From Gammaproteobacteria bacterium (lineage in GTDB: Bacteria; Pseudomonadota; Gammaproteobacteria; Eutrophobiales; Eutrophobiaceae): DNA of 64,000 bases. Position numbers and translations under genes: made by a program. Below are positions 1 through 64,000 of the stretch, one piece after another (the stretch's first letter is position 1; the number at the start of each line of letters is the position of its first letter). A model generated the notes under the pieces. That model did not search any database. It saw only the letters and a list, made by a program, of their open reading frames with translations, and had not been told where the DNA came from. The stretch lies in assembly GCA_965221695.1 (NCBI GenBank), contig OZ244905.1, positions 640,001 to 704,000 of the forward strand. Reading direction: 5' to 3'.

Positions 1-124
1 TCAGGTCAGGCAAACATGACTTGAGCGAAATCTGCGACCTCTTGATCGATTAAAACAAAGCCGTTTCAATCCAGTTCTGATTTATTGCTAGAATTCAGCC
101 CGAAACTCATAAGCGGGGAGCAAC

Positions 125-1585
125 ATGTTCATAAAACGATACTTTACTGCGCTGGCTTTTCTAATGCTGTTTCTTGCCGCCCAGGTGAATGGGCAACAAT
201 ACGGGAATACGGATTTCCATGCCAGCGGCGACCCCGAAGCCCATGCCTTGTTCATTCGCGGCCTGGTGATGTTACACAATTTTGAATATGAAGACGCCAG
301 GGCGATGTTCCGGCAGGCGCGCAACTTGGATCCGGACTTCGTAATGGCCTATTGGGGCGAGGCGCTGACCCACGAGCATCCTCTCTGGAACCAGCAGAAC
401 CTGAACGCGGCCAGGGCCGTGTTGGAGCAGTTGGCGCCTACTGCCGAAGAGCGGGTGGAAAAAGCGCAGACCGAACGGGAAAAAGCCTATATTCGTTCGG
501 TCAATGTCCTGTTCGGCGAGGGAGACGATCGGGAACGGGATTACGCCTACAACGCTGCCTTGGAGAAAATCAGCAATACCTGGCCTGAGGATATTGACGC
601 GGGAGCGCTATACGCGCTATCAACGCTCACCACCAGCCATGACGGCCGGGATTTTTACAAGTTCATGCGAGCCGGCGCCATCACGGAGGAATTGATGGAC
701 CGCGCCCCACGACATCCCGGTGTCCTACATTACAACATCCACAGCTACGATGACCCGGTCCACGCTCCATTGGGCTTGCGCGCTGCGGACATCTATTCCG
801 ACGTGGCGCCCGCTGCGGTGCATGCCCTGCATATGCCGTCTCACATCTATTTTGCCTTGGGCGACTATGAACGGGCCGGCCAGTTGAACAAGCGTTCATT
901 CGATGCGGCCCTGAAACGGATGCGTAAAAACGATCTCCCTTACAATGGCCAGGCCTATCACTCTCTGTCCTGGCTGATTTATGCGCGCCTCCAAGAAGGC
1001 CGTTTCGACGAAGCCAGGCGTCTACTTGGCTACGCCGAGCGGGAGTGGAAAAATGCCGACACACCGACTAACCGTATCGGTTTTATCACTTGTCGTAGCA
1101 ACTACATCATTGATACCCAGGCCTGGAACGATCCGCTGCTGGACCTGGAAGTCAGCTACGACAAGGTATGGTCCTCCGCTATCGCCATGGATCAATACGT
1201 AATGGGTCTGCGGGCGTTGCGCCAGGGTGATGCCGATAAAGCGATGGCGATTGTGACTTCATTTGTGAGTTCGCCCAATCCGGAAAGCAGGAGTATCCGC
1301 GCCGCTGCGCCGACAGTCCTGAAACTGCTTCTCGAAGGCCATCTGCTTATCGCTGAAGGAAACCAGGAGCAGGGACTGGCGCTGATGCAGGAAGCCGTTG
1401 ACCTGGAACAAAGCCTTGAACCGGCTATCGGCCCGGCTATGCCCCAGCCCGCGGCAGAAGCCCTGGCAGAGGTATACCTGGAAATCGGCGCTACGGAGCA
1501 GGCCCGAAAAAACTACCAACTGTCGCTGACCCGCGCCGTCAACCGCCGACGCTCACTCGAGGGTTTAACCCGGATTTCTCACTAA
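125..1585 (+). CDS. Secreted tetratricopeptide-repeat (TPR) protein, function unknown
   Basis: 486 aa ORF with RBS GGGGAG and a signal-peptide-like N-terminus. TPR-like helices (ARAMFRQARNLDPDFVMAYWGEA) and His-rich segments HYNIHSYD and HALHMPSHIYF. Confidence 0.7.
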   Translation: MFIKRYFTALAFLMLFLAAQVNGQQYGNTDFHASGDPEAHALFIRGLVMLHNFEYEDARAMFRQARNLDPDFVMAYWGEALTHEHPLWNQQNLNAARAVLEQLAPTAEERVEKAQTEREKAYIRSVNVLFGEGDDRERDYAYNAALEKISNTWPEDIDAGALYALSTLTTSHDGRDFYKFMRAGAITEELMDRAPRHPGVLHYNIHSYDDPVHAPLGLRAADIYSDVAPAAVHALHMPSHIYFALGDYERAGQLNKRSFDAALKRMRKNDLPYNGQAYHSLSWLIYARLQEGRFDEARRLLGYAEREWKNADTPTNRIGFITCRSNYIIDTQAWNDPLLDLEVSYDKVWSSAIAMDQYVMGLRALRQGDADKAMAIVTSFVSSPNPESRSIRAAAPTVLKLLLEGHLLIAEGNQEQGLALMQEAVDLEQSLEPAIGPAMPQPAAEALAEVYLEIGATEQARKNYQLSLTRAVNRRRSLEGLTRISH

Positions 1586-1586
1586 A

Positions 1587-1645
1587 GAGTCGCCCTGCGG
1601 GCGACACAAAATTTAGCTGGACTCCTGCGGTTGCGAGAGTGGTTC
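1587..1645. repeat. REP-like composite palindrome (GTCGCCC hairpin plus CTGGAYTCCCG unit); possible terminator between convergent genes
   Basis: GTCGCCC-t-gc-GGGCGAC hairpin followed by CTGGACTCCTGCGGTTGCGAGAGTGGTTC. The same architecture recurs at 63561-63620 and, inverted, at 44860-44918. Confidence 0.7.
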
Positions 1646-1700
1646 TCTGGTAGCGGCCGCGGAACTGGTAGACGCTGGCAGACAATGTCAGATTGAATCG

Positions 1701-3026
1701 TCAATACCTCGCGAGAAGGTAGAGCCAGTAAATGGTTTTATCCGCGCTCTGGGCGGCATTGCGAGCGAGGTTAAGCGCATTCCGGTCGGCATTATAATCC
1801 GCATATTTAAAACCCACGGTGTAATGTTTGTAAAAGTTTTTTTCCACGAGTATATCCAGTTCATTGCCGTAGTCGTAAGAGTCCTTGTCCGTTTTCAGCA
1901 TATGATAAGATAACGCCAGGTCTGTGTTATAGATCGACGTAGTATAGTTAATATAGGTATCTTCAATGCCATCTCCAGGTGTAATCACGAAACGATCGGC
2001 CCACCCCTGGAATGCGTGATTAGTGCCAAGTATGGTGACAAACCTGTCGGCGCCGCCATCGCCGCCGAGCAATTCATAATTGGCAGTCAGAGAAAAGGAT
2101 TTAACTGGCCCCTGTCCGCCGCTCCAGGCGACGCCGCCGGCAGTCAGCAGATAATCGGCATTGATATGCTTCTTGTTATTGGCCTGGTCGCGCTGGTTTG
2201 CATACTCAAATGTATACAATATCCGCCAGGACTCATTTACCCGCCAGGCGCCTGACAGGCGTATGCCCAGCGTTCCGACGGAAAAAGCGGCAGCATTGTC
2301 AAAATCCAGCCAATAACCATAAGCCTCAATTTTTGCCTTGACAGATTTGTCATACAGGACGTTCAACAAATGTGAATTACTGTCAAATTTGTCCAGCGGG
2401 TCGGGAGCGTCGTTACCGAATATACGATTGACCTGCCAAGTGTAGCCGTATCTGATCTTGAGATGCTCAACCGGTGTCATCTCAACGGTCAGCGCGTCAT
2501 GGGTTTGCCAGTTCTGCCGCCATAATACCGTGCCCAGATAACGATGCAGCGGCGCTTTGCGCCAGGTGATGATTTGTCGTCCCACTTTCATACGCGTAGC
2601 CGGCAAACCGTTAAAACTCAGCCAGGCTTGATTGAGTTCCGTGCCGTTCGGGTCGGCGACAACGGCATAATCAGTTTTGTCATTGGAGCCGTTGTTAAAA
2701 TCATCGGGGCCGAGTTCACTGATATGTTCGAACTCAATGCCGGCATTAAAACCATGGAAAGACGCTGTATCGTAACCCAGTACCAACCGGAGTGTAGAGG
2801 CTTCGGCTGTCTTCAATGGGTTACTGCCGGCAGCTCGCCCATCATCCTCTACCCGCTCAAAACGATAGCGTCCGACAAAGCGAAACTTGCCTCCTAATAT
2901 TGCATCTTCTAAACGCTGCGTTGGGCGCTGCGCCTGAATGTCCGCATTGACCCGATGAGAAGCGCAGGAAAAGATCAGCGCCAAACCGATAAAACCACAG
3001 CCCAGATGGGCATATACATCTCTCAT
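1701..3026 (-). CDS. Alginate export (AlgE-like) family outer-membrane porin
   Basis: 441 aa with signal peptide, RBS GAGGAG and a C-terminal aromatic residue. Family motifs RYRFERV, VADPNGTELNQAW, KVGRQ, WRQN and LGTNHAFQGWADRF. This family often neighbours nitrate/nitrite reductase genes. Confidence 0.75.
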   Translation of the reverse strand: MRDVYAHLGCGFIGLALIFSCASHRVNADIQAQRPTQRLEDAILGGKFRFVGRYRFERVEDDGRAAGSNPLKTAEASTLRLVLGYDTASFHGFNAGIEFEHISELGPDDFNNGSNDKTDYAVVADPNGTELNQAWLSFNGLPATRMKVGRQIITWRKAPLHRYLGTVLWRQNWQTHDALTVEMTPVEHLKIRYGYTWQVNRIFGNDAPDPLDKFDSNSHLLNVLYDKSVKAKIEAYGYWLDFDNAAAFSVGTLGIRLSGAWRVNESWRILYTFEYANQRDQANNKKHINADYLLTAGGVAWSGGQGPVKSFSLTANYELLGGDGGADRFVTILGTNHAFQGWADRFVITPGDGIEDTYINYTTSIYNTDLALSYHMLKTDKDSYDYGNELDILVEKNFYKHYTVGFKYADYNADRNALNLARNAAQSADKTIYWLYLLARY

Positions 3027-3139
3027 AGGTTTTCTCCTCGCAAAACCGGCGCGTTATGTAAAGGGCCTCCGCTTCAGCCGGAAGCTCCTGCAGCGCAGGT
3101 ATGTGTCATCGAAGATAATCTCCAATAAGTTGCGATTCC

Positions 3140-3153
3140 TTGATACCGGTCAA
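3140..3153. promoter_or_regulatory. FNR/DNR box in the divergent porin / TonB receptor promoter
   Basis: TTGAT-ACCG-GTCAA, one mismatch to TTGAT-N4-ATCAA. Confidence 0.7.
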
Positions 3154-3190
3154 GTTATTCAACAATTCGGCAACCATAATATCAGCCACC

Positions 3191-5356
3191 ATGAAACGCT
3201 CTTTACTGCTTGCCTGTTTCGTCCTCTCCATCTTATGGGGGTTCTCTCCCGGCGCCACAGCCAAGGATTTTCTCGAAGAAATCGTTGTGGTCGGCAGCAA
3301 AACCGAACGGCCGCGTTGGACCGTCTCCGGCCAGGTGGAAACATTCACCCGGGAACGACTGGACTGGCAACAAGTCGCTGAGTTCAGCGATGTCAGCCGT
3401 TACGCGCCAGCATTGGAAGCAGATTACAGTGGCAGCCGCTTCGGCTTTACCGGCCTTTCAATTCGCGGCGTGGGAGATAACCGAGTGGCTCTGGAACTGG
3501 ACGGCTCACCATTGCCACAACAGCTTGACGTTGGCAGTTTTGCGGATAACGGCCGCCTGGCGCTTGACCCAGCAACCATCAAGCGCATCGAAATCCTGCG
3601 CGGTCCCGCATCAGCGCTGTATGGTTCGGACGCGATTGGCGGCGTCGTGATCATTGACACTGTTGACGGCGCTGACCTGGTTGATGCTGGCCGACGCTAC
3701 TACTGTGGCGCAAACGGCGGCTATTACAGCGCCGATAATTCAAAACATGGCCAAGCCACTTGCGCCTGGGCGAACGATACCGACAGCGCCATGCTCTCTG
3801 TGAGCCGGCGCGCCGGCCATGCATTAGAGAACCGGGCCAGGGATGTGGAAAGTGACCGTGTCAAGTTCAACCAATGGCAATGGTTTGCAAAATGGAGTCA
3901 TGCATTTAATCACGGCGGCAACTTGCGCTTCCTGGTCGATTATTTCAGCCGTAACACAAGCAGCGACCTGCGCGCGCAACTGGGATATGAGCGTTTTGCC
4001 AGTACCACAAAACTACAAGGCGACGATGAACAGCAGCGTTACCGGATAGCGTTGCAATATGACCTGCCCGCCTGGCGCTGGTCAGATCAGCTCAGGCTGC
4101 TAGCCTATTACCAGCATAACGATACCGAACAACAGACCGAACAATACCGTCGCAGCTTTGGCGCCCCGGTATTCCTGCAACGGAATTTCTTCCTCACTGA
4201 GCAAAACCTGGGCGGCGAAATTAAATCCAGGCATGAGTTCAGTGTCGCCGGGCTTGATCATGTGTTGCTTGCGGGTATGGAATGGGATCGGCAACGGCTG
4301 CTCGAAAGACGCAATGCCAGCCAGACAAATCGGATAAGCGGACAGGTGACAAACACTGTTCTGGGAGAAACCTTTCCCCTGCGAGACATGCCAAAATCCA
4401 CGACTGACAAAGTGGGAATCTTCATCCAGAATGAGATCCTGTGGAAAAACCTGACCCTGACGCCGGCGCTTCGCTGGGACTATTTCAAACTTGATTCCGA
4501 TACCGACTCTTATGTTACCGACAAGACCTTGCTGACCGACCTGAGCAGCGCTGACCTGACCGCGCGTCTGGGTCTGGTATGGCGATTGAGCGACGATTTT
4601 TCTGTTTATGCCCATTACGCGGAAGGATTCCGAGCGCCACCGGCGGAAGACGTCAACCTGTTTCTTGATATTGCTCTGTTCAACTATCGCTCGTTGCCAA
4701 ACCCCGATTTAAAACCGGAACGTTCGCGCAACCTTGAAATCGGTTTTCTACTGCGCTGGCACGGGTTGTCAGTAGAAGCCGGCGCATACCACTCACGCTA
4801 TCGCAACTTTATCGAAACTCGCGCGTTAATCGGCCCTGACCCGGACACGGGAGGATTGTTATTTCAGTCCCGAAACCTTGAAGATTCGACCATTTATGGC
4901 TTTGAAGCCAACTTGAGCCAATCGCTTGAGTCGCTACGCCTGATGCATCGGGGATGGCACATCGATGCCGGCCTGCACTGGGCCCGGGGGGAAAATGACG
5001 TGACCTCATTGCCACTAAATTCGGTCAATCCGCTAAAAGCGGTGATCGGGCTGCGTCGGGAAATAGCATCGCAGCCTTTTGCAGCCAGCTTGCGAGTGGT
5101 CCATTATGGCAAACAACATCGTACTGATTTTAGCGCCGGCGATTTTTTTGTGCCTTCTTCCGCAACAGTAGCAGACCTGACGCTCTGCTGGAAACAATCC
5201 GAGCGTCTGCGCTGGTTTCTCGGCATATATAACCTGACGAATAAACGTTATCAGCGTTATACCGAAACGCGCAGGCTGAAACCGGATGACCCAAGACTGG
5301 AAATTCTGACCCAACCGGGGATTAACGCGGCGCTGACCCTGCACATCGATTTTTAA
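3191..5356 (+). CDS. TonB-dependent heme/hemoglobin-family receptor
   Basis: The ORF track starts at TTG 3140, but ATG 3191 gives a signal peptide (MKRSLLLAC). TonB box EEIVVVG, plug motif RIEILRGPASALYGSDAIGGVV, heme-receptor FRAP...NPDL motifs, terminal Phe. Confidence 0.85.
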   Translation: MKRSLLLACFVLSILWGFSPGATAKDFLEEIVVVGSKTERPRWTVSGQVETFTRERLDWQQVAEFSDVSRYAPALEADYSGSRFGFTGLSIRGVGDNRVALELDGSPLPQQLDVGSFADNGRLALDPATIKRIEILRGPASALYGSDAIGGVVIIDTVDGADLVDAGRRYYCGANGGYYSADNSKHGQATCAWANDTDSAMLSVSRRAGHALENRARDVESDRVKFNQWQWFAKWSHAFNHGGNLRFLVDYFSRNTSSDLRAQLGYERFASTTKLQGDDEQQRYRIALQYDLPAWRWSDQLRLLAYYQHNDTEQQTEQYRRSFGAPVFLQRNFFLTEQNLGGEIKSRHEFSVAGLDHVLLAGMEWDRQRLLERRNASQTNRISGQVTNTVLGETFPLRDMPKSTTDKVGIFIQNEILWKNLTLTPALRWDYFKLDSDTDSYVTDKTLLTDLSSADLTARLGLVWRLSDDFSVYAHYAEGFRAPPAEDVNLFLDIALFNYRSLPNPDLKPERSRNLEIGFLLRWHGLSVEAGAYHSRYRNFIETRALIGPDPDTGGLLFQSRNLEDSTIYGFEANLSQSLESLRLMHRGWHIDAGLHWARGENDVTSLPLNSVNPLKAVIGLRREIASQPFAASLRVVHYGKQHRTDFSAGDFFVPSSATVADLTLCWKQSERLRWFLGIYNLTNKRYQRYTETRRLKPDDPRLEILTQPGINAALTLHIDF

Positions 5357-5371
5357 TAAAAGCGCCACGAA

Positions 5372-5385
5372 TTGATCAGTGTCAA
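5372..5385. promoter_or_regulatory. FNR/DNR box upstream of nirS
   Basis: TTGAT-CAGT-GTCAA about 60 bp before the nirS ATG. Confidence 0.8.
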
Positions 5386-5431
5386 GAGACTACAGCCAAT
5401 AACCTGCTATTTTTTCGCTGTGTTCTGTTAG

Positions 5432-7510
<2,079 letters not shown>

Positions 7511-7564
7511 CTCGGATTATTCTCCGAGGCTCGCCTCAGAACAGGTGTAGAAGTTACAACTAAG

Positions 7565-7649
7565 GGAAGCTCTGACAAGTCCATCCAGGACTTGTCAGAG
7601 AGCGGCACAGTTTCTGTGTCGCAGAACCTTTGATTTAATCAGAGGTTGG
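7565..7649. mobile_element. Short three-hairpin variant of the 150-bp MITE family
   Basis: GGAAGCTCTGACAAGTCC-atcca-GGACTTGTCAGAG, GCGGCACAG-ttt-CTGTGTCGC and AACCTTTGA-tttaa-TCAGAGGTT, followed by TTAA. Confidence 0.75.
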
Positions 7650-7702
7650 TTAATCGATGTGTTCAATCCGCCGCCAGTCGGCCTCAGTTGTGATGGTGTA
7701 AA

Positions 7703-8431
7703 ATGTCTTATCCAGATGTAACAGTTGCGCATAATGCCGACAAAAAAGTTTTCCCATTTAACCCCTTGGAAAAAATGTTCAAACAGGACTTGTTCCAGGA
7801 CCTGAACGCCGCACAGCGTTCGCTGATCCGCTCTTCAATTCGCACTATCCGTCTGAAGCAGGGTCAGACCCTGTTTCAACAGGGAATGCCGGCCAGGTCA
7901 TTCTATTTTATTGTCAATGGCTGGATAACGTTATTCCGTCTGCATGAAAGCGGCGCCACCACCGTGATACATACTTTTGGCGCTGGGGATATGTTCGGCG
8001 AGGTCGCGGCGCTGGCCATCAACAGCTATCCTGTTACGGCTGATGCGGCAACAGATACGATCGTGTATTCAATACCGGCTGCCGCTTATCGTGCACTGAT
8101 AGAACGGGATGCCCGCCTCGCGATACGCGTTATCAACAGCCTGGAACAACGCGTCCGCATCTTGATCAGCGAGTTTGAACGTTGCCAGCAAGACTCCGGC
8201 GTAAACCGGCTGGCGTCGTTCCTGGTCGAATTGTCTCGCCGCTCAAACTCAAACAATGGTCACTACATGCTGCCGTTCAGCAAACAAACGCTGGCAGGCA
8301 TGTTGCATATCCAACCGGAAACTCTGTCACGCGCGTTCTCGGTACTGCGTAAATACGGCGTAAAAAGCTACCGTAATGGCCGCGTGCACATTCCGGATAT
8401 GCGCGCTCTGAACACCCTCCTCCGCGAATAA
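7703..8431 (+). CDS. Crp/Fnr family regulator, DNR/NnrR-like (true start may be 7775)
   Basis: cNMP-binding fold (LFQQG, GDMFGE, YPVTADA) and recognition helix PETLSR with the ExxSR motif that reads FNR boxes. No N-terminal Cys cluster. Confidence 0.85.
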   Translation: MSYPDVTVAHNADKKVFPFNPLEKMFKQDLFQDLNAAQRSLIRSSIRTIRLKQGQTLFQQGMPARSFYFIVNGWITLFRLHESGATTVIHTFGAGDMFGEVAALAINSYPVTADAATDTIVYSIPAAAYRALIERDARLAIRVINSLEQRVRILISEFERCQQDSGVNRLASFLVELSRRSNSNNGHYMLPFSKQTLAGMLHIQPETLSRAFSVLRKYGVKSYRNGRVHIPDMRALNTLLRE

Positions 8432-8484
8432 AACAAGAGGCGTTCGCATACAAGCGCAGGCTTACGCCGGGAGCGCGGATATCC

Positions 8485-8536
8485 TAGCCCGAAAATCTCA
8501 GCGATCATCGCATCAATTGGTGAGATATTCGGTCTA
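8485..8536. repeat. Miniature inverted-repeat element or hairpin between convergent genes
   Basis: TAGCCCGAAAATCTCA ... TGAGATATTCGGTCTA (14/16 inverted match) with an inner GCGAT-c-ATCGC palindrome. Confidence 0.5.
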
Positions 8537-8592
8537 AAGAAAGCAGAGATTCCTGTTGTTTGCTCCGACTGACCTCACACTTTCGTTGCAGT

Positions 8593-9576
8593 TCAATCCA
8601 GGTCCAGTTTGAACAACTCAATGGCATTGGAGCGTCCTATCTTCACGCGCTCCTCCTCGGTGATTACGCTGGTGGCGTCGTACCAGTCCGCCGCATCCTC
8701 CATGCGTTCAAACGGATAGTCGGCGGAGAAGTAGAGCCTGTCCTTACCCAGCACATCCAGGGCGCAGCGGAACGCCGGATCGTCAAACAAGCCGCTAACG
8801 GTGATATGGAAATGCTCCCGGAAGTAATCGCCCAGCGGGCGTTTGCCGCGGTAGCCGCGTCGGGAAAATCGCATGCGCGCATCAAGACGCCACAGGGCAA
8901 ACGGGATATTCTCTCCCATATGACCCACGGCTATCTTCAGGTTGGGAAAATCATCGAACACGCCGGAACCGCACAGGCGCAACGCGTGGATCGAGGTTTC
9001 CACCGCGAAGCCCCAGGGAGCGCTCATCAACCAGGGGTGCCCATCATAGTTTCTGGCCTGGGCGGGAATCTGCATACGCGGGTGCAGGTAAAAAGGCACG
9101 TCCAGGTCCGATACCGCCGCCCAGAAGTCACGGTACTCCGGTATGTCGTAGTATATCGCCGTGTCCGGTTCGTCTTTTTGGGTAAACCCGTTTACCAGCG
9201 CGCCCTTGAAACCGAGTTCATTGACACACCGCTCCACCTCCGCAGCCGCGGCAGCGGGGTCTTGCATGGGCAGCGCAGCCATGCCGGCATAACGGTTCGG
9301 GTGTTGGGTCACCGCGTCGGCAATACGGTTGTTCGCCTTGCGCGCAAGCTCGATGGCTTGCTCAGTATCCAGAATCGCCTGCAGGCCCGGCGCATTGAGA
9401 GACAGCAGCGCCAGTTCGATTCCGGTCTTATCCATTGCCGCGAGGCGCATGTCGTCGACATCCAGAAGTTCCAGGGTAAACTCGTCCCATCTACCCGAAT
9501 CGCCGGCAAATGCTTTGGCATTGCCGACGGTTTCTTCGATGGCCAAGTGTTCTTCAAATGCGATTTTGCCTTTCAT
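8593..9576 (-). CDS. Amidohydrolase-family non-oxidative decarboxylase (gamma-resorcylate / 2,3-dihydroxybenzoate decarboxylase-like)
   Basis: MKGKIAFEEH, LSLNAPG, FYLHP, GHMGE and FSADYPFE motifs. Confidence 0.85.
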   Translation of the reverse strand: MKGKIAFEEHLAIEETVGNAKAFAGDSGRWDEFTLELLDVDDMRLAAMDKTGIELALLSLNAPGLQAILDTEQAIELARKANNRIADAVTQHPNRYAGMAALPMQDPAAAAAEVERCVNELGFKGALVNGFTQKDEPDTAIYYDIPEYRDFWAAVSDLDVPFYLHPRMQIPAQARNYDGHPWLMSAPWGFAVETSIHALRLCGSGVFDDFPNLKIAVGHMGENIPFALWRLDARMRFSRRGYRGKRPLGDYFREHFHITVSGLFDDPAFRCALDVLGKDRLYFSADYPFERMEDAADWYDATSVITEEERVKIGRSNAIELFKLDLD

Positions 9577-9610
9577 GATACTCTTATCTCTCAGTGTTAT
9601 CGGTTTATGA

Positions 9611-11356
9611 TCAGTGTTGCGAACGCAGTTCCGGCGGGAGCCATTCGTAGTGGGAAAAACGATTGGTCCAGCCGGTTTCGTATCCGGGTAAAGGAATGAC
9701 GCCGTTATCGGCTACATAGGCATCCCAAAGCGCTTGCATTTCAGCCAGTTTCTGAGGGTGATGCTCCGCCAAGTCAATGCTTTCTGCCGGATCCTCGGCC
9801 AGGTTGAACAGCGACCAGCGCCCCTCCGGTCCCCACGGCGCATTCATCCAGGTTATCTTCCAGTCACCCTGCACCACGCCCCTGCGGCCCATCATCACGT
9901 ACGCAAAATAGTCCTCCGGCGGGTGCGCCTGCGTGCTTGAACCGTGCAGGAACGCGCGCATCGACCTCCCTCTCATCGGCGGCATTGGCTCGCCATTGTC
10001 GGCAACGCCCGGATGCTCTACGCCGGCATAATCCAGCAAGGTAACAGGCAGGTCAAGGACGTTTGCTGGGGCGGACGACACCTCTCCTGCTTCAATACGG
10101 CCGGGAAAACGGAAAATGGCCGGTGTGCGAATCCCCCCTTCGGTAGGAAACCCCTTAAAATAACGCAACGGGGCGCTGCCGACATGCGCCCAGCCTGCCC
10201 CCAGCCAGGAATAGGAACCGGGCCTCCCCAGGTTCTCCTGGCTGACATCAAAGCGGCCCTCGGCCCAGTCAAAACCCGGTTGCCCATAAAAATCCAACGG
10301 ATTGCCCCCTTCCGCGCCGTTGTCGGAGAGGAAGATCACCAGCGTGTTGTCCGCCAGTCCCTCCCGCTCCAGGTATTCGAGGACTCTGCCAATATGAAAA
10401 TCCATGGCTTCCGTCATCGCCGCGTACACTTGCATGCGGCGGACTTCGAGGCTGCGCATGGTTTCATCCAGGTCATTCCATACCGGCCAGGCCGGATGCT
10501 GTTCTGCCGCGACCTGCTGTTCGCCAATCAGCCCGGTGTTACGCATCCGTTCGATGCGCGCGGCGCGCACGGCATCATAACCCTGTTCGTATACTCCGGC
10601 ATAGCGCTCGATATATTCATCCGGCGCGTGCAGTGGGTAATGTGGCGCAGTAAATGGCAAGTAGGCGAAAAAAGGCTTGCCGTCGGACCGATGACGGTCA
10701 ATATACTCCATAATCTTGTCGGCATAGTTCCTGGAGGAGTAAAAGTCATCGGGCAACTCAATCTCACGACCGTTTTCCACGTAAGTCACTGAGTCCAGTT
10801 CCAGCAATGACGGCGCCCTGTTGAAATGGGAACCGCTACCCTCCACCAGCACGAAAGATTCCTCGAACCCGCGCCGGTCGGGCCACAGGACCGGGTTGCC
10901 ATGCCCGCCCATGTCCCATTTGCCGGCGATATAGGTATGGTAGCCATCGCCGTGTAACACGTTGGCGATGGTCGTCACCCGGTCTGTGAGGTAGGTCTCA
11001 TAACCCGGTTGTCCGCGTATCGCCGGCGTAAACTCCCCGGCCATGGTGCCGTAGCCGGCAGGGTGGCTGTCGGCGCCGGTGAGCAGCATCGCGCGGGTGG
11101 GTGAGCACAACATGTGCACCCGGAAATGGGTCATCAGCATGCCCTGGGCCGCGAGCCGGTCGATATTGGGCGTGCGGATCTCACTGCCCATCACTCCGAT
11201 GTCCGAATACCCCATATCATCCGCGAGGATGACCAGGAAGTTGGGGCGTTCGGGTTGTTTGCCGGTACAGGCGACCAGCAGACAGGCGGCACATAGCAAC
11301 GACAACCGCATTGTCAGCCGGAAAGACAAGAAGGGAAAGGATTTACTGCCCCTCAT
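9611..11356 (-). CDS. Arylsulfatase (Cys-type, formylglycine-dependent), probable lipoprotein; likely start 11311
   Basis: PNFLVILADDMG, CSPTRAMLLTG, GKWD, APHYPLHAP and SDNG motifs; lipobox-like LLVAC. Confidence 0.9.
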   Translation of the reverse strand: MRGSKSFPFLSFRLTMRLSLLCAACLLVACTGKQPERPNFLVILADDMGYSDIGVMGSEIRTPNIDRLAAQGMLMTHFRVHMLCSPTRAMLLTGADSHPAGYGTMAGEFTPAIRGQPGYETYLTDRVTTIANVLHGDGYHTYIAGKWDMGGHGNPVLWPDRRGFEESFVLVEGSGSHFNRAPSLLELDSVTYVENGREIELPDDFYSSRNYADKIMEYIDRHRSDGKPFFAYLPFTAPHYPLHAPDEYIERYAGVYEQGYDAVRAARIERMRNTGLIGEQQVAAEQHPAWPVWNDLDETMRSLEVRRMQVYAAMTEAMDFHIGRVLEYLEREGLADNTLVIFLSDNGAEGGNPLDFYGQPGFDWAEGRFDVSQENLGRPGSYSWLGAGWAHVGSAPLRYFKGFPTEGGIRTPAIFRFPGRIEAGEVSSAPANVLDLPVTLLDYAGVEHPGVADNGEPMPPMRGRSMRAFLHGSSTQAHPPEDYFAYVMMGRRGVVQGDWKITWMNAPWGPEGRWSLFNLAEDPAESIDLAEHHPQKLAEMQALWDAYVADNGVIPLPGYETGWTNRFSHYEWLPPELRSQH

Positions 11357-11391
11357 GGCATAACGCAGGCCGTAATACGCACGAGGGGCAG
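11346..11391 (-). terminator. Intercistronic stem-loop downstream of the TonB receptor
   Basis: CTGCCCCTC...GAGGGGCAG stem. It sequesters the ATG at 11356, which favours the downstream sulfatase start at 11311. Confidence 0.5.
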
Positions 11392-11407
11392 GTTTTTGTT
11401 CGCTATA

Positions 11408-13702
11408 TCAGAAACTGTAGGAAATGCTTCCGCCGAACCACTGCGGTGGACCGTATATCTCCTCAAGGAATTCGGCCAGGCCCAGATCAACCAGGTAAAT
11501 CCGGTATTCCGTATCAGTCAGGTTCTTGGCCCATACTGAGGCTTTCCATTTTCCATCGTCGGTAGTATAGGACATGCTGGCGTTGAGGATGCCGTACCCT
11601 TTTTCATGGTTGACCTCATTCTTGGCGCTGTACAGATAATGATCGCCGTAAATGAACCCGTCAAGTTGTATGGCCATGGAACCGCCAGGCGCCTGCCAGG
11701 TATGCCGTCCGAGGAAATTGAAGCTGATATCAGGCGCCTGCGGCAGATCACCTTCAACAAAAAACTCGCCAAATACAGTCGGTGTCTCGTCCACTTTGCT
11801 GGACATCAGCGCTACGCCAAAATTGAAATCCCAGTTATCCGAAGGCGACAAGGCCAACTCAATCTCACCGCCATAAGCCTTGGCGTCGGAATTAAGCACG
11901 TCAGGTTGCAGCGCTATCAGGGAGAAAACCTGATAATCATTATAGTCATAGTAGAAGCCGGTTGCGTTCAGGCGGCCGGTACCGTTGAATATGGTGAATT
12001 TACCACCCACCTCATAGGACCACAACACCTCCTCATCATGTTTGATCACGTCAGATACATCCACAGGGCCGCGAAAATCGGGTACGGTAGCCACAGCCCA
12101 GTTACCGCCCTTTATGCCGCGATTGACGGAGGCAAACAGCAAGGTGTCGTCGTTGGGACGGAAATCAAGCTGGAAGCGTGCGGCCCAGTCATTGTAAGAG
12201 ATTGTTGACTGTGCGGTATTGAATGGGCTGGTCCTGGCAATCTCGTCGGTGATATATGTATTACCTTGAGCAGCCTGGGAAGCAGCAAAAGCGACATACC
12301 CGGCGTCATCAACATCTGAGAAGGTAGACGTATAATCAAAATCTTTGTCATCCTCGGACCAGCGCAGCCCGACGATGAAAGTCAGTTGTTCAGTAAGATC
12401 ATATTCAGCCTGTCCGAAGATCGACCAGTTCTCCGAATTCTGTTCATAAGGCGCAAATATCACACCCGTTGGAGAAGCAGTGAGGATTGAACCGGTAACG
12501 GATGCGGTGTTGCTCATGGACTGGTCGAAGTAGAAACCACCCACGGTCCAGCGCATGCGATCGGCTTCGCCCGATACACGTATTTCCTGGGTCCATGCTT
12601 CAAAATCTGCGGTGGTGATAAACTGGAACCGGTCGGTGATGAAGGGGCCGGCATCCGCGTCTTCAGTATAATACTTGTCGAAGGTCTGGTAATTTGTGAT
12701 CGATTCCACCTTCATGCTGTCGCTTACATCCCAAACGAACTTGGCAGTCACGTTCCAGCCATCCCGATTCATACTTCCTTGATCATCCGAATAATGACTG
12801 CGCGGGTCACTACTGGGTATGCCCGTAATTGGATCGCTGGGCGGCCCGGTCGGGATTCCAAAACCCGTCCCTCCCTCAAAATCAGCAGTAGCAGGAGTCC
12901 ATGTATAGGTTCCGGTAGGCACGTCATTGTCTTCCATGTAGGTAACGCGCAAATCCGCAAGCGCTTGATCACTCAAATCGATCTGCAGGGAACCGCGTAG
13001 CACGAAACCGTTGGCGCCGTGGGAATCCCTGACAGTAGGCTCACCGTTCGCCTCCAGAAAATCATCGCTCAACGCTTCCACGTAACCGTCACCTTTTTCC
13101 CAGCGTCCGGCAAAACGCGCACGTATGTTATCACTTAACGCACCGCCTACCGCGCCTTCCACGTATTTGCGGTCATACTCTGCATAGGATGCCTCGATAT
13201 AGCCATTGACCTCCTCCTCTGTCGCGCCCCGGGTTACGTACTGCACCACACCACCCGTGGCATTACGCCCGAATAAGGTGCCCTGGGGGCCGCGCAACAC
13301 CTCCACACGCTCTATATCAAACATCTGCTGACCTACCATATTCATGCTGGAGATATAGGCCTCGTCGATGTAAGCGGCGACAGGCGCTTCAAGGTTGTCC
13401 TGGAAATTACTCTGCGAGATGCCGCGAATATTCAGGATAACCAGCGAAGGTGTGTAAGTAAAAAACTGCATCGACGGCACCTGCTGGGTGATATCGATGG
13501 TATTGCTGAAATTCAGGTTCTTTATCAAATCCCCACTGAACGCGGTCACTGCGATGCCGACATCCTGCATGCTCTGCTCGCGTTTCTGTGCGGTAACAAT
13601 GACCTCCTCAAGCAATTGCGCGCCGGCAAATGGTGTGGAGAACAGCAAGGCGCAGCTACAGAGGCCCGCCCATAAGGGTTTAACTTGTTTGAATAAAGAC
13701 AT
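11408..13702 (-). CDS. TonB-dependent receptor
   Basis: Signal peptide, LEEVIVTAQKREQSMQDV, ERVEVLRGPQGTLFGRNATGG, terminal SYSF; RBS GGAGG. Confidence 0.92.
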   Translation of the reverse strand: MSLFKQVKPLWAGLCSCALLFSTPFAGAQLLEEVIVTAQKREQSMQDVGIAVTAFSGDLIKNLNFSNTIDITQQVPSMQFFTYTPSLVILNIRGISQSNFQDNLEAPVAAYIDEAYISSMNMVGQQMFDIERVEVLRGPQGTLFGRNATGGVVQYVTRGATEEEVNGYIEASYAEYDRKYVEGAVGGALSDNIRARFAGRWEKGDGYVEALSDDFLEANGEPTVRDSHGANGFVLRGSLQIDLSDQALADLRVTYMEDNDVPTGTYTWTPATADFEGGTGFGIPTGPPSDPITGIPSSDPRSHYSDDQGSMNRDGWNVTAKFVWDVSDSMKVESITNYQTFDKYYTEDADAGPFITDRFQFITTADFEAWTQEIRVSGEADRMRWTVGGFYFDQSMSNTASVTGSILTASPTGVIFAPYEQNSENWSIFGQAEYDLTEQLTFIVGLRWSEDDKDFDYTSTFSDVDDAGYVAFAASQAAQGNTYITDEIARTSPFNTAQSTISYNDWAARFQLDFRPNDDTLLFASVNRGIKGGNWAVATVPDFRGPVDVSDVIKHDEEVLWSYEVGGKFTIFNGTGRLNATGFYYDYNDYQVFSLIALQPDVLNSDAKAYGGEIELALSPSDNWDFNFGVALMSSKVDETPTVFGEFFVEGDLPQAPDISFNFLGRHTWQAPGGSMAIQLDGFIYGDHYLYSAKNEVNHEKGYGILNASMSYTTDDGKWKASVWAKNLTDTEYRIYLVDLGLAEFLEEIYGPPQWFGGSISYSF

Positions 13703-13747
13703 CAGACTTATCCTCCTGCTGGTTCATCTTTTTTAGTTATGATGGTA

Positions 13748-13812
13748 TTGTACTACAAAGATGCGCTGTTGAGAATCAAAATATTGACTTTTTAAACAAA
13801 ATTGTTGTACAA
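13748..13812. promoter_or_regulatory. Divergent promoter with a pair of putative GntR operators
   Basis: TTGTACTACAA (13748-13758) and TTGTTGTACAA (13802-13812). The second overlaps a -10 position downstream of TTGACT (13784). Confidence 0.6.
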
Positions 13813-13853
13813 AAATCACATGCTTTTACCCTAATACCGTAATTTTGCCACCA

Positions 13854-14855
13854 ATGACGCAGAATCTCACTGAACAAAACCCCGATACAAAGCAAATGTT
13901 GGCGATGTACCGCGCCATGCTGCTGATCCGGCGCGCCGAGGAACGGCTGCGGGATGATTTCCATGCCGGCGAGCTGCCAGGCGGCGTACACCTGTATATC
14001 GGCCAGGAAGCCATCGCCGCAGGCGTTTGCGCGCACCTGAATAACGCCGATCCCATTGCCAGCACCCACCGTGGCCATGGACACTACCTTGCAAAAGGCG
14101 GCGACCTGGAGGCCATGTTGGCGGAAGTGTATGCCCGTGAAACCGGAATCTGCAAAGGTATGGGTGGGTCCATGCATGTGGCAGATTTTTCCAGGGGCAT
14201 TATCGGCGCCAACGGTATCGTGGGCGGTGGTCTGGCCATTAGCGCCGGCGCCGCATTCGCCGCACAACTGGACCGCAAGGGCGGGGTCGCGGTGTGTTTC
14301 TTCGGCGACGGCGCGGCCAACCAGGGCATGTTCATGGAGACACTGAACGTTGCCACGTTATGGAAACTGCCGCTGCTGCTGGTATGCGAGCATAACTGCT
14401 ATTCCGAATTTTCCCCTTCCGACACGGTGACCGCCGGCGAAATCGCCGATCGCGCCAGGGCTTTCGATATACCTTGCAACGTGGTGGACGGGAACGATGC
14501 CATCGCCGTCTGGCAAGCTGCCGGCGCCGCAGTGGAACTGGCGCGCAACGGGGGCGGCCCGTCCTTTATCGAAGCGAAAACCTACCGTATCTACGGTCAT
14601 AACGAAAGCGAGACACACTGGCTTAGCGGCAAATACCGGGAGGAGGACGAGATTGAGCCATGGCGCCGGCGCGACCCCATCGAACGTCTGGGCAATCTGA
14701 TGCTGGAAAACGGAGTTTGCGCAAAAAATGATCTTGCAGCCATCGACGCCGAGATTGGCGCACTGGTTGCCGCAGCCGCCAAGAACGCCGCCGCGGCCGG
14801 CGCGCCGGACCCGCAACTGCCGCACCAACTGATGTTTTCCGAACAACCTGCTTGA
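13854..14855 (+). CDS. TPP-dependent dehydrogenase E1 alpha subunit (acetoin/pyruvate dehydrogenase-like)
   Basis: HLYIGQEA, STHRGHGH, GGSMH, TPP motif GDGAANQG...EHN, TYRIYGH. Confidence 0.9.
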   Translation: MTQNLTEQNPDTKQMLAMYRAMLLIRRAEERLRDDFHAGELPGGVHLYIGQEAIAAGVCAHLNNADPIASTHRGHGHYLAKGGDLEAMLAEVYARETGICKGMGGSMHVADFSRGIIGANGIVGGGLAISAGAAFAAQLDRKGGVAVCFFGDGAANQGMFMETLNVATLWKLPLLLVCEHNCYSEFSPSDTVTAGEIADRARAFDIPCNVVDGNDAIAVWQAAGAAVELARNGGGPSFIEAKTYRIYGHNESETHWLSGKYREEDEIEPWRRRDPIERLGNLMLENGVCAKNDLAAIDAEIGALVAAAAKNAAAAGAPDPQLPHQLMFSEQPA

Positions 14856-14863
14856 ATACCATC

Positions 14864-15847
14864 ATGGCAAAGAAACGACTCATACAAGCCATCAACGACA
14901 CCTTGTTTGCCGAGATGGAACGCGATCCGAAGATCATCCTGTTCGGCGAAGATGTGGAGATCAGCATGTTCGGCGACACCAAGGGATTGCATCAACGCTT
15001 CGGCCCGGACCGGATCCGCAACACGCCCATCTGTGAAGCCACGCTTACCGGCATGGCAGTCGGCGCCGCAGCCAGCGGCTACCGGGTAATCCTGCACCTG
15101 ATGTTCTCCAATTTTATTTACACCGGTTTTGACGCGATCGCCAACCAGATGGCGAAACTGCGGCTGATGACCGGCGGCCAGATAAAACTGCCCATCACTG
15201 TCCTTGCGAGTATCGGCGGGGGTCGCTCAACCGCTGCGCAGCATTCCGATACGCCTTATCCGCTGCTGATGAACCTGGGCGGCGTCAACGTGGTCGTCCC
15301 GTCCACACCGACGGATGCGGCGGGATTGCTGAGGACTGCAATACGGGGCGATAACCCGACCTTTTACCTGGAGGCCGGCGGCCGCGGCGGCGAACGGGGT
15401 GAAATGCCGGATGGTGATTTCACCATTCCGTTCGGTTCGGCGCAGGTACGCAGACCGGGCGCAGACGTTACCCTGGTCAGTGTCGGCGCGATGATGAAAC
15501 CGACCTTGCAGGCCGCACAAGCGTTGGCTGAAAACAATATAGACGCGGAAGTGATCGACTGCCGCACCCTGGTGCCGCTGGACACCGATACCATCATCAC
15601 CTCGGTGGCCAAAACCGGCCGTGTTGTTATCGTTGATGAAGCCCGCGACCGGTGCAGTGCGGCCAGCCATATTGCTGCGGTGGTCAGCGATGAGGGCTTT
15701 GCGCACCTGAAGGCGCCGGTCAAACGCGTCACAGTCCCGAATATCGCGATGCCTTACGCCCCCGACGCGGAGAAAGCGGCCATTCCGAACCCGGAGCGAA
15801 TCGCCGCAGTCACCGAATCCCTTGTCAACAATACGGAAACTGAATGA
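14864..15847 (+). CDS. TPP-dependent dehydrogenase E1 beta subunit
   Basis: GEDV, RNTPICE, AAQHS and EVIDCRTLVPLD motifs. Confidence 0.9.
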   Translation: MAKKRLIQAINDTLFAEMERDPKIILFGEDVEISMFGDTKGLHQRFGPDRIRNTPICEATLTGMAVGAAASGYRVILHLMFSNFIYTGFDAIANQMAKLRLMTGGQIKLPITVLASIGGGRSTAAQHSDTPYPLLMNLGGVNVVVPSTPTDAAGLLRTAIRGDNPTFYLEAGGRGGERGEMPDGDFTIPFGSAQVRRPGADVTLVSVGAMMKPTLQAAQALAENNIDAEVIDCRTLVPLDTDTIITSVAKTGRVVIVDEARDRCSAASHIAAVVSDEGFAHLKAPVKRVTVPNIAMPYAPDAEKAAIPNPERIAAVTESLVNNTETE

Positions 15848-16086
15848 AAGTCAAACTGAAACTCGCCCAGGTGGGCATGAACATGGAAACCGCCACCATC
15901 GTCGCCTGGCACAAACAGCCGGGCGAAAGCTTCAGCAAAGGCGACTCCTTGTACGAGATCGAGACGGAGAAAGTGGCCCAGGAGGTCGAGGCGCCGGGAG
16001 ACGGAAGCCTGTTGGAAATTCTGGTGGCTGAAGACGAGGACGCGGATGTGGGCCAAGAGGTCTGTGTGGTGGAAATGGAACTCTGA
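15844..16086 (+). CDS. Stand-alone lipoyl-domain protein
   Basis: 80 aa with EIETEKVAQEVEAP lipoyl-lysine turn; ATGA overlap with E1 beta. Confidence 0.85.
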   Translation: MKVKLKLAQVGMNMETATIVAWHKQPGESFSKGDSLYEIETEKVAQEVEAPGDGSLLEILVAEDEDADVGQEVCVVEMEL

Positions 16087-16140
16087 TGCAGGACTACTTT
16101 TCCGAACCCATGAACAATCTTATTTAAACGTAGATAATTT

Positions 16141-16902
16141 ATGATAAACAAGAATATAGCTATATTTATTATTGTCATTTCTAGCTTTATCTCACAAGTT
16201 GGCGCTGATGAATATGCAGAGATGCAACAACGCATCGAACGGCAGCAGCAAGCGCCGGATCGGCATAAATGGGATTTCCGCCGGGATGCGCCAAGAAAAC
16301 CCTTTGAGACGTTCAAATTCCTCGGCCTGAAACCGGGCATGGCGGTGATGGACGTGGGCGCCGCCGCTGGCTATACCACCGAAATGTTGGCCGCGGCTGT
16401 AGGCCCCGAAGGCAAGGTTTACTCACAGAACCGGGCGCGGGTGCTGTATAAGTATGCCGACGGCTACTACCAGCGAACGATGGATGAACGGCTGGCGAAC
16501 AATCGCCTGCCGAACGTTGTCCTGCACGTGAAGGAATACGACGACCTGGGTTTGGATGAGGGACTGGACCTGGCCTTCTGGGGAAACAATTTCCACGATT
16601 ATTACTATCATGAAGAAGGCGAAACCACCGCCCTGGAAGTCCTGCTCAGCATCAAAAAGACCTTGAAACCCGGCGGGGTTCTCGGCATTACCGACCATGT
16701 CGGCATCGCAGACCAGGACAACCGTGCCCTGCACCGGATTGAACCGGACATTATCCGGGGTGCACTGAAACAAGCGGGGTTCGTTATCGAGGCCGAGTCC
16801 GACCTGTTTGCAAACCCGGAAGACGATTACACACTGGACGTCTACAACGAGGAGGTTTACCTGAAGACCGACCGGGCGCTGATACGCGCCAGGAAGCCCT
16901 GA
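16141..16902 (+). CDS. Secreted class I SAM-methyltransferase-like protein (COG4798-like)
   Basis: Hydrophobic N-terminus; RDAPRKP, GLKPGMAVMDVGAAAGYTT, LKPGGVLGITDH, HRI and NPEDD motifs. Confidence 0.75.
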   Translation: MINKNIAIFIIVISSFISQVGADEYAEMQQRIERQQQAPDRHKWDFRRDAPRKPFETFKFLGLKPGMAVMDVGAAAGYTTEMLAAAVGPEGKVYSQNRARVLYKYADGYYQRTMDERLANNRLPNVVLHVKEYDDLGLDEGLDLAFWGNNFHDYYYHEEGETTALEVLLSIKKTLKPGGVLGITDHVGIADQDNRALHRIEPDIIRGALKQAGFVIEAESDLFANPEDDYTLDVYNEEVYLKTDRALIRARKP

Positions 16903-16930
16903 TACCGAACTTCTCAGGAAAACATATCAG

Positions 16931-18631
16931 ATGAAACGCACGTTCCTGTCAGCTATTGCCCTCACCTTGCTGTGCTCTGTTGCGGCCTGCTCCGGCCCCG
17001 ACCCTGATACCCCCGATGGCGCGGATTCACGACCTAACGTGCTGCTCATCGTTGTCGATGACGTGGCGTTCAATGACCTTGGTCTGCTTGGCAGTGAAAT
17101 CAGGACACCCAACATTGATGCGTTGGCGCGGGAAGGCGTTTTTCTCACCAATTTTCACGTAGCGCCCAACTGTTCGCCCACGCGGGCGATGCTGTTTTCC
17201 GGAACCGACAGCCACAATGCCGGCCTCGGCAATATGTTTGAAGACCTCGCGCCCAACCAGGAAGGCAATCCGGGGTATGAAGGTTACTTGAACTTTCAGG
17301 TGGCGGCCCTCTCGGAACTGTTCCTGGAAGCCGGCTACAACACGTACATGACCGGCAAGTGGCACCTGGGGCTGACGCAGGAAACCAGCCCTGCGGCGCG
17401 GGGTTTTGAAAAATCCTATGGCTCGCTGCAGGGGGGCGCCGGCGCGTTCGGCAATATGCTGCCGATCATCGGTCCGGGCAAAGCCCTGTACCGGGAAAAC
17501 GGCGTGCAACTGGAAACGTTGCCGGAGGACTTTTATACCACCCGGTTCTATACCGAACTGATGATGGACTATATCGGCAGTGACCTGGATGACGGCAAGC
17601 CATTTTTCGCCTACCTGGCCTATACCTCGCCCCATTGGCCACTGCAAGCGCCGCAGGAGTCCATTGCCCGCTACCAGGGCGTTTACGATGCCGGTTACGA
17701 TGCCCTGGTTGAACAGCGTCTGCAGAACCTGAAGGACCGGGGACTGGTCGATGCCGACACCGAACCGTTTCCCCGGCTGCTTGACGAGCGCCCCTGGAGC
17801 AAACTCAGCCCCGAGGAACAACGCTACCAGGCCAAAATAATGGAAATCTACGCGGCCATGGTTGACGATGTGGACGTGTATATCGGCAGGATCATCGATT
17901 ATCTGAAGCAGATTGGGGAATACGAAAATACCGTTATCTTCTTCATGTCTGACAATGGCCCCGAAGGCCATGCGATGCAGCGCTCTTTTATTGAAGTAGC
18001 CGAATGGGCGGCGGCCTGCTGCGATAACAGTTATGAGAATATCGGCAATGCCGATTCCTATGTCTGGCTCGGCCCAAACTGGGCGCGGGCGGGAAACACA
18101 CCGCTGCGCATGTTCAAGGGCTATACCAGCCAGGGCGGTGTGCGGGCGCCGGCTTTTTTTCATTACCCGCGCGCCATCCAGGGTACGGTCATGAACGATT
18201 CGATCATTACCGTAAAAGACGTCATGCCGACCCTGCTGGAACTTGCCGGGATCGCGCACCCCGGCGGCAGGACGTTCCAGGGGCGGGAGGTGATAGCCAT
18301 GCAAGGCCGTTCCATCGTGCCGATCCTGACCGGCGCGAGCGCTTCAATCAGGGAGCCGGATGATTACATGGGCTGGGAGCTGTTTGGCAAACAGGCCATC
18401 CGCCAGGGCGATTGGAAGATCCTGTACGTACCCAGCATTCCGACCCGGGACGCGCGCCTGCCGGTCATGAAACCGGGCCAATGGCAGTTGTACAACCTCG
18501 CAGACGACCCGGCGGAAATGAACGACCTGGCGGACACCAACCCTGACAAACTGCGGGAAATGCTGGCATTGTGGGAACGGTACACCACGGAGAACCACTT
18601 TATCTATCCGGATACGCTTACCGGTTATTGA
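16931..18631 (+). CDS. Arylsulfatase (Cys-type, AtsA-like), probable lipoprotein
   Basis: RPNVLLIVVDD, CSPTRAMLFSG, GKWHLG, PHWPLQAP and SDNG motifs; lipobox VAAC. Confidence 0.92.
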   Translation: MKRTFLSAIALTLLCSVAACSGPDPDTPDGADSRPNVLLIVVDDVAFNDLGLLGSEIRTPNIDALAREGVFLTNFHVAPNCSPTRAMLFSGTDSHNAGLGNMFEDLAPNQEGNPGYEGYLNFQVAALSELFLEAGYNTYMTGKWHLGLTQETSPAARGFEKSYGSLQGGAGAFGNMLPIIGPGKALYRENGVQLETLPEDFYTTRFYTELMMDYIGSDLDDGKPFFAYLAYTSPHWPLQAPQESIARYQGVYDAGYDALVEQRLQNLKDRGLVDADTEPFPRLLDERPWSKLSPEEQRYQAKIMEIYAAMVDDVDVYIGRIIDYLKQIGEYENTVIFFMSDNGPEGHAMQRSFIEVAEWAAACCDNSYENIGNADSYVWLGPNWARAGNTPLRMFKGYTSQGGVRAPAFFHYPRAIQGTVMNDSIITVKDVMPTLLELAGIAHPGGRTFQGREVIAMQGRSIVPILTGASASIREPDDYMGWELFGKQAIRQGDWKILYVPSIPTRDARLPVMKPGQWQLYNLADDPAEMNDLADTNPDKLREMLALWERYTTENHFIYPDTLTGY

Positions 18632-18632
18632 A

Positions 18633-19091
18633 TCAAGCTAAAGATGGGAAACCTCCTGCCGGCTTGATAAGTTCCAACAGGTTTCCGAACGGATCGCGGC
18701 AATAAACACAGGTTATTCCCAGTTCGTTGGTAACAGGCTCGTTCATTTTTGCGCCGCCCAGTTCAATCACCTGAGCCAGCGCCTGCGCGACATCCTCCAC
18801 CTGGAAACACAAGTGCCGGATACCGTAATCATTGGCATTGAGCAAAGCCGGATCGATTGTTGACTGCGGTTGCTCGTATTCAAACAGCTCCAGGTAGCCA
18901 TTGGGTCCTTCCAGCATACAAAACCTGGCGCTGGTTCCGGACATGCCGATGATCTGATTGAAAATTGACGATTTGTCCCAGTGTGACTCCCGTATCTTTT
19001 CATAGCCCACCAGTTCCGAATAAAACCGCACGGCCTTTTCCAGGTCCGGCACGACGATGGCGGCGTGGTGAAACCTGATCACATTTGCCAT
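18633..19091 (-). CDS. VOC (glyoxalase/bleomycin resistance/dioxygenase) family protein
   Basis: FHHAAIVVPDLE, LELFEY, HLCFQV and YCRDPFGNLLEL metal-ligand pattern. Confidence 0.85.
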   Translation of the reverse strand: MANVIRFHHAAIVVPDLEKAVRFYSELVGYEKIRESHWDKSSIFNQIIGMSGTSARFCMLEGPNGYLELFEYEQPQSTIDPALLNANDYGIRHLCFQVEDVAQALAQVIELGGAKMNEPVTNELGITCVYCRDPFGNLLELIKPAGGFPSLA

Positions 19092-19095
19092 TTAA

Positions 19096-19245
19096 GGAAC
19101 CTCTGATATGTCAGAGGTTCCTACGATACAAGGATGTATCGTCAATATCAATGACTGTAAAGCATTGATATTGTGAGGAAAACAAAAATCGCATTTTTGT
19201 TTTCCGTACTCTGACAAGTCCAGGACGGACTTGTTCAGAGTTTCC
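19096..19245. mobile_element. 150-bp five-hairpin MITE, copy 1
   Basis: Terminal IR GGAACCTCTGA...TCAGAGTTTCC flanked by TTAA on both sides (19092-19095, 19246-19249). Homologous to 22973, 39156 and 61558. Confidence 0.85.
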
Positions 19246-19258
19246 TTAATTTTATTCC

Positions 19259-22200
19259 TCAAACATCCCTCAATCGTTCTATCAGTTGCTGTAATGCCAG
19301 TTTTACCGTCTGCGCTCGCTCTGCCACCGGTTCGGTCAGGGGATCGGACAGTCTCGACAGCATCGGCAGCAGGCGTTTGCGCAGTTGTTCCGCCTGTTCA
19401 GACGGCAGGTTATCCTTACCCTGTTCAACTTTTTCCAAGCGCTGGCGCAACTGGTAAATCACGTTCCAGGCCGATTCGACATAAGCAGGTCCGTCGCCGG
19501 CATGATAGGCGCAACCGGAGCGCAGGATATACAGGTCCGGACTCCAGTAGGTTGCCAGCAGGTCGTCTAGCATTTCCAACGCATCCCGCGCAGCCTGTGT
19601 ATCACCATCTTCCCGCGCCTGCGCCACGCGCCAGTCCACCCGTAATTTGACCGCAATCGGAAATACCGGCGAAGTGGGCGGTACCCGCGCCAGGCTATCA
19701 TCCAACTCCCTGATGCGCCCGAATTGTCCGCGCAAGCCGTAGGTCCAGGCTTCGAATACGCGCCGCTCCGGGCCGCGCAAGCTGTTGGCCAGGGTAATAA
19801 TCTCTCGCGGCACCTGGCCGCGCGCGATATCACCGAGGTGTAGCATCAGCAGGCCGTACTTTGCGTTATCATTACCCGGATTGATCGACAACGCCAGATT
19901 GTATCGCTCACGCGCCCGTTCCGTATCGCCGCTGTTGTCCAGACCCATAGCCTCGATCACCGCCTTGCTGTCCTCTGCCGCCACGGCTTGCGCCAAATCG
20001 TAGGCGCGCCGGACGAAATCGCCCATCAGCAGGCGTTCGGCAATATACGCCAGGTCCAGATCGCCGGCATGTTGCCGGTGAAACCGGCTCTGCGGGTTCG
20101 TTAACGGGTCCATGCCGTCGAAAATCTTCTGCATGTCATCGGCTGTCAGCCCGTCTCCGTTGTTACGGCTGAAGAAGGCCAGCCGGTTATGCTCATCCGT
20201 ATTCACCGGCGCTCCGCCGGCAAATTGCCGGATAGCCTCATTGTCCAGGGTCAACATGACCAGCGCGTCTTCAATCCCGCGCATGCCCAGGCGGTTATAG
20301 TGACGCGGATGTTGCTGCAGGGCGCGACCCGCATTGCGCGCGCCGTTCCAGATTTCGATGGGAACATCCGCGCCAAGGAAAAACAGCACCTCCCGCTCCG
20401 GCTGGTACAGTTCCACATAGCTGAATTGTTCCGCGACCGTTGCTGCGAGCGTCTTCAGCAATGCCTCATCCACGAAACGGGAATTGATCCATTGCAGAAA
20501 CACGCCGCCGTTGTTAAGACGGGACTTGGCCAGCGCCAGGAACTCGCGGGTATACAGGTGGGAAGCGCCGCCGGTCCACGGATGCGAGGGTTGCGACACG
20601 ATGATGTCGTAACGCTTGTCAGACAGCATGATGGCATTGCGGGCGTCGTTGATCACCAGGTTCACACGCGGGTCCGAAAACGGATCGTGGCCGCGTTCGT
20701 TACTGACCGCGTCGTTGGCGCTGATCACCTTCGGTTCCAGTTCAATGACATCGATATCAGCGATGTGAGGCGCGACGCCTTCCAGCGCCACACCACCACC
20801 AAAGCCGACGACCAGCATGGAACGGGCGTCGGGCCGAGCCAGGGTGGTCAGGCCGGACAACCACTTCTGCGAGTTATTGACTGGCGCCGTGCCGAGCCTG
20901 GCGATGGCGGATTCCGACAGGCCGTTACTGGACAAGTGAAAAAAACCGTCCAGTTCGGTCATCAATATGGTCGCCGAACGGCCGACACCGTAGTAGTATT
21001 CTTCACCCCGCACTTTGTCATCCGGAACCTGCGCATAGATGAGGTCATCCGGACGCTCGAAGCGCAGCACAAATAAGCTGAGTACAGCCAGCGCCAGCGC
21101 ACCGGACATGGTCCATTTCCGTTGTGGTTGCAGGGTCGCGGCGACAACGGCAGCCAGTGCAATGCTGACCAGCATGACCAGTTGCAGCGTGTGGCCGAAA
21201 CCAAGGGCCGGCAGGAGGAAAAATCCGGTCAGCAACGCGCCGCTGATAGCCCCGACCGTGTTCCAGCTATAGATGCGACCGGCCACGCCGGCAGCCACTT
21301 GCGCCTGTTGTGCGCCGATGCGTACCGCCAGCGGATAGGTAGCGCCGATGAACAGTGTAGCCGGAACAATCACCAGGAAGGCGTACAGCGCTTTGCCGGC
21401 TAACTCCCTACCTTCCGGCAACCATGCACAGATGACGGTATAGGAGAGCCAGGAAAATATCGCGATCAGCGCCTGCGCGGCGCTGAACAGCGCCAGCGCC
21501 CTGCTTCGCTCCCGCGCCAGGGGGCCTGCCGCCAACCCGCCCAGGGCAATACCGGTGAGAAAACAGGCCAGCATAATGGAGAACGCATAGATGGTCCCGC
21601 CGAACAGGTGACTCAACAAGCGCGTCCAGAGCACTTCCAGGGTGAACGAGACCATGCCGGAGACCAGCATCACTGGCATGATCCAATGGTAGCGGGTCTG
21701 GCGCACAGTGTGTCCCTGGGAAACTGGATCGTCAGCAGGTCCTTCGGCGCCAGTTTCCATCGCAGGTTGGGCAGCAGTAAGGCGAGGCGAACCGGGATCG
21801 CCCCCTTGTCCTTGAGCATCTGTCCCCGCTCCTTGTTGGACGGCAACGAGGCGCGCCAGGTAGAGCGCGATGAAAAATACGAGCAGGTTAACTCCGGCGC
21901 CGACTCCGAGGGTACCGAACAGACCCAGCCAGGGTAACAGCAGGAAACCCGCCACCAGGGCGCCAAACACCGCGCCCAAGGTATTAATGCCGTAAAGGAA
22001 ACCGACCCTGGGTCCGATCTGGTTGTCGGCGCTGACTGCGTATTTTGCCAGCAGCGGCAGCGTCGCGCCCATGGCCGCGGTGGGCAGGGACAGGATCAGA
22101 AATGTGGCCGCAAGGTAGTACAGAGTCTGCCCTACGCCCGTATCGGATACCGGTTCCGGCATGCCGCCGAACACTGAGATAAACAGCAGTTGGGCGACAC

Positions 22201-22630
22201 CCAGTAGCGCCGGCACAAGTAATGCGGTTATGCCAATCAAACCCTCCAACACACCGTAGACCAGTACCGGTCGGCGGAGTGCGGGCACAAACCGGGCTGC
22301 CAGCGCCGCGCCCAGGGCCAGTCCCGCCATGTACGCCGCCAGTGTCGTCGCCACGGCGATATGCGAAGTCCCGAATACCACCCCCAGTTTCTTCAACCAG
22401 GCAGCCTGGTACAGCAGCGCGGCAAAACCGGACAGGAAAAAACAGGCCGCCAGCGCGAGCAACACTGGTTTTTCCCTGCTAGCTACTGGATTGGGGGAAG
22501 GCCCCTGCTTTTCATATGCAGGAGTATCTTTGAAACCTGTTCTTTTTTTGCCGGAAGCAGACTGAGATCCGATGCTCTCCCCGCGCCCGGACTGCCTGTT
22601 GGAACGCATTTTAGCCCTTTTTTGAGCCAT
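19259..22630 (-). CDS. Fused membrane (MFS-like) / spermidine synthase-like protein with C-terminal TPR-like region
   Basis: Repeated TM blocks (FFLSGFAALLYQ, MGATLP, LYGINTLGA) and a SAM domain (VVGFGGG, VIELEPKV, NDARN, YDIIVSQPSHPW, LYTREF). Start codon uncertain. Confidence 0.85.
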   Translation of the reverse strand: MAQKRAKMRSNRQSGRGESIGSQSASGKKRTGFKDTPAYEKQGPSPNPVASREKPVLLALAACFFLSGFAALLYQAAWLKKLGVVFGTSHIAVATTLAAYMAGLALGAALAARFVPALRRPVLVYGVLEGLIGITALLVPALLGVAQLLFISVFGGMPEPVSDTGVGQTLYYLAATFLILSLPTAAMGATLPLLAKYAVSADNQIGPRVGFLYGINTLGAVFGALVAGFLLLPWLGLFGTLGVGAGVNLLVFFIALYLARLVAVQQGAGTDAQGQGGDPGSPRLTAAQPAMETGAEGPADDPVSQGHTVRQTRYHWIMPVMLVSGMVSFTLEVLWTRLLSHLFGGTIYAFSIMLACFLTGIALGGLAAGPLARERSRALALFSAAQALIAIFSWLSYTVICAWLPEGRELAGKALYAFLVIVPATLFIGATYPLAVRIGAQQAQVAAGVAGRIYSWNTVGAISGALLTGFFLLPALGFGHTLQLVMLVSIALAAVVAATLQPQRKWTMSGALALAVLSLFVLRFERPDDLIYAQVPDDKVRGEEYYYGVGRSATILMTELDGFFHLSSNGLSESAIARLGTAPVNNSQKWLSGLTTLARPDARSMLVVGFGGGVALEGVAPHIADIDVIELEPKVISANDAVSNERGHDPFSDPRVNLVINDARNAIMLSDKRYDIIVSQPSHPWTGGASHLYTREFLALAKSRLNNGGVFLQWINSRFVDEALLKTLAATVAEQFSYVELYQPEREVLFFLGADVPIEIWNGARNAGRALQQHPRHYNRLGMRGIEDALVMLTLDNEAIRQFAGGAPVNTDEHNRLAFFSRNNGDGLTADDMQKIFDGMDPLTNPQSRFHRQHAGDLDLAYIAERLLMGDFVRRAYDLAQAVAAEDSKAVIEAMGLDNSGDTERARERYNLALSINPGNDNAKYGLLMLHLGDIARGQVPREIITLANSLRGPERRVFEAWTYGLRGQFGRIRELDDSLARVPPTSPVFPIAVKLRVDWRVAQAREDGDTQAARDALEMLDDLLATYWSPDLYILRSGCAYHAGDGPAYVESAWNVIYQLRQRLEKVEQGKDNLPSEQAEQLRKRLLPMLSRLSDPLTEPVAERAQTVKLALQQLIERLRDV

Positions 22631-22631
22631 T

Positions 22632-22900
22632 CTAGTACTCTTTCAACTTAATTTTGACATGTTCAGAGTCACACAGCGACGCCAAGACAAGGCGCAGCCC
22701 GCCGGTAATGGCGCGCCCTTGCCAAGGGCTGCAACGCCGTATTGGCGTCGCTGTGTGGCTCCCTGCGGGCGGGCCGGGAAGCGGTCGCCCGCTGCGTTGC
22801 ACCGCTTGCGAAGGGCGCGCCATTCCCTGCGCATCGCGCCTTGCGCTCAACCGCTTCCCGACCCGCTGAATATGTCAAAATTAAGTTGAAAGAGTACTAG
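22632..22900. mobile_element. 269-bp MITE with long terminal inverted repeats
   Basis: CTAGTACTCTTTCAACTTAATTTTGACAT perfect 29-bp IR at both ends (35 bp with one mismatch). CTAG is a probable target duplication; GC-rich palindromic interior. Confidence 0.9.
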
Positions 22901-22930
22901 TTTATGGTCCCTGACTCGTAATCCGCACAC

Positions 22931-23171
22931 CATTCCCGTGCAAACGAGAATCCAGTAAGCAACATTTCCTTAGGAAACTCTGATTAAGTCAGAGTTTCCT
23001 TCGATACAGGGAGGTATCGCCACAATCAATGACGATAAGTCATTGATTGTGTGAGCACAACAAAAATCGCATTTTTGTTGTGCGTGCTCTGACAAGTCCA
23101 GGATGGATTTGTTCAGAGCTTCCATTATAAGGGTATTGTCGCCGACTGGATTCCCGCCGCTGCGGAAATGG
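22931..23171. repeat. Inverted REP-like doublet interrupted by a 150-bp MITE
   Basis: CATTCCCGTGCAAACGAGAATCCAGT (22931-22956) and CTGGATTCCCGCCGCTGCGGAAATG (23146-23170). Confidence 0.7.
22973..23123. mobile_element. 150-bp five-hairpin MITE, copy 2
   Basis: GGAAACTCTGA...TCAGAGCTTCC ends; same five hairpins as copy 1. Confidence 0.85.
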
Positions 23172-23199
23172 CAAGCGCTGGCGGGGTATGCCAGGTTGA

Positions 23200-25509
23200 C
23201 TAGAAGTCTACCCTGGCGCGCACCCCCCAGGTTGCCGGTTGCCCCATATACATCGTATTCCCCCCCTCGGTAAGCCCTTCAAATCCATTGGTGGCGTACA
23301 ATGTGTCCGTTACATTCTTACCGTACACGGATATTCGATAGCGATCGTCCGGCCCGAACATGTAGTAACCGTTGACATTCAGGACAAAATACTCATCGTC
23401 CGGGAAGGTGTTGGCCACGTCGAACCAGCGTTCATCTTTATAGCGTCCGTCTACAATGACCCCGAACATGCCGTTGCCCATCGGCCAGTCCTGGCGTACG
23501 GAAAAATTGAAGCTAAGATCAGCCGCGCCAGGCAAACCATTCCCGATCTGGCTCTCATCAGCGCTATCAACTATCTCTGTATCAAGATAGGATACTCCAA
23601 CATTCAGATAAGTATGTTCCATAGGCGCCCAATCCAAAGTGGCATCCATCCCCCAGATTTCTGAACTGACGGCAATCCGGATGAATTCTCCATTGAGAAA
23701 CTGGCTGATTTGCTGGTCACGGAAGTCATTGAAAAACCCTGAAATATTGAGACGCGCCTTGCCGCCTGCCAGGTCGGATTTAATTCCGATTTCAAAGGCA
23801 TCCACCTTCTCCGGTGACAGCGGGTTATCGGCAAGACCAAGCATAATGAACATGGGCGCGGTATTGAAGTTGCCGGCCTTGTAACCGCGGCTCCATTGCG
23901 CAAAAGTCAGGATGTCGTCGTTCAGCCGGTAGTCAACTCCCACCTTGGCGCCCCATTCTTCCCAGGTGGTATCGTTGATATTGGCATCCGGATTATCGGG
24001 ACCACCGACAGTACGCGTATTCAAGCCATTATTCTTGGCGACAGTCCAAAGATCCTCAAAATCAGGCAGGTCTTCACCGGAATACAACGGCCCCGCCAGC
24101 TCCGCCCCCCAAACCCCGGGACCGCCGAAGATGGCCCTGGCGCTGCCCTTGACATTATCCGAACCATAGCGAAAACCGCCCTTGAAGGTGAGTGGTTCGG
24201 CAACATCGTACTCAACGTCAATATAACCGGAATAGGTGGTGTTTTCTCGGATACCTTCCGCTTTTACCAGCAGCGGCACAGGGTTTTCCCGAGAACCATT
24301 CTCAAATACCGGCCCGGGTGTCAGCGATATGTCTTCCCAGAAACCGTACACGCCCAGGTGCCAGCGCAACTTGTCCTCATCCTTGGAGCTTATCCTGAAT
24401 TCCTGGCTGATCTGGTCCTGCTCGGTATGCTGCCAGAAGTGAAAAGCCGGCGTCGGTGTGCCGTCCGCATCCTCGTTATAGTCGTTTTCGCTTTCTTCAT
24501 ATGCTGAGATCGACGTGAAGGTGAAGTTGTCAAATTCCCATACCACATGCGCAGAGAACCCTTTGCCTTCCACATCCAGTCTCGGGCGCTCCATGTCGTA
24601 AGGTGTATCGAGCTGGTCGCCACTGCCCACATATCCCGCGGCATTGGCGCAGGCGCCCGGCTTATTCGGTGTTGCACAGGGTTGGGTCGGGTCGTTCGGG
24701 TCCCGGGTACCGACAAACATCACCAGGTCCTGGTCGGACTTAATCTGTTCGTAATGGCCTTTCAACCGGACATAGATGTCATCGGAAAGCTGGAAAGCAA
24801 GCTGGCCGCGGATGCCGTACTTGTCGGCGCCGCCAATCTTGGAATCGTAAACGGAATTTTTCCGGAAATCATCCCGTGTGTGGTACTGGGCGGCAATACG
24901 AATGGCAGCTTTGTCACCGAGCGGTGCGCCGAACGCGCCATCCAGTTCCACGTTGTCCCAGCGCCCGTAGCCGGCGCTGAGAAACCCGTTGGCCTCGCCG
25001 CCGATTTCAGGCTTGCGGGTAACGTAGTTGACGGCGCCGCCGGTGGTATTGCGCCCATACAAGGTATTCTGCGGCCCGGCCATCACCTCGACCCGTTCCA
25101 TGTCATAGACCTGGGCCAGGTTTACCCCGGGTGATTCCAGCACTACCTCATCCACATACACCCCCACGCTGTTCGACGAGGCCAGGCCCTTGGCGCCGAC
25201 ACCGCGGATGAAGAAGTTGCCATAGGTATAGCCACCGTTGTTGATAATATCAAAATTCGGCACTTTGAGCAGAACCTCCTGGGCGCCGGAAAGGTTTTGT
25301 AGTTCCAGTTCATCGCCGCTGAAAGCCGTGATGGTAATACCGATATCCTGCAATGACTCGGTACGTTTGGTCGCGGTAACGACGATTTCCTCCAACGCCT
25401 GGGACCAAGCAATTGGAAGGTTTGCGACAGCGAGAACCAGCCCGAACAGGGACGCACACAACGCGCCAGAGTTTCTGTTCAGCCGTGCAGGCAATAAGTT
25501 ATTGTTCAT
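23200..25509 (-). CDS. TonB-dependent receptor
   Basis: LEEIVVTATKRTESLQD, ERVEVMAGPQNTLYGRNTTGGA, terminal VDF. Confidence 0.92.
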   Translation of the reverse strand: MNNNLLPARLNRNSGALCASLFGLVLAVANLPIAWSQALEEIVVTATKRTESLQDIGITITAFSGDELELQNLSGAQEVLLKVPNFDIINNGGYTYGNFFIRGVGAKGLASSNSVGVYVDEVVLESPGVNLAQVYDMERVEVMAGPQNTLYGRNTTGGAVNYVTRKPEIGGEANGFLSAGYGRWDNVELDGAFGAPLGDKAAIRIAAQYHTRDDFRKNSVYDSKIGGADKYGIRGQLAFQLSDDIYVRLKGHYEQIKSDQDLVMFVGTRDPNDPTQPCATPNKPGACANAAGYVGSGDQLDTPYDMERPRLDVEGKGFSAHVVWEFDNFTFTSISAYEESENDYNEDADGTPTPAFHFWQHTEQDQISQEFRISSKDEDKLRWHLGVYGFWEDISLTPGPVFENGSRENPVPLLVKAEGIRENTTYSGYIDVEYDVAEPLTFKGGFRYGSDNVKGSARAIFGGPGVWGAELAGPLYSGEDLPDFEDLWTVAKNNGLNTRTVGGPDNPDANINDTTWEEWGAKVGVDYRLNDDILTFAQWSRGYKAGNFNTAPMFIMLGLADNPLSPEKVDAFEIGIKSDLAGGKARLNISGFFNDFRDQQISQFLNGEFIRIAVSSEIWGMDATLDWAPMEHTYLNVGVSYLDTEIVDSADESQIGNGLPGAADLSFNFSVRQDWPMGNGMFGVIVDGRYKDERWFDVANTFPDDEYFVLNVNGYYMFGPDDRYRISVYGKNVTDTLYATNGFEGLTEGGNTMYMGQPATWGVRARVDF

Positions 25510-25522
25510 TCTATACCCCTCA

Positions 25523-25684
25523 TTGTTTTACAACCGTAGTATTGAGCCCGGCTCGATATTTGTTCTGTTTGGCAAAATTACAACATTAATAATTCAAATG
25601 CAACAGCTAATGTACAACAATTCAGTTGATATTTTACAGATTATTGGAATGATTAACGTGATTTTGCTTGTGTTTGTTGTACAA
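25523..25684. promoter_or_regulatory. Divergent promoter with putative GntR operators
   Basis: TTGTTTTACAA (25523), ATGTACAACAA (25610) and TTGTTGTACAA (25674). Confidence 0.6.
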
Positions 25685-25698
25685 AAGAGATAAAAAAG

Positions 25699-25747
25699 CT
25701 AGTACTCTTTCAACTTAATTTTGACATGTATCAGATACAAGACAAAG
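25699..25747 (+). mobile_element. Orphan end of the 269-bp MITE
   Basis: Exact CTAGTACTCTTTCAACTTAATTTTGACATG followed by a residual CAAGACAA. Confidence 0.8.
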
Positions 25748-25868
25748 CTGCCTGGCAGTTCCCATGGGCATTAGCCTGCATATTGCACCGGTGGATACAA
25801 TACTTGCGCAGAATATTTCAGGGCAAACGATTTGCACGGCAACAGCCACACGCTCAGAGGCTATCCGG

Positions 25869-27848
25869 ATGAAAAAAAATAAAACCCGAAAAGAAGAATC
25901 ATTGCTGGGGTTGGATCGGGAAATCACCCGCCGCGATTTTGTCGGCAGCGCCCTGGTCGGCGCCGGCGCCGGCCTGCTCGCGATGAAGGCGCCTGGGGTC
26001 CGGGCAGGTAACAACCCCGCGGTAACACACCGCAACATCCCGCAACAAATGCCGGTTCCCCTGACCGGCCTCTCACAGGACTGGACCGGACCCGGCGGTG
26101 TAGGCGATTACGCAGGAAAAAACGGCAATACCCATGAAGTGGTCAACGCCGCGCATGCCATCAGGAACCGTGAATTCGACAAGCAACTCGGCGGCGCGCA
26201 CGACACCGGCGAATCCTTCGACCTGGTCGTGGTCGGATGCGGTTTCGCCGGCTTGACCGCGGCGGCCACCTACCTGGAAGGCAATCCTGACGCCCGCATC
26301 CTGCTGCTGGACAACCATGCGATCTTCGGCGGCGAGGCCAAGGAGAACGAATTCGAGGTGGACGGTTACCGATTGTGGGGCCCACAGGGTTCGACCGGCA
26401 CGGTATTCAGCAAGGACAAGACCCGCCTGCCACTGTCGGTGCACCGCATGTGGCGCAAGCTGGGATTGCCGGAGAGTTTCGAACACCAGCAACTGGAAGG
26501 GACCGACAAGGACCTGTTTGTCCCGGTCGATGTCTGGGGTCCGATGCACGCGCGCTGGGAAGACGCCGACCTGGGCTGGTACTTCAAAGAGCATGGCTGG
26601 GTCAAGGACCCCTGGTCCAACGGCATGCGCGGCGCGCCCATTTCCGATAACCTGAAGAATGATTATTACGCGATGGAACTGTTCCGCCGCCCGCCGCGCC
26701 GTGACGACTGGAAGCAGTGGCTGGACAGTATGACCTACAAAGAATTCGTCATGAACGTGATGGGGCTGTCGGACGAGGTGTTTCCATACCTGGACCCGTT
26801 GTTGGCCGCGATGGGCACCGGCCTGGGCTGCGATGTGATATCGGCCTACCAGGCTTACGAGTTCGTGGCGCCGGGCGTCCATGCCTACCGCAGGTACCAG
26901 GGCCTTGGCGACCCCACCAACTTCTCCTATATCGCTTCGTTTCCCGGCGGTAACGGCGCACTGCTCAAGTATTTCGTCAAATTCCTGATACCGGACGCCA
27001 TCAGCGGCGATACCTCATTGGCCAACATGGCGGTCTACAGCCGGGTCAACTGGGACGCGCTGGACCGGCGCGATGCGCCGGTGAAGATGCGCCTGAGCGC
27101 TACTGTTGCTGCGGTTGAACATAACGGTCCACCCGATACGGCCGACGACGTATTCGTGACCTACTACAAAGACGGCAAACTGCATCGGGTCAACGCCAGA
27201 CATGTGGCGGTATGCAGCGGCCAATGGGTCAACCGTTATATCGTCAGGGACTTGCCGGATGAACACTTCGATGCCATGAGCGAGTTCCACCATGCGCCTA
27301 TCCTCACGTTGAACGTGGCGGTGCGCAACTGGAAGTTCATGGAGAACCTGGGCATTACCGCGGCGCGCTGGTTCGAGGGTTTCGGCTGGTTCATGAGCCT
27401 GCGCCGGCAGATGCTGTTCGACGGCAAGGCGCCGATGCCGCTGGACCCTGCCAAACCCACGGTTTTGACCCTGTTCATTCCGTTTACCCTGCACGGCATG
27501 CCGTTGAAGGAACAGGCAGTGGCATCCCGCATGCAGATGTTCGGCATGAGTTACAAAGAGATCGAAACCCGGCTGCGCGAGCAGTTTAGCGAAATGTTTT
27601 CCGCTTACGGGTTTGACGCCAGGCGGGACATCGCCGGCATCATCGCCAACCGCCATGGCCATGCCTACGGGGTGAGCGGGCCCGGGTTTTATTTCGGCAA
27701 CAAAGGGCGTGAAGCGCCCAGCGATATTATCCGCCGGGGTTTTGGGCGGATATGCTTCGGCCACTCGGAACTTACCGGCCACCAACTGTGGACGACCGCG
27801 GCCGAAGAAGGCGAGCGCGCGGCCCTGCAACTGCTTGATATTGCCTGA
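25869..27848 (+). CDS. Tat-exported FAD-dependent oxidoreductase, spermidine dehydrogenase (SpdH)-like
   Basis: LGLDREITRRDFVG twin-arginine signal, DLVVVGCGFAGLTAA, LDNHAIFGGEAKENEF and RDIAGIIANRHGHAY; RBS GAGG before 25869. Confidence 0.75.
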   Translation: MKKNKTRKEESLLGLDREITRRDFVGSALVGAGAGLLAMKAPGVRAGNNPAVTHRNIPQQMPVPLTGLSQDWTGPGGVGDYAGKNGNTHEVVNAAHAIRNREFDKQLGGAHDTGESFDLVVVGCGFAGLTAAATYLEGNPDARILLLDNHAIFGGEAKENEFEVDGYRLWGPQGSTGTVFSKDKTRLPLSVHRMWRKLGLPESFEHQQLEGTDKDLFVPVDVWGPMHARWEDADLGWYFKEHGWVKDPWSNGMRGAPISDNLKNDYYAMELFRRPPRRDDWKQWLDSMTYKEFVMNVMGLSDEVFPYLDPLLAAMGTGLGCDVISAYQAYEFVAPGVHAYRRYQGLGDPTNFSYIASFPGGNGALLKYFVKFLIPDAISGDTSLANMAVYSRVNWDALDRRDAPVKMRLSATVAAVEHNGPPDTADDVFVTYYKDGKLHRVNARHVAVCSGQWVNRYIVRDLPDEHFDAMSEFHHAPILTLNVAVRNWKFMENLGITAARWFEGFGWFMSLRRQMLFDGKAPMPLDPAKPTVLTLFIPFTLHGMPLKEQAVASRMQMFGMSYKEIETRLREQFSEMFSAYGFDARRDIAGIIANRHGHAYGVSGPGFYFGNKGREAPSDIIRRGFGRICFGHSELTGHQLWTTAAEEGERAALQLLDIA

Positions 27849-27886
27849 TCGCACAACTACTTACATATATTAACTCCGGCACACTT

Positions 27887-29602
27887 ATGAATAATCCATA
27901 TAATCTACTCCCTGGCGGATGGCGCAAACAGATTTGTTTCATGCTGCTCTTCATTTCACTGCCCACGCTGTCCGTGGCCGTTGAATTCACCGACCCGCCG
28001 AAACTTATTGCAAATCCGTCCGGGCGGGTACCGTTGGCTGCAGTCATCGAATTTACCAGCATTGAGCAGCTTGACGCCCATATCGAAATAACGGACGGGG
28101 AAAATACCTGGGATGCGGCCTTCGCTGCGGGCAGCGCTGAAGAAGGAAAATATGCAATTCCGGTACTGGGGATGCGGGCCGAGCGCGAGCACCAGATAAC
28201 CCTGACCTTGCGCTCAGATAATGAAACGGTTTATACCGAAACCTTCAGACATATGACTCCGGGCTATCCGGATAAACTGAATTTCCCCCAGATCAAGGTA
28301 TCCGTGTCCGAACCGGCGCGTATGGAACCTGGTGTTACCTTCCTCAGCGCCCGCCGGCGCGCCCTGGGACGCGGACACTGGTTGACGAAAAAGCAATACG
28401 AATGGTCCACCAATTTCGGGCTGCTCGTGGCCTTGGACAACAAGGGCGAGGTCGTGTGGTGGTTTGAATCGTCGTCCCGGGTGGCGGGGATTGAGCGACT
28501 CAGTAACGGGCATATCCTGATGCACCGTTTCAGTTCATCGCTTATCGTCGACATGCTCGGCAATGTGCAGGCGGAATACTACCCGGAAGACAATCCCATG
28601 CCGCCTCCCGATAACCCGAGTGCAATTCCCATCCGCAACCAGCAGACCTTGCATCACCAACCCCACGAATTGCCAGACGGCAATTTCCTTGCGTTTACCG
28701 CAAACGGCTATCCGATGAAAGACTGGTATTCCAGCGAGACGGACCCGGACGCGCCCAGGAAAGACGCCATCATCATGGCAGACTCCGTCGTCATCTTCAC
28801 ACCGGAAGGAGAACAGGTCTGGACCTGGGACTCCATGGATTACCTGGACCCCTGGCGCATCGGGCGCGACACCTTCTGGAGTTACTGGTGGACCCGGGGG
28901 TTCGACGGGTACCTCGACTGGACCCACGCCAACGGCTTGAGTTATGACCCGAGGGATGACTCGATCCTGGTGTCGTTCCGACAACAGAGTGCAGTCGTCA
29001 AGATCGACAAGAAAACCAAGGAGATCAAATGGATACTCGGCCATCACCGAGGCTGGCCGGCGCGCCTCAAGGACAAACTGCTGACGCCGGTTGGCGATCT
29101 CATGTGGCCTGCCTACCAGCATAACCCGCGAGTGACTCACGCCGGAACCATCATCCTGTTCGACAACCGCGCCTACAACGGCGCGATGGCCTTTGAAGAC
29201 TATCCGCCCCTGGAGGACAACTTCAGCCGCGCCGTCGAATACGAGGTGGACGAGGAAAACATGACCGTAAAACAGGTCTGGACCAGCGGCGACACCCAGA
29301 CCGAGGATTCCTGTTTCACCTATGCGATGAGCGACGCCTGGCGTTTGCCGATAACCGATAATCGCCTGGTGATCCATGCCTTTTGCACACCGCTGATACC
29401 CGGACTGGGCGAGGACATCATGGATGAAACCCGGCGCGTCACGGACGACATCTACTATCCGGGTGGGCACATCCTCGAATACGCCGGCGATGAAGTGGTG
29501 TTCCAAGTGGACTTCGGCATGGAACATGAACTGTTCCAGTGGAACGTATACGGTGGCTTCAGGAGTCCGAGCATATACCATACACCCGGCGCGGCGCACT
29601 GA
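27887..29602 (+). CDS. Aryl-sulfate sulfotransferase (ASST family)
   Basis: NPSGRVPLAA Ig-like N-domain, LHHQPHELPDGNFL, DWTHANGLSYD, VSFRQQ, YQHNP, LFDN and SRAVEYEVDE. Confidence 0.85.
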   Translation: MNNPYNLLPGGWRKQICFMLLFISLPTLSVAVEFTDPPKLIANPSGRVPLAAVIEFTSIEQLDAHIEITDGENTWDAAFAAGSAEEGKYAIPVLGMRAEREHQITLTLRSDNETVYTETFRHMTPGYPDKLNFPQIKVSVSEPARMEPGVTFLSARRRALGRGHWLTKKQYEWSTNFGLLVALDNKGEVVWWFESSSRVAGIERLSNGHILMHRFSSSLIVDMLGNVQAEYYPEDNPMPPPDNPSAIPIRNQQTLHHQPHELPDGNFLAFTANGYPMKDWYSSETDPDAPRKDAIIMADSVVIFTPEGEQVWTWDSMDYLDPWRIGRDTFWSYWWTRGFDGYLDWTHANGLSYDPRDDSILVSFRQQSAVVKIDKKTKEIKWILGHHRGWPARLKDKLLTPVGDLMWPAYQHNPRVTHAGTIILFDNRAYNGAMAFEDYPPLEDNFSRAVEYEVDEENMTVKQVWTSGDTQTEDSCFTYAMSDAWRLPITDNRLVIHAFCTPLIPGLGEDIMDETRRVTDDIYYPGGHILEYAGDEVVFQVDFGMEHELFQWNVYGGFRSPSIYHTPGAAH

Positions 29603-29810
29603 GGCAGACTATCAGGCTATGTGGCGTACCTCCGGTTAAACCCCGGGAGCAAAGCCACCTATCCATAGCGCCAGCCTAAACTCTGCCCAGCGCACTACAT
29701 CGTCGCCCGAACGACCGGAGCGGCGGGTGGGACGGGAGGCGGCATTCGGTGGCGACGCCTGATCAACGGAACCGGTTGTATCGGGATGTATGTTGTTCAT
29801 TTTTGTTCTT

Positions 29811-30023
29811 TCATATCGCTGATCCGGCAGGCATTTGCTGGTAGAAAAGTTCATCAATTTTAGCCTGGGTTCGCGCATGTTCGATTGTCATTCCGACCAA
29901 ACTTCCATTTGCCGCAATATCTATGTAAATATTTTCATTAATCTCCCTGGTTTCATGGACTGATTGCTCAGAAAACTCAATCAATGCAGTATCGGTATCT
30001 TCAAAATATTTAATTTTCATCAT
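29811..30023 (-). CDS. DUF2283 family protein (putative antitoxin)
   Basis: MKIKYFEDTDTALIEF...GSLVGMTIEHA. Confidence 0.8.
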   Translation of the reverse strand: MMKIKYFEDTDTALIEFSEQSVHETREINENIYIDIAANGSLVGMTIEHARTQAKIDELFYQQMPAGSAI

Positions 30024-30258
30024 TCGACCTCATAAAACTTCTGTCAAAAAAAGCATTGTGAACCGTCACGCCATCCTCAAGCAAAATGACTCTGAGATAT
30101 TTCTGGGCGTCGGCAATGTAAGCCCATTTTCTGATTCGACCATCCGACTGAATATGTGTCTTGTCCGGTTTATTAACGACATGCTCAATCCATTCAGATT
30201 TGATCTGTATTCTATCTTTTCTCTGCCTCGTATAAAGAAAATATTGAGTAAATTTCAT
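30010..30258 (-). CDS. Small basic protein, putative RelE/DUF4258-like toxin partner of DUF2283
   Basis: IKSEWIEHVV...QSDGRIRKW...KYLRVILLEDGVTVHNAFFDR; overlaps the DUF2283 gene; AT-rich. Confidence 0.65.
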   Translation of the reverse strand: MKFTQYFLYTRQRKDRIQIKSEWIEHVVNKPDKTHIQSDGRIRKWAYIADAQKYLRVILLEDGVTVHNAFFDRSFMRSNDEN

Positions 30259-30280
30259 TTTTTCAGAAAGACCGGCAATT

Positions 30281-30925
30281 TTACACCTTTGAAAAGACCA
30301 TCTGCCGCATAGACCGGCGGGTGGATTCGATGTGCACTTTCATCTGCAGTTCGGCCAGTTTGGAGTCTCGCAGTTCCAGCGCGGCGATGATATTGCGGTG
30401 GCCGGCCTGGGCTTCCTTCATGCTCTTCATATCACCTGATTTGAGCAGTATGGTGTTGGCGATGTCGGGTACCCGCTGGATCATATCAAACAAGCTGCGA
30501 TTGCCCGAGGCCTGGTGGATCAGGTTATGAAATTCCATATTCAATTCCAGGAACTTGCGGTATTCACCGACACTGCCTTCGGCCAGTTTTTCCATCTGTT
30601 GTTCCAGTTCCCGCAGCGTTTGCAGGTCGTCATCGGTCAACCGCTCTGCGGCCAGGCCGGCGCTGTAACTCTCAAGCATGGAGGCAACGTCAAACGCCTG
30701 TTCGAACTCCTGTTGCGTCAGGTCGGTGACATAGGATCGGCGGTTCTCCCTGATGGTGACCAAACCCTCAGAGGCAAGTCGCTGGATTGCCTGGCGCACC
30801 GGTGTGCGGCTCACGCCGCAAAACTCCGAGAGTTCTTCCTCCTTCAGTTGAAAACCGGGCGCAAAAGCGCCGGACAGGATGGTATTCCTGATCCTGGTGT
30901 AAGCTCGTTCTTTTGCGGTTGCCAT
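30281..30925 (-). CDS. GntR family regulator (FCD domain)
   Basis: AYTRIRNTILSG...GVSRTPVRQAIQRLASEGLV; FCD motif NMEFHNLIHQASGN. Confidence 0.92.
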   Translation of the reverse strand: MATAKERAYTRIRNTILSGAFAPGFQLKEEELSEFCGVSRTPVRQAIQRLASEGLVTIRENRRSYVTDLTQQEFEQAFDVASMLESYSAGLAAERLTDDDLQTLRELEQQMEKLAEGSVGEYRKFLELNMEFHNLIHQASGNRSLFDMIQRVPDIANTILLKSGDMKSMKEAQAGHRNIIAALELRDSKLAELQMKVHIESTRRSMRQMVFSKV

Positions 30926-30930
30926 GGCTG

Positions 30931-32454
30931 TTATAACGCGACGATGACCGACTTTGACTCCGTGTATTCATCCACGCCCATGCGGCCGCTTTCGCGTCCC
31001 CAGCCGGACTGCTTGAAACCTCCAAAAGGCAAGGTCTCGTCAAACGCAAGTGGGGTGTTGATCCAGACCATCCCGGCCCTGATCTCAGCAGCCAGGCTAT
31101 GGGCGCGGCTGAGGTCCTTAGTCCAGATGGTCGCGACCAGCCCGTAATCCGTATCGTTGGCAACCCGGGCCACATCCATGATGTCTGCGGTTTCCTTGAA
31201 CGGCGTAGTGACGAGCACCGGCCCGAATATCTCCTCTCTTACCACCCGCATATGCGGTTCGGTCTCGGTCAGTATCGTGGGTTCCATGAAATAACCCCGG
31301 TCACCGTAGGGGTTGCCGCCCAGCAGTACTTGCGCGCCCTCCTCCCTGCCGGACTCGATGTATTCGCATACCCGCTCCCGTTGTCGGGCGGATACCAGCG
31401 GACCCAACTCGGTCTCCGGATCGGTGCCGGGACCGATTTTTGTGTTGCGGGCAATTTCCGCGACGCCATCAACCACATCAGCATATACTTTTTCGTGCGC
31501 CAACAAACGGGAACCGGCAAAACACATCTGGCCGCAATTGAGCAGGATCATCTCCGCGGCGCCGGCGATGGCCTGGTCGAGGTCGGCGTCATCAAAGATG
31601 ACGACCGGTGACTTGCCGCCCAGTTCCATGGACACTTTTTTCAGGTTGCCGGTGGCCGCCTGCACGATTTTCCTGCCGGTTTCGGTGGAGCCGGTAAACG
31701 CAACCTTGTCGATGCCAGGGTGCTCTGCGATAGCTGCGCCGACAACATGCCCGTAACCGGTGATAATGTTGACGACACCGGGTGGGAAGCCGGCCTCCAT
31801 GATCAGCTCGCCGAGCCGTAAGGTGGTGAGCGGTGTTTCTTCCGCCGGCTTCAACACCATCGTGCAGCCAACCGCCAGCGCCGGCCCCATTTTCGCAACC
31901 GCCATCACCAATGGCACGTTCCAGGGCACAATAGCGCCGACGACGCCTATAGGCTCCTTCAGACTGTAAGCATGGTAAGCGGGTCCGCTGGCTTTGTCTC
32001 CACGCATGTCGGGAAAAGACAGGTCCGCCGTGGTAATGCCTTCGATCTTGGTGCACCAGCCGGCATAATAGCGCAACGACTCGGCCGCGCCAGCGGCATC
32101 CAGGTGGCGCGCCAGTTCGATAGGCTTGCCCTGGTTCAGCGCCTCCATCTGTGCCAGCTCTTCCGCGTGGGCATCAACCAGGTCGGCCAGCTTCCACATC
32201 AGTTTGGCGCGTTCTGTCGGCATCATCCTTCTCCATTCCTGCCGCTCGAAGGCATTGCGCGCGGCCGTTACGGCCCGGTCAACATCCGTCCTGTCGCCCG
32301 CATAGGTTACGGCAATCTGTTCACCGGTCGCAGGGTTCAGTGCCGGGATGGTTTCCCCGTTTGCCGCTTCCACCCATTCGCCGTTAATCAGCATGGGCCT
32401 GGGAGTTGCCGGAAAACGGCTGACCTTTTCACTCGCTTTATGTTCTAGAGCCAT
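30931..32454 (-). CDS. Aldehyde dehydrogenase (phenylacetaldehyde dehydrogenase-like)
   Basis: PWNVP, KPAEETP, FTGSTETG, ELGGKSP, GQMCFAGSR, EEIFGPV and PFGGFKQSG. Confidence 0.92.
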   Translation of the reverse strand: MALEHKASEKVSRFPATPRPMLINGEWVEAANGETIPALNPATGEQIAVTYAGDRTDVDRAVTAARNAFERQEWRRMMPTERAKLMWKLADLVDAHAEELAQMEALNQGKPIELARHLDAAGAAESLRYYAGWCTKIEGITTADLSFPDMRGDKASGPAYHAYSLKEPIGVVGAIVPWNVPLVMAVAKMGPALAVGCTMVLKPAEETPLTTLRLGELIMEAGFPPGVVNIITGYGHVVGAAIAEHPGIDKVAFTGSTETGRKIVQAATGNLKKVSMELGGKSPVVIFDDADLDQAIAGAAEMILLNCGQMCFAGSRLLAHEKVYADVVDGVAEIARNTKIGPGTDPETELGPLVSARQRERVCEYIESGREEGAQVLLGGNPYGDRGYFMEPTILTETEPHMRVVREEIFGPVLVTTPFKETADIMDVARVANDTDYGLVATIWTKDLSRAHSLAAEIRAGMVWINTPLAFDETLPFGGFKQSGWGRESGRMGVDEYTESKSVIVAL

Positions 32455-32530
32455 CAAAGGGGTCTCCTAAATCCTCACAAATAGGTCTCCGGACACCCAA
32501 ACTGTTGGCACAGACCAGGGCATTCCCCCG

Positions 32531-32559
32531 TACCACTCCCGCAACAGCAGGAGTCCAGT
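32531..32559. repeat. REP-like palindrome
   Basis: TACCACTCCCGCAACAGCAGGAGTCCAGT, matching 44860-44888. Confidence 0.7.
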
Positions 32560-32708
32560 CATATCCTGTCCAGAATGTACATTTACTACACCTAATAATT
32601 GGTATCAATTACCGATGAAATATCTAACAAGAATAAATTATCTATGTAATACATACAGTTAGATAAAAAACATGATTAATATCTGATATTTTCGAGATGA
32701 TTCACAGA

Positions 32709-32737
32709 TTGACTATTCTATAATTTTGTTGTACAAA
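32709..32737 (+). promoter_or_regulatory. Sigma70-type promoter overlapped by a putative GntR operator
   Basis: TTGACT-N17-TACAAA with TTGTTGTACAA at 32726-32736. Confidence 0.6.
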
Positions 32738-32767
32738 ATGGAACAGAAATCGAGGGGAGCGCTGCCC

Positions 32768-34183
32768 ATGTACCAACCTGACTATTCCGAATTCGACAGT
32801 TTTGACTCCAAAGACCTGTGGCAAAAAGATCAAGCGCATGTGATCCACCCACAATGCGTCTGGCCCAGCTTCAAGGAAAAGGGCTGCACTGTATTTGTCA
32901 AGGGTGAAGGCGCTTATGTCTACGACGCGGACGGCAACCGCTACCTGGATTCCAACGGTGGTCTTTGGTCGGTGAACATAGGCTACGGCAATGCGGAACT
33001 GGCTGAGGCCATTGCTGAGCAGGCTCGCTTACTGCCCCAGGTGAACCACTTCGGCGACTGTACTTCAGCGCCAGCGGTGGAACTGGCGGCAAAACTGGCC
33101 GGCATGACACCGGGCGACCTGAACCACGTGTTCTACACCAACGGTGGCACCGACGCAAACGACAGCGCGATGCGGATGATCCACCATTACTTCATCCTGC
33201 AGGGCAAACCGGAAAAGAAACATGTCATTGCCAGGACCGACGGCTACCACGGCACCTCCTACATGATGGCTTCGGTCAGCGGCAAGGCCAACATCCGGCG
33301 CAACCGGTTCCACTATGTGGACGACATTACCCACCTGATCTCCTCGCCCAGCAACTACCGGCGGCCTGTCGGGGTCTCCCTGGAAGAATTCTGTGATATG
33401 CAAGTGCAGGAACTGGAAGACAAGATCCTGCAGATCGGCCCCGAGCGCGTGGCCTGTTTCATCTGCGAACCGATCATGGGGGTTGGCGGCGTGCATGAAC
33501 CTGCCCCCGGTTTTCACAGGAAGGCGCGTGAACTGTGCAGGCAATACGGCGTGTTATACGTGCACGACGAAGTGATCACTGCATTCGGACGCCTGGGTCA
33601 CTGGTTCGCGTCCGAAGATGTATATGGCCTTGTACCGGACATTATCTGTTGCGCCAAGGGCATCACGTCCGGCTACCAGCCGCTGGGGGCAGCCCTGATT
33701 TCCGCAGAAATCTTCGATGTCATCAGTTCAGCCGGCAAGGAATCGTCTTTTGCTCAAGGGTACACCTACACCGGGCATCCGGTGTGCTGCGCCGCCGCGC
33801 TGAAGAACCTGGAGATCATGGAGCGGGAACGGCTGCTGGAACATGTGCGCAGCGTGGGACCGTATTTTGAACAGAAAATATTCGAGCTGGCCGACCTGCC
33901 CTTAGTCGGTGACGCACGCGGCAGAAGCTTCATGTTTGCGCTGGAATTCGTACGCGACAAGCATACCAAGGAACTGTTCACTCCCGAGGTGCAAATCGCC
34001 ACCCGGGTAACCGATGCGGCCAGGCGGCGCGGGCTGGTAGCACGCGGCATCGGTGAAATGGCGTTGTTCTCCCCTCCGCTGATACTGACCAGGGAGCAGA
34101 TCGATTTCATCGCCGAGACGCTGCGCGCCAGTATTGAGGAGGTGGCAAGCGACCTGGTTCGGGAAGGACTCTGGCAGGGATAA
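32768..34183 (+). CDS. Class III (omega-amine:pyruvate) aminotransferase, SpuC-like
   Basis: YLDSNGGLW, GYHG, CEPIMGVGG, DEVITAFGRLG, PDIICCAKGITSGY and YTYTGHP; RBS GAGGGGAG. Confidence 0.9.
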   Translation: MYQPDYSEFDSFDSKDLWQKDQAHVIHPQCVWPSFKEKGCTVFVKGEGAYVYDADGNRYLDSNGGLWSVNIGYGNAELAEAIAEQARLLPQVNHFGDCTSAPAVELAAKLAGMTPGDLNHVFYTNGGTDANDSAMRMIHHYFILQGKPEKKHVIARTDGYHGTSYMMASVSGKANIRRNRFHYVDDITHLISSPSNYRRPVGVSLEEFCDMQVQELEDKILQIGPERVACFICEPIMGVGGVHEPAPGFHRKARELCRQYGVLYVHDEVITAFGRLGHWFASEDVYGLVPDIICCAKGITSGYQPLGAALISAEIFDVISSAGKESSFAQGYTYTGHPVCCAAALKNLEIMERERLLEHVRSVGPYFEQKIFELADLPLVGDARGRSFMFALEFVRDKHTKELFTPEVQIATRVTDAARRRGLVARGIGEMALFSPPLILTREQIDFIAETLRASIEEVASDLVREGLWQG

Positions 34184-34253
34184 CGAGCATGGGGGAGGAT
34201 TTGGGTTTAACAGTAACAAGCTTAAATTCATCCCGACCGGTAAATACTGAATC

Positions 34254-35438
34254 ATGCTGAGACTACTGGTCGGCCACCCGGCGTCACGGGTTGAAATCAA
34301 CAGCCTGAGGCTGATCGTTGCGGCGCTGGTTATCCACACTATCGGCCCGCAGACAGTGTTGCTGTTGCCCGGTTTTGTACAGGGACTGGTCGAATACGTG
34401 GGCTTCACCGAGGCGGAAGCGGGATTTATCGCCTCAGCGGAGATGATCGGCATGACCAGCGCAACCATCGCGATGATGTTCCTGGTGGCGCGGGTAAACT
34501 GGCGCCATGTGTTCGCGATATCACTGCTGCTGCTGATCATCGGCAATATCGCCTCTATTTTCATAACGGACCTGCGCTTGTTCTGTGCGCTCCGGTTTAT
34601 CACCGGCATCGGCGGCGGCTTCATCGTGTCCCTGTCCTACACCGTTTTCGGCCTGACCGCGAAAGCTGACCGCAATTTCGGGCTGGGGATTTTTTTCGTC
34701 CTAGTCTACTCCGCTGCTGTCTACCCGTTCCTGCCATGGATATTCAGCAGCTTTGGCATGCCGGGCCTGTTGCTGTTTTTCGCTGCGTTTGCGCTGATCG
34801 GCCTGCCGTTCGTGCGCATGATGCCGGTATCCGGTGAGGAACACCGGGAAATCGACGAGAATGCGCGGCATATTGACCGGAATCGGAAGGGCATGGCGCT
34901 GGCAGCGATGTTCATTTACTTTGTCGCCGCATTTGCGGTATGGACTTACCTGTTCCGCATGGGTATCCATGCCGGAATCACCGAACAGGAAGTTGCCAAC
35001 AGCCTGTCCGTTTCCCAGTTCCTGGGTATGGCTGGCGCATTTACGGCGGCGCTGCTTGGCGCACGCTACCGGCGCAGCCTGATGCTTACCCTGGGTATCA
35101 TAGGTACCGCCCTGCCTTTGTCGTTTCTGTTTGACGCGCCCGGCGCCCTGGCCTTCCTGGTAATCGTATGCGCGTTCCAATATGCGTGGAACCTGTCCCA
35201 TCCTTACCTGCTGGCCGCGATGGCCAGTTTTGACCCGACCGGCAAGATGGTCGTGTACGCCACGGCCATGCAGTTCCTGGGTGTCAGCGCCGGACCCGCC
35301 GCAGCGGCCATGCTGGTCGGGGAAGACAGCTACCGCAGCGTGTTGCTCCTCGGAATTATCTTGTTCCTGGTTTCACTGGCGTTTATTCTTTCTCCGGTCA
35401 TTGCGCGGGAAAGATTGGAAATCAAGCATGACAAGTAA
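34254..35438 (+). CDS. MFS transporter
   Basis: 394 aa with about 12 hydrophobic segments; LRFITGIGGG motif. Confidence 0.8.
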   Translation: MLRLLVGHPASRVEINSLRLIVAALVIHTIGPQTVLLLPGFVQGLVEYVGFTEAEAGFIASAEMIGMTSATIAMMFLVARVNWRHVFAISLLLLIIGNIASIFITDLRLFCALRFITGIGGGFIVSLSYTVFGLTAKADRNFGLGIFFVLVYSAAVYPFLPWIFSSFGMPGLLLFFAAFALIGLPFVRMMPVSGEEHREIDENARHIDRNRKGMALAAMFIYFVAAFAVWTYLFRMGIHAGITEQEVANSLSVSQFLGMAGAFTAALLGARYRRSLMLTLGIIGTALPLSFLFDAPGALAFLVIVCAFQYAWNLSHPYLLAAMASFDPTGKMVVYATAMQFLGVSAGPAAAAMLVGEDSYRSVLLLGIILFLVSLAFILSPVIARERLEIKHDK

Positions 35439-35491
35439 TGCAGCAGGCCGGCGAACACCAAAGTTGAGACTATTCTATTGCTGACAGTAAA

Positions 35492-36592
35492 ATGCCTATT
35501 AGCACAACAGCAGCCGTCGTATATGAGCCCGGTGGACAATTCAAACTGGAAACCGTGGAACTGGATGAACCGCGTGGCGATGAAATCCTCATACGGGTCG
35601 ATGCCTGCGGGGTCTGCCACACCGACCTCATTGCCCAGGGAGAACTGACGCCGCTGCCGGCAGTTCTGGGCCACGAAGGCACCGGCGTAGTGAAAGCGGT
35701 CGGCAGCGCAGTACAACGGATAAAGCCCGGCGACCGGGTGCTGGTCTCCTATCCCTGGTGCGGCTCCTGTCCCAAATGCGCCGAAGGCCGTCCCTATATC
35801 TGCAACGATGCGATCGCACTGAGTTTCAATGGCACACGCGCGGACGGTTCCATGCCGATCTCACTGGCCGGCACGCCCCTATCCAGCGCTTTTTTTCAAC
35901 AATCCACGTTTGCAGAACACGCGCTGACACTGGAACGCGATGTGGTGCGTATTGACAACGACATGCCTCCTGAACTGCTCGCCGCGCTACCGTGCGGGAT
36001 CCAAACCGGTGCAGGTTCGATCATTAACACCTTCAAAGCCTCAGCCCGAAACAACCTGGCAGTGTTCGGCGCCGGTGCAGTGGGCTTGAGCGCAGTGATG
36101 ATGGCCGGGGTGCTCGGCCTCTCGCCGATCATCGCAGTGGATGTCAACCGGATGCGACTCGACCTGGCGCTGGAACTGGGGGCCACACACGCGCTGGATG
36201 CCCGCGAAGATGAGGTTGCCCGCAGCCTCCTGGAGATTGTGCCCGGCGGCCTGCATTTTTCCCTTGAAACATCCTCCAACGAGCAAGCTCTTGAGGACGC
36301 CGTCGCCTGCCTGGGTATGGAGGGAGTGTGCGGCATGGTGACCGCGCCGCGTTTCGGTGAGAAATACCCGTTCTCACCCTCGGATGTAATGATCAAGGCC
36401 GCCAGCCTGCGCGGCATCATCCAAGGCTCCTCAGTGCCGGCAACCTTCCTGCCCAGGCTGATCGAGTTGCAGCAGCAAGGACAGTTCCCGGTCGAACGCC
36501 TGGTCAAAACCTACGACTTTGCCGATATCAACCAAGCCTTTGCCGATTCTCATTCCGGCACGGCGATCAAACCGGTGCTGAAGATGTACTGA
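35492..36592 (+). CDS. Zn-dependent aryl-alcohol dehydrogenase
   Basis: CHTD, GHEG, CxxCxxC...C, LPCGIQTGAG, GAGAVG and IKPVL. Confidence 0.9.
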   Translation: MPISTTAAVVYEPGGQFKLETVELDEPRGDEILIRVDACGVCHTDLIAQGELTPLPAVLGHEGTGVVKAVGSAVQRIKPGDRVLVSYPWCGSCPKCAEGRPYICNDAIALSFNGTRADGSMPISLAGTPLSSAFFQQSTFAEHALTLERDVVRIDNDMPPELLAALPCGIQTGAGSIINTFKASARNNLAVFGAGAVGLSAVMMAGVLGLSPIIAVDVNRMRLDLALELGATHALDAREDEVARSLLEIVPGGLHFSLETSSNEQALEDAVACLGMEGVCGMVTAPRFGEKYPFSPSDVMIKAASLRGIIQGSSVPATFLPRLIELQQQGQFPVERLVKTYDFADINQAFADSHSGTAIKPVLKMY

Positions 36593-36621
36593 GAGGCGAA
36601 AATTTCCGCCTCATTTGGCTG

Positions 36622-36897
36622 TTATGAATTAACGCCTGATACGACCTTTTCAGCAAGCCATGTTTTTATCAGTGATTGATATGGCACATCCCTTTTATTC
36701 GCTTCAATTTTAATTCGGTCAAGCAATATTTCAGGGAGCCTGATAGAAATCGTTTTCGTTGACGGCTTCAAATTTGGCAGGTAAACAATCTCTGCCTTGT
36801 TCCAATCGACATAATCGCTGGAATCATGGTTTTCCCAAAACTGCCGTTCTTCCGCTTCTTCCCTGAAATCAGGGATCGGTTTTAACTGTTCTTTCAT
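36622..36897 (-). CDS. BrnA/CopG-type antitoxin (orphan)
   Basis: PIPDFREEAEERQFWENHDSSDY...NLKPSTKTISIRLP...NKRDVPYQSLIK; no BrnT toxin upstream. Confidence 0.8.
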   Translation of the reverse strand: MKEQLKPIPDFREEAEERQFWENHDSSDYVDWNKAEIVYLPNLKPSTKTISIRLPEILLDRIKIEANKRDVPYQSLIKTWLAEKVVSGVNS

Positions 36898-37112
36898 ATG
36901 AGGCCATCTCTTTGCCGAACTCGGCACCTTGAGCGCCGCCGAGGTTCTTGCCTGGAACCAGTGGCTGCCCATGTCATGGGGCGCGGCAGGGTGTAGATGC
37001 ACCGTAAAATTTATCTCCATGCCAGCATAACATCAAAATCATGAATACTCAGTATTTTCCAATAAGAAACGAACTTGTCCCACTTGTGCCATTGAACTAT
37101 ACTCCTCCGTAA

Positions 37113-37334
37113 ATGAATGAAAAAAAGGTAATTGTTTCCAATTCAAATGTAATGAGTGGCGCCTATGTTTTCTGTGGCACACGCGTGCCATTTCAAACAA
37201 TAATGGACTACTTGGAGAGTGGCGAAAACCTTGATACATTTCTCAAAGACTTCCCAACAGTCAGCCGCCAACAAGCAATTACGGCCCTTGAACAAGCAAA
37301 GCGTGCTTTAACTAATGAAGTTGCTGTTGGATGA
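37113..37334 (+). CDS. DUF433 family antitoxin
   Basis: VMSGAYVFCGTRVP...FLKDFPTVSRQQA. Confidence 0.85.
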   Translation: MNEKKVIVSNSNVMSGAYVFCGTRVPFQTIMDYLESGENLDTFLKDFPTVSRQQAITALEQAKRALTNEVAVG

Positions 37335-37395
37335 ATCTGTTCCTAAACGGATCAAATCCGACTTATCAGAGTTCGATGTGAAATCTGTACCTTGA
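37315..37395 (+). pseudogene. Truncated PIN-like (DUF5615) toxin
   Basis: My translation: MKLLLDESVPKRIKSDLSEFDVKSVP*. This is the typical PIN-like N-terminus overlapping DUF433, ending after 26 codons. Confidence 0.75.
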
Positions 37396-37462
37396 AAGCG
37401 GCCAATTCTATCGCATCGGGTAAGAGACTGACATAGCAGTATATCTGAGTTCAACTCAGCAC

Positions 37463-38719
37463 ATGAAAGCCATTATCGTCGGCGCAGGAATTGGAGGTCT
37501 GACTGCAGCTCTGAAGCTGCACGGGATCGGCTGGGATGTCGAAGTGTACGAGAGTGTGCGTCAGATCAGGCCTCTTGGCGTGGGCATCAACCTGCTTCCC
37601 CACGGTACACTGGAACTGGTAAGCCTGGGCCTGGCTGATGAACTGGCAGCCACGGCAATAGAAACCCGGGTGCTAGAGTTCTATACCCGACATGGCAAGC
37701 TAATCCTGTCCGACCCGCGTGGTATCGCCGCCGGATTTCCCGTACCCCAGTATTCCATCCACCGCGGCGTGTTACAGATGCTGCTGCTTAATGGATTCAC
37801 TGCCAGGGCAGGCGCGGGTAAGGTGCATACCGGTTGCCGCTTCACCGGTTACCGTGAAGATGCCGGACAGGTGGTTGCTCGGTTCGCGGACCCCGACACC
37901 GGGGAGCAGACAGCCGAGGCGTGCGCAGATGTGTTGATCGGCGCGGACGGCATCCATTCAGCCTTGAGAGCGCATTTTTATCCAAAGGAGGGGCCGCCGG
38001 TGTTTGCCGGCATAATGATGTGGCGCGGAGCACATGAACAGGCGCCGTTTGCCGACGGGCGTACCTGGTTTATTGCCGGTTACGGGGATTTGAAGTGCGT
38101 CGTGTACCCCATATCAGCAAACGCAGCGGCGCGCGGGCAGTCGCTGATCAACTGGGTGGCCGAGATCCGTATTTCCGACGCCAAACCCCTGCATCCCGGC
38201 GACTGGAACCGGCGCGGGAATCGTGATTTCATCGAATCCTTCAAGGGATTCTCCCTGGATTACCTGGACATTATCGATCTTTTCCATAACACCGAGGCGG
38301 TTTACGAGTATCCGATGATTGACCGGGACCCGGTCCCACGCTGGAGTTTCGGTCGCGTGACCCTGCTGGGCGATGCGGCGCATCCTATGTATCCCGTCGG
38401 GGCCAACGGCGCGACCCAGGCAATACTGGATGCGGCCTGCCTGGCGGATGAACTGGCGCACAATCCGCCCGTGGAGGCCCTGCTGACCTACCAGGAGAAA
38501 CGCCTGCCTGCGACCCGGGAGGTGGTGTTGAGCAATCGGGGGCGCGGTCCGGAGAAGGTGTTGGACCTGGTGGAACAGCGCGCAACTGGACCGAAGGACA
38601 GGATCGAAGATCTCATTACCCCGGACGAACTACAGGAGATTACCCTGAATTACCGCAGGACGGCCGGTTTCAATGTTGAACTGGTGAACCGGCGCGCGCG
38701 GGAGTTGGGAATTGGTTAA
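37463..38719 (+). CDS. Group A flavin-dependent monooxygenase (salicylate hydroxylase/PhzS-like)
   Basis: GAGIGG, GVGINLLP, IGADGIHS and LLGDAAHPMYPVGANGATQA fingerprints. Confidence 0.88.
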   Translation: MKAIIVGAGIGGLTAALKLHGIGWDVEVYESVRQIRPLGVGINLLPHGTLELVSLGLADELAATAIETRVLEFYTRHGKLILSDPRGIAAGFPVPQYSIHRGVLQMLLLNGFTARAGAGKVHTGCRFTGYREDAGQVVARFADPDTGEQTAEACADVLIGADGIHSALRAHFYPKEGPPVFAGIMMWRGAHEQAPFADGRTWFIAGYGDLKCVVYPISANAAARGQSLINWVAEIRISDAKPLHPGDWNRRGNRDFIESFKGFSLDYLDIIDLFHNTEAVYEYPMIDRDPVPRWSFGRVTLLGDAAHPMYPVGANGATQAILDAACLADELAHNPPVEALLTYQEKRLPATREVVLSNRGRGPEKVLDLVEQRATGPKDRIEDLITPDELQEITLNYRRTAGFNVELVNRRARELGIG

Positions 38720-38723
38720 TTTT

Positions 38724-38790
38724 GGGGCCAAAGTAATATTAGAACTCGCTAGACTGCCGGCACGTTCGGCTCGAATTTTACTCTGACCCC
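38724..38790. repeat. REP-like inverted doublet (GGGGTCAGAGTAA type) between convergent genes
   Basis: GGGGCCAAAGTAA ... TTACTCTGACCCC. Confidence 0.55.
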
Positions 38791-38832
38791 GGATCTCCTC
38801 TTCTTAGGGGATGTTGGAAAAAACAGGTTTTT

Positions 38833-39123
38833 TTATTCGCGCCAGTAGTTGTTTGCCGCGGCAATGGTGGCAAACTCAATGGCGATGACCTCTGCGGCAT
38901 CGATCAGTATCGCACCGTCTCTGGAGTATTGGGCGCGCACTTCTTTCTTGACGGCGGAATCGGATTGCATCTCGCCGATCGACTTTCTGGCCAACTTGAT
39001 GGCCAACTGCCGTCCCTCATAGGGTGTAGCTGTGATTAGACTTCCCACGTAGTCCTCGCCGGCAATGGCGTAGCCGGGAAGCAGCGCTGCCAGAAGCAGT
39101 AACATCGGTAATTTCTTCAACAT
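38833..39123 (-). CDS. Hexameric tyrosine-coordinated heme protein (HTHP) with signal peptide
   Basis: SLITATPYEGRQLAIKLARK...Y...EFATIAAANNYW; RBS AGGAGG; AIA cleavage site. Confidence 0.85.
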   Translation of the reverse strand: MLKKLPMLLLLAALLPGYAIAGEDYVGSLITATPYEGRQLAIKLARKSIGEMQSDSAVKKEVRAQYSRDGAILIDAAEVIAIEFATIAAANNYWRE

Positions 39124-39155
39124 TTTTCCTCCTACACTCACTTGGTTGAAATAAA

Positions 39156-39305
39156 GGAAGCTCCGAACAAGTACATCCTGGACTTGTCAGAGCACGCAAA
39201 ACAAAAATGCGATTTTGTTTTGCTCTCAAATTCAATGACTTACCGTCATTAAGTTTGGCGATACATCCCTGTATCGCAGGAAACTCTGACTTAATCAGAG
39301 TTTCC
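39156..39305. mobile_element. 150-bp five-hairpin MITE, copy 3 (reverse orientation)
   Basis: GGAAGCTCCGA...TCAGAGTTTCC flanked by TAAA on both sides. Confidence 0.85.
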
Positions 39306-39432
39306 TAAAATTATAACATATGGAGTTAGCGCCTATTACTGCTCTGTTTACAAAATGACACAAGGCCGACGCTAAGAGGAAAAATACTTGCCGAAACATT
39401 GCAGATACCTCCAATGACGCAAATAGGTTAGC

Positions 39433-39479
39433 CTAGTACTCTTTCAACTTGATTTTGACATGGCCAGGTTCGAGGCAAG
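39433..39479 (+). mobile_element. Orphan end of the 269-bp MITE
   Basis: CTAGTACTCTTTCAACTTGATTTTGACATG, one mismatch to the TIR. Confidence 0.8.
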
Positions 39480-39574
39480 TCCGGATTGAAATAGTTGGAT
39501 CGAACTACAGTGTGTGTGGACACAAAAGTTGTATATAATTTCTGCTCATAACCGGTCTTGAATCGGAAATAACC

Positions 39575-39976
39575 ATGAACTGGCAAAAACACGACTACGA
39601 CGACATCCCCGGCACTTACGTGTTCAACGGCGAGACTGCGCATGCGGCTTATGGTCTTAACAAGCTGCTGTTCTCCTTTAACCGGGAAGAGAACCGCAAG
39701 GACTTTGCCGCCGACCCGGGCGCGTACGCGGACAGCTTCAACCTGAGCGCGGAACAGAAGCAAGCCCTGCTGGATGATGACTACCTGGAACTGATCCGTC
39801 TGGGCGCAAACATTTATTACGTCGCCAAACTCGCGGTCCCGCGCGGGCTGACCATGCAGGATACCAGCGCTGCGTTCAAGGGCATCAGCACGGAACAGTT
39901 CAAGGCCTCGCTGGAGGCCTGGGGAGATGGCCTATCTCAACGGCTGGAGCAGGAAGGAGGGTTCTGGAATGGCTAA
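39575..39976 (+). CDS. ligA: Protocatechuate/gallate 4,5-dioxygenase alpha subunit
   Basis: IPGTYVF...YGLNK...ENRKDFAADP...GANIYYVAKL. Confidence 0.85.
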   Translation: MNWQKHDYDDIPGTYVFNGETAHAAYGLNKLLFSFNREENRKDFAADPGAYADSFNLSAEQKQALLDDDYLELIRLGANIYYVAKLAVPRGLTMQDTSAAFKGISTEQFKASLEAWGDGLSQRLEQEGGFWNG

Positions 39977-40811
39977 AATCGTCGGCGGCGTAACCACCTC
40001 ACATATCCCGGCCATTGGCAATGCAATGACCAACAGGCTGGAGCAGACGCCTTACTGGAAACGCTTCTTCGACGGCTATGAACCCGTGAAGGAGTGGCTG
40101 GCTGACGTGGCTCCGGATATTGCGATTGTCGTCTATAACGATCATGGGCTGAATTTCTTCCTGGACAAAATGCCCACGATGGCCCTGGGTTGCGCGGATC
40201 GTTACGAAAACGCAGATGAAGGCTGGGGGCTGCAAACCCTGGCCACGTTCACCGGGGATGCGGCGTTTTCCTGGCACCTTGCCGAGTCCCTTATCGGGCA
40301 GGAATTCGACCTGACCACTTGCCAGGAAATGTACGTGGATCATGGCTTTATCGTGCCCATGGCGCTGATGTGGCGGCACCTGCCCGAGTGGCCGGTGAAA
40401 GGGATACCGCTGGCCATCAACACGATACAACACCCTATTCCCAGCGCCCGCCGCTTGTACAAGCTCGGACGCGCCTTACGCAAGGCCATCGACTCCTACC
40501 CGGAGGACCTCAAGGTGGTTATCTTCGGTACCGGCGGCATGTCTCACCAGTTGCAGGGCGAGCGCGCCGGCATTATCGACGTGGAGTTCGACCTGAAGTG
40601 CATGGACAGCATGATATCCGACCCGGACTGGATGGCGGACCTGACCACCACGCAGATCATTGAAAAGGCCGGCACCGAAGGCGTGGAGGTAATCATGTGG
40701 ATGGTCATGCGCGGCGCGTTGAATCACGAGGTGAATGTTGTCCACAAACACTACCATGTGCCGGTCTCCAACACCGCCGCGGGCGTGCTGGTGCTGGAGG
40801 ATGCGGCCTGA
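39969..40811 (+). CDS. ligB: Protocatechuate/gallate 4,5-dioxygenase beta subunit
   Basis: [33 protein letters not shown] and [17 protein letters not shown]. Confidence 0.9.
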
Positions 40812-41494
40812 TGCCGGTGGTTGTAACGAATATTCAGCGAGCGCCGCGGGAACACGCTGCTGAATGCGCGGCGCTGGGCGTGGCCACGCTGCACGAGGCC
40901 CAGGGTCGCAAGGGCTTGTTTGCCCCGCGCCTGCGACCCATCTACCGGCCGGTAAGCGCTGCCGGAACGGCTATCACCTGCGAAGTGGCGCCGGGAGACA
41001 ACTGGATGATCCATGTCGCGGTGGAGCAATGCCAGCAAGGCGATATCCTGGTAGTGACCCCGTCCAGCCCTTGTTCGGACGGCTACTTCGGCGACCTGCT
41101 GGCCACCTCCCTGCAGGCGCAGGGCGTGGTGGGGTTGGTCATCGACGCCGGTGTGCGTGACGTTGCCACGCTCACCGAAATGCAATTCCCGGTCTGGTCC
41201 GCAGCAGTCTATGCGCAGGGCACGGTGAAAGAGACCTTGGGGAATGTGAATACGCCCATCACCTGCGCCGGCGCCCGGGTCAGTCCCGGCGATATGATCG
41301 TCGCCGATGACGATGGCGTTGTGGTCATTGCAAAAGATGAACTTGCCGGCGCACTGGAACAGGCCAGAAAACGGGTTGCAAACGAAGAGCAAAAACGTAA
41401 ACGCCTGGCCGCCGGCGAACTGGGCCTGGATATGTACGACATGCGCGCGCGCCTGGCTGAAAAAGGACTCAAATACGTAGAGACGGAGGACTGA
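40811..41494 (+). CDS. ligK: 4-carboxy-4-hydroxy-2-oxoadipate aldolase
   Basis: [33 protein letters not shown] and [11 protein letters not shown]; TGATG coupling to ligB. Confidence 0.92.
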
Positions 41495-41559
41495 CTTGAC
41501 GCCGGCAAGCCGAACAGGGACAGTTTCCAATCCGTCACCGGCAAACGAGGAATAGCCAG

Positions 41560-42648
41560 GTGCAACAGGCAATCCCCACGGTGGTGATGCGCGGCGGCAC
41601 CTCGAAAGGACTTTATTTCAACGCCGAAGACCTGCCGCAGGACCCACAACAAAGAGACCAATTACTGCTCGCCGCAATGGGCTCGCCGGATGCGCGCCAG
41701 ATAGACGGCATGGGCGGCGCCCATCCACTGACCAGCAAGGTCGCAGTCGTCTCGCCTTCGATGCAATCAGACGCCGATGTGGACTACCTGTTCTTACAGG
41801 TGCTGGTAGATCGGGCCGAAGTCAGCGACGGCCAGAATTGCGGCAACATCCTCGCCGGAGTCGGGCAGTTTGCCATCGAGAACGGCATGGTTAACGCCTC
41901 CGGCCAGGAAACCCAAGTGCGCATCCGCATGCTGAATTCCGGCGGCATCGCAGTGGCCACGATACAAACTCCGGGGGGCGTGGTCAGCTATGCCGGCGAT
42001 GCGAATATAGACGGTGTGCCGGGCAGCGCGGCGCCGGTGATGCTGGATTTCGCCGATGTCGCCGGCGGCGATTGCGGCGCGCTGCTGCCTACCGGCAACA
42101 CAACGGACACTATCAACGGCGTTGCCGTCACCTGCATCGATAACGGTATGCCGGTGGTCGCGCTGCGCGCCACGGATGTGGGTAAAACCGGCTACGAAAC
42201 CGTTGCCGAGTTGGAAGACGATGCAGCGCTCAAACAAACCATAGAGGCGATCCGCCTACAGGCCGGACCACTGATGAACCTGGGAGATGTGGCGAACCGC
42301 ACCGTCCCGAAGATGTGTCTGCTGGCGCCGCCGCAATCGGGCGGCGTGATCAGTACCCGCACCTTCATCCCCCACCGGGTGCACCAGGCTATCGGTGTGC
42401 TGGGCGCGGCCAGTGTCGCGGCGGTCTGCCGTGTCGAAGGTTCCGTGGCTGCCGCGCTACTCAAGGATAAACCCTGCGCCGGCCCGGCTCATATGGTCAT
42501 TGAACACCCGACCGGTTCGTTCACGGTCGAGGTCGATATCGTTCGGGAAGGAGGCGCCTACACGGTAAAACGTTCGGCGCTACTGCGCACCGCCAGGAAA
42601 TTGATGCAGGGCGCGGTATATGTACCGGACAATTTAAAATCCGGTTAA
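41560..42648 (+). CDS. ligU: 4-oxalomesaconate tautomerase (LigU/GalD/FldA)
   Basis: MRGGTSKG, GSPDARQIDGMGGAHPLTSK, QNCGN, DNGMP and LRTARKL. Confidence 0.9.
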   Translation: MQQAIPTVVMRGGTSKGLYFNAEDLPQDPQQRDQLLLAAMGSPDARQIDGMGGAHPLTSKVAVVSPSMQSDADVDYLFLQVLVDRAEVSDGQNCGNILAGVGQFAIENGMVNASGQETQVRIRMLNSGGIAVATIQTPGGVVSYAGDANIDGVPGSAAPVMLDFADVAGGDCGALLPTGNTTDTINGVAVTCIDNGMPVVALRATDVGKTGYETVAELEDDAALKQTIEAIRLQAGPLMNLGDVANRTVPKMCLLAPPQSGGVISTRTFIPHRVHQAIGVLGAASVAAVCRVEGSVAAALLKDKPCAGPAHMVIEHPTGSFTVEVDIVREGGAYTVKRSALLRTARKLMQGAVYVPDNLKSG

Positions 42649-42681
42649 TATTGTGCCATCCTGCGGACGACTCTTGGTCTA

Positions 42682-42710
42682 CCGGATTCCCGCTTGGGCG
42701 GGAATGGTAC
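42682..42710. repeat. REP-like palindrome inside the lig operon
   Basis: CCGGATTCCCGCTTGGGCGGGAATGGTAC. Confidence 0.65.
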
Positions 42711-42741
42711 GGGCAGAGACTGGTTACAAAATAACAGAACA

Positions 42742-43767
42742 ATGATAATTATAGATTGTCACGGCCATTACACCACCGCGCCGGAGCCTTTGCAGGCATT
42801 CCGCCGTGAGCAACTGGCGCGCTTTGCCGACCCTACGCTGCCCGACCCCCTGGCGCCGGTAATCAGCGACGACCAGATACGTGAGAGTATCGAAACCAAC
42901 CAGCTCCGGTTGCTGCGTGAACGGGGCGCAGACCTGACCATCTTCTCGCCCCGAGCCTCTGCGATGGCTCACCACCAGGGGGATGCCGAGGTCTCCCGGG
43001 TCTGGAGCCGGCTCTGCAACGACTTGATCGCGCGGGTGGTGGAACTGTTCCCGGACAACTTCATCGGCGTATGCCAGTTACCCCAGTCACCGGGCGTGCC
43101 CATCTCGGATTCGATCTCGGAGTTGGAACGCTGCGTTAATGAACTGGGTTTCATCGGCTGCAACCTGAATCCCGATCCTTCAGGCGGACACTGGACATCC
43201 AGGCCACTGACGGACCGCGAATGGTATCCGTTCTACGAGAAAATGGTGGAACTGGATGTGCCCGCGATGATTCATGTATCCGGTTCCTGCAACGATAATT
43301 TCCACGCCACCGGCGCTCACTATATCAACGCCGACACCACTGCATTCATGCAATGCATCCAGGGAGACCTGTTCGCCGACTTCCCCGACCTGCGTTTCAT
43401 CATCCCCCATGGCGGCGGCGCCGTACCGTACCACTGGGGCCGTTATCGCGGGCTCGCTGACATGCTGAAAAAGCCGAGGCTGGACACGCATGTGATGAAC
43501 AACATTTATTTCGATACCTGCGTCTACCACCAGCCGGGGATAAATCTCCTGTTTGAAGTCATTAATATCGACAACATCCTGTTCGGTTCTGAGATGGTGG
43601 GCGCGGTGCGCGGCAAAGACCCGCAGACAGGGCGCTATTTCGATGACACCAAGCGTTATATCGATGCCCTGGACCTGGATGAGACGGCCAGACATAAGGT
43701 TTTTGAACTGAACGCCCGCCGGGTCTACCCGCGGCTGGACCTGGCATTGAAAGCGATGGGAAAATAA
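42742..43767 (+). CDS. ligJ: 4-oxalomesaconate hydratase
   Basis: IIDCHGHYTT, FSPRASAMAHH, NLNPDPSGG, PHGGGAVPYHWGR and SEMVGAVRG. Confidence 0.93.
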   Translation: MIIIDCHGHYTTAPEPLQAFRREQLARFADPTLPDPLAPVISDDQIRESIETNQLRLLRERGADLTIFSPRASAMAHHQGDAEVSRVWSRLCNDLIARVVELFPDNFIGVCQLPQSPGVPISDSISELERCVNELGFIGCNLNPDPSGGHWTSRPLTDREWYPFYEKMVELDVPAMIHVSGSCNDNFHATGAHYINADTTAFMQCIQGDLFADFPDLRFIIPHGGGAVPYHWGRYRGLADMLKKPRLDTHVMNNIYFDTCVYHQPGINLLFEVINIDNILFGSEMVGAVRGKDPQTGRYFDDTKRYIDALDLDETARHKVFELNARRVYPRLDLALKAMGK

Positions 43768-43866
43768 AGATGGGCAGGATCATCAGGGGCACCTTGCAAT
43801 GCTCGACCCGGTACGCGGGAAAACTTCTGTCCCGGAAGAACCCCCTGTAATGGAGGCCTGTTGATA

Positions 43867-44751
43867 ATGGACAAAGATTGGCTGGAATTCCACCCGTATC
43901 CGTCCATTCCCGAATTCATCGTGCCCGAAGGCGCGGTCGATGCGCATTGCCACGTGTTCGGCCCCGGCCACCTGTTCCCCTATGCCCCGCAACGCAAATA
44001 CACGCCCTGCGATGCGCCCAAGGAGAAACTCTGGGCGCTGCGGTCGCACCTCGGCTTTTCCCGCAATGTCATCGTGCAGGCTGCTTGCCACGGCGCCGAT
44101 AACCGCGCCATGGTAGATGCGCTGCGCCACGCTGACGGCAGCGCCCGGGGCGTTGCCGTGGTTACACCCGATATCGAAGCAGAAAAATTACGGGAGATGG
44201 ATGCGGCAGGAGTGCGCGCGGTGCGTTTCAATTTTCTCAAGCGTCTGGTCGACGCCCTGCCCCGTGACGACCTGCGACGGCTGGCGGAAAAAATCGCCGC
44301 GCTGGGTTGGCATATCGTCATCTATTTCGAAGCCGATGACCTGCCTGAACTGTATGACTTCTTCACGTCCCTGCCCACCATCGTCGTGGTGGATCACATG
44401 GGCAGACCTGATGTCAGCAAGGACCCTGATGGTCAAGAGTTCCAATTGTTTCTGCAACTGTTGCGGGAGAACGGGAATTTCTGGTCCAAGGTCAGTTGCC
44501 CCGAACGGCTATCCGCAAGCGGCCCGCCCGGTTATGACGATGTGGTCCCGTTTGCCCGGCGCGTGGTCGAGGCCTTCCCGGAACGCGTACTCTGGGGCAC
44601 CGACTGGCCCCATCCCAACATGAAGTCCCACATGCCCGACGACGGTAAACTGGTGGATTTCATCCCCAGGGTCGCAGCAACGGCCGAATTACAAAAAAAA
44701 CTGCTGGTGGAGAACCCGCTCAGGCTCTACTGGCCTGAGATCAGGAAATAG
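43867..44751 (+). CDS. ligI: 2-pyrone-4,6-dicarboxylate lactonase
   Basis: DAHCHVFGP, RKYTPCDA, RFNF, DHMG and WGTDWPHPN. Confidence 0.93.
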   Translation: MDKDWLEFHPYPSIPEFIVPEGAVDAHCHVFGPGHLFPYAPQRKYTPCDAPKEKLWALRSHLGFSRNVIVQAACHGADNRAMVDALRHADGSARGVAVVTPDIEAEKLREMDAAGVRAVRFNFLKRLVDALPRDDLRRLAEKIAALGWHIVIYFEADDLPELYDFFTSLPTIVVVDHMGRPDVSKDPDGQEFQLFLQLLRENGNFWSKVSCPERLSASGPPGYDDVVPFARRVVEAFPERVLWGTDWPHPNMKSHMPDDGKLVDFIPRVAATAELQKKLLVENPLRLYWPEIRK

Positions 44752-44859
44752 AGATTGACAACGCGCAAAGATGTAAATAAACCCTCATGATCAAGGTTCT
44801 GCACAAGTATGTAACTGTTGGGAATAGTATGGGGGATGGTTTCGTGAGCCCCACCACAG

Positions 44860-44918
44860 TACCACTCCCGCGAAAGCGGGAGTCCAGTCAAATACGCTGC
44901 CGCCCAGAGGGCGGCCCT
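44860..44918. repeat. REP-like composite palindrome
   Basis: TACCACTCCCGCGAAAGCGGGAGTCCAGT plus a GCCGCCC-aga-GGGCGGC hairpin. Confidence 0.75.
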
Positions 44919-44951
44919 ATATAATAAGCAATTCCATTAAGGAGAAAACCA

Positions 44952-45896
44952 ATGAAAGTGATACTTGCAGGTGTCGGCGCATTCGGCATCAAGCATCTGA
45001 ACGGCATCAGGAATATCGACGGCGTTCAAGTCGTTGCCCTGGTGGGGCGCAGGCTCGACCATACACAGGAAAAAGCGCAGGAGTTCGGCGTCGCGCACGC
45101 GTTTACCGAGTTGGCGGATGCCCTGGCCCTGCCGGATGTGGATGCAGCCATCCTCTGCACCCCGACACAGATGCACGCGGCCCAGGCATTGCAGTGTATG
45201 CACGCAGGGAAACATGTGCAGATAGAGATCCCGCTGGCGGATTCGTATGCCGATGCCCTGGCGGTGGATCAGGCACAGAAGGAAACCGGCCTGGTGTGCA
45301 TGGTAGGCCACACGCGCCGTTTCAACCCTTCGCACCAGTGGATAAACCAGCGAGTGCGAAGCGGCGAGCTGCAAATCCAGCAGATGGATGTGCAGACCTA
45401 TTTCTTCCGCCGCCGGAACATCAATGCCGAAGGTCAGCCCCGCTCCTGGACCGACCACCTGCTCTGGCACCATGCCGCGCATACCGTGGACCTGTTCCAG
45501 TACCAGACCGGCGAAAACATCGTCCAGGTGAACGGCATGGAGGGGCCGCATCACCCTGAGCTTGACATCGCGATGGACATGTCCATCCAGATGAAAACCG
45601 CGAGCGGCGCAATCTGCACCCTGTCCCTGTCCTTCAATAACGACGGTCCGCTGGGCACGTTCTTCCGTTACATCTGCGACAACGGCACGTACCTCGCCCG
45701 CTATGACGACCTGGTGACCGGCCGGGACGAACCCATAGATGTCTCCGGGGTGGATGTGTCCATGAACGGCATCGAACTGCAGGACCGGGAGTTTTTTGCG
45801 GCAATACAAGAAGGCAGGGAACCGAACTCATCGGTCGCCCAGACGCTGGAATGCTACCGGGTCCTGGACGAAGTCGAACAACAATTCGGAAAATAA
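44952..45896 (+). CDS. ligC: 4-carboxy-2-hydroxymuconate-6-semialdehyde dehydrogenase
   Basis: GAFGIKHL, TPTQMHA, GHTRRFNPSHQ, RSWTDHLLWHHAAH and NGIELQDREF. Confidence 0.93.
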   Translation: MKVILAGVGAFGIKHLNGIRNIDGVQVVALVGRRLDHTQEKAQEFGVAHAFTELADALALPDVDAAILCTPTQMHAAQALQCMHAGKHVQIEIPLADSYADALAVDQAQKETGLVCMVGHTRRFNPSHQWINQRVRSGELQIQQMDVQTYFFRRRNINAEGQPRSWTDHLLWHHAAHTVDLFQYQTGENIVQVNGMEGPHHPELDIAMDMSIQMKTASGAICTLSLSFNNDGPLGTFFRYICDNGTYLARYDDLVTGRDEPIDVSGVDVSMNGIELQDREFFAAIQEGREPNSSVAQTLECYRVLDEVEQQFGK

Positions 45897-45900
45897 CACC

Positions 45901-46914
45901 ATGTCCCGGACACTGCGAACGCTTGGAGATTTTTCGGTCCCACCACTGGGACTGGGCTGCATGAACCTGTCCCATGCCTACGGCACGCCACCGGCGCCGG
46001 AAACCGGCCGGTGCGTGTTGCAAAAGGCCCTGGACCTGGGCATTACCCATTTCGACAGCGCCGCGCTGTACGGCTTCGGGCGTAACGAGGAACTGGTGGG
46101 CCCGTTTCTGAAGCCTCACCGGGACCAGGTGTTCCTGGTAAGCAAGTGCGGCATGCGCGGCGAGAACGGCGCTCGCACCATCAATGGCCGTCCGGAAAAA
46201 CTGCGGCAGGACCTGGAGGACTCGTTGCGGCGCCTGCAAACGGACGTCATCGACCTGTACTACCTGCATCGTTTCGACAAGGTCACGCCTACCCCGATTG
46301 AAGACAGCGTAGGCATGCTGAGCCGGTTTGTCGAAGAAGGCAAGGTCAGGTATATCGGCCTGTCGGAGACCTCTGCACAGACCATCAGCAAAGCCCACGC
46401 GATACACCCGTTGGCGGCGGTGCAGTCGGAGTACTCGCTCTGGAGCCGCAATGTCGAGCTGGGCGTGCTGGACACTTGCGCACGTCTGGGCATAGCCTTT
46501 GTCGCCTTCTCTCCGCTGGCACGCGGTTTCCTGACTGCCACCGACCTGCACCCCGCGGCGTTTGCGGATAAGGATATACGGCGCAACATGCCGCGCTTCC
46601 AGGAACCTCATTTCAGCCACAACCGGCGCTGGCTGGCCCAATTCCGCGAGCTTGCCCGCGAGGCGGACTGCTCACCGGCCCAACTGGCCCTGGCCTGGGT
46701 ATTACACCAGGGCGAGCATGTGCACGTCATTCCAGGCACCACATCGCCGCAACACCTGGAAGAAAACATGGGCGCCCTGGACGTCAACGTCCCGTCGAAC
46801 TTGGCTGAGGCCCTGGATGCGTTGATCAACCCGGACACGGTTAGCGGCGCCCGCTACCCGGCCACAGTGCAAGCGGAGATCGATACGGAGTTGCTGCCGT
46901 CGGAGGCTGCGTGA
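45901..46914 (+). CDS. Aldo/keto reductase
   Basis: LGLGCM, FDSAALYG, DLYYLHR, GLSE, QSEYSLW and IPGT. Confidence 0.88.
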   Translation: MSRTLRTLGDFSVPPLGLGCMNLSHAYGTPPAPETGRCVLQKALDLGITHFDSAALYGFGRNEELVGPFLKPHRDQVFLVSKCGMRGENGARTINGRPEKLRQDLEDSLRRLQTDVIDLYYLHRFDKVTPTPIEDSVGMLSRFVEEGKVRYIGLSETSAQTISKAHAIHPLAAVQSEYSLWSRNVELGVLDTCARLGIAFVAFSPLARGFLTATDLHPAAFADKDIRRNMPRFQEPHFSHNRRWLAQFRELAREADCSPAQLALAWVLHQGEHVHVIPGTTSPQHLEENMGALDVNVPSNLAEALDALINPDTVSGARYPATVQAEIDTELLPSEAA

Positions 46915-47078
46915 ACGGACCAGATACTCAGCGTCGATTTCAAATCAAATTCCGTCTGGATTGAAGACATAGCGCAACCGCATATCGTTATCAGCCCTTA
47001 CGTACTGAATTTACAGGTCTTTTGCCAAATACATGGCATCGATAGGCCGACATCGCGCCGGAGTTGTAACAGGCCTCT

Positions 47079-47402
47079 TCAAACGCCCAGTAAACGTCTA
47101 CTCAACAATGTCTGCATATCTCTGCGGCCGTCGGCGATCAAATAAACATAGACTTTTTTGTCTTGAATGCGATAGACGATACGATAGGGTTTGAAGAAGA
47201 CTTCCCTGTATTCCTTGATCCCAAGCTTTAACAACTCGTCTGGATAGTTGCCACGCGCCGGCATTTCTGACAGGCTGAGAAAGACTTTCTCTATCTCACT
47301 GAGAACATACTCGGCTCTTTGCGGGGAGTCAGTAACGGCAATATAATCGTCTATTTCCTCAAGGTCTTGCAAAGCATGATCGGTCAAATAGACTTCATAC
47401 AT
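47079..47402 (-). CDS. RelE/ParE family toxin
   Basis: ALQDLEEIDDYI...YREVFFKPYRIVY...IADGRRD. Confidence 0.88.
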   Translation of the reverse strand: MYEVYLTDHALQDLEEIDDYIAVTDSPQRAEYVLSEIEKVFLSLSEMPARGNYPDELLKLGIKEYREVFFKPYRIVYRIQDKKVYVYLIADGRRDMQTLLSRRLLGV

Positions 47403-47682
47403 TGGCTAAACGTTGTTCACGTCGCCTGCGTATATGTTCAAGCGCAGAAACAGCGGGAGTGATATTTTCCTGTTCGATTTGACTATTGCCCAAAGCCAAT
47501 ATCTTCAGCATTGCCAGCGTCTCTTGATTCTCTTCAAAACTGTTGATGTCTTGCACCACGAGCCTAGCCTCACCGTTCTGAGTAATAATCAGCGGCTGTT
47601 TTTGCTCGTTTAATTGACGAACAATATCGGCTGTATGGGCCTTGAGATAACTGATGGGTTTAATTTGCAGTGATAATTTCAT
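47395..47682 (-). CDS. Phd/YefM family antitoxin
   Basis: IKPISYLKAH...PLIITQNGEARLVVQD; overlaps the toxin start. Confidence 0.88.
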   Translation of the reverse strand: MKLSLQIKPISYLKAHTADIVRQLNEQKQPLIITQNGEARLVVQDINSFEENQETLAMLKILALGNSQIEQENITPAVSALEHIRRRREQRLANV

Positions 47683-47715
47683 GACAAGCACTCTTGCACG
47701 AAATAATGCATGTTA

Positions 47716-47731
47716 AGACTGAATATAGTCT
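47716..47731. promoter_or_regulatory. Putative autoregulatory operator of the phd-parE operon
   Basis: AGACT-GAATAT-AGTCT palindrome about 35 bp upstream of the antitoxin ATG. Confidence 0.45.
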
Positions 47732-47844
47732 AAAAAAAGCTTTATGGCAAGCGCTTGTTCAACAGCGCTTGTTCAATAAATTGGGCTGGAATCCCCGCTG
47801 GGTTCAGCCATAATTACTTAAAACAGTAATACCATTCCAACGAG

Positions 47845-47931
47845 ATGTTGACAGTACTGACCCCGCGAGAACTCATGGAAATCGAGCAATACCTGTGGAT
47901 TGTTTTGGGGTTTGCCCCGTTAGATGATTAG
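47845..47931 (+). pseudogene. Possible 3' remnant of a MazF/PemK toxin
   Basis: My translation MLTVLTPRELMEIEQYLWIVLGFAPLDD* resembles the MazF C-terminal helix. Weak evidence. Confidence 0.3.
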
Positions 47932-48073
47932 CTTTGCCGCCTGGTTGGAGAACAGGTAAACTTCCGGTGGGGTTGAGATATTCACAGTACTGATGTCGGG
48001 GGAATGGACTTCAAATCCATCTGCGCTCCCAAGGGTATGATGACCGAGTTGAGTGTAAAAATGGCTTAGATAT

Positions 48074-48316
48074 ATGAGAACGACGATAGACATTAATGAT
48101 GAGTTACTGAAAGAAACCAAAGCATATGCATTCAGTGAACGCAAGACACTCAAAATGGTGGTGGAGCAGGCTTTGTGCTTGTTTCTCACATCATCGCCGG
48201 AACTGAAGAAAACTGCGGTCACGCCAATTCCAATATTCCGTGGTCAAGGCGTACAGCCTGGCGTGGACTTAACTGACAATGCAACGTTGGAGGAACTCAT
48301 GGATGCAAAGTGCTGA
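48074..48316 (+). CDS. VapB-like (ribbon-helix-helix) antitoxin
   Basis: MRTTIDINDELLKETK...GVQPGVDLTDNATLEELMD. Confidence 0.8.
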   Translation: MRTTIDINDELLKETKAYAFSERKTLKMVVEQALCLFLTSSPELKKTAVTPIPIFRGQGVQPGVDLTDNATLEELMDAKC

Positions 48317-48370
48317 TGCCATCATGCAGCTATAGCCTTGGAATACGGTTGTGAATAGGTCACTGATGGA
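48310..48370 (+). pseudogene. Internally deleted vapC
   Basis: GTG-CTG-ATG-CC (MLMP start) is fused directly to sequence reading (ADA)-HAAIALEYGCE*VT, the C-terminal PIN motif. Confidence 0.65.
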
Positions 48371-48420
48371 ATAACTGAACAAAAATGATCTTTGTTCAAA
48401 ATATTGAAGCGCGTATTAAG

Positions 48421-49455
48421 CTAACCACTCTCAGTTGGTCTGCTGAGCATTGGGCGGCAATTCCGCCTCATTATATGTATGAGATCCTCCACTCGATTGC
48501 TAACTCGCTCACCCTCTTTCGAAAAGCTGAGAAGCAAAACAGGAGGTTTATTTCCCTCTCGTTGTACCATTAATCTTCCGAGTAACCGAGCTGCTTCTTG
48601 GTTATTCGTAAATTTCATCCTCAGACAATGACGAATCCCTGTCGCTATCAGGTCGGCGACCTGGACACCCTGATTTGCCATCGAATCCACAAAATTGAAG
48701 TCTTCATGTATCAACTGTCCGATGTTTAGCGGTGGTCCCCTATCTCCAATATCAATTCCATAGGCTGTTTTGAGGTATGTCGGAGTTTCTCCTTCAGGAT
48801 AGTCGAAACGCTGAAAAGCGCTGTAGTCTTCACCTTCCAAGATCGGAATTGGCTCTCTAAGTGAAAAGCTCTGCAACAATGCCGGAGTTAGCATTTCGAA
48901 CGTTTTCTCGTACTCGGTTCTAGTTAAGTTCTTCTGGTCAATCCTCCAGCGAAATTTTCCAAGTGATTTAGGAAATCGTTGTACAAAGTAGAGAACGCCA
49001 TCTCTTACAATCATCGATATCAGATTGATTTGACACTGCAATTGTACGTAAAGCTGTGGCGAAAGGTTCCTTACTTTGTCAGAGAGTATTTCCACTGCAC
49101 GGCGGCCATTCTCATAGAGCATTACATTTTTATGCTTTGTGATAGCTGCGCATTGATTTTCTTGATGAGTCAATACATCGGAGACTCGATTCGAACCTGC
49201 ATCGGTAGCGACTGAGAAAAGAACACCATTCAGTTTGCCGAGGCCTCCTAAAAAAATGAAATAGTCCTTCTCACGAACATGCCTTAGCTTTATCTCACTA
49301 TTTCGCGAAACACCCGTGGCCTGCTTCAAACGCGTTAAGATCTCCTGCATTCTTCTTCGATCAGATTCTGGCGTTACATACGCCACAATACAGTTCCAAG
49401 AGTCACACCTTGGAGAGATTACGAAACTTCCTGATTCATCAAGAAAGATGTTCAC
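48421..49455 (-). CDS. DUF3800 family protein (ORF open to 49494)
   Basis: N-terminal IFLDESG, EIK and C-terminal DS...GVQVADLIA motifs; AT-rich. Confidence 0.8.
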   Translation of the reverse strand: MNIFLDESGSFVISPRCDSWNCIVAYVTPESDRRRMQEILTRLKQATGVSRNSEIKLRHVREKDYFIFLGGLGKLNGVLFSVATDAGSNRVSDVLTHQENQCAAITKHKNVMLYENGRRAVEILSDKVRNLSPQLYVQLQCQINLISMIVRDGVLYFVQRFPKSLGKFRWRIDQKNLTRTEYEKTFEMLTPALLQSFSLREPIPILEGEDYSAFQRFDYPEGETPTYLKTAYGIDIGDRGPPLNIGQLIHEDFNFVDSMANQGVQVADLIATGIRHCLRMKFTNNQEAARLLGRLMVQREGNKPPVLLLSFSKEGERVSNRVEDLIHIMRRNCRPMLSRPTESG

Positions 49456-49490
49456 GCATCTGGTGCAATAATCTAGATAGCAGGCTTTGC

Positions 49491-49778
49491 TCAAGCCGCC
49501 TTCTTGGGTCGTGTAGTAATTTTCAGTTCCCGCCCCACCCTGGCCAGCATATTCACCAGCGCATCAATACTGAATTTGAAGATATGACCGTTCATGAGTG
49601 CGCTGACTTCAGGCTGATTGATCTCCAACAAGGCAGCGGCATCTTTCTGCTTGAGGCCTTTCTTACGGATGTATTACCGGATTTCAATCAGTAACTCCGC
49701 TCGGACTTTCATGTTGGCGGCTTCCTGTTTGTTGAAACCAATATCCTCAAAGATATTGTCTGTCGTGATATTTTTCAT
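49491..49778 (-). pseudogene. XRE/HigA-like antitoxin with in-frame stop
   Basis: My translation: MKNITTDNIFEDIGF...ELLIEIR*YIRKKGLKQKDAAALLEINQPEVSALMNGHIFKFSIDALVNML...KKAA. TAA at 49674-49676. Confidence 0.8.
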
Positions 49779-49805
49779 CGTACTATCTCTTAATCTGTTT
49801 AGGCA

Positions 49806-51203
49806 TTACAGGTTTCTTTTCATGATGAAACTTTCGTTGATAAACCACAGGCCGTCGAATTCGTTGATCACTTCCATGGTGGTCCTTAAATAATCACTGT
49901 GTTCGGCCATCACGGCATCGACTTTTTCCTCGGGGACCTGGCAGACGTAGACCAGGTTATTCCAGGCTGCCTGCAAGGTTGCCTGGCTGACCTGGTTATG
50001 GGGGTCGATGGGTAATGTATGCATGTCAAAGCGGAACAGGGAGGTCTTGTCCGTGGCGCCGGTAAACGTGTATTTTCGTCTTGCATCGCCCAGGGATGAT
50101 CGGAGCGCGCTGACGATTTCCTGCCTGCGCACAAACACGGGGGCTTCTTCTTTCCAGATACGCTTCACCACTTCATGGGCAGGGTCCTGGCCGTAAGACT
50201 GGATAACCAGCATGCGCCCGTTCGGCGCCAGGTTCAGCGCCAATGGCCGCAACACGCGGTTTACCTTGAAGTCCAACGGCGCGCTGTGTCGATATAAATG
50301 GGAGGCGAGAATAAAATCATATTCGCGGCGCTCATAGCCGGGCCTGGGTATGATTTCGTTCAACAGAAATTTGTGGTCTTCCCTGTAGAGCACCAGCACA
50401 TTGGGCTTTTCATATAATGCCTGTCCGCGCTCACCGGTTTTAATGCGCCAGTTTTCAGCCAGCTTCGGGTGCAATGCGCTGATCTGCTGCTGAAAATCAA
50501 ACGCGGTTGAACCTTTCAGCGCGACGTCCTGCCACTCGAGCGCCATCGCCGCATGCACGGAATTGGCGCTAAGTGACGCGGCCTCATCAAAGTGCATATT
50601 GGTGACCACAAAGACGGTCAACGGATGTTCCAGGAACCGATCGGCCAGCCTGCCCAGGCTGTTCCTGAGGTCATCCAGACCATGTTCCTTGGCCACCACC
50701 AGGAACGGGATATTGGGGTGTTGGTTATGCAATGCCCGCAACACTCGCGCGATGACCACGCCATTCCTCAAGCTGCCGTCAAAAATGCGGAACGCAGGCG
50801 GCTTGATCGCCATATCCGCCATGGACTGGAAGCAGCGATCTGCAATCATCCACTTTTCGTTGCAGGTATTCGCCAGCAAGTGATGTTTCAGGCGTTCGTC
50901 ATGGTATTCATGGGCGTGGTACGGCCGCTCGGCTGTTTCACTTTCACGAATTTCAGACAACGCCTCGACACTGGCGACAGATTGCTTGCGCCTGGCGCGT
51001 CCTTTTACCACTTTCCTGCCGGAATTGACTTCTTCCATGAACTGGTAGATCCGGTTTACGGTATTGTCGCCTATGGCTGCGCCGTTGCGCGCGCGCTGGA
51101 CGAATTTGCCGTCGTTGACGGCGAGTCTGCCCAGGGTTGATTCGGCAATGCCGGCGCGCCTGCAAAAGGCATTGATATCATGAATAAGCTTTGCGTGTGT
51201 CAT
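49806..51203 (-). CDS. Hypothetical protein: N-terminal HTH-like domain plus degenerate methyltransferase-like domain
   Basis: FCRRAGIAESTLGRLAVNDGKFV HTH-like start; NTCNEK, FRIFDGSLRNG, YDFILASH and LAPNGRML resemble class I MTase strands. Confidence 0.55.
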   Translation of the reverse strand: MTHAKLIHDINAFCRRAGIAESTLGRLAVNDGKFVQRARNGAAIGDNTVNRIYQFMEEVNSGRKVVKGRARRKQSVASVEALSEIRESETAERPYHAHEYHDERLKHHLLANTCNEKWMIADRCFQSMADMAIKPPAFRIFDGSLRNGVVIARVLRALHNQHPNIPFLVVAKEHGLDDLRNSLGRLADRFLEHPLTVFVVTNMHFDEAASLSANSVHAAMALEWQDVALKGSTAFDFQQQISALHPKLAENWRIKTGERGQALYEKPNVLVLYREDHKFLLNEIIPRPGYERREYDFILASHLYRHSAPLDFKVNRVLRPLALNLAPNGRMLVIQSYGQDPAHEVVKRIWKEEAPVFVRRQEIVSALRSSLGDARRKYTFTGATDKTSLFRFDMHTLPIDPHNQVSQATLQAAWNNLVYVCQVPEEKVDAVMAEHSDYLRTTMEVINEFDGLWFINESFIMKRNL

Positions 51204-51349
51204 GTTGCCCGACTTTTTCCTGTACTGCGGAAAAGTTCAACCGCCCACTATATTCAGAAAATGTTCGCCGGTTTCAGCATTTTTTCCGAATATATTATCA
51301 TTATGTAACATCTCAGGTGATTTGGACACAGGTATTCCGGGTACTGTTT

Positions 51350-52924
51350 ATGAGAGGGAGATATGACGCAATCATTGTGGGCGCCGGCCATAACGGCTTG
51401 ACCTGCGGCGCTTACCTGGCCAAAGCCGGGTTGAAGACACTGGTCCTTGAGCATCGCCATGTTATTGGCGGCGCTGCCGTAACGGAAGAGTTTTCGCCGG
51501 GTTTTCGGGCCTCCACCTTCGCTTTTATCATGGGGCATTTGCATCCCAAGGTAATCAAGGATCTGGAGTTGCGCAAATTCGGCCTGGAACATGTCGTAGT
51601 CGACAATATCATCAACCCCACCGAAGACGGTGATTCTATTGTATTCACCAAGGACCCGAAGAAAACCCTGGCGCAAATTGCGCGTTTTTCAAAAAAAGAC
51701 GCTGAAAATTACCCGAAATTTTTTGAATCATTATCCGGCAGTATCAGGTTGCTACGGAAACTGCAACTGGAGACTCCTGTCGACCCTACCCGCACGGACT
51801 TCAGGTCCCGGCTGAAGATGGCGAACTTTCTCTGGCGTTACCGGCATACCGGCAAGGAACTCATCAATATCATTGATGCCTTGTCCATGAGCGCCCATGA
51901 CTATGTTTCCCGCTGGTTCGAAACAGACATCGTCAAGGCCAAGTTCATGTACTGGGCTACGATCGGGGGCACTGTGGGCCCTTTCTCGCCGGGTACCGCC
52001 TTCTACCTGGTTGCGCACCTGGTTGGCCAGACCGGGATGAGTTTTGCGCGCGGCGGAATGGGTCGCATCTCCGATGCCATTGCCGCTTCGGGCATGAGTC
52101 ACGGGATGGAAGTCAGGGTGTCTTCACCGGTTGAAAATATCCTGCTCAGCAACGGGCGGGCCAGCGGGGTGAGACTGGCTGACGGAGAAGAAGTCCAGGC
52201 AAAACTTGTCGTATCCAATGCCAATGCAAAAGCCACCTTCGGCGGCCTGGTTGGAGAAGAGCAACTGCCTGAAGAATTCATGCAACGCATCAACCGTTAT
52301 CGCACCCGCGGCAAGTCATTCAAACTGCTGTGCGCGGTCGACCGCTTGCCGCAATATACCGGATTCAGCAGGGAAAAAACGGGAGTTGACTATCCGGCTT
52401 ATGCGCATATAGGACCGACGCCGGAATACCTGGAACGCGCGTTTGATGAAGCGAAATACGGCTGGTATTCTTCCAGGCCGTTTCTCTCGCCGATCGTTCC
52501 CAGTTATTATGACGGCAGTTTGTGCCCGCAGGGAAAACACGTGGTTTCCCTCTATGGTGGCGTTGCGTCTTATGCGCTGAAGGGCGCCACCTGGGATGAA
52601 GAGCGACCGAAGCTCACAAAAGCGGCGCTGGATGTCATGGACCGGTTTGCGCCGGGTTTCTCCTCATCGGTACTGGACCTGAAACTGCTGTTGCCCGCGG
52701 ATTTCGAAGAAACGCTGGGCATGCCGGGGGGCAATACCCTGCATGGTGAGATGGCGCTGGACCAGATGTTTTTCCTGCGTCCGGCGCCCGGGTATGCCGA
52801 CTACCGCTCGCCAATCCGAGGGCTTTACCAATGCGGCGCTTCCACGCATCCGGGCGGCGCCGTCTCCGCCGTACCCGGACATAATGCGGCCAGGGAAATC
52901 CTGAGAGACTGGAAAAAACTGTAA
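51350..52924 (+). CDS. Phytoene desaturase-like (COG1233) FAD oxidoreductase A
   Basis: YDAIIVGAGHNGL, GGAAVTEE, GGMG and GLYQCGASTHPGGAV. Confidence 0.88.
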   Translation: MRGRYDAIIVGAGHNGLTCGAYLAKAGLKTLVLEHRHVIGGAAVTEEFSPGFRASTFAFIMGHLHPKVIKDLELRKFGLEHVVVDNIINPTEDGDSIVFTKDPKKTLAQIARFSKKDAENYPKFFESLSGSIRLLRKLQLETPVDPTRTDFRSRLKMANFLWRYRHTGKELINIIDALSMSAHDYVSRWFETDIVKAKFMYWATIGGTVGPFSPGTAFYLVAHLVGQTGMSFARGGMGRISDAIAASGMSHGMEVRVSSPVENILLSNGRASGVRLADGEEVQAKLVVSNANAKATFGGLVGEEQLPEEFMQRINRYRTRGKSFKLLCAVDRLPQYTGFSREKTGVDYPAYAHIGPTPEYLERAFDEAKYGWYSSRPFLSPIVPSYYDGSLCPQGKHVVSLYGGVASYALKGATWDEERPKLTKAALDVMDRFAPGFSSSVLDLKLLLPADFEETLGMPGGNTLHGEMALDQMFFLRPAPGYADYRSPIRGLYQCGASTHPGGAVSAVPGHNAAREILRDWKKL

Positions 52925-52933
52925 CCAGACGCT

Positions 52934-54520
52934 ATGAATACCACAAAACAATATGATGCCATTATCGTCGGCGCCGGTCACAACGGCCTGACCTGTGGCG
53001 CCTACCTGGCAAGGGCGGGCCTGAAAACGCTGGTGCTCGAACGCCGCCATGTCATCGGCGGGGCGGCAGTGACGGAAGAATTTTCCCCGGGTTTCCGCGC
53101 CTCAATATTTTCCTACATCATGGGTCATGTCAATCCGAAGGTTATCGCAGATCTTGAGCTGGAAAAATTCGGCCTTGAGCACCTGAAGGTAAAGGATGTC
53201 ATCTATCCACTATATGATAACGACTGCATCGTCTTTACCAGCGACCTGGAACGCAATCTGCAACAGATTGCCCGGTTTTCAAAAAAAGATGCGGAAGCCT
53301 ATCCCGAGTTCTTCCGCTACATGTCCAATTCCATTGAGGTCATGCGTAAGTGGTTACTGGAAACGCCTATCGATCCTGCCGACCGCTCCTGGCGTAAATT
53401 CAAGGAAACCGCCGGCATGCTCTGGCGTTACCGAAAAATCGGCGATGAGTTTTACCGCATTATCGATGCGATGACCATGAGCGCATATGATTATGTGTCA
53501 CAGTGGTTTGAATCAGACGTGGTGAGAGCCGTGCTGTGTTACTGGGCAACCATAGGCTGCAACGTGGGACCAAAGTCGCCCGGCACAGCTTTCAACATCC
53601 TGTTCCACCTGGTGGGTGAGAATGGCATGGGGTTTTGCCGCGGCGGAATGGGCATGATCTCACAGTCCTTGGCCGACTCGGGCAAATGCCATGGAATGGA
53701 AATCAAAACCGGCGTCCCGGTCAGTGAAATACTCGTTGAAAACGGCAGGGCCGTCGGTGTCGTTACCGAAGACGGCAGTGAATATCGCAGCAAACTGGTC
53801 AGTTGCAACGTCTCTGCGAGTCTTACCTTCGGTAAACTGGTAAAGGAAGCACACCTGCCGGACACCTTCATGCGCGAGATCAAACAGTTCCGTAACAAGG
53901 GCAGCGCATTCAAGATTAACCTGGCCGTAGAGCGGGCGCCACAGTACAAGGGGTTTGACCCGGTAGTGGCAGGTGTCGATTACCCTGCCTATGCTCATAT
54001 CGGCCCGACGACGGAGTACCTGGAACGGGCAGCCGATGATGCCAAGTACGGATGGTATTCAGCAAAACCGTTTATATCACCCATCGTGCCCAGCATGATC
54101 GATGACAGCCTGGCGCCGGAAGGCAAACACGTGGTAACACTTTACGGTGGTCATGCGCCCCATGAGTTAAAGGATGCGAAATGGGACGATGAGAGGGATA
54201 GTTTCGTGAGAAATGTTATGGACGTGATGGATGAATTCGCACCGGGTTTTTCATCCTCGATCATCGATATGCAGGTTCTGTTGCCGCCGGATATTGAACG
54301 CATCCTGGGCATTCCGGGCGGCCATGAATTACATGGTGAGGTGGCGCTGGACCAGCTTTTCTTCATGCGTCCGGCGTCAAAATACGCAGATTACCGGTCC
54401 CCGGTGTACGGGCTGTACCAGTGCGGCGCCTCCACCCATCCCGGTGGCGCTGTGTCCGCGGTCCCGGGGCACAATGCCGCGCGGGAAATACTCAAAGACT
54501 GGAAACAGCTCAGGAAGTAA
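52934..54520 (+). CDS. Phytoene desaturase-like (COG1233) FAD oxidoreductase B
   Basis: Same motifs as A; visibly paralogous over the full length; starts 9 bp after A. Confidence 0.88.
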   Translation: MNTTKQYDAIIVGAGHNGLTCGAYLARAGLKTLVLERRHVIGGAAVTEEFSPGFRASIFSYIMGHVNPKVIADLELEKFGLEHLKVKDVIYPLYDNDCIVFTSDLERNLQQIARFSKKDAEAYPEFFRYMSNSIEVMRKWLLETPIDPADRSWRKFKETAGMLWRYRKIGDEFYRIIDAMTMSAYDYVSQWFESDVVRAVLCYWATIGCNVGPKSPGTAFNILFHLVGENGMGFCRGGMGMISQSLADSGKCHGMEIKTGVPVSEILVENGRAVGVVTEDGSEYRSKLVSCNVSASLTFGKLVKEAHLPDTFMREIKQFRNKGSAFKINLAVERAPQYKGFDPVVAGVDYPAYAHIGPTTEYLERAADDAKYGWYSAKPFISPIVPSMIDDSLAPEGKHVVTLYGGHAPHELKDAKWDDERDSFVRNVMDVMDEFAPGFSSSIIDMQVLLPPDIERILGIPGGHELHGEVALDQLFFMRPASKYADYRSPVYGLYQCGASTHPGGAVSAVPGHNAAREILKDWKQLRK

Positions 54521-55334
54521 GGAGCTTCCTGACCGCCGGCCAGGCCGCCCTCCCGCCTTCGTCGAGTGCCTTTACCGCACCAGGATTTAACCAGTCGAGT
54601 ATGCCTTTTTGGTAACTTGGCCTGTTCTTCAAGCGCTCATACCAGGAGCTGACATGGGGCCGTTCAGACCACATACCCTGAAAATTCAACATCTCCAGCC
54701 GGGTCATATAAGAAGTGTAGGCAATATCCGCCAGCGAGTAATCGCTGCCACATAACCATTCGGAGCGCATCAACAGGGTCTCGAAGTCATGCAGCAGAAT
54801 ATCCATGTTGTATATCGCGTTTTTGAAGCTCTCCGCCGCCGTACCTTCATGCACCGTTTCCTGTAACCAGCGCTTGCTGTTGGCGTTCATGGAACGATCT
54901 ATTTCCGCATCTATAGCCTGCCTGTCCCGACTGCTGACACGATCCAGCAGTTGCAGTCGGTAGGCAGCGCCATAGGTAATTACCGAGATATCATGATGGA
55001 TACCGTCACTGCCGTTGTCCAAGCGCATGAGCAACAGCCGCATCCGGGCGCACTCATGGGCATGCCGGGGCCGCAAGGGCGGGTCAGCGAAGACATCATC
55101 AAGGTACTCAAGAATTATGTTTGACTCGACGATGACATTACCATCATGCACCAGTGTCGGGACCACTGCCTTGGGGTTCAATTGCAGGTACTCAGGGGCA
55201 AACTGGTCGCCGGCTGACAGGTCCAGAAGTTCCCCATGCCACAACAAGCCCTTCTCAGCCAGGGCAATACGCACCTTGGCCGCGCAAACAGACATGTAAT
55301 GGTGATAGAGTTTAAGCGTCTTGTCGTGTTCCAA
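54510..55334 (-). CDS. Glutathione S-transferase family protein
   Basis: SVCAAKVRIALAEKG, LNPKAVVPTL, ESNIILEYLDD and YSLADI. Confidence 0.88.
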   Translation of the reverse strand: MEHDKTLKLYHHYMSVCAAKVRIALAEKGLLWHGELLDLSAGDQFAPEYLQLNPKAVVPTLVHDGNVIVESNIILEYLDDVFADPPLRPRHAHECARMRLLLMRLDNGSDGIHHDISVITYGAAYRLQLLDRVSSRDRQAIDAEIDRSMNANSKRWLQETVHEGTAAESFKNAIYNMDILLHDFETLLMRSEWLCGSDYSLADIAYTSYMTRLEMLNFQGMWSERPHVSSWYERLKNRPSYQKGILDWLNPGAVKALDEGGRAAWPAVRKLLTS

Positions 55335-55349
55335 GCTAAGAAGCCCAGG

Positions 55350-56000
55350 CTAGATATAGTGCTTGATATCGTCGGTTTGAGGTCCAACGGCATACCTGGG
55401 CTCAGGAGGGCGACTGTCATACTCGCCATCGGGACTGGTGAAGCTGATAGTATGGTTAAAATGCCGTTCCAACTCATTATCGACCAGCCCCACAGTGAGT
55501 GACCCGGGAACCGCAACACTGTATTCAATGTCTGCCGCGGTGACGCTGACCATATAACCTTTCGGCAGCGCCGCGCCCAGGCAGCCGAGGCGCTGCAGGA
55601 CTGTTTCAGGCGTCGGAAATCGGTTCAACGGGATGGGATCGGGGTCTGCGCCTTCCCGTTCGGCCGTGAGTTGCAGCCGGGCCAGGCGGCCCTCCAGATA
55701 TTTCAGACGCCAGGCAAACCGAGAGATATGCAGTGACCGGTATTCGTTGACCCTGCATTCGGCGCCGGCGCTCAGTATGATGCCTCCCCCTGCCGCGACC
55801 AGGTAAACAGCAGGACTTACTACGGCGTTTCCATCGAAGACTGGCAGTTCGGGGTTGGTCCGGATCCCGTCCAGTCCCGCTGGATGCATATCCACTGCAC
55901 CCTCCTTCCGGCGCGCCCTGAACAGTCGGTCTACCAATATATCCGGTGTGGTGATATGTTCCGGGCCGTGCACATGTGGCCTGTAAAGATAATGGGACAT
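55350..56000 (-). CDS. Hypothetical protein
   Basis: 216 aa ORF with RBS GGAG, tightly spaced between the BNR and GST genes on the same strand. Confidence 0.6.
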   Translation of the reverse strand: MSHYLYRPHVHGPEHITTPDILVDRLFRARRKEGAVDMHPAGLDGIRTNPELPVFDGNAVVSPAVYLVAAGGGIILSAGAECRVNEYRSLHISRFAWRLKYLEGRLARLQLTAEREGADPDPIPLNRFPTPETVLQRLGCLGAALPKGYMVSVTAADIEYSVAVPGSLTVGLVDNELERHFNHTISFTSPDGEYDSRPPEPRYAVGPQTDDIKHYI

Positions 56001-56021
56001 AAATTTTGCTCTCCCGTTTGC

Positions 56022-56999
56022 TCAGTCGGAGGCCGGCGCCCAACCGATCATGCGCACTTCACCCAATTCCCGCCGCACCTTCTCCCAGGACTCGCCACCG
56101 TCCTTGCTACGGAAGATCTGGCCGAAAAGGGTACACAGAAAGATGAGATTCGGGTCTGCTGCGTTGGTTCCAATCCACCAGATGGTGCTGTTGACCGGCT
56201 CCGGCACTGGCGCCCTCTCCCAGGTTTCACCCATATCCCGGCTCAGCAGTAACATGCCCGTATCCCCTGACGGCAAATGCCCTACTGACGCGAATATCAC
56301 GCCGCTGCCGTCTTTTTTCAGTTCCAAACAGCGTAGATAGGGCCATGGTGACTGCGGGATGGGAACGTGGCGCCAGGATTGTCCCTCATCCGTGCTTTTG
56401 TGCAGGCCGGCTTCCGTTGAACAGAAAATAGTCCGTTCACCCGGTTTGCCAAGAAAAACCAGGTTATGGGTATCGTTGTCTCGCAGTCCGTCCACCAGGC
56501 GTTCCCAGGTCTCGCCGCGGTCTTTTGAGCGAAATACACCATCGATCTCGATCGTAATCCAAATCGTATCGGTGTCATCCGGATCGAACTGGATCGACGT
56601 CACACGCGTGGTGTTAATAAACCAGCACTCCGTTGCCGCATCAAGCTTGCAGCGGCGCCAGGTTATGCCGTCATCCTCTGACTTGAATATCTCACCCGGC
56701 CGGGTGCCGCAGACAATGAAGCTAGGGTCATCCGGACATCTGGCAACCTGGTGAATCTGCAGATCATCCATGGGTGTAGAAATGTAGTTCCAACGCCCGG
56801 TATCGTCGAGCCATCGATACAGGCCCTGGTCTGTCCCTGCCAGAAATTCACCGGGCCGGTGCGGATGGGCAACCACAGACCAGCAACGCGCCTCATTGTA
56901 TAAACCACCGGTCGGGGTCGGCGGGCGTTTCCAGGTCAAGCCAAGGTCATGGCTGAACCAGACTGCCTGCATGGTTGCGGCAAAAGCTGTCACTTTCAT
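56022..56999 (-). CDS. Cytoplasmic BNR/Asp-box beta-propeller protein
   Basis: Six SxDxGxTW-like Asp boxes (SHDLGLTW, SEDDGITW, SKDRGETW, STDEGQSW, SRDMGETW, SKDGGESW); no signal peptide. Confidence 0.85.
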   Translation of the reverse strand: MKVTAFAATMQAVWFSHDLGLTWKRPPTPTGGLYNEARCWSVVAHPHRPGEFLAGTDQGLYRWLDDTGRWNYISTPMDDLQIHQVARCPDDPSFIVCGTRPGEIFKSEDDGITWRRCKLDAATECWFINTTRVTSIQFDPDDTDTIWITIEIDGVFRSKDRGETWERLVDGLRDNDTHNLVFLGKPGERTIFCSTEAGLHKSTDEGQSWRHVPIPQSPWPYLRCLELKKDGSGVIFASVGHLPSGDTGMLLLSRDMGETWERAPVPEPVNSTIWWIGTNAADPNLIFLCTLFGQIFRSKDGGESWEKVRRELGEVRMIGWAPASD

Positions 57000-57114
57000 G
57001 GGGTTGTCATCAATGAAAAATGTTCATACACAATAATCATACTGCATCCTGTGCGGGTAGCGTCTTAATAATCGGAAATCAAGCAATCATTAAAAAATAA
57101 CAGGACAAACCATT

Positions 57115-57163
57115 ATCCCATTACAAAAATATCTTTGACTGGATTCTCTAATGGGATTATATT
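57115..57163 (+). promoter_or_regulatory. Sigma70 promoter with overlapping inverted repeat
   Basis: TTGACT(57135)-N17-TATATT(57158); ATCCCATTA(57115)/TAATGGGAT(57149) inverted repeat. Confidence 0.55.
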
Positions 57164-57190
57164 ACTACGCTTACATTGGAGGAAATACCC

Positions 57191-59395
57191 ATGCGCACAC
57201 ATCTTCTGAAATTAATTGCTCTATCCGTGTTTATCTCCTGGAATTCTGCAGCGCTTTATGCCGCAGAGTTGGAAGAGGTCATAGTAACGGCCCAGAAAAG
57301 GGAGCAAAGCCTGCAGGATGTATCGCTTGCGGTAACGGCTTTCACCCAGGAGGGCATGAGCAGGATCGGCGCCAATAATGTTGAGCGGCTGGACTTGCTG
57401 ACACCGGGTATGGAATGGGGGCAATTTGGTCTCGGCGCCAAGGTTAGTATTCGCGGGCAGGGTGTGGCTAACTTTGAAGCAAATACCGACGGGCCGGTCG
57501 GAACCTTTGTGGATGGCATTTACCTCGGACGCGGCCAACAGGCATGGACGGTATTATCAGACATAGAGCGCGTGGAAGTCTTGCGCGGACCCCAGGGGAC
57601 ACTGTTCGGCCGCAACACGACCGGAGGCAGCATCAATATAGTCAGTAACAAACCGACAAAGGAATTCGACGCCAGCGCCAGCGTGCGGGTTGGGGATTAT
57701 TCATTGTACGAGATCAACGGCATGGTGAATGTGCCCTTGAGTGACACTTTGTCCTCGCGTTTCGTTATCTTTCGCGAGGAACATGATGGTTTCATGGAAA
57801 ACCAACATCCCGGCGGCAATGATTACCTGGATGAGGACATGATTTTCGGCAGGGCCGCGTTCCGTTTTGATAATGATTCCAATCTGATAGTGGATCTGGC
57901 AGTCGATTACTGGGAACAGGACAATAACGGCGCAGCGTTTTCCGGCATCAAGTTTTTTGACCAGGATGAACCGCACGTCAACACCTGGGCATCTGCGCTG
58001 TTGGGGTTGTCAGGCGCTGATCGGGTACCGGCAGATACCGATGAAGACTGGAAGTTTAACGCCGATACGATATCGCGCCAGGATGTCAAATCCTATAGTA
58101 TTGTTGGCGTGGTGCAGTATGAAACTGACTTCGCGACCTTCAAGAGCATCACCGGTTATTCGGACTATGACCAGCTTGCCGGCGGTGAAAGCGATTTCTC
58201 CACTTTTGAACTCGCAGACCTGACGCTGGATACGCAGGCCAAGGTTTTCAGCCAGGAACTTCAATTACAGTCGAACAATGATGACTCACGCCTGAACTGG
58301 CTGTTGGGTCTTTATTATCTTGATGAGGAAATCGACGAGTTGTTCCGCTTTGACTTTGTGCCGGCTGGTTTTGATTTTTCAACGCGCGACGGCAAGGCCA
58401 AGGCTAAATCGTATGCCGGTTTTGGCCATGCGGAATATGACCTGATGGATCAATTGCGCATCATTTTTGGCTTTCGCTACACCATTGATGAGAAAAGTTA
58501 CGACTCAACTGATGTAGCACGCGCCGATAAGCGCGGTACGGTAAGTGGTGACGAAACCTTCGAGGAATTCACCTGGCGAGCCGGATTTGAATACTTTGTC
58601 AATGATGAAACCATGGTCTATTTTAATGCGTCCACCGGCTTCAAGTCGGGTGGTTTCAATCGATTTCAACCACCACCCGGCGGCTCGATCGGCGTAGGCC
58701 TGGGCGATGTGGCGGTGAACTATGACCTGGTTTTTGCCCCCGAAACGATTACCAACTATGAGGGTGGAATAAAAACAGACTGGCTGGGTAATCGCATGCG
58801 GACCAACCTCGCGATATATTACAATGAGATAGAGGACCTGCAGGCTTATGCGTTTGATAACTCCGTGCCCAGTTCGGTAACGACGAATGCCGGCCAAGCC
58901 AGCACTTTTGGCGTGGAATTGGAGAATACGTTCTTCCCTGTGCCCGCAGCGCAGATCTTTGCAATGATCGCCTATATGGATGCGGAATATGATGAATACG
59001 GCGCCTTCAATAATGGCTCGCAAAACATTGACGCTTCCGGCAATACCCGGGAATTGTCGCCAAAATGGAAAACGACTCTCACCGGACGCTATGATATTTC
59101 CCTTGGTGATATGGGTATCCTAAGCCCGTACATCCAGTTCACGTATAAATCCAAGTATTATGTCACTGCGGCAAACGAGTCCAGGTTCGGTCTGGACAGG
59201 CAGGATGGTTACACCCAGACTGATCTGAAATTGCTCTGGTCCTCCAACGATGAGCACTGGGGCGCGGAACTGTATGTGCAAAATATCGAGGATGAGGCGC
59301 CAAAGACAGGGGGATTCCTGGCAACCAATGGATACTGGATTACCTACGGCCCTGAACCAAGAACCGTCGGCGGCAGAGTCTCCTATCGCTTTTGA
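57191..59395 (+). CDS. TonB-dependent receptor
   Basis: RBS GGAGG; LEEVIVTAQKREQSLQD, ERVEVLRGPQGTLFGRNTTGG, terminal YRF. Confidence 0.92.
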   Translation: MRTHLLKLIALSVFISWNSAALYAAELEEVIVTAQKREQSLQDVSLAVTAFTQEGMSRIGANNVERLDLLTPGMEWGQFGLGAKVSIRGQGVANFEANTDGPVGTFVDGIYLGRGQQAWTVLSDIERVEVLRGPQGTLFGRNTTGGSINIVSNKPTKEFDASASVRVGDYSLYEINGMVNVPLSDTLSSRFVIFREEHDGFMENQHPGGNDYLDEDMIFGRAAFRFDNDSNLIVDLAVDYWEQDNNGAAFSGIKFFDQDEPHVNTWASALLGLSGADRVPADTDEDWKFNADTISRQDVKSYSIVGVVQYETDFATFKSITGYSDYDQLAGGESDFSTFELADLTLDTQAKVFSQELQLQSNNDDSRLNWLLGLYYLDEEIDELFRFDFVPAGFDFSTRDGKAKAKSYAGFGHAEYDLMDQLRIIFGFRYTIDEKSYDSTDVARADKRGTVSGDETFEEFTWRAGFEYFVNDETMVYFNASTGFKSGGFNRFQPPPGGSIGVGLGDVAVNYDLVFAPETITNYEGGIKTDWLGNRMRTNLAIYYNEIEDLQAYAFDNSVPSSVTTNAGQASTFGVELENTFFPVPAAQIFAMIAYMDAEYDEYGAFNNGSQNIDASGNTRELSPKWKTTLTGRYDISLGDMGILSPYIQFTYKSKYYVTAANESRFGLDRQDGYTQTDLKLLWSSNDEHWGAELYVQNIEDEAPKTGGFLATNGYWITYGPEPRTVGGRVSYRF

Positions 59396-59411
59396 GTATC
59401 GGCCTAATATG

Positions 59412-59444
59412 ACGAGCCCCGGTATCTGAAAAACCGGGGTTCGT
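59412..59444. terminator. Hairpin terminator between convergent genes
   Basis: ACGAGCCCCGGT-N9-ACCGGGGTTCGT. Confidence 0.65.
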
Positions 59445-60808
59445 TAACGCTTGTATATTTCTCTGGCAGTCTCGGAGATCGGGCACACGCCTACGGTGGC
59501 CTTCACTTCGGTCTGTATATGGCGTTCCACCACCGGCTTGTTCGAACCACCGTCCGGCTCGCCCCAGACTATGGTTACTTCCGTTCCCGGCGCCGCAACG
59601 GTCTCATCGACCATCGCAAGGGATATCCAACGGCGGAAATTTGACGTATATACGGGATAGCAGGAAATTCCGACGTTATTGCCATTTTTCGTCACCATGT
59701 CATAGGGATAGGTGGCGTAGTGGGATGCGGGGATATCCATGAATTTATAGCGGTCCCCTTCATTGAACAGTGACGCAAATATACGGATGACATCATCATT
59801 GTTCCACGACAGTGTGACCTTGTGCCGGTGTGGTTGGTCCTTCTTTTCCAACAGCGCATCACGGCCGATGAAGTCATGGTCGAAATTTACGATATGGCCG
59901 TAGCCCAGGTCATAGGGCGTCAGGTAATAATCCTCCACGTTGTCGGACACCATGCTGCCGCCCAGCGAGGCGCTGGCTTCGAAACCGTCAGCCGGCAGCC
60001 ACTCACGGTACGGTTTCATTTTGTCCCCCGAATAGATGGCTGGAAGCTCCGACGGGATCCAGCCCGACTCATGGGCCACCGTCGAGTACGTCCTGGCCCC
60101 GCCGGCGAGCAGGCCAAGGTCCTTGCCTGCCTCGAAAATCGCGGCCCTGATCTCTTCCGCCTGTTCCATCGGACCGAACAGTTCCAGTCCCGGCGCGCCG
60201 GCCATGCCGTGTCTCAGACAACGCACCGGGAGGCCCGCCACCTTGATCTCACCCATATTGAAAAATTTTATCTCGGGCAACGGCCCGCCGTTCGCTATTG
60301 CCAGGATGTCCAGCGCGTTGGGTCCCTGCACCTCAAAACGGTAACCCTTGCGCTGCCCCGTGTTGGTCACACTGCGATGGTCCACATTCACGGTAACATC
60401 ATAGCCCCCGGTCTCGGCATGAAACTGTACCCAGTTGCCGGCATTGGGGCGGTTGACGATATTGATTTTTTCATCTTCCAGGCCAAACAGGATGGAATCG
60501 CCGATAACGTAGCCGTCGTAATTACAGACGACAATCTGTTTCGCCTTGTTACGGCCAAAGTTCTTGAATGTATTGATACCGAGATCGGATACCAGGCGTT
60601 TTACATCGGGGCCTTCCATGTAATGGTCGGTCATATGAAAGGACTGGTCGAAAAAGACTGCCGTGTTGCGCCAGGATTCCTGCTCATCACGCCAGTTGGT
60701 GAATTCGCTCCGAATCGGAAACACATAGGGACCCAGTTGCGCATTACGCAACATGTGAACCGGGTTGCCGTGTTCCAGGATCTTATCTTCGAGTGACTTA
60801 TGAGGCAT
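59444..60808 (-). CDS. Tetrahydrofolate-dependent aryl O-demethylase (LigM/DesA family)
   Basis: MLRNAQLGPYVFP, EFTNWRDEQ, FDQSFHM, YRFEVQGP, LRHGMAG, ESGWIPS and FDHDFIGR. Confidence 0.88.
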   Translation of the reverse strand: MPHKSLEDKILEHGNPVHMLRNAQLGPYVFPIRSEFTNWRDEQESWRNTAVFFDQSFHMTDHYMEGPDVKRLVSDLGINTFKNFGRNKAKQIVVCNYDGYVIGDSILFGLEDEKINIVNRPNAGNWVQFHAETGGYDVTVNVDHRSVTNTGQRKGYRFEVQGPNALDILAIANGGPLPEIKFFNMGEIKVAGLPVRCLRHGMAGAPGLELFGPMEQAEEIRAAIFEAGKDLGLLAGGARTYSTVAHESGWIPSELPAIYSGDKMKPYREWLPADGFEASASLGGSMVSDNVEDYYLTPYDLGYGHIVNFDHDFIGRDALLEKKDQPHRHKVTLSWNNDDVIRIFASLFNEGDRYKFMDIPASHYATYPYDMVTKNGNNVGISCYPVYTSNFRRWISLAMVDETVAAPGTEVTIVWGEPDGGSNKPVVERHIQTEVKATVGVCPISETAREIYKR

Positions 60809-60829
60809 CTTGTAGTACTCCTGAACCCG

Positions 60830-61501
60830 TTATTTACGCAACATCGCGATCACTTCCTCTGTCGTGCGCACATCCCCGAAACTCTGATAAAACGACGTCA
60901 ACCCGACCAGGTGATCTTCGTCATAGCGCGCCGCGTTGGCATCTATCACCATCACCACCTTATAGTCGAGCATCATCGCATCCCTGGCCGTGGACTCGCT
61001 GCACATATTGGTGGCAGTGCCGACAACGATGAGATTTTCTATGCCCTGCGCCTGCAGACGGTCGTGCAAATCGCTGGAACCCTGGACGAAAGGACTGAAA
61101 CGGGTTTTGTGCGCATGCTCGTCACCCTCCCTGACGTCAAGCTCCGGGTACAATTCATGCTGTTTCGTTCCCTCGGTCAGACCATCCTTGTGATTTTTGC
61201 CCTTTGCCTCGGTAAAAAAGTAGTCGTGATACAGTGACCATTTGCTCGGCGCTTCCAGGCTATCCGCCACCGTCATGACCACCCAGTACACTTTCGCGCC
61301 AACCTGCCGTACCGCATCGGCCAGCTTGTTGATATTGGGCACGATACCTTTTGCCGTATCGACCTCGGCAACATAAAAATTCTGCATATCGATAACCAGT
61401 AACGCGGTCTTTTCGGGATCGAAATGATCGAACACCTCGCGCTTGCCGCGCTTGGCCATGATCCTGTCTATAACGTATTCCGGTATTTCTACCTGGTGCA
61501 T
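60830..61501 (-). CDS. Isochorismatase-family cysteine hydrolase (RutB/NicF-like)
   Basis: TALLVIDMQN, KTRFS and GTATNMCSESTARDA triad. Confidence 0.88.
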   Translation of the reverse strand: MHQVEIPEYVIDRIMAKRGKREVFDHFDPEKTALLVIDMQNFYVAEVDTAKGIVPNINKLADAVRQVGAKVYWVVMTVADSLEAPSKWSLYHDYFFTEAKGKNHKDGLTEGTKQHELYPELDVREGDEHAHKTRFSPFVQGSSDLHDRLQAQGIENLIVVGTATNMCSESTARDAMMLDYKVVMVIDANAARYDEDHLVGLTSFYQSFGDVRTTEEVIAMLRK

Positions 61502-61557
61502 TTAACTGCCTCCGACTGTGAGTTCCACCCGTTGTCAACTCGCTGTTTGAAGTTTAA

Positions 61558-61692
61558 GGAAGCTCTGAACAAGTCCATCCTGGACTTGTCAGAGCACGCA
61601 CAACAAAAATGCGATTTTTGTTGTGCTCTCTAATTCAATGACTGATCGTCATCGAATTTGGCGATACATCCCTGTATCGCAGGAACCTCTGA
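61558..61692. mobile_element. 150-bp MITE, copy 4 (truncated in the last hairpin)
   Basis: TTAA-GGAAGCTCTGAACAAGTCC...GGAACCTCTGA; colinear with copy 3. Confidence 0.85.
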
Positions 61693-61922
61693 AATTGCCA
61701 TCCTGGTTTAGAGGGCGCCCTTATGTTCCGCATTTGTTCCGTGATTGAAATAGTATCGGCAATAATGATAGCATACAAAACTTACCACTAGTGGGACTAT
61801 AGTGGGAGACAAAAGTGGGATGAACTTTTCTCCTGACAACTCATCCGGGGGCATGTGCTTCCCTCTCGCTTGCGCAATAGCAAGCATAGTGGGATATTGT
61901 TTTGAATCTGGAAGCAGCAGAT

Positions 61923-62411
61923 ATGGGTAAGGTTGAATCCAGGTTGGCAGAGCTTGGTCTTACGCTACCCACCCCGCTACAATTACCGAGCAACAACCGC
62001 ACCAGCGGCGTCAGGGTCGGAAACGTTCTCTACCTGTCCGGGCATGGAGCAGACTTGCTTGACACCGATGTGGTAAAAAAACGGGGCAAAATCGGCGCTG
62101 AACTGACGCAAGAGGAAGGTTATGCCACGGCCCGCGCGCTTGCCCTGAAGATGCTGGCCACCGTCAAACATCACGTGGGGGAACTGGACCGGGTGAAGCG
62201 CGTGGTGAAAATACTGGGCATGATCAACGCCGTCCCCGAGTTTGAACACCATAACAAGGTGCTGAACGGCGCATCAGACCTGCTGTTTGAGGTCTTCGGG
62301 CCGGAGGTGGGATGCCACGCCCGCTCTTCAGTGGGCGTCAGCGGTCTGGTTGCCAACCAATGCGTGGAAATTGAAGGAATCTTTGAAATTGATGACGCAA
62401 GGCGAAAATAA
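61923..62411 (+). CDS. RidA family protein
   Basis: ESRLAELGLTLP, LYLSGHG, LNGASDL, HARSSVG and VEIE. Confidence 0.88.
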   Translation: MGKVESRLAELGLTLPTPLQLPSNNRTSGVRVGNVLYLSGHGADLLDTDVVKKRGKIGAELTQEEGYATARALALKMLATVKHHVGELDRVKRVVKILGMINAVPEFEHHNKVLNGASDLLFEVFGPEVGCHARSSVGVSGLVANQCVEIEGIFEIDDARRK

Positions 62412-62414
62412 GCC

Positions 62415-63509
62415 ATGACAACAGAAGCAACCGCAGCAGTGCTGCATGAAGTCGGGGGGGAGTTCAGGTTACAGGACGTATCCCTCGGCGATTTGCACGC
62501 AGACGAGGCGCTGGTCCGGGTTCAGGCCAGCGGTATCTGCCACACGGATATCAGTTCGCAGGGCCTGATGCAACTCCCAGCCGTCCTCGGACATGAAGGG
62601 GCGGGCATCGTTGAGGATATCGGCAGCGGCGTGACCTCACTCAAACCCGGCGACCGGGTCGTCATTTCCTACGGTTTCTGCAACAACTGCCCAAACTGTC
62701 ACGAAGGCAGGCCGTTCATCTGCGACAACAGTGTGCAGACGAACTTCGGCGGCTCGCGCTTGGATGGCTCACATACAATGACCCTGGATGGAAAGCCGAT
62801 CACAGCCTCTTTTTTTCAGCAATCCTCATTTGCAACCCGGGTCATCACACAGGCGCGCAATACTGTGAGGATAGAAGCCGACATTCAACCACACCTGCTT
62901 GCGCCCCTGGGCTGTGGGATTATGACCGGCGCCGGCGCGGTCCTGAATACGCTGGAAGTGCCTGCCGGCAACAGTTTCGTCGTTTTTGGCGCCGGCGCGG
63001 TCGGGCTCAGCGCAGTGATGGCCGCCAGGATCAGCGGCGCATTCCCCATCATTGCCGTGGACGTGAAACCAGCCCGCCTGGAACTGGCGGAAGAACTGGG
63101 CGCGACCCACTGTATCGATGCAAGCGATGGCGATACCGTTGCCAGGATACAGGAGATAACCGGGCGCGGCGCTGCGTTCTGCCTGGAGACCTCAGGGAAC
63201 GAAGCAGCGCTCAACAACGCGATTGACTGCCTGATGATGGCCGGGCAATGCGGCATGGTCACCGTGCCTCATTACGGTGAGAAATACCCGTTCACACCGT
63301 TTGGTGTATTTGTAAAAGCCGCCAGCTTACAGGGGATTTTTTTTGGATCTACCGTGCCCAATACTTTTCTGAGACAAATCCTGGATTTCCACCAGCAAGG
63401 TCTATTTCCCTATGACAGGTTAATCAAAACCTATCCGTTTGCGGATATCAACCGTGCGATGGAGGAAACACATTCTGGCGATGTCATCAAGCCGGTGCTG
63501 TTGATGTAG
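62415..63509 (+). CDS. Zn-dependent aryl-alcohol dehydrogenase
   Basis: CHTD, GHEG, structural Zn cysteines, PLGCGIMTGAG and IKPVL; paralog of 35492-36592. Confidence 0.9.
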   Translation: MTTEATAAVLHEVGGEFRLQDVSLGDLHADEALVRVQASGICHTDISSQGLMQLPAVLGHEGAGIVEDIGSGVTSLKPGDRVVISYGFCNNCPNCHEGRPFICDNSVQTNFGGSRLDGSHTMTLDGKPITASFFQQSSFATRVITQARNTVRIEADIQPHLLAPLGCGIMTGAGAVLNTLEVPAGNSFVVFGAGAVGLSAVMAARISGAFPIIAVDVKPARLELAEELGATHCIDASDGDTVARIQEITGRGAAFCLETSGNEAALNNAIDCLMMAGQCGMVTVPHYGEKYPFTPFGVFVKAASLQGIFFGSTVPNTFLRQILDFHQQGLFPYDRLIKTYPFADINRAMEETHSGDVIKPVLLM

Positions 63510-63528
63510 CAGACATGCGCCCCACCCT

Positions 63529-63728
63529 ATTCCCGTGGAAACGGGAATCCAGTGAGACAAAGAGTCGCCCTTCGGGCGACACTGTATTCGACTGGACTCC
63601 CACTTCCGTGGGAGTGGTTCGGTTGCGGGGTACGCGTGAGTGGTATGGTGGCCGGGTTTGCAGGAGTGGTTCAGTGGCGATGTTCATGCAATCGCCCCAT
63701 CCCATTCCCGCGAAAGCGGGAATCCAGT
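63529..63728. repeat. Cluster of three REP-like palindromes with a central GTCGCCC hairpin
   Basis: ATTCCCGTGGAAACGGGAATCCAGT; GTCGCCC-ttc-GGGCGAC; CTGGACTCCCACTTCCGTGGGAGTGG; CATTCCCGCGAAAGCGGGAATCCAGT. Confidence 0.8.
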
Positions 63729-63789
63729 AAAACAATGGCAAGCGCTGGCGGATATTATCAGATAGAATAGCTGCTGAGGAGGACATGAC

Positions 63790-64000
63790 ATGTTGCCTGC
63801 AATTACTCGCGTACAGGAACTGAACCCGGCCAGGCTGGGGATACTGTTCAAGAAAGAATTTGAGCTTTGCAATGTAAACCAGGGCGAGACCGTGATGCTG
63901 CTCAGTGATCTTGCGACCCGGCGTGAATATATCGAAGCGGCGTTCGCGGCGGCTGAAGACCTGGGCGCTGACGTGTACGAAATGTGCGTCAACTCCATAC
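63790..64000 (+). CDS. 2,5-dihydroxypyridine 5,6-dioxygenase (NicX)-like / M29 family protein, 5' part only
   Basis: RBS GAGGAGG. My translation MLPAITRVQELNPARLGILFKKEFELCNVNQGETVMLLSDLATRREYIEAAFAAAEDLGADVYEMCV runs off the window end. Confidence 0.6.
   Translation, partial: MLPAITRVQELNPARLGILFKKEFELCNVNQGETVMLLSDLATRREYIEAAFAAAEDLGADVYEMCVNSI

Follow-up and report, generated by a model that had tools for sequence, protein, structure and literature searches.

How does a bacterium supply a cytochrome cd1 nitrite reductase with its cofactor, heme d1, if the genes known to make that cofactor are missing? This question is raised by a 64,000-nucleotide stretch of a gammaproteobacterial chromosome (here called the window), in which nirS lies next to a gene for a TonB-dependent receptor of the heme/hemoglobin family. 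An earlier note on this DNA had interpreted the receptor as an importer of heme d1 or of a precursor, and our analysis supports that interpretation, as its predictions held wherever an in silico test was possible. The order of genes and promoter boxes that it had described, running from a divergent porin-like gene through the receptor and nirS to a DNR-type regulator, is correct in strands and gene assignments (Table 1). The source genome (G000) is closed and consists of one contig of 3.54 Mb, with a completeness of 96.85%.

Table 1. Features of the nirS locus, with positions counted from the first letter of the window
Feature	Position	Strand	Description
Porin-like ORF P0001, 441 aa	1701..3026	-	Outer-membrane barrel fold
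FNR/DNR-type box TTGATaccgGTCAA (= TTGATACCGGTCAA)	3140..3153	.	Divergent porin/receptor promoter region
TonB-dependent receptor P0002, 721 aa	3191..5356	+	Heme/hemoglobin family; candidate heme d1 importer
FNR/DNR-type box TTGATcagtGTCAA (= TTGATCAGTGTCAA)	5372..5385	.	nirS promoter
nirS P0003, 687 aa, two CxxCH motifs	5447..7510	+	Cytochrom_D1 domain
DNR/NNR-type CRP-FNR family regulator P0123, 242 aa	7703..8431	+	cNMP_binding + HTH_Crp_2

The NirS protein and its regulator

Profile matches and retained motifs show that nirS codes for a true d1 enzyme, namely, a cytochrome cd1 nitrite reductase whose N-terminal part contains an additional cytochrome c domain. Profile searches identified Cytochrom_D1 (PF02239, 493 bits) and two cytochrome c domains. 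Residues 150-687 align to the NirS of Pseudomonas aeruginosa (1nir set) with 877 bits and with the d1-site motifs retained; the HPGRGANF and YQGA motifs are aligned and identical between the two proteins, and their d1 pockets are ~70% identical. We take His182, His327, His369 and Tyr10 to be the d1-ligand and catalytic residues of NirS. The N-terminal part (residues 22-135) resembles the cytochrome c domain of three-domain Cu nitrite reductases. This extra domain was considered as a marker of NirS proteins that lack d1 genes and was rejected, as G144 has both the domain and a full d1 operon.

The regulator encoded after nirS, P0123, has a single Cys, no N-terminal Cys cluster and an ETLSR recognition helix. 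Its domains, the absence of the Cys cluster and the TTGAT-N4-ATCAA-like boxes ahead of nirS, of the receptor/porin pair and of a quinol-type NO reductase gene place it in the DNR/NNR type, and an ortholog with 69% identity is found at the same position in G008.

Heme d1 biosynthesis genes in the genome

The absence of d1 genes, first described for the flanks of nirS and the rest of the window, extends to the whole closed genome. In the full-genome search that the earlier note had proposed, NirS was the sole match to PF02239, with no NirF and no NirN; PF17805 (NirDLGH) gave zero matches, and the top score against TIGR04051 (NirJ) was 82 bits, far from the cut-off of 515. A tblastn search with the NirC, NirF, NirD, NirL, NirGH, NirJ and NirN proteins of G144 matched nothing beyond generic radical-SAM proteins and NirS. 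The genome codes for one SUMT, located within a 464-aa open frame that we regard as a CysG-like candidate, and siroheme synthesis appears to be present. It also encodes a ferrochelatase, so the bacterium makes its own protoheme.

Distribution of the receptor and of the d1 genes

Relatives of the receptor were gathered by a receptor-alignment search; a single query with the window receptor gave no related loci, and among the closest database relatives (40-71% identity) the context was recovered for L158 and L159 only. In species genomes, the best 21 relatives (out of at least 80) all lie beside a nirS with two CxxCH motifs, and the same is seen in G008 and G283, so that the co-localisation of receptor homologs with nirS proposed as a check does occur; none of the next 59 relatives among the matches listed (0/59) adjoins nirS. 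At the 21 loci, four of which end at a contig edge, nirS is located downstream on the same strand in 15, is convergent in 5 and lies ~6.5 kb away in 1. The tree agrees with the gene context, with the nirS-linked receptors forming a clade of their own (clade A, A-type receptors) that a 100* branch separates from the non-linked ones (clade B). Among the metagenome matches listed, 17 of 31 A-type loci are beside nirS and 1 is beside a NirN-like protein, while the 13 loci with neither all have a flank shorter than 3.8 kb on one side or both; at one of them (L169), nirS was not found in the 3.7 kb upstream of the A-type receptor or in the 5.2 kb downstream. At L158, a receptor 62% identical to that of the window is found next to a NirN-like d1-binding propeller.

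We consider it very improbable that the genes are adjacent by chance or that nirS is decaying or non-functional. The module formed by the receptor, the porin-like gene and nirS is carried by just 2 of the 22 species of the genus and is therefore dispensable, but among the matches listed the receptor-nirS linkage recurs at 23 genome loci, in several orders and with otherwise unrelated flanks. Moreover, all genes of the module are intact, with dN/dS values of 0.07-0.18; in the comparison with G008, nirS is under purifying selection (0.07), and the values for the porin-like gene and the receptor are 0.14 and 0.17, respectively.

The genomes that carry the receptor-nirS pair lack the d1 pathway. 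NirDLGH (PF17805) and NirJ were found in 0/22 of those searched, most of which are MAGs of unstated completeness, and a second Cytochrom_D1 protein is encoded in one of the 22 (G047); since the G041-G061 set was gathered through the receptor, it tests the absence of d1 genes and not the presence of the receptor. The control genomes G024 and G034 have PF17805, NirJ and a second Cytochrom_D1 protein. NirDLGH was not found in G283 either; in all, G000 and 24 further genomes encode NirS but not the d1 biosynthesis genes expected to accompany it. Because d1 genes are usually grouped in a single operon, the loss of one contig from an assembly could conceal the entire set, but the closed chromosomes of G000 and, according to its title, L040 argue against this.

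The reverse comparison gives the same picture, with the receptor in 0/5 of the d1-making genomes. In a sample of 400 genomes of the class, 71 have NirS, and it is the sole Cytochrom_D1 protein in only 3 of these (G000, G283 and G430); the remaining 68, with at least two such proteins, gave no receptor matches (0/68). A-type receptors were limited to G000 and G283, while the other five receptor matches of the sample and the paralogs within the genus have a B-type loop. The anti-correlation with d1 genes that the earlier note anticipated is therefore found from both sides: the receptor goes together with genomes that encode the dependent enzyme but lack the biosynthesis of its cofactor, as in cofactor salvage.

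The NirS of G144 is the sister of the window NirS (100*) and is followed by nirC-F-D-L-GH-J-N, in a genome with no receptor. Compared with this classical nirS-nirMCFDLGHJEN type of cluster, of which G144 holds the NirS closest to ours, the window has the same NirS core and lacks the entire d1 part, both at the locus and in the genome, with the receptor and the porin-like gene beside nirS instead. Another genome, G430, codes for a d1-less two-heme NirS and the porin-like gene, and no receptor of this family was found among the 27 candidates scored, so either bacteria can dispense with d1 genes by means other than the receptor or its place is taken by a different transporter.

G430 also bears on the possibility that d1, or a substitute cofactor, is made by an unrecognised pathway and that the receptor imports something else required for denitrification. 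Missing known families do not amount to a missing function, G430 copes without the receptor, and the SUMT frame could provide siroheme as a starting point. Nevertheless, we regard this explanation as unlikely, given that among the matches listed the only recurrent neighbours of nirS at the 21 loci are the receptor, the porin-like gene, regulators and nor genes, with no cytoplasmic enzyme gene among them, that the d1 pocket of NirS resembles that of P. aeruginosa, and that the sister NirS still sits in a classical operon.

The porin-like gene

The porin-like protein P0001 had no Pfam (E <= 0.01) or NCBIfam match, and its nearest Atlas clusters carry PF13372 (Alginate_exp). Its AlphaFold model has 18 strands (pLDDT 69.8), and Foldseek matched it to MOMP, Occ, AlgE and chitoporin at a TM of ~0.6; by this model, P0001 is an 18-stranded outer-membrane beta-barrel of the AlgE/Occ/MOMP kind. 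Homologs adjoin nirS at 11 of the 21 best listed genome loci and in G008, G283 and G430, and the gene belongs to the module as its third conserved component.

This conservation opens the possibility that the channel is the true route of d1 (or of nitrite), the receptor being an accessory that, for example, takes d1 from foreign holo-NirS or acts in sensing. The gene is found with nirS at 15 of 25 d1-less loci (among the matches listed), it is the sole outer-membrane gene beside nirS in G430, and its fold matches include AlgE, an alginate transporter according to PDB titles; alginate is a polyanion. However, the porin-like gene is missing at 10 of the 21 listed genome loci that retain the receptor, the confidence of its model is moderate, and its sequence gives no specificity, so we give this route a small probability, below that of an unrecognised pathway.

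The receptor and its ligand site

The receptor has a signal peptide, an EEIVVVG stretch that is presumably the TonB box, and Plug (PF07715) and barrel (PF00593) domains. It passes the cut-offs of both TIGR01786 (336.8 versus 323.75) and TIGR01785 (324.1 versus 316.85) and is the only receptor of the genome above the latter. The top PDB match of its AlphaFold model (pLDDT 88.7) is PhuR of P. aeruginosa (8THE), with a TM of 0.88 and 27% identity. Like PhuR, it has a plug, a 22-strand barrel and a loop of the FRAP...NPNL kind that lids the ligand site, and the equivalent of PhuR R355 (R331) is invariant. The FRAP and NPDL motifs with a Tyr and no His between them, already read from the sequence, are confirmed, the Tyr being Y499; boxes of the FRAP/NPDL type are invariant in the relatives.

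The binding loop has been remodelled in the nirS-linked clade. The study of PhuR (10.1101/2023.08.01.551527) gives Y529 as the heme-iron ligand and R353 as a propionate-binding residue. Neither is conserved in this clade: 57 of the 59 non-linked receptors (among the matches listed) have Tyr at the position equivalent to Y529, compared with only 26 of 140 members of the nirS clade, in which the axial Tyr is lost in 114 and replaced in most by I, V or F, while the equivalent of R353 is Arg in 85% of the non-linked receptors and most often Leu (49%) in the nirS clade. The clade has instead gained R268 (99%) and R500 (89% overall and 23/23 of the linked receptors), and D493 is also conserved. This altered ligand site would fit a more carboxylated tetrapyrrole. 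In the window receptor, Y499 aligns with PhuR Y529, so ordinary heme binding may still be possible for this particular protein.

With a 90% threshold, just 5 positions tell clades A and B apart; the informative differences emerged beyond these, after the PhuR contacts had been mapped.

The 59 listed non-linked receptors are flanked by GDT1, ABC ATPase, DUF6607 and histidine kinase genes, and classical heme-utilisation genes were not found among the recurrent flank families tested, so our claim for this clade of candidate heme-iron receptors is limited to its keeping the PhuR Tyr.

Promoter boxes and regulation

The whole genome contains 16 sites with the pattern TTGA[TC]N4[AG]TCAA, including one 66 nt upstream of the gene for a quinol-type NO reductase (qNor). 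The second box in Table 1 has its centre ~68 nt ahead of the start codon (ATG) of nirS. The first is centred ~44 nt from the ATG of the receptor and ~120 nt from the start of the porin-like gene, and with these distances it may drive the porin-like gene, the receptor (whose transcript would be almost leaderless) or both. An exact box precedes nirS at 10 of 25 loci, and a box with at most one mismatch precedes 12 of 23 clade-A receptors, versus 4.7% of random windows. The two clades differ in this respect: among the matches listed, such a box was found upstream of 11/22 clade-A and 2/58 clade-B receptors, while a Fur box (at least 14/19) was found upstream of 0/22 and 10/58, respectively. The top Fur-box match in the upstream region of the window receptor reaches 10/19, which agrees with the first reading of this promoter as having an FNR/DNR box and no obvious Fur box. 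Members of the TIGR01785/TIGR01786 family are typically under Fur control and linked to genes for heme transport or degradation, and the nirS-linked receptors depart from the family in both respects.

These data allow us to weigh an alternative, namely, that this is an ordinary receptor for protoheme or hemoproteins that provides iron or heme for a heme-rich anaerobic respiratory chain and has no link to nirS beyond shared regulation, with d1 obtained in some other way. The family cut-offs, the PhuR fold, the FRAP and NPDL motifs, Y499 and R331 are all compatible with it. We nevertheless find it improbable, about as much as an unrecognised pathway, since the genome makes its own protoheme, HemS and heme oxygenase were not found in it, the receptor flanks at the 21 loci (among the matches listed) show no recurrent gene for inner-membrane heme transport or for heme degradation, most of the clade has lost the axial Tyr, and Fur boxes are lacking. 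It also leaves unexplained the restriction of the receptor to d1-less nirS, which it always accompanied in the genomes examined.

A proposed route for heme d1

We consider it probable that the receptor is a TonB-dependent importer of heme d1, or of a late precursor, for the periplasmic NirS of d1 auxotrophs. The bacterium would synthesize apo-NirS while all the known enzymes leading from siroheme to heme d1 are absent. The receptor encoded upstream of nirS would bind heme d1 shed by d1-producing denitrifiers, although dihydro-heme d1 or another late form could also be the ligand, as could d1 taken from foreign holo-NirS, and TonB energy would move it over the outer membrane into the periplasm. 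Heme d1 is described as being held non-covalently, and the maturation of apo-NirS as periplasmic (PMC3694632). Imported d1 could thus insert spontaneously into the NirS pocket, so that no inner-membrane transporter would be required. An NO- or anoxia-responsive regulator of the DNR/FNR type probably co-induces the receptor, nirS, the porin-like channel and the quinol NO reductase.

A functional parallel is PqqU, a TonB-dependent PQQ importer through which bacteria that do not make PQQ but have a periplasm-facing PQQ-dependent enzyme are reported to import the cofactor (PMC12124388, 10.1101/2022.06.07.495086). The logic is the same, dedicated outer-membrane import of a cofactor that the host cannot make, although the cofactor, the enzyme and the receptor lineage differ (NF041535 gives only 38 bits for the window receptor), and the function of PqqU is experimentally established, whereas that of the nirS-linked receptor is a prediction. 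BtuB provides another precedent, the TonB-dependent salvage of a modified tetrapyrrole (B12) by auxotrophs; B12 then has to cross the inner membrane via BtuCDF, a step that d1, with its use in the periplasm, would not need, and the sequence similarity is weak (93.8 bits versus a cut-off of 836). Within denitrification, NosA of Pseudomonas stutzeri is a TonB-dependent receptor that supplies the prosthetic metal to a periplasmic enzyme, the N2O reductase. The NosA/OprC receptors are similar in serving a denitrification enzyme from the outer membrane, and OprC is among the fold matches of our receptor, but they bind a copper ion instead of a tetrapyrrole, and receptor and enzyme genes do not lie side by side as they do here. 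A literature search, with most subscription journals outside its coverage, found nothing on heme d1 uptake, salvage or auxotrophy or on a nirS-linked TonB receptor.

Implications for denitrifying communities

In a broader reading, which we favour at somewhat better than even odds, heme d1 would be a traded cofactor, a "vitamin of denitrification," and an entire clade of Gammaproteobacteria with nirS, including, according to record titles, Woeseiaceae, Lysobacterales, Steroidobacteraceae, Arenicella and Kangiellaceae, would be d1 auxotrophs that import it into the periplasm through a dedicated PhuR-derived TonB-dependent transporter, some lineages adding a NirN-like periplasmic d1 handler (L158) or the 18-stranded channel. 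Surveys rate Woeseiaceae as truncated denitrifiers (PMC12175321). NirS is a standard marker of denitrifiers and, if this reading is true, the presence of nirS alone would not predict the capacity to reduce nitrite, as activity would hinge on cross-feeding of d1 within the community; nitrite reduction and N2O output by this clade in sediments would depend on d1 producers. The receptor would be the first known d1 transporter, adding a new substrate class to TonB-dependent transport, and the second clear case of periplasm-only cofactor salvage, after PQQ. It could also be a tool for delivering d1 to engineered strains. Finally, a module of two or three genes could transfer nitrite respiration horizontally without the d1 operon of about ten genes.

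Organization of the nirS locus

Judged from its residues, the NirS of the window is a true d1 enzyme. Residues 150-687 align with the NirS of P. aeruginosa at 877 bits, and the motifs at the proximal His (YAVHISR), both distal His and the N-terminal Tyr are identical to those of that protein. Residues 22-135 form an additional cytochrome c domain, similar to that which three-domain copper nitrite reductases carry as a fusion. Gene order, strands and the two boxes agree with the description in the earlier note, as do the FRAP and NPDL motifs of the receptor, which enclose Tyr499 but no His. The receptor exceeds the curated cut-offs of two heme/hemoglobin receptor families (TIGR01786, 336.8 against 323.75; TIGR01785, 324.1 against 316.85), and its EEIVVVG stretch is presumably the TonB box.

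Features of the receptor-nirS locus and related sites (window coordinates unless a contig is named)
Feature	Position	Strand	Description
Porin-like gene	1701-3026	-	441 aa
FNR/DNR-type box	3140-3153		TTGATACCGGTCAA; between porin-like gene and receptor
TonB-dependent receptor	3191-5356	+	721 aa, signal peptide
FNR/DNR-type box	5372-5385		TTGATCAGTGTCAA; between receptor and nirS
nirS	5447-7510	+	687 aa, two CxxCH motifs, Cytochrom_D1 domain
Inverted repeat	7570-7601		arms of ~13 bp, just 3' of nirS, no clear T-run
CRP/FNR-family regulator	7703-8431	+	242 aa, no FNR Cys cluster, ETLSR helix
Long ORF past regulator	8560-9699	+	379 aa, no family match
Long ORF overlapping the former	8593-9576	-	
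Quinol-type NO reductase	G000:C1:1764987-1767272	-	761 aa, NorB_cytochrome_c-like and COX1; window's genome, outside the window

The pattern TTGA[TC]N4[AG]TCAA occurs at only 16 sites across the 3.54-Mb genome, two of which bracket the receptor; a third (TTGATGAAAGTCAA) lies 66 nt upstream of the quinol-type NO reductase gene. As the first box is near both starts (~44 nt to the receptor ATG, ~120 nt to the porin start), it could serve either gene. The inverted repeat could act as a terminator, or form a regulatory hairpin ahead of the regulator gene. Elsewhere in the window there are two one-mismatch FNR-like boxes, at 47524 and 49618, and GC falls to 0.447 at 48001-50000 (~0.55 elsewhere). 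A search of the genome for nosZ with PF18764, run without a positive control, gave no match.

Distribution of the heme d1 pathway

No d1 biosynthesis genes were found anywhere in the genome of the window (a single contig, 96.85% complete), which extends to the whole chromosome what the earlier note had seen in the window. NirS alone matches the PF02239 profile, so that there is no NirF and no NirN; the best NirJ match scores 82 bits where the model's cut-off is 515, and PF17805, the siroheme-decarboxylase domain representing NirDLGH, has no match. Searches by tblastn with NirC, NirF, NirD, NirL, NirGH, NirJ and NirN of the d1-making genome G144 returned nothing beyond generic radical-SAM proteins and NirS. 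The one SUMT lies within a 464-aa open frame, a putative CysG-like siroheme synthase. A ferrochelatase is encoded, so protoheme is made by the organism itself. HemS and a canonical heme oxygenase were looked for in the genome and not found, and no second receptor lies above the heme-receptor cut-off.

The anti-correlation of receptor and d1 genes expected by the earlier note also held. In 22 genomes with receptor and nirS (the same-genus G008, and G041-G061, chosen via the receptor), most of them MAGs of unstated completeness, neither PF17805 nor NirJ at E <= 1e-40 was found in any (0/22 each); a further Cytochrom_D1 protein, distant and 31% identical to NirN, was seen in G047 only. The control genomes G024 and G034 gave 3 and 4 PF17805 matches and clear NirJ matches. 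Across 400 genomes sampled evenly from the class, NirS is present in 71 and is the sole Cytochrom_D1 protein in only three, namely the window's genome, G283 and G430; PF17805 was not found in the latter two and was present in three genomes with two Cytochrom_D1 matches. In G283 the receptor, nirS and the porin-like gene occur at one locus. At E <= 1e-70 the receptor matched in at least 7 of 401 genomes, a floor, as two candidates were scored per genome; among those seven, only the window's genome and G283 have NirS. The five remaining matches, a second receptor of G283 and two paralogs in the genus have another type of loop. A full search of five d1-making genomes found no receptor at E <= 1e-30.

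Recurrence of the receptor-nirS pair

Within the genus, NirS occurs in 2 of 22 species, and the same two, the window's and G008, are the only ones with a close receptor (71% identity); they share the porin-receptor-nirS-regulator block. Co-localization of receptor homologs with nirS, suggested earlier, was seen at all of the best-scoring loci listed. A scan of species genomes with an alignment of receptor relatives gave at least 80 loci, and the best 21 of the 80 listed all have nirS (58-70% NirS identity where enough sequence is present; one, at a contig end, has only an N-terminal nirS fragment, of 40% identity), while none of the other 59 does. These 21 are labelled Woeseiaceae (5), Lysobacterales (3), Steroidobacteraceae (2), Arenicella, Kangiellaceae, unclassified Gammaproteobacteria or Proteobacteria (8) and Acidimicrobiia (1). 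The last, a contig labelled uncultured Acidimicrobiia, has the receptor-nirS-porin module as in Gammaproteobacteria (NirS 68% identity), pointing either to mis-binning of the contig or to transfer between phyla.

In 15 loci nirS comes immediately after the receptor in the same orientation, in 5 the two are convergent, and in 1 nirS is ~6.5 kb away; four of the 21 loci end at a contig edge. All 19 linked nirS genes read fully or nearly so code for two CxxCH motifs, except one with a broken frame (L042), against only 1 of 21 NirS from d1-making genomes. The flanks are otherwise unrelated; recurrent genes other than receptor and nirS are limited to the porin-like gene (11/21), nor genes, regulators and hemN-like genes.

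At least 31 metagenome loci have the loop signature of the window's receptor, and nirS is present at 17 of the 31. In another, L158, the receptor (1836-3998, 62% identical to the window's) is divergent from a 472-aa NirN-like Cytochrom_D1 protein without a CxxCH motif (L158:346-1764, minus strand; 222.6 bits; 46.6% identical to G144 NirN), which might handle d1 in the periplasm; downstream there is an IS200-type transposase. Neither nirS nor a NirN-like gene was found at 13 of the 31 listed loci, all of them with at least one flank shorter than 3.8 kb. Exceptions to the pattern do exist. L169, an 11.1-kb metagenome contig, is probably a true one: it has a receptor of the linked type, and the 3.7 kb upstream and 5.2 kb downstream of this receptor contain no nirS. 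The neighboring genes code for cupin, GST-like, cytochrome c and ferredoxin-domain proteins. The other is G430, where a two-c-heme nirS precedes the porin-like gene and NnrS lies upstream (G430:C14:1-19000), and no receptor of this family was found genome-wide. That the adjacency is due to chance, or that nirS is decaying, is hardly credible: between the window's genome and G008, the dN/dS values of nirS, receptor, porin-like gene and regulator are 0.07, 0.17, 0.14 and 0.18, respectively (dS 1.2-1.5, near saturation).

In the NirS tree, 20 receptor-linked NirS group with those of G430 and of one d1-maker, G144 (SH-aLRT 89), and the G144 protein is sister to those of the window and G008 (100*; FastTree and quick IQ-TREE supports are not bootstraps). 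G144 nirS (719 aa, two CxxCH) stands in the order hemerythrin, nirS, nirC, nirF, nirD, nirL, nirGH, nirJ, nirN (G144:C312:1-13049), and that genome has no receptor; this kind of NirS is thus accompanied by either a d1 operon or the receptor. An unrecognised d1 pathway, with a receptor ligand unrelated to d1, would also supply such a NirS, and we regard it as improbable; no recurrent candidate biosynthetic enzymes were found in the flanks of the 21 loci.

Receptor clade and ligand site

A FastTree of 199 receptors places the 59 non-linked ones on one side of a 100* branch, with 23 nirS-linked receptors and 117 database relatives on the other. The AlphaFold model of the window's receptor (pLDDT 88.7) best matches P. 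aeruginosa PhuR (8THE; TM 0.88, 27% identity). The cryo-EM account of PhuR describes Y529, on the loop that connects FRTP to PNPNL, as binding the heme iron, R353 and R355 as holding the propionates, and Y519 and H124 as away from the heme (10.1101/2023.08.01.551527). In a phmmer alignment Y529, R353 and R355 correspond to Y499, L329 and R331 of the window's receptor, respectively.

Residues at ligand-site positions in the two receptor groups (numbering of the window's receptor)
Position	Non-linked	nirS-linked clade
499 (Y529 equivalent)	Tyr 57/59	Tyr 26/140; Ile 40, Val 35, Phe 15
329 (R353 equivalent)	Arg 85%	Leu commonest, 49%
500	Arg 5%; Thr commonest, 37%	Arg 89%; linked receptors 23/23
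268	Arg 7%	Arg 99%
493	same residue 0%	Asp conserved
492	same residue 7%	Leu conserved

Most nirS-linked metagenome loci listed have the signature ...N-I-G-L-[DE]-x-P-x-x-[NG]-x-R-A-[IV]-P-N-P-D-L, and the other loci have a variant loop with F-T-N...G-Y-T; the Arg is missing in L179, L183 and L184, two of which are nirS-linked. Loss of the axial ligand together with gain of arginines would fit a more carboxylated tetrapyrrole, such as heme d1. The window's receptor retains the Tyr, unlike most of its clade. In the sister clade (L056-L114; Stenotrophomonas, Xanthomonas and others) the PhuR-type Tyr is retained, and a DUF6607 protein recurs in the flanks of 13 of its loci, directly after the receptor in L082 (L082:12115-13119).

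Regulation and the porin-like gene

FNR/DNR rather than Fur control of the receptor had been proposed, and the box counts in the clade agree. A box with at most one mismatch lies within 250 nt upstream of 12 of 23 nirS-linked receptors, compared with 4.7% of windows drawn at random from those loci; in a second count, the figures are 11/22 against 2/58 in the sister clade, with Fur-box matches of at least 14/19 at 0/22 and 10/58, respectively. An ordinary heme receptor, a reading to which the family scores and the PhuR-like fold lend themselves, is unlikely here.

The porin-like protein had no family match in profile searches; its Atlas neighbors carry Alginate_exp, and the structural matches to its model (18 strands, pLDDT 69.8) include the barrels of MOMP, Occ, AlgE and chitoporin (TM ~0.6). 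Its role could be nitrite entry, d1 passage or something else. That this channel is the main route for d1, as its presence beside nirS in G430 might suggest, seems very unlikely.

Proposed role in heme d1 salvage

Apo-NirS would be exported and receive its heme c in the periplasm, and the apo-enzyme has reportedly been reconstituted with d1 in vitro in earlier published work. The TonB-dependent transporter would carry d1 over the outer membrane into the periplasm. Heme d1 is described as bound non-covalently, with its last steps and insertion periplasmic in producers (PMC3694632), so that imported d1 would already be in the right compartment. The proposal follows the logic of cofactor delivery by PqqU, the PQQ importer (PMC12124388; 10.1101/2022.06.07.495086). 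The receptor superfamily is already known, and the salvage logic has precedents in PqqU and BtuB; a full-text literature search found no description of heme d1 uptake, d1 auxotrophy or a nirS-linked receptor. Taken from sequence comparison, the receptor is probably a TonB-dependent heme d1 importer, as the earlier note had proposed, and would serve the periplasmic NirS of a bacterium that has no d1 pathway.
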